DNA from: Candidatus Woesearchaeota archaeon
GTDB taxonomy: Archaea; Nanobdellota; Nanobdellia; SCGC-AAA011-G17; GW2011-AR18
Length of the DNA: 32,000 bases
Assembly: GCA_018302545.1 (NCBI GenBank)
Contig: JAGVZM010000001.1
Coordinates: 169,544-201,543 of the forward strand
Reading direction: 5' to 3'
Each line of letters opens with the position of its first letter. Positions within the stretch are counted from its first letter, which is position 1. Positions 1 through 32,000 of the stretch are shown one piece after another. Made by a program: the position numbers and the translations under genes. The notes beneath the pieces were generated by a model. That model saw only the letters and a program-made list of their open reading frames with translations. It did not search any database and had not been told where the DNA came from.

Positions 1-2
1 TA

Positions 3-821
3 GTAGATATCCATAATGTCAAAACAATTTTAACAGTAACTTACGGAGGTTTCTTAACTTTAGCAGAACAAGCAGATAAAGATAATGTATTATTAATAGA
101 TTCCTTAGATGCATCTGAAGAACTAGCTAATTTATCGAACAACGCATTTGCAATAGGTGTTTACGATGAAAGTATAGGTTTCGCAATAGCAGACTTCCTA
201 AACAATCAAGAGATAGAAGAAGTTAATGTAATTTTTAATCTAGAAGACCCTTTTATCTTACTAGCAGAATCTTCCTTCGAACAAAAATTCAATGGAAAGA
301 TAAGAAAGGAAAGTTTTGATTTTAAAACAAAAGATTTCAGAACTGTATTGACTAAATTACAAGATAAAAAACCATTGGTATTATTTGGCTGGGAAGAAAC
401 TGGTTTAATAGTAAAACAAGCTAAAGAATTAGGCTTCAAAAATCAAATAATTGGTATTGACACATTTGCAAGTGAGAATTTCAAAAGAAACAGCAATTTC
501 CAACATGAAGGTTTAATATTCACATTTTGGCAAGGATCAAATAACAATAAAGTATTTACAGAAATGTTAACTAGTTACACAAGGAAATTTGGTAAAATTC
601 CTGAAAACATATTATTCGTAGCAGTAGGTCATGATGCAATGAAAGTCTTGGCAAATAGCTTAAAAAATTGTAAGAGTTTAGAGTGTACAAGAAACAAGTT
701 GAAAAATACTAAGAATTTCAAAGTAGCAACAGGAATAATAAATATAGATCAAGACCAGATAACAAGGAGTATAAAAGAAAATATGCACACCTATAAAAAT
801 GGAGAGATTATTTCTCTCTAA
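3..821 (+). CDS. Type I periplasmic-binding-protein (LivJ-like) ABC substrate-binding protein, 5' end outside the window
   Basis: The frame is open from position 3. The tracked ORF at 348 begins at an internal TTG. My translation upstream reads VDIHNVKTILTVTYGGFLTLAEQADKDNVLLIDSLDAS.... The C-terminal part (PLVLFGWEETGLIVKQAKELGFKNQIIGIDTF) resembles the second lobe of the three complete LivJ-like proteins in this window. Confidence 0.7.
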   Translation, partial: VDIHNVKTILTVTYGGFLTLAEQADKDNVLLIDSLDASEELANLSNNAFAIGVYDESIGFAIADFLNNQEIEEVNVIFNLEDPFILLAESSFEQKFNGKIRKESFDFKTKDFRTVLTKLQDKKPLVLFGWEETGLIVKQAKELGFKNQIIGIDTFASENFKRNSNFQHEGLIFTFWQGSNNNKVFTEMLTSYTRKFGKIPENILFVAVGHDAMKVLANSLKNCKSLECTRNKLKNTKNFKVATGIINIDQDQITRSIKENMHTYKNGEIISL

Positions 822-879
822 TTTATTTTTATTTTTTATATACAGAAAATTTAATAAAAAACATGGACAAATAAAATAT

Positions 880-1470
880 ATGGAAAATATGAACAAATTT
901 AGAAAACCAAATTATCTAATAAATAAAATATTTCTAAATAGATGGTCCCCAAGAGCAATGTCTGATGAAGAAATTACAGATGAAGAATTAATGACTTTAT
1001 TTGAAGCTGCAAGATGGGCACCATCATCATATAATACACAACCTTGGAGATTTATTTATGCTAAGAAAAACACAGAAAACTGGAATATATTTTTTAATTT
1101 ATTAGTAGAATTCAATAAATCATGGGCAAAAAACGCTGCAGTTTTAGTATGTATAATTTCTAAAAAAACACATGATCTTAATAATCAACCTGCACCGACA
1201 CACTCATTTGATGCAGGGTCAGCATGGGAGAACTTAGCATTACAAGCTAGTATAAATAACATTGTAGCACATGGAATGGAAGGTTTTGATTATGAGAAAG
1301 CAAGAAAAGTTCTAAAAGTACCAAATGAATTTCAAGTAGAAGCTATGTTTGCTTTAGGAAAACCAGGAAGTACAGAAAATTTACCAAAAGAATTACAGGA
1401 AAGAGAGAAACCAAGTACCAGAAAAGAATTAAAAGAGATAGTAGTAGAAGGGATTTTTAGTTGGAATTAA
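880..1470 (+). CDS. Nitroreductase family protein
   Basis: RWSPRAMSDEEITDEELMTLFEAARWAPSSYNTQPWRFIY is a typical nitroreductase N-terminal signature. I moved the start to the ATG at 880 (MENMNKF...) because the tracked start at 799 overlaps the upstream gene and encodes low-complexity sequence. Confidence 0.8.
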   Translation: MENMNKFRKPNYLINKIFLNRWSPRAMSDEEITDEELMTLFEAARWAPSSYNTQPWRFIYAKKNTENWNIFFNLLVEFNKSWAKNAAVLVCIISKKTHDLNNQPAPTHSFDAGSAWENLALQASINNIVAHGMEGFDYEKARKVLKVPNEFQVEAMFALGKPGSTENLPKELQEREKPSTRKELKEIVVEGIFSWN

Positions 1471-2372
1471 GCCCTGATCTCAAAATTATTACTTAATTCA
1501 TAAGAAACTAAAGAGTCTCCAACACCCCTTCCCATAGCATAAAAAATTCTTCCACCTAAAATATCTAATAATCCAATATCTTTAAAGTGTCTTTGAACAT
1601 CAACTTTAGTTAAATTCAATTCTGTTTTCATATTTTCAACAGCAACATCTACATCACCAAATTCATCCACTAATCCCAAGCCAACTGCCTCCTGTCCCAA
1701 ATAGAATTCTCCTGTAGCTAATTTAGAAACTTCTTCTACAGTTAAACCCCTGTTATTAGCAACTTCCTTAACAAAATATTCATGAATAAGATTGATCTTA
1801 GACTGCAATAATCTTCTTTCATCTTCATCTAAATCCTTAAAAGGAGTCCCAGTATCTTTATATTTACCACTTACTAACTGCTCATAATCCACACCATACT
1901 TCTCAAATAACCCACTAAACTCTAAGTAACTACCTAAAACACCTATACTCCCTGTAATACTCATAGGACTAGAATAAATTTTATCAGTTGCACTTGCAAT
2001 CCAATAACCTCCAGAAGCACCAACTTCCCTAATAACTGCATAATTAGTTTTATTTAATTTTTTTATAGCATCACCTATCTCTTGACTAGCAACAACAGTA
2101 CCACCAGGACTATTAATCTCAAATACAACTCCTTTAACAGATTCATCTTTATTTAAGTCATTAATTAATTTAACAACTTCTGTACTGCTAATACCAGAAC
2201 TACCTCCAAATAAATCACCATTTCCTGAAGTAGTAATAGCTCCTTCTAAAGGAACAATCATAATTTTATCTCCAAAAGATTTAGAATTATTATTGAATGC
2301 AAAAAAAGCTACAACTAAACTAACTAAATACAATAAAACCAATAATATAACAATGAAAACCCACTTCTTCAT
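1467..2372 (-). CDS. sppA: Signal peptide peptidase SppA (36K type, peptidase S49)
   Basis: N-terminal TM anchor. The catalytic Ser context is VGASGGYWIASA and the Lys context is SGKYKDTG. Length is 301 aa. The 3' end overlaps the convergent nitroreductase gene by 4 nt. Confidence 0.85.
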   Translation of the reverse strand: MKKWVFIVILLVLLYLVSLVVAFFAFNNNSKSFGDKIMIVPLEGAITTSGNGDLFGGSSGISSTEVVKLINDLNKDESVKGVVFEINSPGGTVVASQEIGDAIKKLNKTNYAVIREVGASGGYWIASATDKIYSSPMSITGSIGVLGSYLEFSGLFEKYGVDYEQLVSGKYKDTGTPFKDLDEDERRLLQSKINLIHEYFVKEVANNRGLTVEEVSKLATGEFYLGQEAVGLGLVDEFGDVDVAVENMKTELNLTKVDVQRHFKDIGLLDILGGRIFYAMGRGVGDSLVSYELSNNFEIRA

Positions 2373-2830
2373 TTCAACACCACCTTACTCTCAACAACTA
2401 AGACACCAGCAAAAACCTCAAATAGTCTCTGATGTCCGCTTTTAAAAAACATATAAATTACATCCACTAATAAAACTATCGAAAATGGAACAGTAACATT
2501 GCTCAAAAAGGATTGAAAAAAATTTAATTCTTTTCCATTAGAAGAAATAACCTTTAGTCTAAACAAAGCCTTACCTAAAGTCTGTCCCATCTTCCATTCT
2601 AAGATTGTAAAATAAAACAATAGTCCGAAAGCTATTAAGAAAGTTAAAATAGTTAAAACCATATCATTACTTTTCAAAACTGAACTAAAGCTACCTAAAG
2701 AAATTAGATAATTATAGAAAGGCAAACTAACAACAAGATTAACAATAATTAAATCAATTAAAAAAGCAGAAAATCTTTTAACCAAACTAGCAGGAACCAA
2801 TCCTTTTTTTAGTTTAATATATTCCACCAT
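2369..2830 (-). CDS. RDD family membrane protein
   Basis: RFSAFLIDLIIVNLV resembles the RDD-domain start, followed by 3 predicted TM segments. There is a 4-nt overlap with sppA downstream. Confidence 0.65.
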   Translation of the reverse strand: MVEYIKLKKGLVPASLVKRFSAFLIDLIIVNLVVSLPFYNYLISLGSFSSVLKSNDMVLTILTFLIAFGLLFYFTILEWKMGQTLGKALFRLKVISSNGKELNFFQSFLSNVTVPFSIVLLVDVIYMFFKSGHQRLFEVFAGVLVVESKVVLK

Positions 2831-2861
2831 AAAATGAATTTAAGATTCAAAGTTTAAATAT

Positions 2862-3164
2862 TTATCTAATAAGATCTTTTTTAGTTTCTAAAATCTTAAT
2901 CAATTTAGGATCATTATAAAGATAAACATCAAGAATATCTAAGCAAATAATTTTCTTTTTACGACAAATTTGAGAAAATCTTTTTTCCAATTCTTTTCTT
3001 TGAGATTCTTCCATAACCACAATCAAATCTGCCAATTCTAATTCTTCTTTTTTAACAATATTAGAATATAAACCTGCACATTTAGTTTCAAATTGATCTT
3101 TAAATAATTCAGCAGCAGTTCTACTTCTATTCATCCCAAGATTACAAATAAACAAAACTTTCAT
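2862..3164 (-). CDS. Short low-molecular-weight phosphatase / ArsC-like protein
   Basis: N-terminal P-loop VLFICNLGMNRSRTAAE matches C-X5-R-(S/T). At 100 aa it is shorter than classical LMW-PTPs. Confidence 0.6.
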   Translation of the reverse strand: MKVLFICNLGMNRSRTAAELFKDQFETKCAGLYSNIVKKEELELADLIVVMEESQRKELEKRFSQICRKKKIICLDILDVYLYNDPKLIKILETKKDLIR

Positions 3165-3254
3165 AATATAATCCAGAAATTAAAATTTAAAAATTTACCT
3201 AATGAATTATCTCACTTGCTTATACCCATTCCGCTGCTTTCTGGGAGTATAAAC

Positions 3255-3680
3255 TTAAATTAAACCCATTATTAATAATCTATTTCTAAATTTGGGGTCA
3301 TTCACTTTTGAAAATTCAGAAACAGCATCATCAAATTCTTGCCTAGAAATTTGAGAAGATTGAGTAACAACTTCTAGATCGTATTTCTTTCTTCTTCTAG
3401 AATCATAAAGACAAACAACAGCATCCTCTTCAAAAAACTCCCCAGTATCAAAAGGAAAATAAGTACCTTTACTTTTACTATAAACAGGCTGTCTTCGACC
3501 AGAAACCAAATAAGAATCAGTAAGATTCCCAAAAGTAGAAAAGTGACCATGTAAATCAAAAAGTTGATTATTAGGTGTTGTAGCTCTAGTTAAGATCGTA
3601 GGATTATTTCCCAAATTCGAAAGTAATCTAGTAAAATATAGTTTAACGTATTCCACTCTATGTCTCAGACCATTGACCAT
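3255..3680 (-). CDS. Hypothetical protein
   Basis: 141-aa ORF of normal composition filling an otherwise empty gap. I recognise no motif. Confidence 0.45.
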   Translation of the reverse strand: MVNGLRHRVEYVKLYFTRLLSNLGNNPTILTRATTPNNQLFDLHGHFSTFGNLTDSYLVSGRRQPVYSKSKGTYFPFDTGEFFEEDAVVCLYDSRRRKKYDLEVVTQSSQISRQEFDDAVSEFSKVNDPKFRNRLLIMGLI

Positions 3681-3738
3681 AGCTTAAACAAAAAATAAAA
3701 TCTTATAAATCTTTCCAATAAAAGAATAGTAATAACAT

Positions 3739-5397
3739 ATGGAAAAACACATTAAAGAATTAACAACAAAACTCAAACAAGGAGTGGATATAGAAAAATT
3801 AAAGAAAGAAATAGCTAAAAAATATTCTTTAGGAAAATTTCCTTCAAATATAGAGATACTTTCACAATTAAATAAAAAAGAAAAAGAAACTTACAAAAAT
3901 TTTCTAATAACCAAACCAATGCGTACCCTATCTGGAGTGGCACCATTAGCAATTATGACAAAACCAATTCCTTGTAAACATGGAAAATGTACTTTTTGTC
4001 CAGGTGGACCAAAATCAAGTTTCGGAGATGTTCCACAAAGTTATACTGGAAATGAACCTTCTACTCTAAGAGCAATAAGAGCAAATTATGATCCTTATTT
4101 AATTGTATTTAACAGATTAGAACAATACTTCTTATTAAATCAGATTCCAGAAAAAACAGAAGTTATAATTCAAGGAGGAACTTTTTGTTCATTCCCAAAA
4201 GAATATCAAGATGAAGTTATTATTTACACATTAAAAGCAATGAATGATTTCTCAGATTTATTTTTCAAAAACAACAAATTAAATTTTAAAAAATTTAAAG
4301 AGTTTTTCGAACTGCCAGGCACGATTAAAGACCAAGAAAGAACAAAAAGGATTCAAGAAAAAACTTTAAAATTAAAAAAAAGTTCAACATTAGAAAAAGA
4401 ACAATTAAGAAATGAGACTTCAAAAATAAAATCAACAGCTTTAGTAATAGAAACAAAACCAGATTGGTGTAAAGAAGAACATATTGATCAAATTTTAAGA
4501 TTAGGAACAACAAGAGTAGAAATAGGAGTACAAACACTTAAACCAGAAATACTAAAAATAACTAATAGAGGTCACACTTTAGAAGACACAAAAGAAGCAA
4601 TCCAACTATTAAAAGACTCATTTCTAAAAACCACATTTCACATGATGCCAGGTTTGCCAAAAACCACAAAAGAAGAAGATATAGAAATGATGAAAGAATT
4701 ATTTGAAAATGAAGATTATAAACCAGACTCTTTAAAGATTTATCCCTGTTTAGTAATGTCAGGAACTCCTTTATATATTCAATACCAAAAAGGCCAATTT
4801 ACACCATTAACAACAGAAGAAGCAGCTGAAGTAATTTCAAAATCTCAAAAATATATTCCAGAATATTGTAGAGTAATGCGTGTAAATAGGGACATACCTT
4901 CTACAGTAATTGAAGACGGTGTAATGAAAACTAATTTAAGACAAATTGTAGATAAAAAAGATCAAAAATGCAGATGTATAAGATGTAGAGAACCAATGGG
5001 AAGAGAAGTAAATTATTCTTCAATAAAAATAAAAAAACAATATTATGATTCAAGCAGGGGAAAAGAAGTTTTTATCTCACTTGAAGACACAAAAAATGAT
5101 ATCCTAATTGGTTTTTGTAGATTAAGAAAACCATATAAACCATTTAGAAAAGAAATAACTAAACATTCTGCAGGAATAAGGGAACTACACGTTTATGGGC
5201 AAGCAGTTGCAATAGGGGAAGAAGGTTTAGTTCAACATAGGGGTTATGGAAAACAATTAATGCAAGAAGCAGAAAGAATAGCAAAAGAAGAATGGAAATG
5301 CAATAAACTAATAGTTATTTCTGGAATTGGAGTTAGAGAATATTACAGAAAATTAGGTTATGAAAAAGATGGACCATATGTATCAAAAAAGATATAA
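3739..5397 (+). CDS. elp3: Elp3-type tRNA uridine(34) modification enzyme (radical SAM + GNAT acetyltransferase)
   Basis: Radical-SAM cluster CKHGKCTFCPGG. Core segments VIIQGGTF, ETKPDWC and VEIGVQT. C-terminal GNAT motif HRGYGKQLMQEAERIA. 552 aa, typical of archaeal Elp3. Confidence 0.9.
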   Translation: MEKHIKELTTKLKQGVDIEKLKKEIAKKYSLGKFPSNIEILSQLNKKEKETYKNFLITKPMRTLSGVAPLAIMTKPIPCKHGKCTFCPGGPKSSFGDVPQSYTGNEPSTLRAIRANYDPYLIVFNRLEQYFLLNQIPEKTEVIIQGGTFCSFPKEYQDEVIIYTLKAMNDFSDLFFKNNKLNFKKFKEFFELPGTIKDQERTKRIQEKTLKLKKSSTLEKEQLRNETSKIKSTALVIETKPDWCKEEHIDQILRLGTTRVEIGVQTLKPEILKITNRGHTLEDTKEAIQLLKDSFLKTTFHMMPGLPKTTKEEDIEMMKELFENEDYKPDSLKIYPCLVMSGTPLYIQYQKGQFTPLTTEEAAEVISKSQKYIPEYCRVMRVNRDIPSTVIEDGVMKTNLRQIVDKKDQKCRCIRCREPMGREVNYSSIKIKKQYYDSSRGKEVFISLEDTKNDILIGFCRLRKPYKPFRKEITKHSAGIRELHVYGQAVAIGEEGLVQHRGYGKQLMQEAERIAKEEWKCNKLIVISGIGVREYYRKLGYEKDGPYVSKKI

Positions 5398-5412
5398 AAA
5401 AATTTTCAAAAG

Positions 5413-5625
5413 TCAAACCGAAACTAAACTTCCGATCTTTAAATCTTTTAATAAATCAGGATTATTTTTTTTAACATCAAGAATTTCTATGCCTAAAACA
5501 TTACCATCTTTGTCAACATCCATTAAAACATCTTCAGTCAATTTTATTGTTTTATTTATAGTTTTCTTATAGTTATCTAAATATATATAACCTGCATCTA
5601 CTCCAGCATCATATTCAAATTTCAT
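5413..5625 (-). CDS. DUF2283 family protein (putative antitoxin)
   Basis: MKFEYDAGVDAGYIYL...DKDGNVLGIEILD matches the DUF2283 pattern. It lies 2 nt downstream of a DUF4258-like gene. Confidence 0.65.
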   Translation of the reverse strand: MKFEYDAGVDAGYIYLDNYKKTINKTIKLTEDVLMDVDKDGNVLGIEILDVKKNNPDLLKDLKIGSLVSV

Positions 5626-5627
5626 AG

Positions 5628-5834
5628 TTAAATAACAGTAATTATACTTATATAATTTTCTTTTTTTAAAATAATAATTCTTATTGTCCTATTCTTAATA
5701 TTGCCTAATACTTCTTTTCTATCTCTAATTTTCTTTATGTATCTAGGAAACATCAAAATATACTCAACTTCTAATTCAGTTATTCCTCTTTGTTTCATCC
5801 TCTTTTTAGCATGCTCTGAATAAGCAATAATCAT
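5628..5834 (-). CDS. DUF4258 family protein (putative RNase-type toxin)
   Basis: YSEHAKKRMKQRGITELEVEYIL matches the DUF4258 N-terminal motif. Paired with DUF2283. Confidence 0.6.
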   Translation of the reverse strand: MIIAYSEHAKKRMKQRGITELEVEYILMFPRYIKKIRDRKEVLGNIKNRTIRIIILKKENYISIITVI

Positions 5835-6003
5835 TTAAGAAAAAAATAAAAACAATTTATAACAACTAACTAGAAATTTCCGAAAGATTTTCAAAAACCA
5901 AGACAATTATAATAATATATATTTTAAAATATAATATATTTACAAAAGTTTACAATAGAAATGTTTAAGTATTAAATAAAGGCTATACAATTCAATAATA
6001 TTT

Positions 6004-6010
6004 AGGAGGG
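6004..6010 (+). promoter_or_regulatory. Shine-Dalgarno-like site (AGGAGGG) for the first binding-protein gene
   Basis: AGGAGGG lies 6 nt upstream of the ATG at 6017. Similar GGAGG/GGGGG motifs precede several other genes in this window. Confidence 0.5.
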
Positions 6011-6016
6011 TTTTTT

Positions 6017-7165
6017 ATGGCAAAAAAAATGAATTGGCCTAGAGTTGTCGGAACTTTGGTCGTAATTCTCGCAATTATCGCAATTATAATCGGAGTTACA
6101 AACCAAGAAGGAACGACTACTAATTCTGATGAAATTAAAATTGGTGCAATGTTTCCTTTATCAGGAACATTAGCTAACTTAGGAAGTGCAATGAAAGATG
6201 CATCTCAATTAGCAGTAGATGAAGTTAACCTTAATGGGGGGATTAACGGAAAAAAATTCAGTTTAATTGTAGAAGACGGTAAGTGTTCAGCAGATGATGC
6301 TGTAACCGCAGGAAGAAAATTAATAGATATAGATGGAGTAAAAGCTATAGTTGGTCCAACATGTTCAACAGAAACAGCAGCTTTAGGACCAATAGCAACT
6401 TCTGCACAAGTAGTATTATTAAGCCCAAGTGCGACAAAACCAGGCTTAACATTACAAGCAGGAGATTATGTATTTAGAAATGTTGCTCCTGACAGTTATC
6501 AAGGAGCAGAAGGTGTAAAAATTGCTGAGTCCTTAGGAACTAAAAAAGTAGCAGTATTATATGCTAATGATGAATATGGGGCAGCACTTAAAGACGTATT
6601 TGTAACTGAAGCTCAAGCAAAAGGAATACAAGTACTCCTTACAGAAGCAATGGATAAAGAAGGAAAAGATTTCAGAACACAACTTACAAAGATCAAAAAT
6701 GCAAACCCTGACTTAGTCTATTTAGTGGTATTTCCTAAAGAAGGAGCAATTGTATTAAGACAACAAAAGGAATTAGGAATGACTAATAAATGGATTGCTG
6801 CAGAAGCAATTAAAGACGATGAAGTTATTGGAACCACAGGAGATGCAGGAAACGGAGTTATAGTTACAACACCTAGAGTAACTTATGACAACGAAGTATT
6901 CACTAAATTTGCATTAGATTATAAATCAAAGTATGGAAGAGAACCAGATATTTATGCTGGGGAAACATATGATGCTACCAAAATATTAATGGAAGCAGCT
7001 GCAAATACTGATGGCTCAGGTAGAGCAATAAGAGAATACTTACTAAATAAAGAAAGTTATACTCTAGCGACAGGTAATTATAAATTTAATGAAAATAGAG
7101 AAGTTAAAAAAGATTACCAATATTGGATAATAAGAAATGGAAAGTTTGAACCTTATCAGGTTTAA
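6017..7165 (+). CDS. Branched-chain amino-acid type ABC transporter substrate-binding protein (LivJ/LivK-like), TM-anchored
   Basis: N-terminal hydrophobic anchor, then IKIGAMFPLSGTLANLG, GGINGKK, VGPTCS and DFRTQLTKIK. These are typical of the Peripla_BP_6 family. Confidence 0.85.
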   Translation: MAKKMNWPRVVGTLVVILAIIAIIIGVTNQEGTTTNSDEIKIGAMFPLSGTLANLGSAMKDASQLAVDEVNLNGGINGKKFSLIVEDGKCSADDAVTAGRKLIDIDGVKAIVGPTCSTETAALGPIATSAQVVLLSPSATKPGLTLQAGDYVFRNVAPDSYQGAEGVKIAESLGTKKVAVLYANDEYGAALKDVFVTEAQAKGIQVLLTEAMDKEGKDFRTQLTKIKNANPDLVYLVVFPKEGAIVLRQQKELGMTNKWIAAEAIKDDEVIGTTGDAGNGVIVTTPRVTYDNEVFTKFALDYKSKYGREPDIYAGETYDATKILMEAAANTDGSGRAIREYLLNKESYTLATGNYKFNENREVKKDYQYWIIRNGKFEPYQV

Positions 7166-7167
7166 GC

Positions 7168-7187
7168 TTCTTTCTTTTTTTCTTTTT
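7168..7187 (+). terminator. Oligo-T tract, possible archaeal-type terminator
   Basis: ttctttctttttttcttttt lies immediately after the stop at 7165. A second binding-protein gene follows, so this may cause only partial termination. Confidence 0.3.
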
Positions 7188-7253
7188 ATATAAACTAATT
7201 TAAACAGTTTAATAATTAAGACTAAATATAATCAGAATCATTCTAAAAAATGA

Positions 7254-8393
7254 ATGAAAAGAAAATTAAATTATCCAAGAATAATTGGAACAATAATAAT
7301 TATAATTTTAATAATATCAATAGTTATAGGATTATCATTTAATTCTCAAACAAAAGAAGAAATAGTTATAGGATCAATACAAGCATTAACAGGAGAAACA
7401 GCAAAACACGGAAACAATGTAAAAGATGGAATAGATTTAGCAGTAGAAGAAATAAATAAAAATGGTGGAGTTAATGGTAAGAAAATAAAGATTATACATG
7501 AAGATGAAAATTGTATTCCAACAAAGGCAGTCTCTGCAGCTCAAAAATTAATAAACATAGATAAAACAAAAATTATTTTAGGCCCAACCTGTTCTTCATC
7601 ATCAATGGCAGTAGCACCAGTAGCAGAACAAAATAAAGTAATAATGTTCACTCCAATATCCTCAGTTCCAGCATTAAGACAAGCAGGAGATTATATATTC
7701 AGAAATAGAGTTTCAGGAGAGCCACACTCAATTAAGATGGCTAATTTTGCATATAATGAACTAAATGCGAGAACCGCATCAACCCTATATATAAATCTAG
7801 ATAATGGAATAAGTTACTCAGAAGAATTTATAAAAGAATTTGAAAAATTAGGCGGAAAAATTCTAAACACAGAGGCATATGAAAAAGGTTTACAAGATTT
7901 CAGAACACAATTATTAAAAATAAAGGAAAACAATCCTGATGTAATTTACCTAGCAGGACAAGCATCTCAAAATGCAATAAAACAAGCAAGAGAATTAGGA
8001 ATAAAAACACAAATAATAGCACCAACAACATTACAAGAAGCAGATTTATTTGATATTGCAGGAGATTCAGCAAATGGAATTTACTATTCATACGAATCAT
8101 TTGATCCAAATAGTAAAGAGCAAGTAGTCTCATATTACCAAGAAAAATATAAATCAAAATACGGAAGAGAATCAGAAGTATTTGCAGCTAATGCATACGA
8201 TGCTGTAATGCTAATCTCGAAAGCATTGGAAAAATGTGAAGAAAATACAGATTGTATAAAAAACCACTTATACTCTATAAAAAATTACGAAGGAGTTAGT
8301 GGCATAACAACATTTGATAAAGATGGAGAAGTTTTAAAACCATTAATAATCAAAAAAACTGAAAATAGAAAGTTCGTTTTCCATTCAAATTAA
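7254..8393 (+). CDS. Second LivJ-like ABC substrate-binding protein, TM-anchored
   Basis: Paralogue of 6017-7165. Shared blocks: GGVNGKK, LGPTCSS, AGDYIFRN, DFRTQLLKIK. Confidence 0.85.
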   Translation: MKRKLNYPRIIGTIIIIILIISIVIGLSFNSQTKEEIVIGSIQALTGETAKHGNNVKDGIDLAVEEINKNGGVNGKKIKIIHEDENCIPTKAVSAAQKLINIDKTKIILGPTCSSSSMAVAPVAEQNKVIMFTPISSVPALRQAGDYIFRNRVSGEPHSIKMANFAYNELNARTASTLYINLDNGISYSEEFIKEFEKLGGKILNTEAYEKGLQDFRTQLLKIKENNPDVIYLAGQASQNAIKQARELGIKTQIIAPTTLQEADLFDIAGDSANGIYYSYESFDPNSKEQVVSYYQEKYKSKYGRESEVFAANAYDAVMLISKALEKCEENTDCIKNHLYSIKNYEGVSGITTFDKDGEVLKPLIIKKTENRKFVFHSN

Positions 8394-8462
8394 TATATAT
8401 TATTTATATAAAAAGTTTTAACCATAACCTATATAAATAATCTTAAGTAATCCAAAACAATA

Positions 8463-9344
8463 ATGGCATTCTCACAATTAATAATAAACGGTTTAATAGC
8501 AGGAGCCATATATGCTTTAATTGCATCAAGTTTCTCATTAATTTTTAATATTATAAAATTCATGGATTTATCTCCGGGAGCAATATTTGTAACTGCAGCA
8601 TTCTCAGCATATGCTTTTAATGTTTTATTTGGATTACATTTCTTAATAGCCTTAATTTTAGCAATAACAGTAGCAGTAGCTTTAGCATTATTAGTTAATT
8701 TAATAGTTTATCAGCCTTTAATAAAAAGAAAATCAGATAGTTTCACATTATTACTAGCTTCTTTCGGAGTCTTCCTTATAATAACTGGATTTATATTATT
8801 AATCTTTGGAGCAGAAGTAAGGACATTTGGGTTACCAATAACAAAAGGTTATGAACTTCTAGGATTTATAATAACAAAAACACAGATTACCCTAATTGTA
8901 ACTTCCATAGTAGTCTTCATAGGATTACAATTGTTCATGAAAAAAACAAAATTGGGCAAAGCTATGCGTGCAATGGCAGACAACAAACAAGTTGCATCAG
9001 GTATAGGAATTAATGTTAAAAAAATAACAAATATAACATTTATAATTTCAGCAGCACTAGCAGCAATAGCAGGAATATTAGTTGGTCTAGAACAAAATAT
9101 AGATCATAACATGGGATTCTTAGTAATCCTAAAAGGTCTAACTGCCTCTGTAATTGGAGGAATAGGAAATGTTCCAGCTGCTCTAATCGGAGGTTTAATC
9201 ATAGGTTTAGTAGAAAACATTGGAATTTGGTATTTACCTTCTGGTTATAAAGATGCAATCGCTTTTGTAATCTTAATAATATTCTTAATATTTAGACCTA
9301 AAGGAATATTTGGAGTAAAAACAAGAGAGGAAACCTCAGGATAA
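8463..9344 (+). CDS. livH: Branched-chain amino-acid ABC transporter permease
   Basis: Polytopic membrane protein with the LivH-type segment KLGKAMRAMADNKQVASGIGINV. Confidence 0.9.
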   Translation: MAFSQLIINGLIAGAIYALIASSFSLIFNIIKFMDLSPGAIFVTAAFSAYAFNVLFGLHFLIALILAITVAVALALLVNLIVYQPLIKRKSDSFTLLLASFGVFLIITGFILLIFGAEVRTFGLPITKGYELLGFIITKTQITLIVTSIVVFIGLQLFMKKTKLGKAMRAMADNKQVASGIGINVKKITNITFIISAALAAIAGILVGLEQNIDHNMGFLVILKGLTASVIGGIGNVPAALIGGLIIGLVENIGIWYLPSGYKDAIAFVILIIFLIFRPKGIFGVKTREETSG

Positions 9345-10231
9345 TGATAGAAGCCTATTTTATACATTTATTAATCTTAATTGGAATTTACATTATTTTA
9401 GCTGCATCTCTAAACCTAGCAATGGGAAATACAGGCTTACTAAACGTAGGTCATGTTGCATTCTATGCAATAGGAGCTTACACCTCTGCATTGCTAGCTT
9501 TAAATTTAAATATTCCATTTTGGATTGGATTTTTAGCTGGAGGAATTTTAGCAGCATTATTTGCATTATTAATTGCAATACCAACCTTAAAATTAAGAGG
9601 AGACTATTTAGCAATAGCAACTCTAGGATTAGCTGTTGTAGTTGAAAGCATTCTAAGAAATTGGACTTCATTAACAAGAGGACCACTAGGACTTCCAGGA
9701 ATTCCAAAACCAGCATTATTTGGAATGACTTTCAATAATAATTCATACTTAATACTAGTAATCATATTCTCTGTAATAACCTGTTTAATAATTTATTATA
9801 TAACTAAAAGCCCATTTGGAAGAGTTTTAAAAGCAATCAGAGAAGATGAATTAGCAGCAGCTTCCTTAGGAAAAAATACAACAAAATATAAAACACAAGC
9901 CTTAGTAATCTCTGCTTTTTTTGCTGGAATAGCAGGATCATTATATGCTCATTACATTAATTTCATAGATCCAACAACATTTAGTGTATTAGAATCAATC
10001 TTAATAATCTCAATGATTATAGTTGGAGGTTTAGCATCTGTAAAAGGAGCAGTAATTGGTGCAGTAATATTAACATTATTACCAGAACCATTAAGGTTTT
10101 TACCAATTCCAAGTTTTGCAATAGGAGCCTTAAGACAAATATTATACGCATTATTATTAGTTATAATTTTAATAAAAAGACCACAAGGAATATGGGGAGA
10201 ATTTACTAAACAAAAAGAAAATGGTGCTTAA
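9344..10231 (+). CDS. livM: Branched-chain amino-acid ABC transporter permease
   Basis: LivM-type segments GHVAFYAIGAYT and FGRVLKAIREDELAAASLG. The start overlaps the livH stop. Confidence 0.9.
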   Translation: MIEAYFIHLLILIGIYIILAASLNLAMGNTGLLNVGHVAFYAIGAYTSALLALNLNIPFWIGFLAGGILAALFALLIAIPTLKLRGDYLAIATLGLAVVVESILRNWTSLTRGPLGLPGIPKPALFGMTFNNNSYLILVIIFSVITCLIIYYITKSPFGRVLKAIREDELAAASLGKNTTKYKTQALVISAFFAGIAGSLYAHYINFIDPTTFSVLESILIISMIIVGGLASVKGAVIGAVILTLLPEPLRFLPIPSFAIGALRQILYALLLVIILIKRPQGIWGEFTKQKENGA

Positions 10232-10979
10232 AGTAACAAATTTAGAAAAAGACTTCGGAGGAATAAAAGCTGTAAATAATTGCAATTTTGAAATTAAAGA
10301 AAATAAAATTACAACTTTAATAGGCCCAAATGGAGCAGGAAAAACAACAGTTTTTAATTTAATAACAGGTTTAATAAAACCAGATAAAGGCCATATACAT
10401 TTTAGAGGAAATCATCTAGTTGGATTAAAACCATATAAGATAGCAAGATTAGGATTAACCAGAACATTTCAACTAATAAGATTATTTCCAAAATTAACAG
10501 CTATGGAAAATATGCTTCTAGTAAGATCAAATGAACTAGAAAGATTCAAAGATCTAATATTCAATCCAAAAAAAATAAGGCATGAAGAAAATTTAAATAA
10601 ACAAAGGTGTATGGAATTCCTAGAATTGGTTGGTATTCCTGAAAAACATAATTTTTTAGCTGAAAACCTAAGCTTTGGACAGCAAAAGCTATTGGAAATT
10701 GCTAGAGCATTAGCAACAGAATCACCTTTAATACTTTTAGACGAACCTGTAGGAGGAGTAAATCCTAAATTAAGAGACAAAATTAGAAATATCCTAATAA
10801 AAATAAAAGAACAAGGAAGAACTCTATTAATAATAGAACATGATATGAATTTTGTAATGAAAATAAGTGATAAAGTTATAGTTTTAGATGAAGGGACTGT
10901 AATAGCAGAAGGACCCCCTAAGAAGATACAAAATAATAAAAAAGTTTTAGATGCATATCTAGGTGGAAATAAAAAATGA
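10221..10979 (+). CDS. livG: Branched-chain amino-acid ABC transporter ATP-binding protein
   Basis: Walker A GPNGAGKTT, signature LSFGQQKLLEIARAL, Walker B LILLDEP. Confidence 0.9.
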   Translation: MVLKVTNLEKDFGGIKAVNNCNFEIKENKITTLIGPNGAGKTTVFNLITGLIKPDKGHIHFRGNHLVGLKPYKIARLGLTRTFQLIRLFPKLTAMENMLLVRSNELERFKDLIFNPKKIRHEENLNKQRCMEFLELVGIPEKHNFLAENLSFGQQKLLEIARALATESPLILLDEPVGGVNPKLRDKIRNILIKIKEQGRTLLIIEHDMNFVMKISDKVIVLDEGTVIAEGPPKKIQNNKKVLDAYLGGNKK

Positions 10980-11695
10980 AGAAAAAATTACTAGAAATAA
11001 AAGATCTAGAAGCAGGTTATGGAAAACTACAAGTACTAAAAGGAGTTAATATGCATGTTAACGAAGGAGAGATCGTAGCAATTATAGGCCCAAATGGAGC
11101 AGGCAAATCTACAGTTTTAAAGTCAATAATGTCTATGGTAGGAAAAGGTAGAGGTTCTATAAACTTCAACAATAAAAACATAAAAAAATTAGAAACCCAT
11201 GAAATAGTAAAAGCAGGAATAAGTATGGTACCACAAGGAAGGATAGTTTTTCAAAGTTTAACTGTTGAAGAAAACTTAGAAATGGGAGGCTACCTAATTA
11301 AAGAAAATAATTTAATAAAACAAAGAATAAAAGAAATGTATGATTTTATCCCAATTTTAAGATCAAAAAGAAAACAAAGAGCCTCTTTTTTAAGTGGAGG
11401 TCAGCAACAAATGGTTAGTGTAGCTCGTTCATTAATATTAAGGCCAAAAATCCTTTTAATGGATGAACCTTCTTTAGGATTAGCACCAAAGACAATACAA
11501 GAAGTCTTTGAAAAAATAAGAGAAATAAGAGATAAATTAGGAATAACTATTTTAATGGTAGAACAAAATGCTCATAAAGCCCTAGAGATATGTGATAGGT
11601 GTTATGTTTTAGAATCAGGAAACGTAGCCTTAGAAGGCACATCTAAATTAACAAAAGACCCAAGAGTTAAGAAACTATATCTTGGGGGATACTAA
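10976..11695 (+). CDS. livF: Branched-chain amino-acid ABC transporter ATP-binding protein
   Basis: Walker A GPNGAGKST, signature LSGGQQQMVSVARSL, Walker B LLMDEPS. ATGA overlap with livG. Confidence 0.9.
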   Translation: MKKKLLEIKDLEAGYGKLQVLKGVNMHVNEGEIVAIIGPNGAGKSTVLKSIMSMVGKGRGSINFNNKNIKKLETHEIVKAGISMVPQGRIVFQSLTVEENLEMGGYLIKENNLIKQRIKEMYDFIPILRSKRKQRASFLSGGQQQMVSVARSLILRPKILLMDEPSLGLAPKTIQEVFEKIREIRDKLGITILMVEQNAHKALEICDRCYVLESGNVALEGTSKLTKDPRVKKLYLGGY

Positions 11696-11730
11696 ATATT
11701 ATATACCAAGAGAATTATAAAATTAAATTA

Positions 11731-12288
11731 ATGAGAAAAGGAAAAATTTTCTTTTTTATTGGTCCCTCCGGTGCAGGAAAAACAGTAATTTCTGAGTACA
11801 TTTTAAAAAATAGAAAAAATACAGTTCCAGCAATTTCTTCAACAACAAGAGAGAAAAGACCAAACGAAATTAATGGTAAAGACATGAATTTTTTAACAAA
11901 AGAAGAATTTAAAGAGGCAATAAAATTAAACAAAATGGTCGAATACGCTGAAGTATTTGGAAATTATTATGGAACATCTATAGACTCATTCAATCCAATA
12001 AAAAAAGGAAAAGATGTAATAAAAATTATAGAAATCCAAGGTGCAAAAACAATTAAAAAAAAGGAAATAAAAGCAACCTATTTTTTTCTATGTCCAATTA
12101 ATTTAGAAACATTAAAGGAAAGGCTAGAAAAAAGGAAAGATAAGGATATAGAATTAAGGATGTCACAAGTTCAAGAATTCTTAAATTTCAAAAAAGAAGT
12201 AGATTATATCATAAATACAGATGGAAAAACTGAAAAAGATATAGAAAGATGTGCCTTAGAAATAATGAAAATAATGGACAATATTTAA
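11731..12288 (+). CDS. gmk: Guanylate kinase
   Basis: P-loop GPSGAGKT and GMP-binding block SSTTREKRPNEINGKDMNFLTKEEF. 185 aa. Confidence 0.85.
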   Translation: MRKGKIFFFIGPSGAGKTVISEYILKNRKNTVPAISSTTREKRPNEINGKDMNFLTKEEFKEAIKLNKMVEYAEVFGNYYGTSIDSFNPIKKGKDVIKIIEIQGAKTIKKKEIKATYFFLCPINLETLKERLEKRKDKDIELRMSQVQEFLNFKKEVDYIINTDGKTEKDIERCALEIMKIMDNI

Positions 12289-12396
12289 GTGAAGTTCACA
12301 ACCACAGCAAGCTGGGGGTATTGATTTTAATATAAAATACTAAAAATAGATTATTAATCACTTAAAAGTAGATACAAAACGAAAGATTTATATATT

Positions 12397-13356
12397 ATGT
12401 CACCTAATCTTAAGATTATGAAAAATTCAGGTTTATCTAAAATATTAACAGGAGCAGCCTTAGGAACAGGTTTAATTCTAGCTCCAAATTTAGCAGATGC
12501 TCAAATTATCCCAGTAGTTCCTCAACCAGCTCCAATTCCAAAACCACCTTCAGTTCCACAGCCGCCAATAATAACAAAGAAAAAGCCAGTTTTAAATAGA
12601 AATCCAGCAAGTTTTGAAATTTCTCCAGGTTTTTCATTTGAAAGCAGAACATCTGAAAGAGGAGACTTGGAAGTAGATACACAAACATTTGGATTTCCAT
12701 TCAGATTAGCCTATAGATTAACAGACGATGTTAATGCAGGTGTTTTTGGTTCTGTTAATAGAATAAATAGAACAACAAGAGATGAAATAGGTTATAGATT
12801 AGATGAAGGGGCTACTTCTTTTTCTGCAGGACCTTATTTCAACTTTGGATTAGATCCATTAGATTTTGATTTATATGTATTAGTAACAAGTATAGATCCT
12901 CAAGTATTCGAAAGAGAATTAAGAAGGTCTTTAGCAGTAACATCTGCTTTAGATTTAAGAGTAGATCTAGGTTTTGATATTGAATTAATAGGAAGAGTAG
13001 CAGGTAAATTTGGAGAATTCAGACCAGTTTCAAGATATAACGTAGCAGTAGCAAAATATTTAGGTCCTGTAAGATTAGAAGCAGGAGTAGAACACACAAT
13101 TGACAATATTTATTATAACAAAATGACAGCAGGTTTAGCAAAAGTAAGTTATGAACATGAAGGAACAGGGATAAGATTAGGTTTAACAGGAATAGCAGGA
13201 CAAAGATTTTCAGGAAGAGGAGAATTATATATTCCATTAAGAAGTCAACATGATATGGCTTTAAGCTTAACAGCTGAAGGTGAAAAACAAACAGGAAATA
13301 CAGAAGTTGATTCAGGAAGAGTAATGGCCTACCTTAACCTATTCGGCAGAAAGTAA
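12397..13356 (+). CDS. Secreted protein: signal peptide, proline-rich linker, beta-strand-rich C-terminal domain
   Basis: Signal-like N-terminus ...LTGAALGTGLILAPNLADAQ (the start may be the ATG at 12418). It is followed by PVVPQPAPIPKPPSVPQPP, then about 240 aa of alternating hydrophobic/polar strands such as LAVTSALDLRVDLGFDIELIG and GIRLGLTGIAGQRF. Confidence 0.6.
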   Translation: MSPNLKIMKNSGLSKILTGAALGTGLILAPNLADAQIIPVVPQPAPIPKPPSVPQPPIITKKKPVLNRNPASFEISPGFSFESRTSERGDLEVDTQTFGFPFRLAYRLTDDVNAGVFGSVNRINRTTRDEIGYRLDEGATSFSAGPYFNFGLDPLDFDLYVLVTSIDPQVFERELRRSLAVTSALDLRVDLGFDIELIGRVAGKFGEFRPVSRYNVAVAKYLGPVRLEAGVEHTIDNIYYNKMTAGLAKVSYEHEGTGIRLGLTGIAGQRFSGRGELYIPLRSQHDMALSLTAEGEKQTGNTEVDSGRVMAYLNLFGRK

Positions 13357-13390
13357 AATTTAATAAACACTAAAAATTCTATAAATTTTA

Positions 13391-13675
13391 ATGGATATAA
13401 ACAAAGAATTAATCCTAAAGGTAGCTAAAAATGCAAGATTAGAATTGACAGATCAAGAAATAAAAGAGTTCTTGCCACAACTAAAAGAAGTCTTAAATTC
13501 ATTCTCAGAGTTAAGTAAAATAAATACAGATAAAATAAATCCAAGTTTTCAACCAATAGATATTAAAAACAAATTAAGAGAGGATCAAGAAGAACCTTCT
13601 ATAGACAATAAAGAATTACTAAAAAACACTAAGCATAAAAAAGATAATTATTTCCTAGGACCAAAAGCAATATGA
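13391..13675 (+). CDS. gatC: Asp/Glu-tRNA amidotransferase subunit C
   Basis: 94 aa. VAKNARLELTDQEIKEFLPQLKEVLNSFSEL is a typical GatC segment. It sits upstream of gatA. Confidence 0.85.
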   Translation: MDINKELILKVAKNARLELTDQEIKEFLPQLKEVLNSFSELSKINTDKINPSFQPIDIKNKLREDQEEPSIDNKELLKNTKHKKDNYFLGPKAI

Positions 13676-14088
13676 AAGCACTATCTATGAAACAACCAGT
13701 TCCAGAACTAATTTTACAAGGTAAAAAAACCATAGAATTAAGAACTTGGAAATCTAACTTTAGAGGAGAATTCTATTTACATGCATCTAAAAATGTAATA
13801 CCAAGATTAATGGATGTATTCAAATTTAAAATTGAAGATCTGTCACAAGGAGCAATAGTTGGAAAAGCAACGATTAAAGATATGAAGATATATACAGAAG
13901 AAAAACAATTTCAAAAAGACGCAGACAAACATTTAGTTCCTGGAAAAATGTACAAAAACCCAACCTATGGTTATATATTAGAAGAACCAGTTAGATTAGA
14001 AAAACCCATTCCTTACAAAGGGCAATTAAGCTTTTTTGATGTAAATTTAACACCAACAAAACAATTAAAACTAGGAGAATTTAAATGA
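13672..14088 (+). CDS. ASCH (PUA-like) domain protein
   Basis: MKALSMKQPVPELILQGKKTIELRTW matches the ASCH N-terminal strand pattern. ATGA overlaps occur at both ends, with gatC and gatA. Confidence 0.65.
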   Translation: MKALSMKQPVPELILQGKKTIELRTWKSNFRGEFYLHASKNVIPRLMDVFKFKIEDLSQGAIVGKATIKDMKIYTEEKQFQKDADKHLVPGKMYKNPTYGYILEEPVRLEKPIPYKGQLSFFDVNLTPTKQLKLGEFK

Positions 14089-15491
14089 AGATTCAGGAAT
14101 TCATAAAAAAAGTCCAAGATAAAGAAATAGACGTAGTAGAACATACCCACAAAGTCTTAGAAGAATGTAAAAAAATAAACAAAGAATACCATTATCTAAA
14201 TACAATTTCAGAAGAGTTAGCAATAGAACAAGCAAAAAACGTAAAGAAAAATCCAAAAGGAAAATTAGCAGGTCTTCCAATATCAGTAAAGGATTCTATA
14301 TGTGTTAAAGATATAGAAAGTACAGCAGGTTCTAAAATATTAAAAGGTTATATTCCATTAAAACACGCAACAGCAGTAAAAAAAGCAATAAATGAAGGAG
14401 CAATAGTCATAGGAAAAACAGCTCAAGATGAATTTGGTTTCGGTGGTTTCTCAACTAATGTTGGTTTAAATTTTAAAATTCCTTTAAATCCATTTGATAA
14501 AGGAAGAGCTACTGGAGGTTCTTCAGGAGGCGCAGGAGGTTTAACCCAAAAAGCTAGTTTCCCACACATTGCATTGGGAGAATGTACTGGAGGAAGCATA
14601 GAAAGTCCTGCTAGTTTCTGCGGAGTTTTTGGATTAGTTCCAACTTATGGAAGAGTTTCTAGATATGGCCTAATAGATTATGGAAATTCTCTAGATAAAG
14701 TGGGTCCATTAAGTAAAGAAGCTTATGGTACTGCTTTAATGCTAGAGACAATATCAGGTCATGATCCTAAAGATTCAACATCCCTAAAAGAGGAAGTAGG
14801 AAGTTATACAAATTACTTAACTAAAAAAGTGAAAGGTTTGAAGATAGGAGTAATAAAAGAAGCTTTTAGTGAAGGCACAGACAAATCAGTAAGTAATGTT
14901 GTATGGAGAAGTATTAAAAAACTAGAAGATAATGGATGTATTTACAAAGAAATAACTTTACCGATAACTATGAAATATAGTATCCCTACTTATTATCTAT
15001 TAGCCACAGCAGAAGCTTCAACAAATTTAGCAAAGTATTGTGGAATAAGATATGGTGCACATGAAAAACTAGAAGGCAATTTTGATGAGTATTTCACTAA
15101 AGTAAGAAGTAATAACTTCGGAAAGGAAGCAAAGAGAAGAATAATAATTGGAACATTTTCAAGAATGTCTGGGTTCAGAGATGCTTACTATATCAAAGCT
15201 GCTAAAGTCAGAACTCTGATAATTGAAGAATACAAAAAAGCATTGAAAAATTTTGATGTATTGATAACTCCCACAATGCCAATATTACCTCCTAAATTCG
15301 AAGAATTAAAAAAATTAACACCATTGCAAGATTATATGATGGACATCATGACTGCTGCCCCAAATCTAGCAGGTTTACCCCATTTAAGTATTCCAGTTGG
15401 TTTTGAAAAAAATCTACCAATAGGTATGATGGCAATCTCAGATCATTTACAAGAAGGAAAATTAATCCAAATAGCCAAAGAGTTCTCTTAA
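14085..15491 (+). CDS. gatA: Asp/Glu-tRNA amidotransferase subunit A
   Basis: Amidase signature GGSSGGAGG. KDSICVKDIESTAGSKIL contains the catalytic Lys region. 468 aa. Confidence 0.9.
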   Translation: MKIQEFIKKVQDKEIDVVEHTHKVLEECKKINKEYHYLNTISEELAIEQAKNVKKNPKGKLAGLPISVKDSICVKDIESTAGSKILKGYIPLKHATAVKKAINEGAIVIGKTAQDEFGFGGFSTNVGLNFKIPLNPFDKGRATGGSSGGAGGLTQKASFPHIALGECTGGSIESPASFCGVFGLVPTYGRVSRYGLIDYGNSLDKVGPLSKEAYGTALMLETISGHDPKDSTSLKEEVGSYTNYLTKKVKGLKIGVIKEAFSEGTDKSVSNVVWRSIKKLEDNGCIYKEITLPITMKYSIPTYYLLATAEASTNLAKYCGIRYGAHEKLEGNFDEYFTKVRSNNFGKEAKRRIIIGTFSRMSGFRDAYYIKAAKVRTLIIEEYKKALKNFDVLITPTMPILPPKFEELKKLTPLQDYMMDIMTAAPNLAGLPHLSIPVGFEKNLPIGMMAISDHLQEGKLIQIAKEFS

Positions 15492-15550
15492 AAAATAAGC
15501 AGTTTATTAAAATAAAAAAGAAAAATAGAATTTGAAAGATTTATTATAAT

Positions 15551-15718
15551 TTATTCTTCCTCATCACTACTCTTATCTTCGTCTTCGTCGTCATCATCGT
15601 CATCCATGTCATCGTCATCCATGTCATCGTCTTCTTCCACTTCTACGTCTTCATCATCAGAAGCAACTAATAAAAGTTCCTCATCAAATGTATTTGTTTT
15701 TATCATTGTTTCACTCAT
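15551..15718 (-). CDS. Hyper-acidic mini-protein 1 (55 aa), not in the supplied ORF track
   Basis: My translation is MSETMIKTNTFDEELLLVASDDEDVEVEEDDDMDDDDMDDDDDDEDEDKSSDEEE. ATG at 15718, and GGGGGTGG (15727-15734, minus strand) 8 nt upstream. 32 of 55 residues are D/E. Confidence 0.55.
   Translation of the reverse strand: MSETMIKTNTFDEELLLVASDDEDVEVEEDDDMDDDDMDDDDDDEDEDKSSDEEE
15601..15630. repeat. Perfect 15-bp tandem duplication (2 copies) inside acidic mini-protein 1
   Basis: catccatgtcatcgt occurs at 15601-15615 and again at 15616-15630. It is in frame and encodes a duplicated D/M pentapeptide. Confidence 0.9.
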
Positions 15719-15804
15719 TTTATAATCCACCCCCTGGGTTTAATAAAAAAACCAAAAAACACCTGTTTAAATAATTTACTATATTAAAAACTACCCTTTG
15801 GTAA

Positions 15805-16020
15805 CTAATATTCATTGTCTAAATCCACTCCTTCAGAGTCTCCATCAAAATCAGCATCATCAGCATCATCAGCATCTAAATCAAATTCATCAGAATCAAA
15901 ATCACTTTCCTCAAAATCTTCCTCATCTTCAGGAAGTTTAGCCTTATTCTTTTTTTTAATAGCAAACTCAATTTTAAAAAAGTCTTGCAATTCTAATAAT
16001 TCCACCCACACAATATTCAT
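15805..16020 (-). CDS. Hyper-acidic mini-protein 2 (71 aa)
   Basis: ATG at 16020 with GGGGGTTGG 5 nt upstream; the tracked start at 16029 is TTG. Sequence MNIVWVELLELQDFFKIEFAIKKKNKAKLPEDEEDFEESDFDSDEFDLDADDADDADFDGDSEGVDLDNEY. Confidence 0.6.
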   Translation of the reverse strand: MNIVWVELLELQDFFKIEFAIKKKNKAKLPEDEEDFEESDFDSDEFDLDADDADDADFDGDSEGVDLDNEY

Positions 16021-16100
16021 AGTTACCAACCCCCTAACTAGCCCAATGCTAGTAAAGGGGACTTATAAATTTTTTGGTAATATAAAATAAATAAATAAAA

Positions 16101-16268
16101 CTAGTATTCTTCACTAGAATCTACACCCGATTCATCATTCTCAAAGTCGTCATCTAATTCATCGTCATCTAAATCCAATTCATCCCTATCAAAAAAATCT
16201 CCTTCTAATTCCTCATCATCGTCAGGCAGATCATTAATAGTTAATTGCTTATCCTCTGAAAATTCCAT
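16101..16268 (-). CDS. Hyper-acidic mini-protein 3 (55 aa), paralogue of mini-protein 2
   Basis: ATG at 16268 with AGGAGGTG 4 nt upstream; the tracked start at 16289 is TTG. Sequence MEFSEDKQLTINDLPDDDEELEGDFFDRDELDLDDDELDDDFENDESGVDSSEEY. It shares the LP(D/E)D(D/E)E block and the ...GVD...EY C-terminus with protein 2. Confidence 0.6.
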   Translation of the reverse strand: MEFSEDKQLTINDLPDDDEELEGDFFDRDELDLDDDELDDDFENDESGVDSSEEY

Positions 16269-16324
16269 AACACACCTCCTGAATTTCAAAAATTATCAAA
16301 TAAGAAATTTATATAGTTTTCTAA

Positions 16325-17350
16325 TTAAATAAAAGATTTAGCTTTCCCAGTATTAACAATTAAAATTTTCTTATCTTTAGGTATGATTTTTCTAATTTGT
16401 AACATTAAAGCCAATCCTGCAATACCTGAAGGTTCACAAACAATATTATTATTATCAGCAATTTCCATAGCTTTATCTAAATATTTTTCTTTAATTAGAT
16501 AAACATCAGATTTGGAGCCACAAAATCCAGAACACCTATATAGCCTTATCCACTGTTCATCAAAATGTACAAAAGGTAAATGTGGAGAATATAACTTATC
16601 TGCTTTAGTTCTTGGATTATTAGAAGTAGCACCCATAAAATTACAATTTCTCAAAGTTTTAATATTTCCTTTAAATCTTGGATCATGGTTGATAGATTGA
16701 ATTTCTCTTTTAGCAACATTCAAAACATTTTCATATAGGTTACCTGTTCCAAAAGGAATAAAGCAATAATCTGGAGAGGTATTTATTATTTCATAACTTA
16801 ACCAATCGTAAAATCTAGTAGTGGGATCTAAAGCCTCAGCAGAAGTTATATCAAATCCCTTTTTGTTTTTAGTTAGAAATAAGATATCCTTAGAATTCAA
16901 TTGTTTTCTAGCCAACAAAGTTTGGTAAACTTTACATCCAACATCTTTCAGCTTTTTCAAAACTTCAGAACCTGTATGAAGATCAATCAATACTCTAAGG
17001 TTAGGCAAGTTATATTTTTTTAGTATTAATTGTATTGCAACAGCAGCATTTCCTGAAGAAATAATTGACATTGCAGGTAAAGTACCATTAACTTGTCCAT
17101 ATTTTTTAGCTAATAAGAAATTACGATAAGTGACAACGATCTCCCAAGCCATTCTATCTTTATGAGTTCCTGTTGGATTATGACTTTCATCTTTCAGCCA
17201 AACATTTGAAAATCCTGGAACTTTTATTTTATAGGTTGGAGTAGCAGGAAATTTAGGATCATTAGGTGGAAATTCTGGATTATTAGGATCGTTTTCAGAA
17301 GCAACATGAATAGATTTTAAAATCTGTTCTTCTTTTTTACTAAAAACCAT
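16325..17350 (-). CDS. Pyridoxal-phosphate-dependent enzyme, fold type II (Thr synthase / Cys synthase-like)
   Basis: PLP-lysine motif DESHNPTGTHKDR, SSGNAAVAIQ, and glycine loop IPFGTGNLYENV. 341 aa. Specific activity cannot be assigned. Confidence 0.7.
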   Translation of the reverse strand: MVFSKKEEQILKSIHVASENDPNNPEFPPNDPKFPATPTYKIKVPGFSNVWLKDESHNPTGTHKDRMAWEIVVTYRNFLLAKKYGQVNGTLPAMSIISSGNAAVAIQLILKKYNLPNLRVLIDLHTGSEVLKKLKDVGCKVYQTLLARKQLNSKDILFLTKNKKGFDITSAEALDPTTRFYDWLSYEIINTSPDYCFIPFGTGNLYENVLNVAKREIQSINHDPRFKGNIKTLRNCNFMGATSNNPRTKADKLYSPHLPFVHFDEQWIRLYRCSGFCGSKSDVYLIKEKYLDKAMEIADNNNIVCEPSGIAGLALMLQIRKIIPKDKKILIVNTGKAKSFI

Positions 17351-17393
17351 TTTATAGAAAATAAAAATATATATTTATTAAATTTGCTATAAA

Positions 17394-17465
17394 TGCGCGA
17401 GCCGGGATTCGAACCCGGGTCTTAGCGTTGGCAACGCCAAATACTAACCACTATACTACTTGCGC
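17394..17465 (-). tRNA. tRNA-Gly (anticodon GCC), 72 nt, no encoded CCA
   Basis: Hand-folded. Acceptor GCGCAAG/CTCGCGC, anticodon arm TGGCG-TTGCCAA-CGCTA, T arm CCGGG-TTCGAAT-CCCGG, 4-nt variable loop. There is one A5/C68 mismatch in the acceptor stem. Confidence 0.8.
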
Positions 17466-17506
17466 AAACTAAATTCTAGAACAAAACATTCATTTTTAAA
17501 GATTTC

Positions 17507-17869
17507 TCAACCAAAATAAGTATCCGAAACTTCTTTTTTCTCTTCTTTAGCTTGTTTATTTTTTTCCTTTTTAATAATCTTCTCAGCTTTCTTAATAGCT
17601 TCAGTTTTTTCTATTTTCCCAAACCTGCTTTCATAATCATTTATAGCTCTATTTAACATAGCCAAAAAAGATTTGGCATGTAGAGGACTCATAACAACGA
17701 TATTATGCGTCAAAAAAATACTTCTATGATCTGCAAAATCATGTAAATGTGTAACACATTTAAAATCTAAAGAAAACTCATTAGGATTAAAATTAATTCC
17801 TGCTTCATTAGAATAAAATTGTTCAGTATCTTTTATTCTAACATTCACCTGTTGATCTTCTTTTGCCAT
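17507..17869 (-). CDS. DUF3467 family protein
   Basis: From the ATG at 17869: MAKEDQQVNVRIKDTEQFYSNEAGINFNPNEFSLDF...MSPLHAKSFLAMLNRAINDYESRFGKI, which matches the DUF3467 pattern. The tracked N-terminal 34 aa run through a tRNA gene, so I trimmed them. Confidence 0.7.
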   Translation of the reverse strand: MAKEDQQVNVRIKDTEQFYSNEAGINFNPNEFSLDFKCVTHLHDFADHRSIFLTHNIVVMSPLHAKSFLAMLNRAINDYESRFGKIEKTEAIKKAEKIIKKEKNKQAKEEKKEVSDTYFG

Positions 17870-17880
17870 TTTATTATTAG

Positions 17881-17985
17881 TGGGCCCGGCAAGATTTGAA
17901 CTTGCGACATCCACCTTGTAAGGGTGGCGTTTGTTAATCCCAAAATCAAGGCTTATGAGATCCATAACCACTAGACCACGGGCCC
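17881..17985 (-). tRNA. tRNA-Val (anticodon UAC) with a 32-nt intron in the D-arm, no encoded CCA
   Basis: Minus-strand parts: GGGCCCG TG GTCT AGTGGTTA TG [GATCTCATAAGCCTTGATTTTGGGATTAACAA] AC G CCACC CTTACAA GGTGG ATGTC GCAAG TTCAAAT CTTGC CGGGCCC A. All four arms form only if the bracketed 32 nt are removed. Confidence 0.75.
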
Positions 17986-18029
17986 ATAAAAAACAGAACA
18001 GATAAACAATTTAAAAAGGTTTCTCTAAG

Positions 18030-19157
18030 TTAGAATCCATTTACTAAACCAACATATGCTTTAAATTCAAAATCCCCATCACTTAAATCTCTTTTAAGAT
18101 GAATCGAAGTTTCAAGTGGAGTTTCAGGAATTGAAACATAAATATCTCCAACCACTTTAGGCAAAAATAATCCAGATTTTTTTTCATACTCAAAACCAGG
18201 TCCTAGAGAAAAAAATAATCCATTAAGAGGCCTATAAACAAATCTACTATCTAATAAAGAGACATTTGGGTTATTTCTCCAATCAAAAGCAAGAGCAAAC
18301 CTATTTGTAGATACTTGATCATAAGGAGGCCAAGCATCTAAAATGTGACCAGTAGCAACATCCCTCATCTCAGTATTATTTAAGACCCTAGTTCTAAAAT
18401 CTAAAAATTCTTTTCCATAATTAGAACTATTCATCAAAATCAATTTGCCAAATTGAAGTTTATCATCTAAATCAACTAATGTTTGACTATGGAAAGCAAA
18501 ACCTCTCTGGTTTATATAACTAAAGATACCAATTAAAGTATCCCTATCTAAACCTTGACTACCAAAACTAAAATAAAAATCATTAACGACAGCAGCTACA
18601 AAACCATGCGCATCAAATCTATTTCCATCATTCCAAACATCAAAATCTAAAGTTAGATTAGAATCACTATAAGTAGTTCCAAAAAATCCTCCAAACAAAG
18701 CTATAGAATCTTGAATAATACCTGCTCTAAGAACTAATTGACCTTGCTCACCAAACAAAACACTAACTCTAGGAAAACCCTCTAACATTAAAGTATATCC
18801 CCAATTTTTATTAGGTTTATAATCCACAATGCCTGTTGCTCTAAAAAGACCATTATTAGAAGCACTTTCTAAACCAATTATATCATCCAAAAATTTGCTT
18901 TTAGGACTTCTTAATACAGAACTAAATTCATGAGTATTATCATCAACAAATAATTTTGTTCTATGTTGAAGAGCTAAATGGGTACCATCTAAATTTTTAT
19001 ACTTAACCAAAGAATCTACATTAGTATCACCATTAGATTCAATTAACATATTCCCCAGGAATAAATTTGATTTAGGAACCTCAACCTTACTATCTTCAGA
19101 AGCCTCTCCAAAAAGAGAAGCAGCCAATGCTAAAGGTAAAACAAAACTCATCTTCAA
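18030..19157 (-). CDS. Secreted beta-strand-rich protein with C-terminal aromatic residue (OMP-like features)
   Basis: Signal-like N-terminus MKMSFVLPLALAASLFGEA. Many amphipathic strand-like segments. The C-terminus is FEFKAYVGLVNGF, ending in Phe. Confidence 0.6.
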   Translation of the reverse strand: MKMSFVLPLALAASLFGEASEDSKVEVPKSNLFLGNMLIESNGDTNVDSLVKYKNLDGTHLALQHRTKLFVDDNTHEFSSVLRSPKSKFLDDIIGLESASNNGLFRATGIVDYKPNKNWGYTLMLEGFPRVSVLFGEQGQLVLRAGIIQDSIALFGGFFGTTYSDSNLTLDFDVWNDGNRFDAHGFVAAVVNDFYFSFGSQGLDRDTLIGIFSYINQRGFAFHSQTLVDLDDKLQFGKLILMNSSNYGKEFLDFRTRVLNNTEMRDVATGHILDAWPPYDQVSTNRFALAFDWRNNPNVSLLDSRFVYRPLNGLFFSLGPGFEYEKKSGLFLPKVVGDIYVSIPETPLETSIHLKRDLSDGDFEFKAYVGLVNGF

Positions 19158-19306
19158 TCATCTCCAATTTACCACCTCTTCTATGAAATTACATCTAGAA
19201 AATAATAACCGTTCTAAGTTTAAAGCTTTTTATTAAAATATATAAATAAGTATAAAAGTATAAATCTTTAGAAAAGTTTAAATATATTCCTAAATTAACA
19301 ATTCTT

Positions 19307-20209
19307 ATGAAAAGAAAATTAGTACAACAAGGTGCAGCAACGATGATGATAAGTTTGCCAGCTAAATGGATTAAAGCTAATTCCTTAAATAAAGGTTCAG
19401 AAATAAACTTAGAACAACATAATAATTCTCTAATAATTTCAGGAGACAGAATAAACACAAAAAGTGAAACAGAAATTAAGATATTAACAAATGTAGAGTC
19501 CTCAATAAGAACTTTAATAACCAATACTTACAGAAATGGATTTGACAAAATAAGAGTAAATTTTGAAAATGAACAACAATTCAAAATATTAAAGCATATA
19601 ATAAAATCAAGATTAACCGGTTTTGATATTATAAAAAAAGAGAATAATTATTGTATTGTAGAGAATATTACAGAACCAACTGAAGATCAATTTGAAAACA
19701 TTTTAAGCAAATTATTATTAAATATAGAAGAATTTTTTGAAATAACAAAAAAAAGATTTGAAAATCCAAAAGAGATTTATGATTATGAAGAAACATCAGA
19801 ATTAATACAGAAATATGATAATTTCTGTAGAAGGATAATAATAAAATACAAATATAATAACAAAAAAACAGAATTACTTTGGGCATTTTTAACATTAATA
19901 ATTCATGGACAAAGAGAATTGCATCATCTTAACAAAGTATTAAATGAAAATATCAAAATATCAAAAGAAACAAGAGAGTTGTTAGTAGAATCAGAGAATT
20001 TATTTAAATTAGTAAAAAAAGCATATTTAGAGAAAGATATTAACCTACTATCAAAAATTCATAATTTGGAAAAAGAGATAATGTATAAAAAAGGTTATAG
20101 TCTTTTATCAAAAGTCAAGAATCAAGAGACTAAAATAGTATATCATATAATGGTTGCTTCAAGGGAGTTTTACCAAGCAAATTCTCCTTTATCAGGATTA
20201 ATCATTTAA
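19307..20209 (+). CDS. AbrB/SpoVT-domain plus PhoU-like domain regulator (archaeal phosphate-uptake-regulator type)
   Basis: N-terminus RKLVQQGAATMMISLPAKWIKANSLNKGSEINL is an AbrB-type swapped hairpin. It is followed by about 220 aa of helical PhoU-like repeats. Confidence 0.7.
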   Translation: MKRKLVQQGAATMMISLPAKWIKANSLNKGSEINLEQHNNSLIISGDRINTKSETEIKILTNVESSIRTLITNTYRNGFDKIRVNFENEQQFKILKHIIKSRLTGFDIIKKENNYCIVENITEPTEDQFENILSKLLLNIEEFFEITKKRFENPKEIYDYEETSELIQKYDNFCRRIIIKYKYNNKKTELLWAFLTLIIHGQRELHHLNKVLNENIKISKETRELLVESENLFKLVKKAYLEKDINLLSKIHNLEKEIMYKKGYSLLSKVKNQETKIVYHIMVASREFYQANSPLSGLII

Positions 20210-22248
20210 TCGAAGATTTGTTTTCTATATCTAATTAATCTTCTAGAAAATTCTCTTCCAGGAATTGTTAAATCACAATCTAAAGAATAGTTATTAATAA
20301 CTCTTTCATGAATTGGTAAAAAAGTATAACTAACAATAGCATCTTGTTCATTTCTTGTAACAAATTGGAATGTTGCTGCTTTAATACCTTTACAATTTGG
20401 AAGCTTTAAAGAGGTACCAAAAGAATTACTTCTATTTTGGCTTTGATAATTATCTTTAAATCCCAATTCAGGAATGGCACTTTCATATTTTAGAGAAGGA
20501 TCTACAATTCTAGCATCCAATAATATACTTCCCCTATCTCTTCCAAGATTTTCAACAGTTAGATAAGGCCAAAATCCAAACCTAACTCCAGAAACATCCA
20601 CTGTATGCCTAGGATTACCTACAACTATAGGAATCCTTTTTCTAGCTAAAATTTTACCAGGTTCTAAAAAATTAAATCTTGCTAAAAATTTATCATCTTG
20701 ATTAAAATTATTATCAGGAGCATATAACTCAAGGGCCAAAATATAAACACCATCTCTTAGATCTTCAGGAACATTTATTGAATCAAATCTGTAACCAGCC
20801 CAGCCTTCATCATAAGAGCTCATAGTATCATGTCCATCAGGATGTATAACAAAATTTTTCGAATCATAACCCTCAAAATAAAAACTGCCATCTAAAGGAA
20901 AGGTCATACCTCTAGTCCCGCCAGGAACAGCTTTAAATCTAGAGGTTATATTAAAATTTAATTTTTCGCCAGGTTTAATGCTGCATCCTTCTTCATAATC
21001 AGGATACATCCTACATGCCCCTTTAAGTTTTAAAGGTATCAAGGCAGTTGCATCCAATCCAACTAAATTATTGTTTATTTCTAATTTTCCTGCATCCCAC
21101 TCAGCCCCAACTTCATATTTCTGAATTTGTTCAAGTTTGGGTTTATTTAGATTAGAAAATGTGTGTTCATTAGTAACTAAATCATAAACTGCAGTTCCAA
21201 CAGCACCTAAACATACTAAAGCAAAACTACCAAGAGTTGTAAACACAAAACCAGCACCAATTCTGTCGAACCAAGGAGAGTTCATTAAATATTTATTTTT
21301 TCTAGAATCAAATTCCTGAGATAGTTCTTCCAAACTCTTAATTTTTTTCTTTTCATTTAAAGTAAGACACCTATAAATCAGATTAGAATATCTATGTCCT
21401 CCATCAAAGAAATCAAATCCTAAACTAGTTAGCTTTCTTTTCAAAGATTTTTCGTATTTTCTAAAATCTAATTTCCCATCATCTTTAAGTAAACTCTCTC
21501 CAGTTTCTAAATCAATAGCAATACCACTATCAACATCAAATTCAAAAGGATACTTTCCTTGTAGAGTATAATACATACAAATACCAAGTGCATGTATTTC
21601 AGCAGATTCATCATACTCTCTTTCTATTCCAGTAAATCTACCTAATAGCCTAGGATCTGAAATTAAATGAGCACCCATAGTGGGTAATACATTCGGTTGA
21701 ACTTCATCCCTTCTTTTAGCATTAGCAAAATCAGTAATTCTAACATCAAATTCACCATTTTCCTTAATTAGAATATTAGAAGGATGTAGATCTCTATGAA
21801 AAATACCAACAACTTCATTTAAATATCTAACACCATGAATGACTTTAGAAAAAACTTGTTCAAAACAATCAATACTGATCATTCTTGGACTTTGTATCAT
21901 TTCATCTAGAGACTTACTTTCATAATAAGGTTCGACAGAGACTGTAAGATTCTCATCTTGAAAATAATCTAAAAGAGGCATTAAGTGATGAAGTTCTGCA
22001 TCTTCAATATGACAAAGATGCCTAATATCATTTGCAGTATTGCATCCCCTTCCAACATGTCTTATTGCTCTAGGACTATCTAAATTTAACCTATCAACTT
22101 TTATTATTCTTCTTTGTTTTCCAGCACCCCAATCAGAGAGATATAAAACCCTAGTTCCACCTTGCTTAAATGGTCTAAGATTCCCATATTTTCCTGATAA
22201 AATCTTGCTTAATTTATCTAAATCATCAACAGGAGAAATATCACTCAT
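20206..22248 (-). CDS. Membrane-anchored Ser/Thr protein kinase with large C-terminal extracytoplasmic domain
   Basis: Catalytic loop HRDLHPSNILI. DFA replaces DFG (ITDFANA). HALGICMYYTLQGKYPF resembles subdomain IX. Single TM helix GAGFVFTTLGSFALVCLGAVGTAVY, then about 320 aa of unassigned domain. The start is set at the ATG at 22248, which is preceded by AAGGAGGT. Confidence 0.8.
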   Translation of the reverse strand: MSDISPVDDLDKLSKILSGKYGNLRPFKQGGTRVLYLSDWGAGKQRRIIKVDRLNLDSPRAIRHVGRGCNTANDIRHLCHIEDAELHHLMPLLDYFQDENLTVSVEPYYESKSLDEMIQSPRMISIDCFEQVFSKVIHGVRYLNEVVGIFHRDLHPSNILIKENGEFDVRITDFANAKRRDEVQPNVLPTMGAHLISDPRLLGRFTGIEREYDESAEIHALGICMYYTLQGKYPFEFDVDSGIAIDLETGESLLKDDGKLDFRKYEKSLKRKLTSLGFDFFDGGHRYSNLIYRCLTLNEKKKIKSLEELSQEFDSRKNKYLMNSPWFDRIGAGFVFTTLGSFALVCLGAVGTAVYDLVTNEHTFSNLNKPKLEQIQKYEVGAEWDAGKLEINNNLVGLDATALIPLKLKGACRMYPDYEEGCSIKPGEKLNFNITSRFKAVPGGTRGMTFPLDGSFYFEGYDSKNFVIHPDGHDTMSSYDEGWAGYRFDSINVPEDLRDGVYILALELYAPDNNFNQDDKFLARFNFLEPGKILARKRIPIVVGNPRHTVDVSGVRFGFWPYLTVENLGRDRGSILLDARIVDPSLKYESAIPELGFKDNYQSQNRSNSFGTSLKLPNCKGIKAATFQFVTRNEQDAIVSYTFLPIHERVINNYSLDCDLTIPGREFSRRLIRYRKQIFD

Positions 22249-22387
22249 TTTCAACCTCCTTAACAACCTCTAAAGAAACTTTAACTAAAGTACCAGGTTT
22301 TAGTTCATCTTCTAAAATTTTAGGAATCACCAATATTGCTTGTTTTCCATGTTTTGCAACTTTTTTTGTAATTATAAATTCTTTCAT
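22241..22387 (-). CDS. AbrB/SpoVT-like mini-protein (48 aa), not in the supplied ORF track
   Basis: My translation is MKEFIITKKVAKHGKQAILVIPKILEDELKPGTLVKVSLEVVKEVENE. GKQAILVIPK...L.PG..V is the AbrB/MazE hairpin pattern. Its stop overlaps the kinase ATG (AATGAGTGA). Confidence 0.5.
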   Translation of the reverse strand: MKEFIITKKVAKHGKQAILVIPKILEDELKPGTLVKVSLEVVKEVENE

Positions 22388-22522
22388 TTTATACATCCCT
22401 TATGTAAAAACCATGTAAAAATGAAAAACTTAAAAGATTAACTAAGAAGATAATAGTAATAATAAAAGTATAAACAATTTAATAAAAATCCATATAATAT
22501 AATACAAATAAACAATTATAAG

Positions 22523-23623
22523 ATGAATAAATTAATCATAATAGGAATATTATTATTAATAAGTACATTATTTCTAGTATCATGTACAGAAAGAAGTACA
22601 AATGAATCTCTCAAAATGGGAGCAATTCTTCCATTATCAGGACCTGCAGCAATTCATGGAGAACAACTAAGAAATGGAATGGAATTAGCAAGAGAAGAAT
22701 TATTGAGAGAAGGAATAGATCTAAAAATAATTTACGAAGATTCAGAAGCAAATCCCTCTAAAGGCATAGCAGCATATAACAAACTCAAATCAATAGATAA
22801 TGTAAACATTATTTATTCAGCTTTCTCAAGAGTTACTGTTCCATTAATACCTCTAGCAGACCAAGATAAAACACCAATAATATTCTCCTTAGTAGCCGCC
22901 TCTGGAGTAGCTGATAAAAGCCCATATGCATTTAGATTTTTCTCAACAGATAAACAATTTTCAGAACCTCACTTTGACAAAGAATTAAAAAAACCAAAAT
23001 ACAACAAAATTGCAACATTATATTTAAATGATGAATATGGAAATTCTATAAACAAAGGAGTAATAGAAAGAGCAGAAAGAGAAAACATTCTTGTATTAAT
23101 ACAAGAATCATTTGAAGTTGGATCATCAGATTATAGAACTCAATTGTTAAAGATAAAATCAACAAATCCAGACGCAATAGTAGTAATCTCTGCAGTACCC
23201 TCAGAAGCAATAAACATGATGCAGCAGATAGAAGAATTAAACATAAAAACACAAGTATTTGAAGCAACAACACAACTAAGTTCTAAAAATATCAGAGACT
23301 CACTAGGAAACTCAATTGAAGGATATTATACTTTAACGTATCCCTTTATTTTAGGAAAAACAGGTGATGACTTTAGAAAGAAATACATAGAAAAATACAA
23401 ACAAGACCCACTATTCCAAGCTCCTTTTGGATACGGTACTGTAATAATGATAGGAAAAGCAACAAAAGGCCAAGTAATGTCTGGTTCTGAGATAAGAAAT
23501 AAAATATTAGAATTAAAAACAATAGACACTCCAAATGGTTTAGTTATAATTCAAGAAAATGGAGAAATAAATCCAGAAATACCTGTAGCCAAAGTGGTTA
23601 ATAATCAACTAGTTGAAGTTTAA
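22523..23623 (+). CDS. LivJ-like ABC substrate-binding lipoprotein (orphan)
   Basis: Lipobox-like LFLVSC, then LKMGAILPLSGPAAIHG and DYRTQLLKIKSTNPDAIVV, as in the other paralogues. Confidence 0.8.
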   Translation: MNKLIIIGILLLISTLFLVSCTERSTNESLKMGAILPLSGPAAIHGEQLRNGMELAREELLREGIDLKIIYEDSEANPSKGIAAYNKLKSIDNVNIIYSAFSRVTVPLIPLADQDKTPIIFSLVAASGVADKSPYAFRFFSTDKQFSEPHFDKELKKPKYNKIATLYLNDEYGNSINKGVIERAERENILVLIQESFEVGSSDYRTQLLKIKSTNPDAIVVISAVPSEAINMMQQIEELNIKTQVFEATTQLSSKNIRDSLGNSIEGYYTLTYPFILGKTGDDFRKKYIEKYKQDPLFQAPFGYGTVIMIGKATKGQVMSGSEIRNKILELKTIDTPNGLVIIQENGEINPEIPVAKVVNNQLVEV

Positions 23624-23817
23624 AATAAGGAAACTGATAGAACAATACAACTTGGTCCTAAAGTTTATCCAAAAATTTATAGATTGAGAAAGGAGGAAAT
23701 AATTTCTTGAAAATCTTCCGGAAATTTCTGCTAAGAGTTTATTAAAATCAAAATAAAAATAGTACTATGGAAAATCTTATATATAACAAATATATAATAG
23801 ACTATAGAAAAGATATA

Positions 23818-24045
23818 ATGGCAGAATCAACAACAATTCAATTAGATAAAGAATTATTAGAAGAATTAAAGAAAGTTAAAGAATATCCTAGACAAACCTA
23901 TAATGAATTAATAGAAAAAATGATAAAAATATTTAAAAATGTAAAGAAAAACAATCAGTATGACGAATTTCTACATAGAATACAAAAACAAAAAATGAAA
24001 GAATTGTGGGATAATAAAGAAGATGAGGAATGGGAAAATGTATAA
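23818..24045 (+). CDS. Putative ribbon-helix-helix type antitoxin
   Basis: MAESTTIQLDKELLEELKKVKE resembles an RHH beta-strand followed by a helix. The 3' end overlaps the MazF-like gene. The start could instead be 23767. Confidence 0.5.
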   Translation: MAESTTIQLDKELLEELKKVKEYPRQTYNELIEKMIKIFKNVKKNNQYDEFLHRIQKQKMKELWDNKEDEEWENV

Positions 24046-24352
24046 ACCAGGTGATGTAATCTTGGCTTCAGTTCACTTTACAGATACCTTTGAAATCAAA
24101 AAAAGGCCAGCAGTAATATTATTTGAAGAGTTTGATAATTTTGTGGTTGCAGGAATAACAAGCAATATAAATATGAATGGGATAAAATTGTTGAAAAAAG
24201 AAGGAGTAATAAAAGACAGTATAATAAAATTAAATTACATATTCACAATATCAAAATTAATGATAGAAAAAACCCTGTTTCATCTAAATAGTTCCAAAAA
24301 ACAAGAGATATTCAAAGAATTAAATAAGAAGCTATCAGCATTAAATAATTAA
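24038..24352 (+). CDS. PemK/MazF-like toxin
   Basis: MYKPGDVILASVHFTDTFEIKKRPAVILFE matches the MazF/PemK N-terminal SH3-like motif. The start is set at the ATG at 24038, which overlaps the upstream stop. Confidence 0.65.
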   Translation: MYKPGDVILASVHFTDTFEIKKRPAVILFEEFDNFVVAGITSNINMNGIKLLKKEGVIKDSIIKLNYIFTISKLMIEKTLFHLNSSKKQEIFKELNKKLSALNN

Positions 24353-24526
24353 CTCAACAATGATTACACCTAAATTGAAAGAATTTTCTATAACCCTCAG
24401 CTAACATTTTACTTTTTAAAACAAATTGTAAAGGTTCTTCCATATTTATAATAGCAATTAGTACTGGATTTTGTTTACTATTCTCCAAAAAACAAACTAT
24501 ATAAATAAACCAAATATTAATATTTT

Positions 24527-25456
24527 ATGCTAGAGGTGATATCTTTTGATAAAGTCTTAAAAAAGACTTCTAAATTAGATACTAAAAAATTTTCTAAATT
24601 TTGGATATCATTAACAAATCCTACAAAAGAAGAATTAAGAGAGATTAAACAAGAGTTTAACATACATAAAACAACAATAAACAACTTCTCAACAAAAAAA
24701 AGGCCAAAAATAGAAAAATTTGATAATTATAATTCAATAATAATTTATGATGTAAAATTAGAAGATAACAAATTAAAAACAGAACCAGTTCACATTATAT
24801 TAAGTAAGAATTTTCTAATTACAATTACGCAAGAACCAATAAAAGTAATTGAAAATCTAAAAAAAGATAAAGAAACACTAGAAGAGGTCATTAATAAAAA
24901 TCCTGAGTTTTTACTACATGCAATAGCAGAAGAAATATTGAATAACTACTTCTTAACTTTAGAAGAAAATGATAGAGAACTTAACTTAATAGAATCAAAA
25001 GTACTAAAAAATGTAGAGCCCTCAATATTAGAAAAATTATTTATGATAAAGAGAGAATTAATAAAAATAAGAAGGATAACCTATCCTCAAAGAGAGATAA
25101 TCTCTAATTTATTAAGCAACTCTAATATTGACAAAGAAGTAAGCGCTTACTTAAGAGACTTACATGAAAATATAATCTTAGCAATTGATCTTATAGATGA
25201 CCAACGAGAAAGAATAAATAGCATCCTAGAAGTACATCTTTCCGTAACATCAAACAAACTAAATGAGGTAATGAAAGTTTTAACTGTAATAGCCACCATC
25301 TTGATGCCTGCTACTTTAATCGCTTCTATATATGGAATGAACTTTAAATTTATGCCAGAATTAGGATGGAAATATGGTTATTTATTTGCATTAAGTTTAA
25401 TAATAATTGTAATTATTCTAGCATTAGTTATTCTTAAAAGAAAAAAATGGATATAA
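24527..25456 (+). CDS. corA: CorA family magnesium/cobalt transporter
   Basis: YGMNF signature (ASIYGMNFKFMPEL) between two C-terminal TM helices. 309 aa. Confidence 0.9.
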   Translation: MLEVISFDKVLKKTSKLDTKKFSKFWISLTNPTKEELREIKQEFNIHKTTINNFSTKKRPKIEKFDNYNSIIIYDVKLEDNKLKTEPVHIILSKNFLITITQEPIKVIENLKKDKETLEEVINKNPEFLLHAIAEEILNNYFLTLEENDRELNLIESKVLKNVEPSILEKLFMIKRELIKIRRITYPQREIISNLLSNSNIDKEVSAYLRDLHENIILAIDLIDDQRERINSILEVHLSVTSNKLNEVMKVLTVIATILMPATLIASIYGMNFKFMPELGWKYGYLFALSLIIIVIILALVILKRKKWI

Positions 25457-25490
25457 AAACATTTAAAAGTTAAATTATATAACAAAATTT

Positions 25491-26870
25491 ATGCAACCAA
25501 TGATAGGATTAGAAATCCACATATCACTAAATACTAAAACAAAATTATTCTGTTCTTGTCCAAATAATAATGCAGGATTACCAAATACAGAATGTTGTGA
25601 TATTTGTACAGGATTCCCAGGATCAAAGCCAGTTCTAAATAAAAAAGCAGTGGAATACGCATTAAAACTTTGTTTAGCGTTAAACTGTAAAATAGCTCCA
25701 GAAATAATATTCTCAAGAAAAACATATTTCTATCCAGATATGGGTAAAAACTATCAAATAACACAATATGAATTACCATTAGGTTCTAATGGAATATTAG
25801 AATTAGCAGATAAAAAAATTAGAATTAGGAGAATACACTTAGAAGAAGATCCAGCTGCTCTAATACATCAAGGTTCAACTGTTTTAATAGACTATAATAG
25901 ATCAGGAACACCCTTATGTGAAATAGTAACAGAACCTGATTTAAGTTCGCCAGAAGAAGCAAGAGAGTTCTTAAAAAGATTATTGACAATAATACAATAT
26001 CTAAAAATATTTGACTTAAAGAATGGAATAGTAAAAGCAGACGCAAATGTAAGCATAAAACCTCATGAAAGGATTGAAGTAAAAAACATTAATGGTTTCA
26101 AAGAGATAGAAAGAGCAATATCTTATGAGATAGAAAGGCAAAAGCAACTAGTCAATGAAGGAAAACCAATAACACACAGAGAAACAAGAGGATGGAAATC
26201 AGACAAGGGTATAACTATATTTCAAAGATCAAAAGAATCAGAAGAAGACTATGGGTATATAATAGATCCAGATCTAGTTTCAATAGAATTAACAAAAGAG
26301 GATATAGAAAAAACAAAAAAATCCCTTCCAGAATTACCAAAAGAAAAAGCAGTGAAGTACCATTCAAAATATAAAATTCCTAAAATAGATGCAGAGGTTT
26401 TAGCAAATGACTATGAATTAACTGAATTATTAGAAGAAGCAATCTCCAAAAAAGTAGATCCATTATTTGCTGCAGAATGGATAAGAAGAGAAGTTTCAAG
26501 AGTATTAAATTACAGCAAAAAAGAACTACATGAAACATTTATTGCAAAGAATTTAATAGAAGTTCTAGATACTATATCAAAAAACAAAATTACAAGAAGA
26601 ACAGGGCAAAAATTAATGGAATTGTTAACAGAAAAAGACGTTAATATTAAAGAATATATAAAATCTCAAGGTTTAGAATCAGTTTCTAATACTCAAGAAA
26701 TAGAAGAGATATGCAAAAAAGTCTTAAAAAAAAATGAAAAAGCAGTAAAAGAATATTTAGAAGGGAATGAAAAATCATTTATGTTCTTAATAGGCCAATG
26801 TATGCGAGCCTCTAAAGGAAAAGCAGATCCAAAAACCTTAAACGAAATTTTAAAGAAATTAATAAAATAA
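25491..26870 (+). CDS. gatB: Asp/Glu-tRNA amidotransferase subunit B
   Basis: IGLEIHISLNTKTKLFCSC...PGSKPVLN and RIHLEEDPA are GatB motifs. C-terminal YqeY-like tail. At 459 aa it is the size of GatB rather than GatE. Confidence 0.9.
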   Translation: MQPMIGLEIHISLNTKTKLFCSCPNNNAGLPNTECCDICTGFPGSKPVLNKKAVEYALKLCLALNCKIAPEIIFSRKTYFYPDMGKNYQITQYELPLGSNGILELADKKIRIRRIHLEEDPAALIHQGSTVLIDYNRSGTPLCEIVTEPDLSSPEEAREFLKRLLTIIQYLKIFDLKNGIVKADANVSIKPHERIEVKNINGFKEIERAISYEIERQKQLVNEGKPITHRETRGWKSDKGITIFQRSKESEEDYGYIIDPDLVSIELTKEDIEKTKKSLPELPKEKAVKYHSKYKIPKIDAEVLANDYELTELLEEAISKKVDPLFAAEWIRREVSRVLNYSKKELHETFIAKNLIEVLDTISKNKITRRTGQKLMELLTEKDVNIKEYIKSQGLESVSNTQEIEEICKKVLKKNEKAVKEYLEGNEKSFMFLIGQCMRASKGKADPKTLNEILKKLIK

Positions 26871-27980
26871 TTTTAAAGTATAAATAATTCCAATTAATAA
26901 GACCACAACTAAAAATACTTTAAGAAATTTATTATCTTTTAAGTCATATTCAGGAATTCTATTACATAAAAATTTAGCCTTACTGTGCATAATCATTATC
27001 ATAATTAATATTATACCAAGACAAACAGCTCCAACAATATCCAACAATTGAATAAAACCTAAAAAACCACTTAAAACTATCAAAAAAGGAACAAAAATAA
27101 CAACACTTCCAGATAAGAGATTATTTACTTTATAATCTAAAGTTAAATTTTCTTTTAATGCAAAACCTAATGCAACAAAGGCAGTAGCTATAGAGAATAA
27201 AGCAAATAAATTAGCAAACATTCCAATACTAAAACTAACATTCATCAAACTGACTGTTGCAACTTCATTTACATTCTTTATAGAACCCATAACAAAAACA
27301 GCAAATAAGATATTAATAACAAAAGTAATGATCATTCCATAAATTATAGACTGCCTCAAAAGCTTCTTATTAGTTAATTCCTCATTCATTTCAGGAACTG
27401 CACTTATTCCAGCAAAGGCAAAAATAGCAACACCATATGGAATAAATAAATTATAAACATTAAGACTAGAAAAATTAGAAAAATCTAAAAGTTTAACTAA
27501 CAACAAACTCAAAGTAACAACTACAATTATCTTAATTGGAGTAAAAATCCATTCAAAACCGTCTATTATCTTTATACCAAAATATATGACAGGAGCAATA
27601 AGAGCAAAGAAGACAAATTGAAACCAAAAACTATTAAATCCAAATATAGCACCTAATGCTTGTCCGCCAGCAATTATATATGCAGCTAAAATCCCAAATA
27701 TACTAAGAGAATTAGCAATGAACATTATAGTTTTGCCTTTAGTTCCCAAATATTTTTCAGCCAAACCAGTTAATTGATGTTTTCCTCTTGTCCTCAAAAC
27801 AACTTCTCCTAAATATAATGTAATTATAGTCATAAAAATAGCTGTAAAGATAAAAACAATTAAGGCAGTTAAGAATCCTGCTTTAGAAAAAACATATGGC
27901 AATGCAAAAACACCGGCACCAACAGTAACACCAACAAAAGTCCAAATAGCACTAAACAACTCTTTTTTCATTAAGACCAT
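26859..27980 (-). CDS. Amino-acid permease (Trp/Tyr permease / Aa_trans-like)
   Basis: About 11 TM segments. N-terminal VGAGVFALPYVFSKAGF motif. The tracked start at 27992 is TTG, so I used the ATG at 27980. The 3' end overlaps gatB by 12 nt (convergent). Confidence 0.75.
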   Translation of the reverse strand: MVLMKKELFSAIWTFVGVTVGAGVFALPYVFSKAGFLTALIVFIFTAIFMTIITLYLGEVVLRTRGKHQLTGLAEKYLGTKGKTIMFIANSLSIFGILAAYIIAGGQALGAIFGFNSFWFQFVFFALIAPVIYFGIKIIDGFEWIFTPIKIIVVVTLSLLLVKLLDFSNFSSLNVYNLFIPYGVAIFAFAGISAVPEMNEELTNKKLLRQSIIYGMIITFVINILFAVFVMGSIKNVNEVATVSLMNVSFSIGMFANLFALFSIATAFVALGFALKENLTLDYKVNNLLSGSVVIFVPFLIVLSGFLGFIQLLDIVGAVCLGIILIMIMIMHSKAKFLCNRIPEYDLKDNKFLKVFLVVVLLIGIIYTLKLFY

Positions 27981-28006
27981 TAAAGAATCCAACTATAAAT
28001 AAATTA

Positions 28007-29044
28007 CTATTTAATTATAACATTATCTAATAATTCCATAAGTTGCTTATAGTTTTTATCAGCAACACTAATACAAATCCAAAACCACCTCAATCGTATT
28101 TTTTGATATTCATCTTTATAATTATCTAATTCTTCATCAGACATACATTTTTTATTTATCCCTAAATAATTTTCACCATTATACCTTCCAAATTTAATTA
28201 AAACTCTTCTTGCTGCAATAAATTTTAATTGTTGTGTATAACCACGATCAACAAAAACATCGCCCTCACCTTCATAATCTTCATCAGCAGCCCACCACCA
28301 ATAATTATCCTTAGATAATTTTACTCCATCTTTCTTAAGAAGTTCAAGAATGGTATTTAAGTTTACAAACTCAGCAACTTTTAAAACTTCTCTAGTCCTC
28401 TTACGAGATTTCTCTTCATCTAATAAACCATTAGATCTAAAAATAAAGTAAGCATTTCTAGCTAATCTTCCATTAGCATCAGGAAACATATGGGAAAAGA
28501 TTATTCCCATATAAATTTTGACAGCCCATCTGTCAATGTTTTTTATAGACAAGCTTTGTCGCATCATATAAAATAATTTCCTAAATTCATCAGAAGAATT
28601 ATCTGGAGGTTCTATAGGAGTTCCCATTACCCTAGAAGTAACTATAACCTTCTCCTCTCTACGAGCTCTCCACCTATTAAAAGAAAATGTATCCCTCAAC
28701 AAACCATTACTAACAGATAAAATATCAAAAAGTTTATCAGCATCAATTGATTTAAGAAAATCTATTTTTTGTTGTTTAGTAGCAATATCTAATCCTATTC
28801 TCCTAGCAAATCTACAAAATCTACTATATGAGGCCTTTCTATGAAAATCATCTGGATCATCAACCTCATAAAGGTTCAATATCTGTTCTTTAGTTATTCC
28901 CCTAGACTTGAATTCTGGACCATGCTTCACCAAATTTTCTCTAAAATCCTCTTTAGAAAGTTTACCCTCTAAATATTTTTTAATAAAATCATAACTATTA
29001 ATTATCTCTATTATTTCAAGAGGAAGAACATCCAAATTAATCAC
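28007..29044 (-). CDS. Fic/DOC family protein with variant active-site motif
   Basis: HMFPDANGRLAR aligns to the Fic motif HxFx(D/E)GNGRxxR, with Ala in place of the first Gly. GTG start inside the GTGA overlap with the upstream PIN-like gene. 345 aa. Confidence 0.7.
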   Translation of the reverse strand: MINLDVLPLEIIEIINSYDFIKKYLEGKLSKEDFRENLVKHGPEFKSRGITKEQILNLYEVDDPDDFHRKASYSRFCRFARRIGLDIATKQQKIDFLKSIDADKLFDILSVSNGLLRDTFSFNRWRARREEKVIVTSRVMGTPIEPPDNSSDEFRKLFYMMRQSLSIKNIDRWAVKIYMGIIFSHMFPDANGRLARNAYFIFRSNGLLDEEKSRKRTREVLKVAEFVNLNTILELLKKDGVKLSKDNYWWWAADEDYEGEGDVFVDRGYTQQLKFIAARRVLIKFGRYNGENYLGINKKCMSDEELDNYKDEYQKIRLRWFWICISVADKNYKQLMELLDNVIIK

Positions 29045-29724
29045 CTATTCCTCTTAATTTCATAACCAATAATCTTCTCAATCTCATCTTCAGAAATCCC
29101 GCAACCTCTCAATCTCAAACCCCACAATAAACCATCCAGAAAAGTTTTATCATTATGAACTTTATTTATATATTTATTAAACAGACCAAGTTCATAAGCT
29201 AAGACCATTAGATCACAACTCCTAACAACTTTCAAACCTTTAGTCATATATTGAAAATCTTTTAACAATTTTTCATTAACATCGATAGGTCTATGAACTT
29301 TCTTCTCTAATATTCTTTTCAAACTTTTAGGATCCTCTATTAATAATCTCATAGTCCTTTCATCAACAACATAAGCACCAGATTGAAGTCTTAAAGCTAG
29401 TGCTAAAGCTTCAACTTCCGCTCTATCTAAAATATAAATTGGTTTGTTATTAGAGATAAAAATATTATTTACATGTTCCATCAAATGATCAACATCTAAC
29501 TTAGAATAAACCTCTAAACTCCCAGTACTAATTAAATTATCAACCATTATTGCTTCTAATTTATACTTCTTACTCTCTAAAGGTTTATCAATTAATTCAA
29601 ATTTAACAGAATCAGGAATGTAAAACCTGCCCTCAAATCTAGTTTTCAAAAACTCTAAGGTCCATAATAAGTTATTCATAGCTAAAGTAATTACAGGACC
29701 AGTATCAAAAACCAAACTCTTCAT
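29041..29724 (-). CDS. PIN-like domain protein
   Basis: LVFDTGPVITLA (first acidic residue), DRAEVEALALAL, YVVDERTMRLL and SCDLMVLA give the spacing of PIN acidic residues. The ATG directly abuts the stop of the upstream HTH gene. Confidence 0.55.
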   Translation of the reverse strand: MKSLVFDTGPVITLAMNNLLWTLEFLKTRFEGRFYIPDSVKFELIDKPLESKKYKLEAIMVDNLISTGSLEVYSKLDVDHLMEHVNNIFISNNKPIYILDRAEVEALALALRLQSGAYVVDERTMRLLIEDPKSLKRILEKKVHRPIDVNEKLLKDFQYMTKGLKVVRSCDLMVLAYELGLFNKYINKVHNDKTFLDGLLWGLRLRGCGISEDEIEKIIGYEIKRNR

Positions 29725-30324
29725 CTAAAATAACCCCCTTAAAAGTTTTAGTCTTTTTATAGGACTTATAGTTTTATTCTCTTTAACATCAGATATGCCA
29801 GTCTTGCCAATATAATCCATTAATTCAAATTTAGTAATACCCAATAATTCAGCAGTTCTTCCCAATGATATCCCGTGTTCATATAACCTAGAAGCCTTAT
29901 TTATCTTAGCTTGACTAAAGACCTCTTGGATATAATCTTTAAATTTCTTATCTAACTTATCTAAAGATTTTATAAAATTTTGTATCAAATCATCAAACTT
30001 TCTATGTTCTAATATAATTAAACTTTTTTTAGCATCCTCTAAAATTTTAAGACAATCTACACAAAAAATATTCCAACCTTTAAATTTTGCATAATGCATA
30101 TCCCTTTCATAAATTTTAGCTAAAGAATAAATTAAAACAGCAACAGTTATAGTATGTTCCTCTTGATATAAAGTAGAATCATGAATTGTTTCATTACTCA
30201 CATCTTTCAAAGACTTAATATCTTCATTTTTAATAGCATTAACAGCTTTATCTAAAACTCTAATTAAATTCCTTCTTATACTATCATCCAACCTCTTTTC
30301 ACCTAAATATTCTAAGAACTCCAA
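29725..30324 (-). CDS. Helical N-terminal domain fused to a UPF0175-like helix-turn-helix (putative antitoxin/regulator)
   Basis: C-terminus ASRLYEHGISLGRTAELLGITKFELMDYIGKTGI resembles UPF0175-type HTH antitoxins that pair with PIN proteins. Only a TTG start is available near the 5' end; the first in-frame ATG is about 75 codons in. Confidence 0.5.
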   Translation of the reverse strand: MEFLEYLGEKRLDDSIRRNLIRVLDKAVNAIKNEDIKSLKDVSNETIHDSTLYQEEHTITVAVLIYSLAKIYERDMHYAKFKGWNIFCVDCLKILEDAKKSLIILEHRKFDDLIQNFIKSLDKLDKKFKDYIQEVFSQAKINKASRLYEHGISLGRTAELLGITKFELMDYIGKTGISDVKENKTISPIKRLKLLRGLF

Positions 30325-30338
30325 CTATTTATAAGTTT

Positions 30339-31256
30339 TTAATCAAGCCTTTGTTTTCCAGACTCAGAAGCAAGTCTTCTCGCTCTCAATTCTCGAAGTT
30401 GTGAATCGTGAGGGTCTCTTAAAAGTTCTTGAACACCCTTTGCTTTTCTAACAGCACTAGGAACATATTCAGGATCTAATTTAGGCATTCTTTCTTCTGG
30501 AACACCAGCAGCAAGTAAAACATTATAAGCAAAGATTTTAACTTCATTAATTTCTTCTTTAACTCTTTTAACTCTAGTCATGATGCCTTTCTCTCCATAT
30601 TTTTTAACAAGGGTTTCAGCTTGAGACCTTGGTAGTTCTTCTATATCTTCAACTTCTCTCTGCATAGTTTGGGCAAGTAAATATAAATTATGTGCATCTT
30701 CAACAACTTCAACAACATGTATTCCTCTATTAAATTCATACTTTTCAGAATCTAAATCACGTCTGGTCCAGAAAAACCTAACATTTAATGCTGCACCTAT
30801 AATTCCTCCAGCTATAGCTCCAAACAAATCACCTGTAACATAGGATCCTGCTAAAGCAGATGCTGCAATTGAGGAACCAGAAACAGCAATTTTAAATAAA
30901 TTATCTACCTTTAAACTATCAGAAAAAGGATTATTTTCCCACCAAATAGAAGTTTCATAAACTGCTCTTTCTAATAAACCAATGCCTTTAATACTATAAG
31001 ACCTACTTTTAAACTTATTAAGAATCCCCCTATAACTTAAAAAAATAGTATCATCTAAATCTTCAACCTCTTGATAAATTTTAAAAGAATCATCAGAATG
31101 GAACTTTGCAATCTCCCCCCTTCTATTTTCCAAGTAAACAGCAACAGAACTTTCTAATGAATCATGATCTCTTTTAATATCTAACCTTCTCTTTCTGACC
31201 AAAAAATCCTCAGTCTGTTCCCCAATATAACCTAACAAATTAACAGAGTCATTCAT
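30339..31256 (-). CDS. Hypothetical protein with central glycine-zipper hydrophobic segment
   Basis: FKIAVSGSSIAASALAGSYVTGDLFGAIAGGIIGAALNV has a small-xxx-small repeat pattern and is flanked by charged soluble regions. It lies 14 nt upstream of the HTH gene. Confidence 0.5.
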   Translation of the reverse strand: MNDSVNLLGYIGEQTEDFLVRKRRLDIKRDHDSLESSVAVYLENRRGEIAKFHSDDSFKIYQEVEDLDDTIFLSYRGILNKFKSRSYSIKGIGLLERAVYETSIWWENNPFSDSLKVDNLFKIAVSGSSIAASALAGSYVTGDLFGAIAGGIIGAALNVRFFWTRRDLDSEKYEFNRGIHVVEVVEDAHNLYLLAQTMQREVEDIEELPRSQAETLVKKYGEKGIMTRVKRVKEEINEVKIFAYNVLLAAGVPEERMPKLDPEYVPSAVRKAKGVQELLRDPHDSQLRELRARRLASESGKQRLD

Positions 31257-31373
31257 AAAAATGATAAAAATATGGGGTTTATAAGCTTTATTTCACTTTT
31301 ATAACTATTATTAAAAGAATAATTTCAAAAATATTCCCTAAACATTATAAACAATAAAAATATCTCAAGAATT

Positions 31374-32000
31374 ATGCAAATATTCTTTCCACATGAAAAA
31401 ATTAGAGAGTCACAAGACATACTTATAGAAAAAATCCAAGAAGCAATTAAAAACAAAACAAATCTATTAGCTCACGCTCCCACAGGATTAGGAAAGTCAG
31501 CTGCATCATTAAGTGCTGCATTAAGTTATGCTATAGAAAACAAAAAAACAATATTTTTCATAACACCTAAACATACACAACATAGAATAGCAATAGAAAC
31601 TCTAAGACTAATTAAACAAAAATACAATTTAGATTTTTCAGTTATAGATTTAATAGGTAAAAAATGGATGTGTGCCCAAGAGGGTGCTTCTGAAATGCCA
31701 TCTGGTGAATTTTATGATTATTGTAAAGACATGATAAAGAGTGGAAAATGCTCATATTATAATAACATAAAAAGAAAGGATAAGTTAACAATAGAAACAC
31801 AAGCAGCAATATCTGAATTATCCAAAAAGATATTACATGTAGAAGAGTTTAAAGACTACTCAAAAGCAAGAATTCTATGTCCATTTGAAGTTGCTTGTTT
31901 AGTTGCAAAAAAATCAACAGTAATAATAGCTGATTATCACCATATAATAAGTCAGAGTATAAGAGAAAACCTATTAGAAAGAATAAATAAAAGTTTAAAT
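31374..32000 (+). CDS. XPD/Rad3-type (DinG family) Fe-S helicase, 3' end outside the window; not in the supplied ORF track
   Basis: My translation is MQIFFPHEKIRESQDILIEKIQEAIKNKTNLLAHAPTGLGKSAASL.... It has a Walker A motif and four Cys (WMCAQ, DYCKD, GKCSYY, LCPFE) in Fe-S cluster spacing, then IIADYHHI. The frame is open to the window end. Confidence 0.8.
   Translation, partial: MQIFFPHEKIRESQDILIEKIQEAIKNKTNLLAHAPTGLGKSAASLSAALSYAIENKKTIFFITPKHTQHRIAIETLRLIKQKYNLDFSVIDLIGKKWMCAQEGASEMPSGEFYDYCKDMIKSGKCSYYNNIKRKDKLTIETQAAISELSKKILHVEEFKDYSKARILCPFEVACLVAKKSTVIIADYHHIISQSIRENLLERINKSLN

Follow-up and report, generated by a model that had tools for sequence, protein, structure and literature searches.

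Three neighbouring tiny genes of an uncultured DPANN archaeon (Woesearchaeota), here called P1, P2 and P3, are predicted members of an unannotated, clade-specific protein family that occupies a fixed spot convergent to gatA in a Woesearchaeota subclade. Throughout this work, "the window" refers to the whole 32-kb stretch of DNA that was analysed, in which P1-P3 are the sole ATG-started ORFs of at least 30 aa with an Asp+Glu share of at least 30%. The conserved sense frame, the Shine-Dalgarno (SD) sites and the dN/dS values described below argue that the three are real, selected genes, predicted to be individually expressed, and not chance ORFs.

Three hyper-acidic genes downstream of gatA

The three tandem minus-strand hyper-acidic ORFs of 55, 71 and 55 aa in the initial annotation were recovered at the positions below (lengths are counted from the SD-preceded ATG).

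15551..15718, minus strand: P1, 55 aa, divergent family member
15805..16020, minus strand: P2, 71 aa, full family architecture, annotated as J4216_01210
16101..16268, minus strand: P3, 55 aa, annotated as J4216_01215

Asp and Glu together make up 58, 39, and 51% of the whole P1, P2 and P3 proteins, respectively, and 80, 59, and 60% of their tails alone. The corresponding net charges are -30, -22, and -26. The P1, P2 and P3 ORFs were also predicted by independent gene callers on four metagenome contigs (ENA, Logan); the exact sequence of P1 had no entry in the protein collection. Four same-strain contigs were identical over the P1-P3 region, and population variation was therefore uninformative. 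The trio lies on the strand opposite to gatA, 60-800 nt past the gatA stop codon, and is adjoined by a PALP gene (PLP enzyme, apparently inserted) and a tRNA-Gly gene.

Ribosome-binding sites, promoters and terminators

The following expression signals were located around the three genes.

15506..15550, minus strand: T-rich region common to P1 and gatA, whose 3' ends converge here, putative termination region
15727..15734, minus strand: SD site GGGGGTGG of P1, 8 nt before the ATG
15765..15790, minus strand: AT-rich stretch with candidate P1 TATA elements TTTTTAATATAG and AAATTATTTAAAC
16026..16034, minus strand: SD site GGGGGTTGG of P2, 5 nt before the ATG
16030..16060, minus strand: candidate leader hairpin, CCCCUU pairing with AGGGGG of the P2 SD (MFE -18.4 kcal/mol, z = -2.5)
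16062..16077, minus strand: BRE/TATA element CCAAAAAATTTATAAG of P2, aligned with orthologue promoters, putative promoter
16079..16100, minus strand: oligo-T tract TTTTATTTATTTATTTTATATT following the stop codon of P3, putative archaeal terminator
16273..16280, minus strand: SD site AGGAGGTG of P3, 4 nt before the ATG
16308..16316, minus strand: TATA box CTATATAAA of P3, preceded by an A-rich BRE-like stretch, putative promoter

The strong SD claimed at 4-8 nt before each ATG is present in P1, P2 and P3 alike. Most genes in the host lineage are without a strong SD: a GG[AG]GG site was found in 3 of the 33 other genes of the window (Fisher p = 0.003 vs. the trio). In the family as a whole, such a site at most 20 nt from the start was present in 16/18 members vs. 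0/56 ORFs of at least 150 aa in related loci.

TATA-like stretches had also been claimed upstream of each gene. They are indeed found at ∼47-66 nt upstream, and the BRE/TATA consensus of the orthologues is matched by the P2 and P3 elements but less well by the P1 candidates, whose AT-rich stretch also contains the T5 run after the P2 stop codon. The P3 TATA box CTATATAAA, which follows the stop codon of PALP by 9 nt, can be aligned with the orthologues' CAAAAAATATATAAA element. The BRE/TATA element is kept in most orthologues as well as in P2 and P3, with some exceptions. A further element carried by orthologue mRNAs, UUCAUC-N4-GAUGAA, could be either an RNA hairpin at the 5' end or an operator acting at the DNA level. 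From the upstream AT-rich TATA-like stretches we infer that each of the three genes has its own promoter. The oligo-T tract TTTTATTTATTTATTTTATATT is likely the archaeal terminator of P3, and the T-rich region at 15506..15550 likely serves as terminator for both P1 and gatA. The modelled leader hairpin of P2 is possibly relevant only in read-through transcripts from P3, depending on the transcription start site.

Relationships among P1, P2 and P3

The proposal that P2 and P3 are paralogues was borne out by shuffling controls, with z = 8.2 for the whole proteins and 6.9 for the tails alone; 0/5000 composition-preserving shuffles gave an alignment as good. The local alignment of the two proteins contains 21 identities in 43 aligned columns and the MAFFT alignment has 27 identical residues among 55 aligned pairs, and at the DNA level an 80-nt stretch is 73% identical. 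Composition-adjusted BLASTP alone missed this kinship (E = 4.8). The P2/P3 dN/dS ratio, a check proposed in the initial annotation, was 0.18.

Similarity of P1 to P2 or P3 was not significant (z about 1.8). The N-terminus of P1 resembles that of its closest orthologue, L085 (z = 5.0), and whole-sequence comparisons of P1 with several orthologues gave z = 3.4-4.7. P1 appears to be a divergent family member that has lost the C-terminal motif, and the trio a lineage-specific local triplication of a single-copy family gene. Both the triplication and the divergent membership of P1 had been overlooked in the first reading.

Searches for homologues, mobile elements and defence genes

Word-seeded phmmer with P3 found nothing beyond P3, and an exhaustive HMMER hmmsearch of 1.84 billion proteins with a P2+P3 profile returned P2 and P3 alone. 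The search with an 11-member profile yielded, among the matches listed, family members only. Sequence searches against Pfam, NCBIfam, PHROGs, PADLOC and PDB gave no significant match (0/16 members in PHROGs and 0/16 in PADLOC), and no match was found in IMG/VR, GenBank phages or PLSDB plasmids, where the viral scan was done with a single protein. No integrase or other mobile-element gene was found adjoining the trio. A functional link between the PALP enzyme and the trio was also considered and rejected: an acidic ORF was present at 0/80 unrelated PALP loci, which are without shared synteny. In these searches, the trio showed no tie to phages or plasmids, to defence systems or to the PLP enzyme beside it.

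Conservation of the family at one chromosomal position

Family members were defined as ORFs of 37-94 aa on the strand opposite to gatA and 0-2.6 kb downstream of it, a position shared by P1-P3. One copy of a hyper-acidic ORF of 67-94 aa, convergent to gatA, was detected in 17/18 assessable loci with GatA at least 72% identical; at loci with GatA below 72% identity, a hyper-acidic ORF was found in 4 of 48. The family gene is always on the strand opposite to gatA, and its copy number is one at the other loci and three in the present window. In genomes whose GatA is 65-82% identical, the orthologues occupy one and the same place on the chromosome, beside gatCAB, indicating that the family gene is inherited vertically. 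The further neighbours of the family loci vary (AP_endonuc_2, PHP, nitroreductase or none), so that the genomic context gives no functional clue. DUF3467, which has a Lys-rich tail, is a syntenic neighbour; its single-sequence AF2 model had a pLDDT of 47, too low to be of use, and the literature search found it mentioned only on an unrelated topic. On the contig of a close relative that carries P0009 (GatA 80% identical), a 114-aa gene is located at the expected position.

Comparison of whole P2 with most full-length orthologues gave z = 4.3-7.0. When segments were shuffled separately, the mean z across the family was 0.9 for the N-terminal segments and 1.7 for the tails, and significance was reached only within sub-groups (P2-P3 6.9, L085-L086 9.4, L089-L099 9.8). 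Since segment-wise similarity is weak, orthology rests largely on position, architecture and motif.

Selection on the sense frame

Failure to keep the sense frame in related genomes had been named as evidence against the genes. The frame is kept: each of the 18 family members has an ORF in the sense frame that opens with a start codon. The orthologue dN/dS was in the range of 0.29-0.36 vs. 0.09-0.14 for gatA in the same genome pairs, and orthologue amino-acid identity was 47-71% where that of GatA was 72-85%. The L092 and L097 genes differ by five changes, all synonymous, plus one in-frame codon indel; the five changes are synonymous in the antisense Ser frame too (the third positions of the two frames coincide), so this pair does not separate the frames. 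All tandem-repeat periods in the P1-P3 region are multiples of 3. The alternative that the plus-strand Ser-rich frame is the conserved one did not hold, as antisense ORFs cover the family genes inconsistently (7-100%). An antisense ORF of 91 aa spans 95% of P2, and in P3 the antisense cover is 7%.

Protein architecture and the C-terminal motif

Family members share a common plan, which consists of a hydrophobic/amphipathic N-terminal segment, a Lys/His patch, a poly-D/E tail of 35-50 aa and a C-terminal motif. The tail is composed of Asp/Glu punctuated by Phe, Leu, Val or Met, and the consensus of the C-terminal motif is G-[V/I/F]-[D/E]-x(1-8)-(G-G)-x-[Y/W]-(D/E)?. The family proteins are polyanions of ∼6-9 kDa; their net charge ranges from -16 to -33, and their tails are 55-80% D/E. 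P2 has all four elements: a hydrophobic/amphipathic segment at residues 2-21, a KKKNKAK patch, the acidic tail and the terminal SEGVDLDNEY. P3 comprises the acidic tail and a C-terminal ESGVDSSEEY, without the hydrophobic N-terminal segment. P1 combines an N-terminal TNTFDEELLLVA segment with its 80% D/E tail, in which a perfect in-frame 15-nt repeat (2.5 copies) encodes MDDDD, and its C-terminal aromatic motif is lost (the last residues are EEE, compared with NEY in P2 and EEY in P3). There is no Cys in P1-P3.

The C-terminus was assessed against shuffled tails. The last or second-last residue is Tyr or Trp in 11/17 members vs. 0.76 expected, and G[VIF][DE] just before the terminal Tyr/Trp was also found in 11/17 members vs. 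0.71 expected. None of 20000 tail shuffles matched the observed level of any one of three features: terminal W/Y, the G[VIF][DE] element and Gly enrichment at the C-terminus. These counts agree with the earlier suggestion that the hydrophobic spacing and the terminal Tyr have been selected for a predicted binding function. The motif is missing in 6/17 members, P1 among them.

The low-confidence AF2 model of P2 (pLDDT 58.6) has a helix at residues 3-25 with the rest disordered, and the family protein is accordingly modelled as mostly disordered. Three motif readings were rejected: a PIP-box in the N-terminal segment is inconsistent between members; HbYX at the C-terminus would place the aromatic residue in the penultimate position, which is the case in just three members; and the EF-hand (DxDxDG) spacing misfits in the members checked by inspection of the aligned sequences.

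Possible function and alternative explanations

Among the roles suggested in the initial annotation, a decoy for basic proteins and a C-terminal recognition motif appear the most plausible. Our best reading, to which we give somewhat under an even chance, is that the family encodes a disordered polyanion, specific to this clade, which would bind a basic partner and dock by means of its C-terminal aromatic residue. The acidic tail would bind a basic, likely nucleic-acid-binding, surface electrostatically and act as a decoy, mimic or chaperone. Specificity would come from the C-terminal aromatic residue and free carboxylate docking in a pocket, and the N-terminal segment may serve as a further anchor or in self-association. 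P1 and P3, as partial paralogues, could compete with P2 or modulate it. The strong SD, the conserved promoter and the C-terminal aromatic motif hint that the protein is produced in abundance and has a specific partner. As for the composition of these proteins, a purely physicochemical role (e.g., cation buffering) would explain it too.

A more specific version, which we regard as quite doubtful, sees the family as an archaeal equivalent of DSS1 or of the SSB/gp2.5 tail in free-standing form. The family protein would then be a dedicated, highly expressed nucleic-acid mimic that regulates a core DNA/RNA-binding machine by docking its C-terminal Tyr/Trp, with P2 as the full-length effector and the half-molecules P1 and P3 tuning it. 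Candidate machines would be a histone, Alba, RPA/SSB, RNA polymerase or the tRNA-dependent transamidosome encoded next to the family gene. If true, no regulator of this kind would have been described in DPANN archaea before.

Several other explanations were weighed against binding of a basic partner. An architectural role as a "glue" subunit, whose acidic-aromatic motifs would wrap the structured subunits of a multiprotein complex and not compete with nucleic acid, is unlikely but more credible than the remaining ones. Size, acidity, disorder and conserved acid-flanked aromatics are like those of DSS1/Sem1 or CSNAP (PMC8442969). A single-copy gene under purifying selection and vertical inheritance is what one would expect of a housekeeping subunit, whereas the divergence of the family (47-71% identity next to 72-85% for GatA) is fast for a core subunit. 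No member matches the Pfam DSS1_SEM1 profile at E up to 1, and DPANN archaea, the host included, are not known to have PCI-type partner complexes. It is doubtful as well that the function lies in bulk charge, as in a divalent cation (Mg2+/Ca2+) buffer or store or a general polyanionic solubiliser. The charge and D/E content of the tails would suit such a role, the tail sequence drifts freely and grows by in-frame slippage, and in our reading the D-x-D-G-V-D-x-D stretches loosely resemble acidic calcium-binding loops. Bulk charge leaves the terminal aromatic, the GVD element, the hydrophobic N-terminal segment and the basic patch unexplained, however, and the misfit of the DxDxDG/EF-hand spacing also counts against it.

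The idea that the ORFs are untranslated by-products of GA-rich low-complexity DNA, or that the antisense strand is the functional one, is very unlikely. Low-complexity codon runs can hold several frames open, as the 91-aa antisense ORF illustrates, and standard searches yield no homologues. Against this, it is the sense frame for which start codon, strong SD, promoter, stop and C-terminal motif have been kept over 18 members, dN/dS is about 0.3, indels and repeats are in frame, and antisense ORFs are inconsistent and nearly absent for P3. We rate still lower, as highly improbable, the idea that the protein is a DNA mimic directed against restriction or defence (Ocr, ArdA or Acr type) and carried on a mobile element. 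This was one of the roles first suggested, and the small size, strong acidity, local tandem multiplication and location next to an apparently inserted PALP gene and a tRNA-Gly gene would fit it. The proposal is unsupported because the family is vertically inherited at a fixed position by gatCAB and has no match in PHROGs, PADLOC, IMG/VR, GenBank phages or PLSDB plasmids; the 0/80 count at other PALP loci and the lack of an adjoining integrase or other mobile-element gene speak against it too. Equally improbable is a LysW-like or Pup-like role as a carrier or tag, in which a metabolite or another protein would be ligated to the C-terminus. The small size, the acidity and the conserved Gly-Gly and aromatic residue at the C-terminus would fit it, and several members end in Glu (GGYE, GVDTEE, GVESE, GVDEGE, YEPE). 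The C-terminal residue varies, however (Y, W, D, E or S), and the family lacks a Zn-ribbon, an EDWGE or GG[QE] terminus and any LysW or Pup family match in Pfam; no ATP-grasp, PafA-like or Dop-like ligase is encoded in the window.

DPANN genomes are small and rich in unannotated genes, and proteins that are very short and of low complexity are regularly overlooked or discounted. Here, sequence searches failed (1.84 billion proteins returned the queries alone), yet synteny, architecture and motif statistics recovered a conserved, selected family. If the partner is a nucleic-acid-binding machine, the family would offer a simple archaeal model of regulation by a polyanionic disordered protein; otherwise, it is still a useful test case for the annotation of hyper-acidic microproteins.

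Comparison with known acidic proteins

The hallmarks of LysW (N-terminal CxxC...CxxC zinc ribbon and C-terminal EDWGE) are absent in P1-P3, as are those of Pup/UBact (C-terminal GG[QE], Pfam match, and PafA/Dop genes in the window). Ocr, ArdA and acidic anti-CRISPRs are folded proteins carried by mobile elements, and their charges imitate B-DNA. The Woesearchaeota family is similarly small and strongly negative, but it is disordered (as modelled for P2), chromosomal and syntenic. The acidic C-terminal domain of RNA polymerase delta (RpoE) of Firmicutes and sigma-70 region 1.1 are polyanionic disordered nucleic-acid mimics. The sole match, PDB 6zfb_D, is compositional and not significant (E = 2.7), and delta differs in having a folded N-terminal domain.

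In bacterial FYDLN_acid proteins (PF09538), a short conserved N-terminal motif is followed by a long region of ∼50% Asp/Glu. An N-terminal motif before an acidic region and a function-less annotation are common to both families, and the PF09538 profile gave a sub-threshold match in 1/16 members (E = 0.16). The present family differs in being archaeal, in lacking [KR]FYDLN and the CXXC pairs, and in carrying the C-terminal aromatic motif.

DSS1/Sem1 and CSNAP are eukaryotic small acidic disordered proteins of PCI complexes, and for DSS1 DNA mimicry towards RPA and BRCA2 has been described as well. Proteins of this type are 57-90 aa long, highly acidic and disordered, with Asp/Glu-flanked aromatics as binding motifs and one helix-prone region (PMC8442969). 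The Woesearchaeota family is similar in size, acidity, disorder and acid-flanked aromatics. It differs in that the Pfam PF05160 profile is unmatched by 16/16 members (E up to 1), the predicted helix is N-terminal whereas that of DSS1 is C-terminal, and the aromatic residue is at the extreme C-terminus.

In the tails of SSB (...DDDIPF) and T7 gp2.5, the side chain of the C-terminal Phe and the free carboxylate dock in partner pockets, and ssDNA and the acidic tail are competitors for the OB fold. Such tails are parts of OB-fold proteins and end in Phe, whereas the Woesearchaeota protein is essentially all tail and ends in Tyr or Trp. A polyacidic disordered stretch with an aromatic end is nevertheless common to SSB, T7 gp2.5 and gp4 and the present family, and the mode of action proposed here for P2 and its orthologues is modelled on how the SSB/T7 gp2.5 tails and DSS1/CSNAP are described.

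Three hyper-acidic ORFs convergent to gatA

The window is AT-rich (24-36% GC) and belongs to the metagenome-assembled genome of a Candidatus Woesearchaeota (DPANN) archaeon. Pfam annotation places gatC, an ASCH-domain gene and gatA (end at 15491) on the plus strand. Convergent to gatA, the minus strand carries in order P1, P2, P3, a PALP-family gene for a PLP-dependent enzyme, tRNA-Gly(GCC) and a DUF3467 gene.

15551-15718, minus strand: P1, ORF of 55 aa; D+E 58%, net charge -30
15805-16020, minus strand: P2 (NCBI J4216_01210), ORF of 71 aa; D+E 39%, net charge -22
16101-16268, minus strand: P3 (NCBI J4216_01215), ORF of 55 aa; D+E 51%, net charge -26
16325-17350, minus strand: PLP-dependent enzyme, PALP family (Pfam); NCBI name 'PLP-dependent lyase/thiolase'

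All features that the initial annotation had described for these hyper-acidic ORFs are present in the sequence, and no further ATG-started ORF of at least 30 aa with D+E of at least 30% occurs anywhere in the 32 kb. The region is identical on four independent contigs of the same strain, where gene callers predict the same ORFs of 55, 71 and 55 aa.

The proposed paralogy of P2 and P3 was borne out by a local alignment with 21 identities in 43 aligned columns. The score against composition-preserving shuffles (z) was 8.2 for the whole proteins and 6.9 when the acidic tails were shuffled alone; 0/5000 shuffles were as good, and the DNA is 73% identical across an 80-nt stretch. This paralogy goes beyond composition; composition-adjusted BLASTP did not detect it. 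Similarity of P1 to P2 or P3 was not significant (z ∼1.8).

A clade-restricted family

A phmmer search with P3 returned only itself, and a P2+P3 profile run exhaustively with hmmsearch against 1.84 billion representatives recovered only P2 and P3. No significant match came from Pfam, NCBIfam, PHROGs, PADLOC or PDB. Where sequence searches had failed, relatives were recovered by anchoring on GatA. At GatA identities of at least 72%, 17 of 18 assessable loci contained exactly one hyper-acidic ORF (67-94 aa), located 0-2.6 kb beyond gatA and on the opposite strand in every case. Below 72%, acidic ORFs were found in 4 of 48 loci and measured 37-49 aa (Fisher p = 4e-11 for presence above vs. below, the loci not being phylogenetically independent).

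Whole-sequence shuffles gave z = 4.3-7.0 for P2 vs. most full-length members. When N-terminal segment and tail were shuffled separately, only sub-groups were clearly related, with family-wide mean z of 0.9 and 1.7. Because family-wide sequence similarity is weak, assignment to the family relies on position, orientation, architecture and motif. We concluded that the family, which has no annotation and which standard homology tools miss, does not extend beyond a subclade of Woesearchaeales.

Architecture and C-terminal motif

Members begin with a hydrophobic-rich segment of ∼20-30 residues, often with a Trp around position 5-9 and closing in Phi-x-[IL]-A, followed by a basic patch (e.g., KKKNKAK, KHKHKH, RKW). 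The Asp/Glu tail spans 26-50 residues, of which 55-80% are acidic and 7-22% are Phe, Ile, Leu, Met, Val, Trp or Tyr. The C-terminus reads G-[V/I/F]-[D/E] and, within a few residues, (G-G)-x-[Y/W], at times with an extra acidic residue.

C-terminal features compared with tail-shuffle controls
W/Y in last two positions: 11/17 members; expected from shuffles 0.76
G[VIF][DE] in last 16 residues: 11/17 members; expected from shuffles 0.71
Gly in last 12 positions, summed over members: 39; expected from shuffles 15.8

Since 0/20000 tail shuffles matched in each case, the C-terminal features are not compositional. P2 has the complete family plan; the hydrophobic N-terminal segment has been lost from P3. 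In P1 the C-terminal motif has been lost, and an N-terminal segment survives that resembles the one in the nearest orthologue, L085 (xNxFDxxLxxxA, z = 5.0). AF2 predicted a single helix in P2 (residues 3-25) at low confidence (pLDDT 58.6), which fits a largely disordered protein.

Coding status and selection

One rival reading treats the acidic ORFs as a non-coding by-product, and the initial annotation had allowed that a serine-rich plus-strand ORF might be the conserved frame. That ORF is a by-product of GAN codon runs: among the family members, antisense ORFs span anything from 7% (P3) to 100% of the gene and agree in neither frame nor start. The sense ORF, including its start codon, is intact in all members. 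Nei-Gojobori dN/dS was 0.29-0.36 in four orthologous pairs (gatA in the same pairs, 0.09-0.14) and 0.18 for P2/P3, where dS is saturated. Between the orthologues at L092 and L097 there are five changes, all synonymous, plus the insertion of a single codon in frame. All tandem repeats of the region have periods divisible by three, including two perfect repeats:

15594-15631: 15-nt repeat x 2.5 encoding MDDDD, in frame in the P1 acidic tail
15850-15876: 9-nt repeat x 3 encoding DAD, in frame in the P2 acidic tail

Such perfect in-frame repeats point to recent slippage, so tail length may vary. We consider P1-P3 very probably real, selected genes of a clade-specific family.

Expression signals

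The strong Shine-Dalgarno (SD) site claimed for each ORF was confirmed: GGGGGTGG with an 8-nt spacer (P1), GGGGGTTGG with 5 nt (P2) and AGGAGGTG with 4 nt (P3). GG[AG]GG precedes just 3 of 33 other window genes (Fisher p = 0.003). In most window genes a TATA-like element immediately precedes the ATG and there is no SD, which suggests that their mRNAs are leaderless. Among relatives, GG[AG]GG lies 4-10 nt before the start in 16/18 family members vs. 0/56 ORFs of at least 150 aa in related loci. A BRE/TATA element, (C)CAAAAAA-TATATAAA, was found 47-66 nt upstream in P2, P3 and most orthologues.

Five orthologues share an invariant palindrome, (A)UUCAUC-N4-GAUGA(A/G), with a variable tetraloop; it adjoins the SD on the 5' side and follows the TATA box at a distance of ∼22 nt (minus strand, approximate coordinates):

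L085:7670-7690
L087:4675-4695
L089:2305-2325
L090:4950-4970
L099:5455-5475

Each folds at -5 to -6 kcal/mol and may act either as a hairpin at the 5' end of the mRNA or as an operator bound by a dimeric repressor. All three window genes lack the palindrome; P3 retains only its left flank, AAATTCA, fused to the SD. The P2 leader (16030-16060, minus strand) contains a possible hairpin (-18.4 kcal/mol, z = -2.5) in which CCCCUU pairs with the SD. It would exist solely in transcripts reading through from P3, and could silence P2 translation in such RNA or form part of a P3 terminator.

Genomic neighborhood

Depending on the genome, the acidic ORF has AP_endonuc_2, PHP, nitroreductase, a kinase or no gene beside it, so that none stands out as an operon partner. 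The best-preserved context, L168, reads gatC-ASCH-gatA / AP_endonuc_2 / acidic gene / DUF3467 / corA-gatB. Relative to it, the window has three acidic genes instead of one; a newly gained PALP gene separates them from tRNA-Gly, and ∼6.5 kb has been added between DUF3467 and corA. This block (18030-24352), which may be an insertion, encodes a 375-aa hypothetical protein, a 300-aa MazE-like-domain protein, a 686-aa Ser/Thr kinase, a periplasmic-binding protein and a DUF7557/PemK toxin-antitoxin pair; in L168, corA-gatB comes directly after DUF3467.

The ASCH-domain gene (13672-14088, plus strand) has overlapping stop/start codons with its neighbors gatC and gatA, and most 72-82% GatA-clade loci that reach upstream of gatA share this order; both suggest a conserved operon. 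A tRNA-like gene of ∼106 nt (17880-17985, minus strand), whose acceptor arms are perfect (GGGCCCG...CGGGCCC) and which appears to contain one or more introns, was overlooked by default ARAGORN and by Rfam at gathering threshold; ARAGORN intron mode called it tRNA-Pro(GGG) with an odd structure. It overlaps a 152-154 aa DUF3467 ORF call, whose true start is probably the ATG at 17869 (120 aa).

PALP homologues with 65-75% amino-acid identity occur in 80 genomes (L005-L084) of many DPANN archaeal and many CPR/Patescibacteria bacterial lineages (GC 26% to 55%), a cross-domain conservation unusually high for a stand-alone gene, which looks inserted in the window genome. A functional tie of the acidic trio to this enzyme was rejected, since the 80 PALP-anchored loci contain no acidic ORF; nor do they share any neighboring gene.

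Possible function and known parallels

Clearly genuine, the genes are unusually well provided with expression signals, and their phylogenetic range is narrow. Membership in DSS1, Pup, LysW or FYDLN_acid was ruled out. In the mini-protein a polyanionic, putatively disordered tail is combined with a conserved aromatic at the extreme C-terminus and with a second, hydrophobic anchor. From these elements and the parallels below we drew the best-supported model, a tentative one, in which a highly expressed mini-protein would serve a basic partner, probably one that binds nucleic acid, as electrostatic decoy or chaperone. The C-terminal motif would supply specificity, and partitioning of ancestral elements among three paralogues might allow competition or tuning. 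Rival readings make the protein an architectural subunit, a cation buffer, a C-terminal carrier or tag, or an anti-restriction protein; a mobile-element or anti-defence gene found no support in PHROGs, PADLOC, IMG/VR, GenBank phages or PLSDB.

The closest parallels to the decoy or docking model appear to be two. In the acidic tails of bacterial SSB and T7 gp2.5, a terminal aromatic and carboxylate dock in pockets of the partner, and DNA faces competition from the tail; the mini-protein likewise has a polyanionic, putatively disordered tail and a C-terminal aromatic. DSS1 and CSNAP are eukaryotic small acidic disordered proteins whose binding determinants are aromatics flanked by acidic residues (PMC8442969), and the mini-protein resembles them in being small, acidic, predicted to be disordered and endowed with a conserved aromatic. 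Small hyper-acidic disordered binding proteins have precedents in other domains of life; what is new is the present architecture and lineage.

Follow-up and report, generated by a model that had tools for sequence, protein, structure and literature searches.

Four minus-strand genes (g1 to g4) are packed closely together on a contig of a Woesearchaeota (DPANN) archaeon, within the stretch of 32,000 nucleotides that was analysed as a whole here (the window). The first-pass annotation suggested that they make up a single composite module of the toxin-antitoxin or abortive-infection type, whose effectors would be a membrane protein, a nuclease and a protein-modifying enzyme. A four-gene system of this kind would have been new, and the question is whether the four genes belong together in organisms other than this one. 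Comparative evidence is against it: g1 was present at none of ~95 related loci, a homologue of g4 adjoined the central gene pair in one of 80 other species-representative loci, and separate TATA-like boxes precede different parts of the region. We consider it fairly probable that the region consists of three independent units rather than a single cassette, namely g1, a g2-g3 operon that acts as a resident regulated RNase, and g4.

Gene boundaries, starts and promoters

Reading of the ORFs confirmed all four minus-strand genes (Table 1). The junctions g1-g2, g2-g3 and g3-g4 are indeed 14, 0 and -4 nt, as first described, when the longest-ORF starts are used. Tight packing of g2, g3 and g4 was borne out in this genome, whereas the distance between g1 and g2 changed after revision of the g2 start. 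A scan of the region for bacterial-type promoters and terminators was uninformative, the host being an archaeon, and promoters were examined by sequence reading; g1, g2 and the downstream permease gene are each preceded by a promoter-like TATA box.

Table 1. Coordinates of genes and predicted signals in the window
Feature	Position	Strand	Description
g1	30339-31256	-	305 aa, ATG; small fast-evolving family; outside the conserved unit
g2, longest ORF	29725-30324	-	199 aa, TTG
g2, revised start	29725-30291	-	188 aa, TTG 30291 (likely start)
g3	29041-29724	-	227 aa, ATG; predicted PIN fold, COG2405/DUF3368 type, extra helices
g4	28007-29044	-	345 aa from GTG 29044, or 342 aa from TTG 29035; Fic family
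Trp/Tyr-type amino-acid permease	26859-27992	-	Probable start ATG 27971 or 27980; syntenic neighbour outside the unit
TATA-like box CTTATAAA, g1	31278-31285	-	Ends 21 nt before the g1 ATG; sequence reading
TATA-like box CTTATAAA, g1-g2 spacer	30328-30335	-	Predicted promoter of the g2-g3(-g4) operon
Shine-Dalgarno-like AGGTGA	30299-30304	-	7 nt upstream of TTG 30291
TATA-like box TTTATTTATA, permease	27994-28003	-	Directly after the g4 stop; 22 nt before ATG 27971; predicted promoter

The 41 g2 homologues that were aligned (186-205 aa, most of them 186-189 aa) all start at the position of Leu12 of the longest ORF. In addition, the sister lineages L004, L016-L024 and L037 share a layout of a TATA box, ~22 nt, AGGTGA, 6-7 nt and a GTG or TTG start, and L004 carries an in-frame TGA three codons before the start of its g2 homologue. 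On the basis of the homologue N-termini and this conserved layout, translation of g2 likely begins at TTG 30291 (188 aa) and not at TTG 30324, which had been assumed at first. The g1-g2 gap would therefore be 47 nt and hold the TATA-like box CTTATAAA (30335-30328). In 53 of 76 homologous loci, a TATA-like motif lies 22-50 nt before the start of the g2 homologue, and the family appears to use two initiation layouts, either leaderless with ATG or leadered with a Shine-Dalgarno sequence and GTG/TTG. An inverted repeat at the g2 promoter (12 nt, 83%; 30273-30284/30307-30318) was rejected as an operator, since repeats as good appeared in 135 of 200 shuffled sequences and relatives do not conserve it; thus, no operator-like inverted repeat beyond chance could be observed at this promoter.

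The other boxes suggest separate transcription on both sides of g2-g3-g4. In archaea, a general rule of promoter spacing relates the TATA box to the transcription start. With 21 nt between the end of CTTATAAA and the g1 ATG, this rule suggests that the g1 transcript is leaderless. The permease (Pfam Trp_Tyr_perm, E 3e-27) had been considered a possible co-transcribed neighbour directly downstream of g4. The close spacing holds (26 nt from the g4 stop to the permease ATG), but the gene has a TATA-like box of its own, TTTATTTATA. Its homologue alignments start at query residues 7-10.

A conserved HTH-PIN gene pair

To see which parts of the region recur, related loci in species-representative genomes were compared. 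A g2 homologue lay directly upstream of a g3 homologue in 78 of 80 loci, and the stop and start of the two genes overlapped by 4 nt in 71 of 86. The 80 loci came from 80 different assemblies (that is, the pair is single copy), the same pair was found in all five independent metagenome contexts, and relatives of g3 are encoded in 288 species-representative genomes. Thus, g2-g3 is a conserved bicistronic operon across Woesearchaeota/Nanoarchaeia (80 genomes examined).

Sequence identities of g2 and g3 to their homologues were correlated (r = 0.83, n=77); both tracked those of the XPD helicase (r = 0.70-0.73, n=13), and g3 tracked the permease (r = 0.83, n=11). The order XPD, pair, permease, with other genes in between, also recurs among related loci. 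Given these correlations and the recurring synteny, the pair is fixed in the chromosome and passed on vertically, in contrast to classical toxin-antitoxin pairs, which are mobile. It has the adjacent DNA-binder and toxin-type genes of a type II toxin-antitoxin layout, but not the patchy, mobile and often multi-copy distribution of such systems. The first-pass annotation had regarded its proposal as weakened if the HTH and PIN-like proteins fell into conserved housekeeping families, and this is partly the case: the pair forms a lineage-wide, single-copy and syntenic family.

The unit does not extend beyond these two genes. The gene 3' of g3 varies and lies on the opposite strand in 32 of 73 loci; clustering of the next ORFs in these 73 loci gave no conserved third gene (at most 12 ORFs fell into one cluster, followed by two clusters of 10), and the permease comes after the pair in 11 of 80. 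Thus, of the three- or four-gene order first described, g2-g3 recurs, whereas g1 and g4 have their homologues at scattered places.

Domain composition of g3 and g2

The AlphaFold2 model of g3 (mean pLDDT 94.6) has a PIN fold. Its top Foldseek matches in the PDB were the PIN protein AF0591 and VapC proteins (probability ~1.0, TM ~0.6 target-normalised); the E-value was no better than ~7e-3, the model being far larger than its targets. At least 429 homologues with 45-63% identity were found, all of 221-250 aa save two shorter entries. Residues D7, E43, D121 and E122 were invariant in 42 sequences, and E103 and E105 nearly so. A precomputed PF11848/DUF3368 match exists for g3 and most homologues; none of 42 family members matched in the Pfam copy searched here, and the DUF3368 assignment therefore rests on the precomputed matches and the fold. 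No sequence-level match of g3 to PF01850 was found. The HARP/PIN_5 protein-only RNase P (PF08745) was discarded as an identity for g3, with Pfam matches in 0 of 42 family members and no HARP among the top 50 PDB folds; Nob1 was also absent from these 50, and Utp24-type entries ranked below VapC. As modelled, g3 is an enlarged, predicted PIN nuclease of the COG2405/DUF3368 type whose acidic active site is intact.

For g2, 349 homologues were retrieved. The protein comprises an N-terminal six-helix domain of ~125 aa, a UPF0175-type HTH and a conserved basic tail (R191, R196 and F199 in the 199-aa numbering). The UPF0175 match of g2 itself (aa 134-178, nt 29791-29925; E 9e-5) scored 22.5 bits against a Pfam cut-off of 27.9, and 28 of 42 family members matched this profile at E<=0.01 (best 4e-6). 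S43, H48, Q54, Y66, K70 and R74 are among the many residues of the N-domain that were invariant in the homologue alignment. The AlphaFold2 model is all-helical (mean pLDDT 84, residues 3-8 below 50), and the helices predicted at 154-161 and 165-175 would fit an HTH. A fold search of the model against the PDB gave no significant match, the best being designed helical repeats and a weak PhoU. A few family members had weak Pfam matches to PhoU or FliS, which were insufficient for naming the N-domain, and both identities were dropped.

Searches of the PDB by sequence and profile with g2, g3 and g4 yielded weak matches only. Homologues of g3 and g2 carry the JGI names 'predicted nucleic acid-binding protein' and 'predicted HTH domain antitoxin', respectively. 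Taken together, the profile matches, the PIN-fold model and the adjacency in 78 of 80 loci uphold the UPF0175-type HTH plus PIN pair recognized in the first-pass annotation, and structure prediction was informative for g3 (PIN/VapC matches) but gave no meaningful PDB match for g2.

The Fic gene

The Fic match of g4 (PF02661; E 1.4e-4) was slightly below threshold, with 23.0 bits against a Pfam cut-off of 24. All 14 members of its family matched the Fic profile (best 7.8e-8), and g4 carries an intact catalytic motif, HMFPDANGRLAR (aa 185-196, nt 28457-28492); the Fic assignment made at the outset is real. The H, F, N, G, R and R of this motif were invariant in 14 homologues, and g4 and its closest homologue have Ala in place of the first Gly. 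The best, weak PDB sequence matches were VopS and FICD, around the motif. None of the 14 family members contained the Fic inhibitory motif [ST]xxxE[GN] in cis (regular-expression search), none was seen by eye in the g2 and g3 translations, and no small upstream antitoxin gene was present beside family members in four other contexts.

The start of g4 is ambiguous. GTG 29044 within a GTGA overlap, as first proposed, is possible (GAGG 5 nt upstream). TTG 29035 (AGGTGA 5 nt upstream) is also a candidate, and it is where the closest homologue would place the N-terminus. With both starts g4 adjoins g3 directly, with a 4-nt overlap or a 5-nt gap. The Shine-Dalgarno sequence lies inside the 3' end of g3 and there is no TATA box of its own; g4 is thus probably translationally coupled to g3 and co-transcribed with g2-g3, and no dependence on them is indicated. 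Judged from its distribution, g4 is an insertion specific to one small clade, where it separates g3 from the permease.

The predicted membrane protein and the neighbourhood

A central Gly/Ala-rich hydrophobic segment was confirmed in g1 by hydropathy (aa ~120-163, nt 30768-30899), and the family alignment indicated that it is kept as a physical property throughout its small family. Only 19 relatives at E<=1e-3 were found among 1.84 billion representatives, and the homologues sit in unrelated contexts. At the ~95 related loci, no g1 relative could be identified by tblastn or a family HMM in any ORF. The slot between the XPD-type helicase gene and g2 is variable, and in the closest relative it is occupied by a ribonucleotide reductase gene and an SLT-domain gene. 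From sequence comparison, g1 is a lineage-restricted, predicted membrane protein outside the conserved unit.

The surroundings of g1-g4 are housekeeping genes, with no defence island. None of the four proteins matched PHROG, and a link to viruses was rejected on this account; PADLOC gave no match for g1 or g4.

Alternative explanations and the proposed mechanism

The idea of one composite cassette of all four genes, perhaps with the permease, draws on their common direction and close spacing in this one genome. In view of the absence of g1 from every related locus, the promoter-like boxes before g1, g2 and the permease, the lack of PADLOC matches for g1/g4 and of PHROG matches for any of the genes, and the housekeeping neighbourhood, we regard it as highly improbable. 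A smaller version, in which g2-g3-g4 would be a three-component module here, with the Fic protein recruited either to act as a second effector or to modify PIN/HTH or their target, is unlikely, though less so. The coupling of g4 to g3 described above agrees with it, and adjacency is kept in a sister lineage (66% identity). The Fic family also lacks the inhibitory motif in cis, and a regulator in trans is therefore conceivable; however, the motif was not seen in g2 or g3. Moreover, a Fic homologue adjoins the pair in only one of 80 other species-representative loci, in the sister lineage the Fic gene is preceded by a TATA box of its own and a 30-nt spacer, and other family members are solitary in different contexts (counted as three members and as four contexts), one of them in a genome that has the HTH-PIN pair on a separate contig. 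Because the Fic gene adjoins the pair both in this genome and in the sister lineage, a local functional link may exist in these two.

It should be noted that lineage-wide, single-copy, syntenic conservation is atypical of toxin-antitoxin systems and suits a housekeeping role of g2-g3 equally well. It is possible, if doubtful, that g3 is a housekeeping RNA-processing/turnover nuclease and g2 its obligatory specificity or regulatory subunit, derived from a UPF0175/COG2405 module and fixed in Nanoarchaeia. In its favour, the pair is vertically inherited in these small DPANN genomes, its rate of evolution is about as low as that of the XPD helicase and permease beside it, both partners are enlarged, and many invariant residues lie in the added N-domain of g2. 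On the other hand, the affinities in sequence and gene order point to a family for which only a predicted toxin-antitoxin role is known, and g3 is unlike the known archaeal RNA-processing PIN proteins (Nob1, Utp24 and HARP/PIN_5).

Under the reading as a resident regulated RNase, which would be most likely for g2-g3 rather than an addiction module, g2 would bind g3 and keep the nuclease inactive, possibly via its conserved Arg-rich C-terminal tail, and would probably repress the operon as well through its HTH, by analogy with VapBC-type systems. The conserved N-domain of g2 could be the site where a signal or ligand frees or tunes the RNase. We infer nuclease activity of g3, inhibition by g2 and autoregulation from these parallels. 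The Fic-family enzyme g4 may transfer AMP or another phosphoryl-type group to a protein. A further-reaching suggestion, which we put forward tentatively, is that g2-g3 is a toxin-antitoxin-derived module domesticated to a regulated RNase that is almost universal, and possibly essential, in Nanoarchaeia (Woesearchaeales, Pacearchaeales and relatives), with the N-domain of g2 as ligand/signal sensor. If true, it would be an undescribed, lineage-defining component of RNA metabolism in DPANN archaea.

Comparison with known systems

With the Fic/Doc enzymes (FICD, VopS, VbhT and Doc), g4 shares the catalytic loop HxFx(D/E)(G/A)NGRxxR. The corresponding motif of Doc is DANKR, and Ala for the first Gly in the DANGR of g4 is common to both. 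In contrast with Fic/Doc, g4 has neither [ST]xxxE[GN] in cis nor a small upstream antitoxin gene, and its N- and C-terminal regions match nothing known.

Both g2 (E 7e-5) and g3 (E 3.7e-5) matched the PADLOC system PDC-S70 weakly, to different component models. Apart from the weak scores, the housekeeping context without a defence island differs from such a system, and PDC-S70 itself is only a candidate. The resemblance to VapBC includes the PIN fold (best structural matches VapC and AF0591), a DNA-binding-type partner upstream and translational coupling of the two genes. However, the HTH of g2 is of the UPF0175 type and not AbrB, RHH or Phd, g3 does not match PF01850 at the sequence level, and the comparison gave no sign of toxicity or mobility for g2-g3.

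The closest counterpart is the pair of UPF0175 (COG2886) and COG2405/DUF3368, for which we compared the descriptions of Makarova et al. 2009 (PMC2701414) and Matelska et al. 2017 (PMC5499597). UPF0175 is reported to occur exclusively beside COG2405, and a toxin-antitoxin role has been predicted (PMC5499597, PMC2701414). As in g2-g3, the HTH gene comes first and the PIN gene second, the two overlap, and a UPF0175-type HTH is combined with a DUF3368-type PIN domain whose acidic residues are kept. The differences are in size and distribution. With 188 aa against a 75-position Pfam model, g2 adds a conserved six-helix N-domain, g3 (227 aa against PIN structures of ~125-150 aa) has added helices, and profile scores are at or under the family cut-offs; classical pairs are patchy, multi-copy and mobile, whereas g2-g3 is single-copy, syntenic and vertical across the lineage. 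Thus, g2-g3 is an enlarged version of this predicted toxin-antitoxin pair, that is, a pair that has grown extra domains and become a fixed, single-copy, vertically inherited operon throughout a large group of DPANN archaea whose genomes are very small. This suggests that a module usually regarded as selfish and mobile has a resident function in the cell, and makes g2-g3 a candidate regulated RNase in organisms not yet grown alone.

Genomic setting and gene content

The window is AT-rich (GC content about 24-36% per 1-kb segment, mostly 27-32%) and its flanking genes are archaeal, including those for ribosomal proteins L24e, S28e and L7Ae and an AEP-like primase. The first-pass annotation had proposed that four minus-strand genes, g1 (membrane protein), g2 (helix-turn-helix (HTH) protein), g3 (PIN protein) and g4 (Fic protein), form a composite toxin-antitoxin or abortive-infection module. 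All four open reading frames (ORFs) were present exactly as predicted. The neighboring genes encode GatA, GatB, CorA, a periplasmic-binding-type protein, a Ser/Thr kinase and a PLP enzyme, with the XPD helicase and SecDF genes just outside the window, and none of the four proteins matched a PHROG family. The setting is one of housekeeping and transport genes and not a defence island.

Two other loci in the window were noted. Approximately 4 kb from the g1-g4 region, a 92-aa ORF shares 23 nt with the gene for a 109-aa PemK/MazF-like toxin (Pfam E 2.3e-6); this compact pair resembles a classical MazEF-type toxin-antitoxin locus. In addition, the gene for a protein of 300 aa, whose N-terminus carries an AbrB/MazE-type domain (E 2.3e-5), is convergent with that for a 686-aa Ser/Thr protein kinase, the two 3' ends overlapping by 4 nt.

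Features of the window and their coordinates
Feature	Position	Strand	Remark
g1	30339-31256	minus	305 aa
g2, longest ORF	29725-30324	minus	199 aa
g3	29041-29724	minus	227 aa
g4	28007-29044	minus	345 aa
Trp/Tyr-type permease	next gene after g1-g4		Pfam E 3e-27
TATA-like box of g1	31285-31278	minus	leaderless distance from an ATG
TATA-like box CTTATAAA	30335-30328	minus	upstream of g2, in g1-g2 spacer
AGGTGA (Shine-Dalgarno)	30304-30299	minus	7-nt spacer to TTG 30291
TATA-like box of permease	28003-27994	minus	directly after g4 stop; leaderless distance from an ATG
Hairpin TTGACAG...CTGTCAA	28518-28536		7 bp, GC-containing
MazEF-like pair	23767-24352	plus
AbrB/MazE-type protein	19307-20209	plus
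Ser/Thr protein kinase	20206-22266	minus

Conservation of the g2-g3 pair

Of the four genes, g2 and g3 make up the conserved unit, an operon. A g3 relative was encoded by 288 genomes among the GTDB species representatives, and in the best 80 of these 288, from 80 different assemblies, 78 of the 80 loci contained a g2 homolog, directly upstream in nearly all cases. An XPD-type helicase gene was found upstream of the g3 homolog in 14 of the 80 loci and the permease gene downstream in 11. A Fic homolog was near g3 in only one of the 80 loci (L018, from the sister lineage) and a g1 homolog in none. The gene next downstream of g3 was variable and lay on the opposite strand in 32 of 73 loci. Metagenome neighborhoods contained the pair in every context examined.

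The best 80 of the 288 genomes were labeled as Woesearchaeota, Nanoarchaeia, Nanoarchaeota or Nanobdellota, some of them bearing a doubtful 'uncultured Methanosarcinales' label. Many contigs with the pair have this title in their records (L041, L045, L057, L058, L064, L066, L067, L070, L071, L077, L078, L080-L082 and L084) and look like mislabeled DPANN-type metagenome-assembled genomes. Identities to the window proteins were correlated between g2 and g3 (r = 0.83, n = 77), between either of them and the XPD helicase (r = 0.70-0.73) and between g3 and the permease (r = 0.83). Because these identities co-vary, the sequence comparison fits vertical co-inheritance of the pair, which occurs in one copy, is syntenic and lineage-wide, and is neither patchy nor mobile.

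Properties of the g3 and g2 proteins

The AlphaFold2 model of g3 was very confident (mean pLDDT 94.6) and its best PDB matches were PIN domains and VapC toxins, in agreement with the PIN-like assignment made earlier. At least 429 homologs could be identified; among the 120 listed, identity was 45-63% and all but two were 221-250 aa long. Since the PIN acidic residues D7, E43, D121 and E122 are invariant in the family, g3 is likely to be an active nuclease. An invariant LW...G segment is located near its C-terminus. PF11848/DUF3368 is the precomputed annotation of g3 and of nearly all its homologs, whereas none of 42 family members matched PF11848 in the Pfam-A copy searched, a version or threshold discrepancy.

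For g2, the UPF0175 match was weak (aa 134-178, E 9e-5, below the Pfam cut-off); the proposed UPF0175-like HTH assignment gained support at the family level, with matches in 28 of 42 members. The 349 homologs are mostly 186-189 aa long. The additional N-terminal domain consists of six well-conserved helices with invariant S43, Q54, Y66, K70 and R74 and nearly invariant H48 and W84, and structure and profile searches gave no convincing relative for it. The C-terminal tail is basic and conserved (R191, R196 and F199).

Gene starts and promoter-like signals

All promoters and leaderless transcripts described here are predictions from the sequence, based on general features of archaeal promoters. 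The start of g2 had been placed at TTG 30324. However, all 41 aligned homologs begin at the position of Leu12 (199-aa ORF numbering), whose codon is TTG 30291, and the AlphaFold2 model of g2 had low confidence over the first ten residues. The layout of the window (TATA box, ~22 nt, (A)GGTGA, 6-7 nt, GTG/TTG) is repeated in sister lineages (L004, L016-L024 and L037), and no upstream extension is possible in L004 because an in-frame TGA lies within the Shine-Dalgarno sequence. On the basis of the homolog N-termini and this conserved layout, g2 likely starts at TTG 30291 and encodes 188 aa. With the revised start, the g1-g2 spacer is likely 47 nt instead of 14 nt and would contain a promoter-like element. 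As for the other proposed junctions (0 nt for g2-g3 and -4 nt for g3-g4), g2-g3 is 0 nt in the window, with the two genes overlapping by 4 nt at 71 of 86 related loci, and g4 abuts g3. Translation of g4 may start at GTG 29044, as first proposed, or at TTG 29035; either start abuts g3 with an SD-like sequence present, and no g4-specific TATA box was found in the window for either.

In distant g2 homologs, a TTTATATA-type box ends 21-25 nt ahead of the ATG, which suggests leaderless transcripts. A TATA-like motif was located 22-50 nt upstream of the g2-homolog start in 53 of 76 loci, and the start codons among 88 loci included 14 TTG and 7 GTG. Two initiation layouts for one gene were thus observed (loci L004-L095): TATA and a predicted leaderless ATG in most lineages, and TATA ~22 nt before AGGTGA followed by GTG/TTG in the window clade. 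No operator-like repeat beyond chance was found at the g2 promoter.

The flanking genes g1 and g4

Profile searches revealed no family match for g1. The predicted hydrophobic glycine-rich segment was found as a central Gly/Ala-rich stretch, retained as a physical property in relatives. A search of 1.84 billion cluster representatives gave 19 relatives of g1 at E<=1e-3, and g1 relatives lie in unrelated neighborhoods. A g1-family HMM was positive at none of the related loci, and in the sister lineage a ribonucleotide reductase (RNR) gene and an SLT-domain gene occupy its place. The interval that separates the pair from the divergent XPD-type helicase gene (beyond 30339 in the window) is a variable slot containing g1 in the window, RNR and SLT-domain genes in L004, RNR and a 226-aa ORF in L015, and differing small ORFs in L009 and L013.

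The Fic assignment of g4 was supported by the motif HMFPDANGRLAR and by Pfam Fic matches in 14 of 14 family members, g4 itself scoring 23.0 bits (cut-off 24). Only 14 homologs were found (P0001-P0014), and the canonical inhibitory motif [ST]xxxE[GN] is missing from every one of them. DANGR replaces DGNGR in g4 and its closest homolog. Shorter members have 283-312 aa, and at least one is on a bacterial-looking contig (EF-P, S18, SSB and YchF; L099); because of this member, the family seems common to DPANN archaea and bacteria. Just ahead of the codons for its catalytic motif, the Fic ORF contains the hairpin, which is followed by a plus-strand T-run (A/T-rich when read on the minus strand).

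Interpretation of the locus

The four-gene composite system is not supported, as g1 is absent from related loci, Fic rarely adjoins the pair, and homologs of both occur elsewhere. Fic homologs were found after a LemA gene (the HTH-PIN pair of that genome being on another contig), after PmbA/TldD genes, and with EF-P, S18 and YchF genes. The Fic gene of the sister lineage follows a 30-nt spacer containing its own TATA box. In the window genome, g4 appears to have become part of the g2-g3 transcription unit at its 3' end. On the basis of the comparative data, we read its adjacency as chance local gene packing and not as a functional system; a functional link to g2-g3 restricted to the window's lineage is improbable.

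With regard to the pair itself, VapBC-type systems serve as the model: g2 would probably bind g3 and keep its active site blocked, with the basic C-terminal tail as a candidate contact. The HTH of g2 may repress its own operon, and the N-terminal domain may receive a signal. As the chief alternative, the pair would be a housekeeping RNase that has been domesticated, with g2 as its obligate subunit; this fits the conservation pattern equally well.

Comparison with known systems

The affinity of g2-g3 is to the UPF0175 (COG2886) and COG2405/DUF3368 PIN pair. Homologs of g3 and g2 carry the COG2405 and COG2886 descriptions, respectively, as JGI names, and both proteins weakly matched components of the PADLOC candidate PDC-S70. 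The UPF0175-COG2405 pair has been predicted as a type II toxin-antitoxin system, and UPF0175 has been reported solely beside COG2405 (PMC5499597, PMC2701414). In contrast with such pairs, the Woesearchaeal g2 has the added six-helix N-terminal domain, g3 is longer than solved PIN domains by ~70-100 aa, with extra helices and the LW...G segment, and the pair occurs once per genome and in synteny throughout the lineage instead of being patchy and mobile. We regard g2-g3 as an enlarged, chromosomally fixed UPF0175-COG2405 pair.
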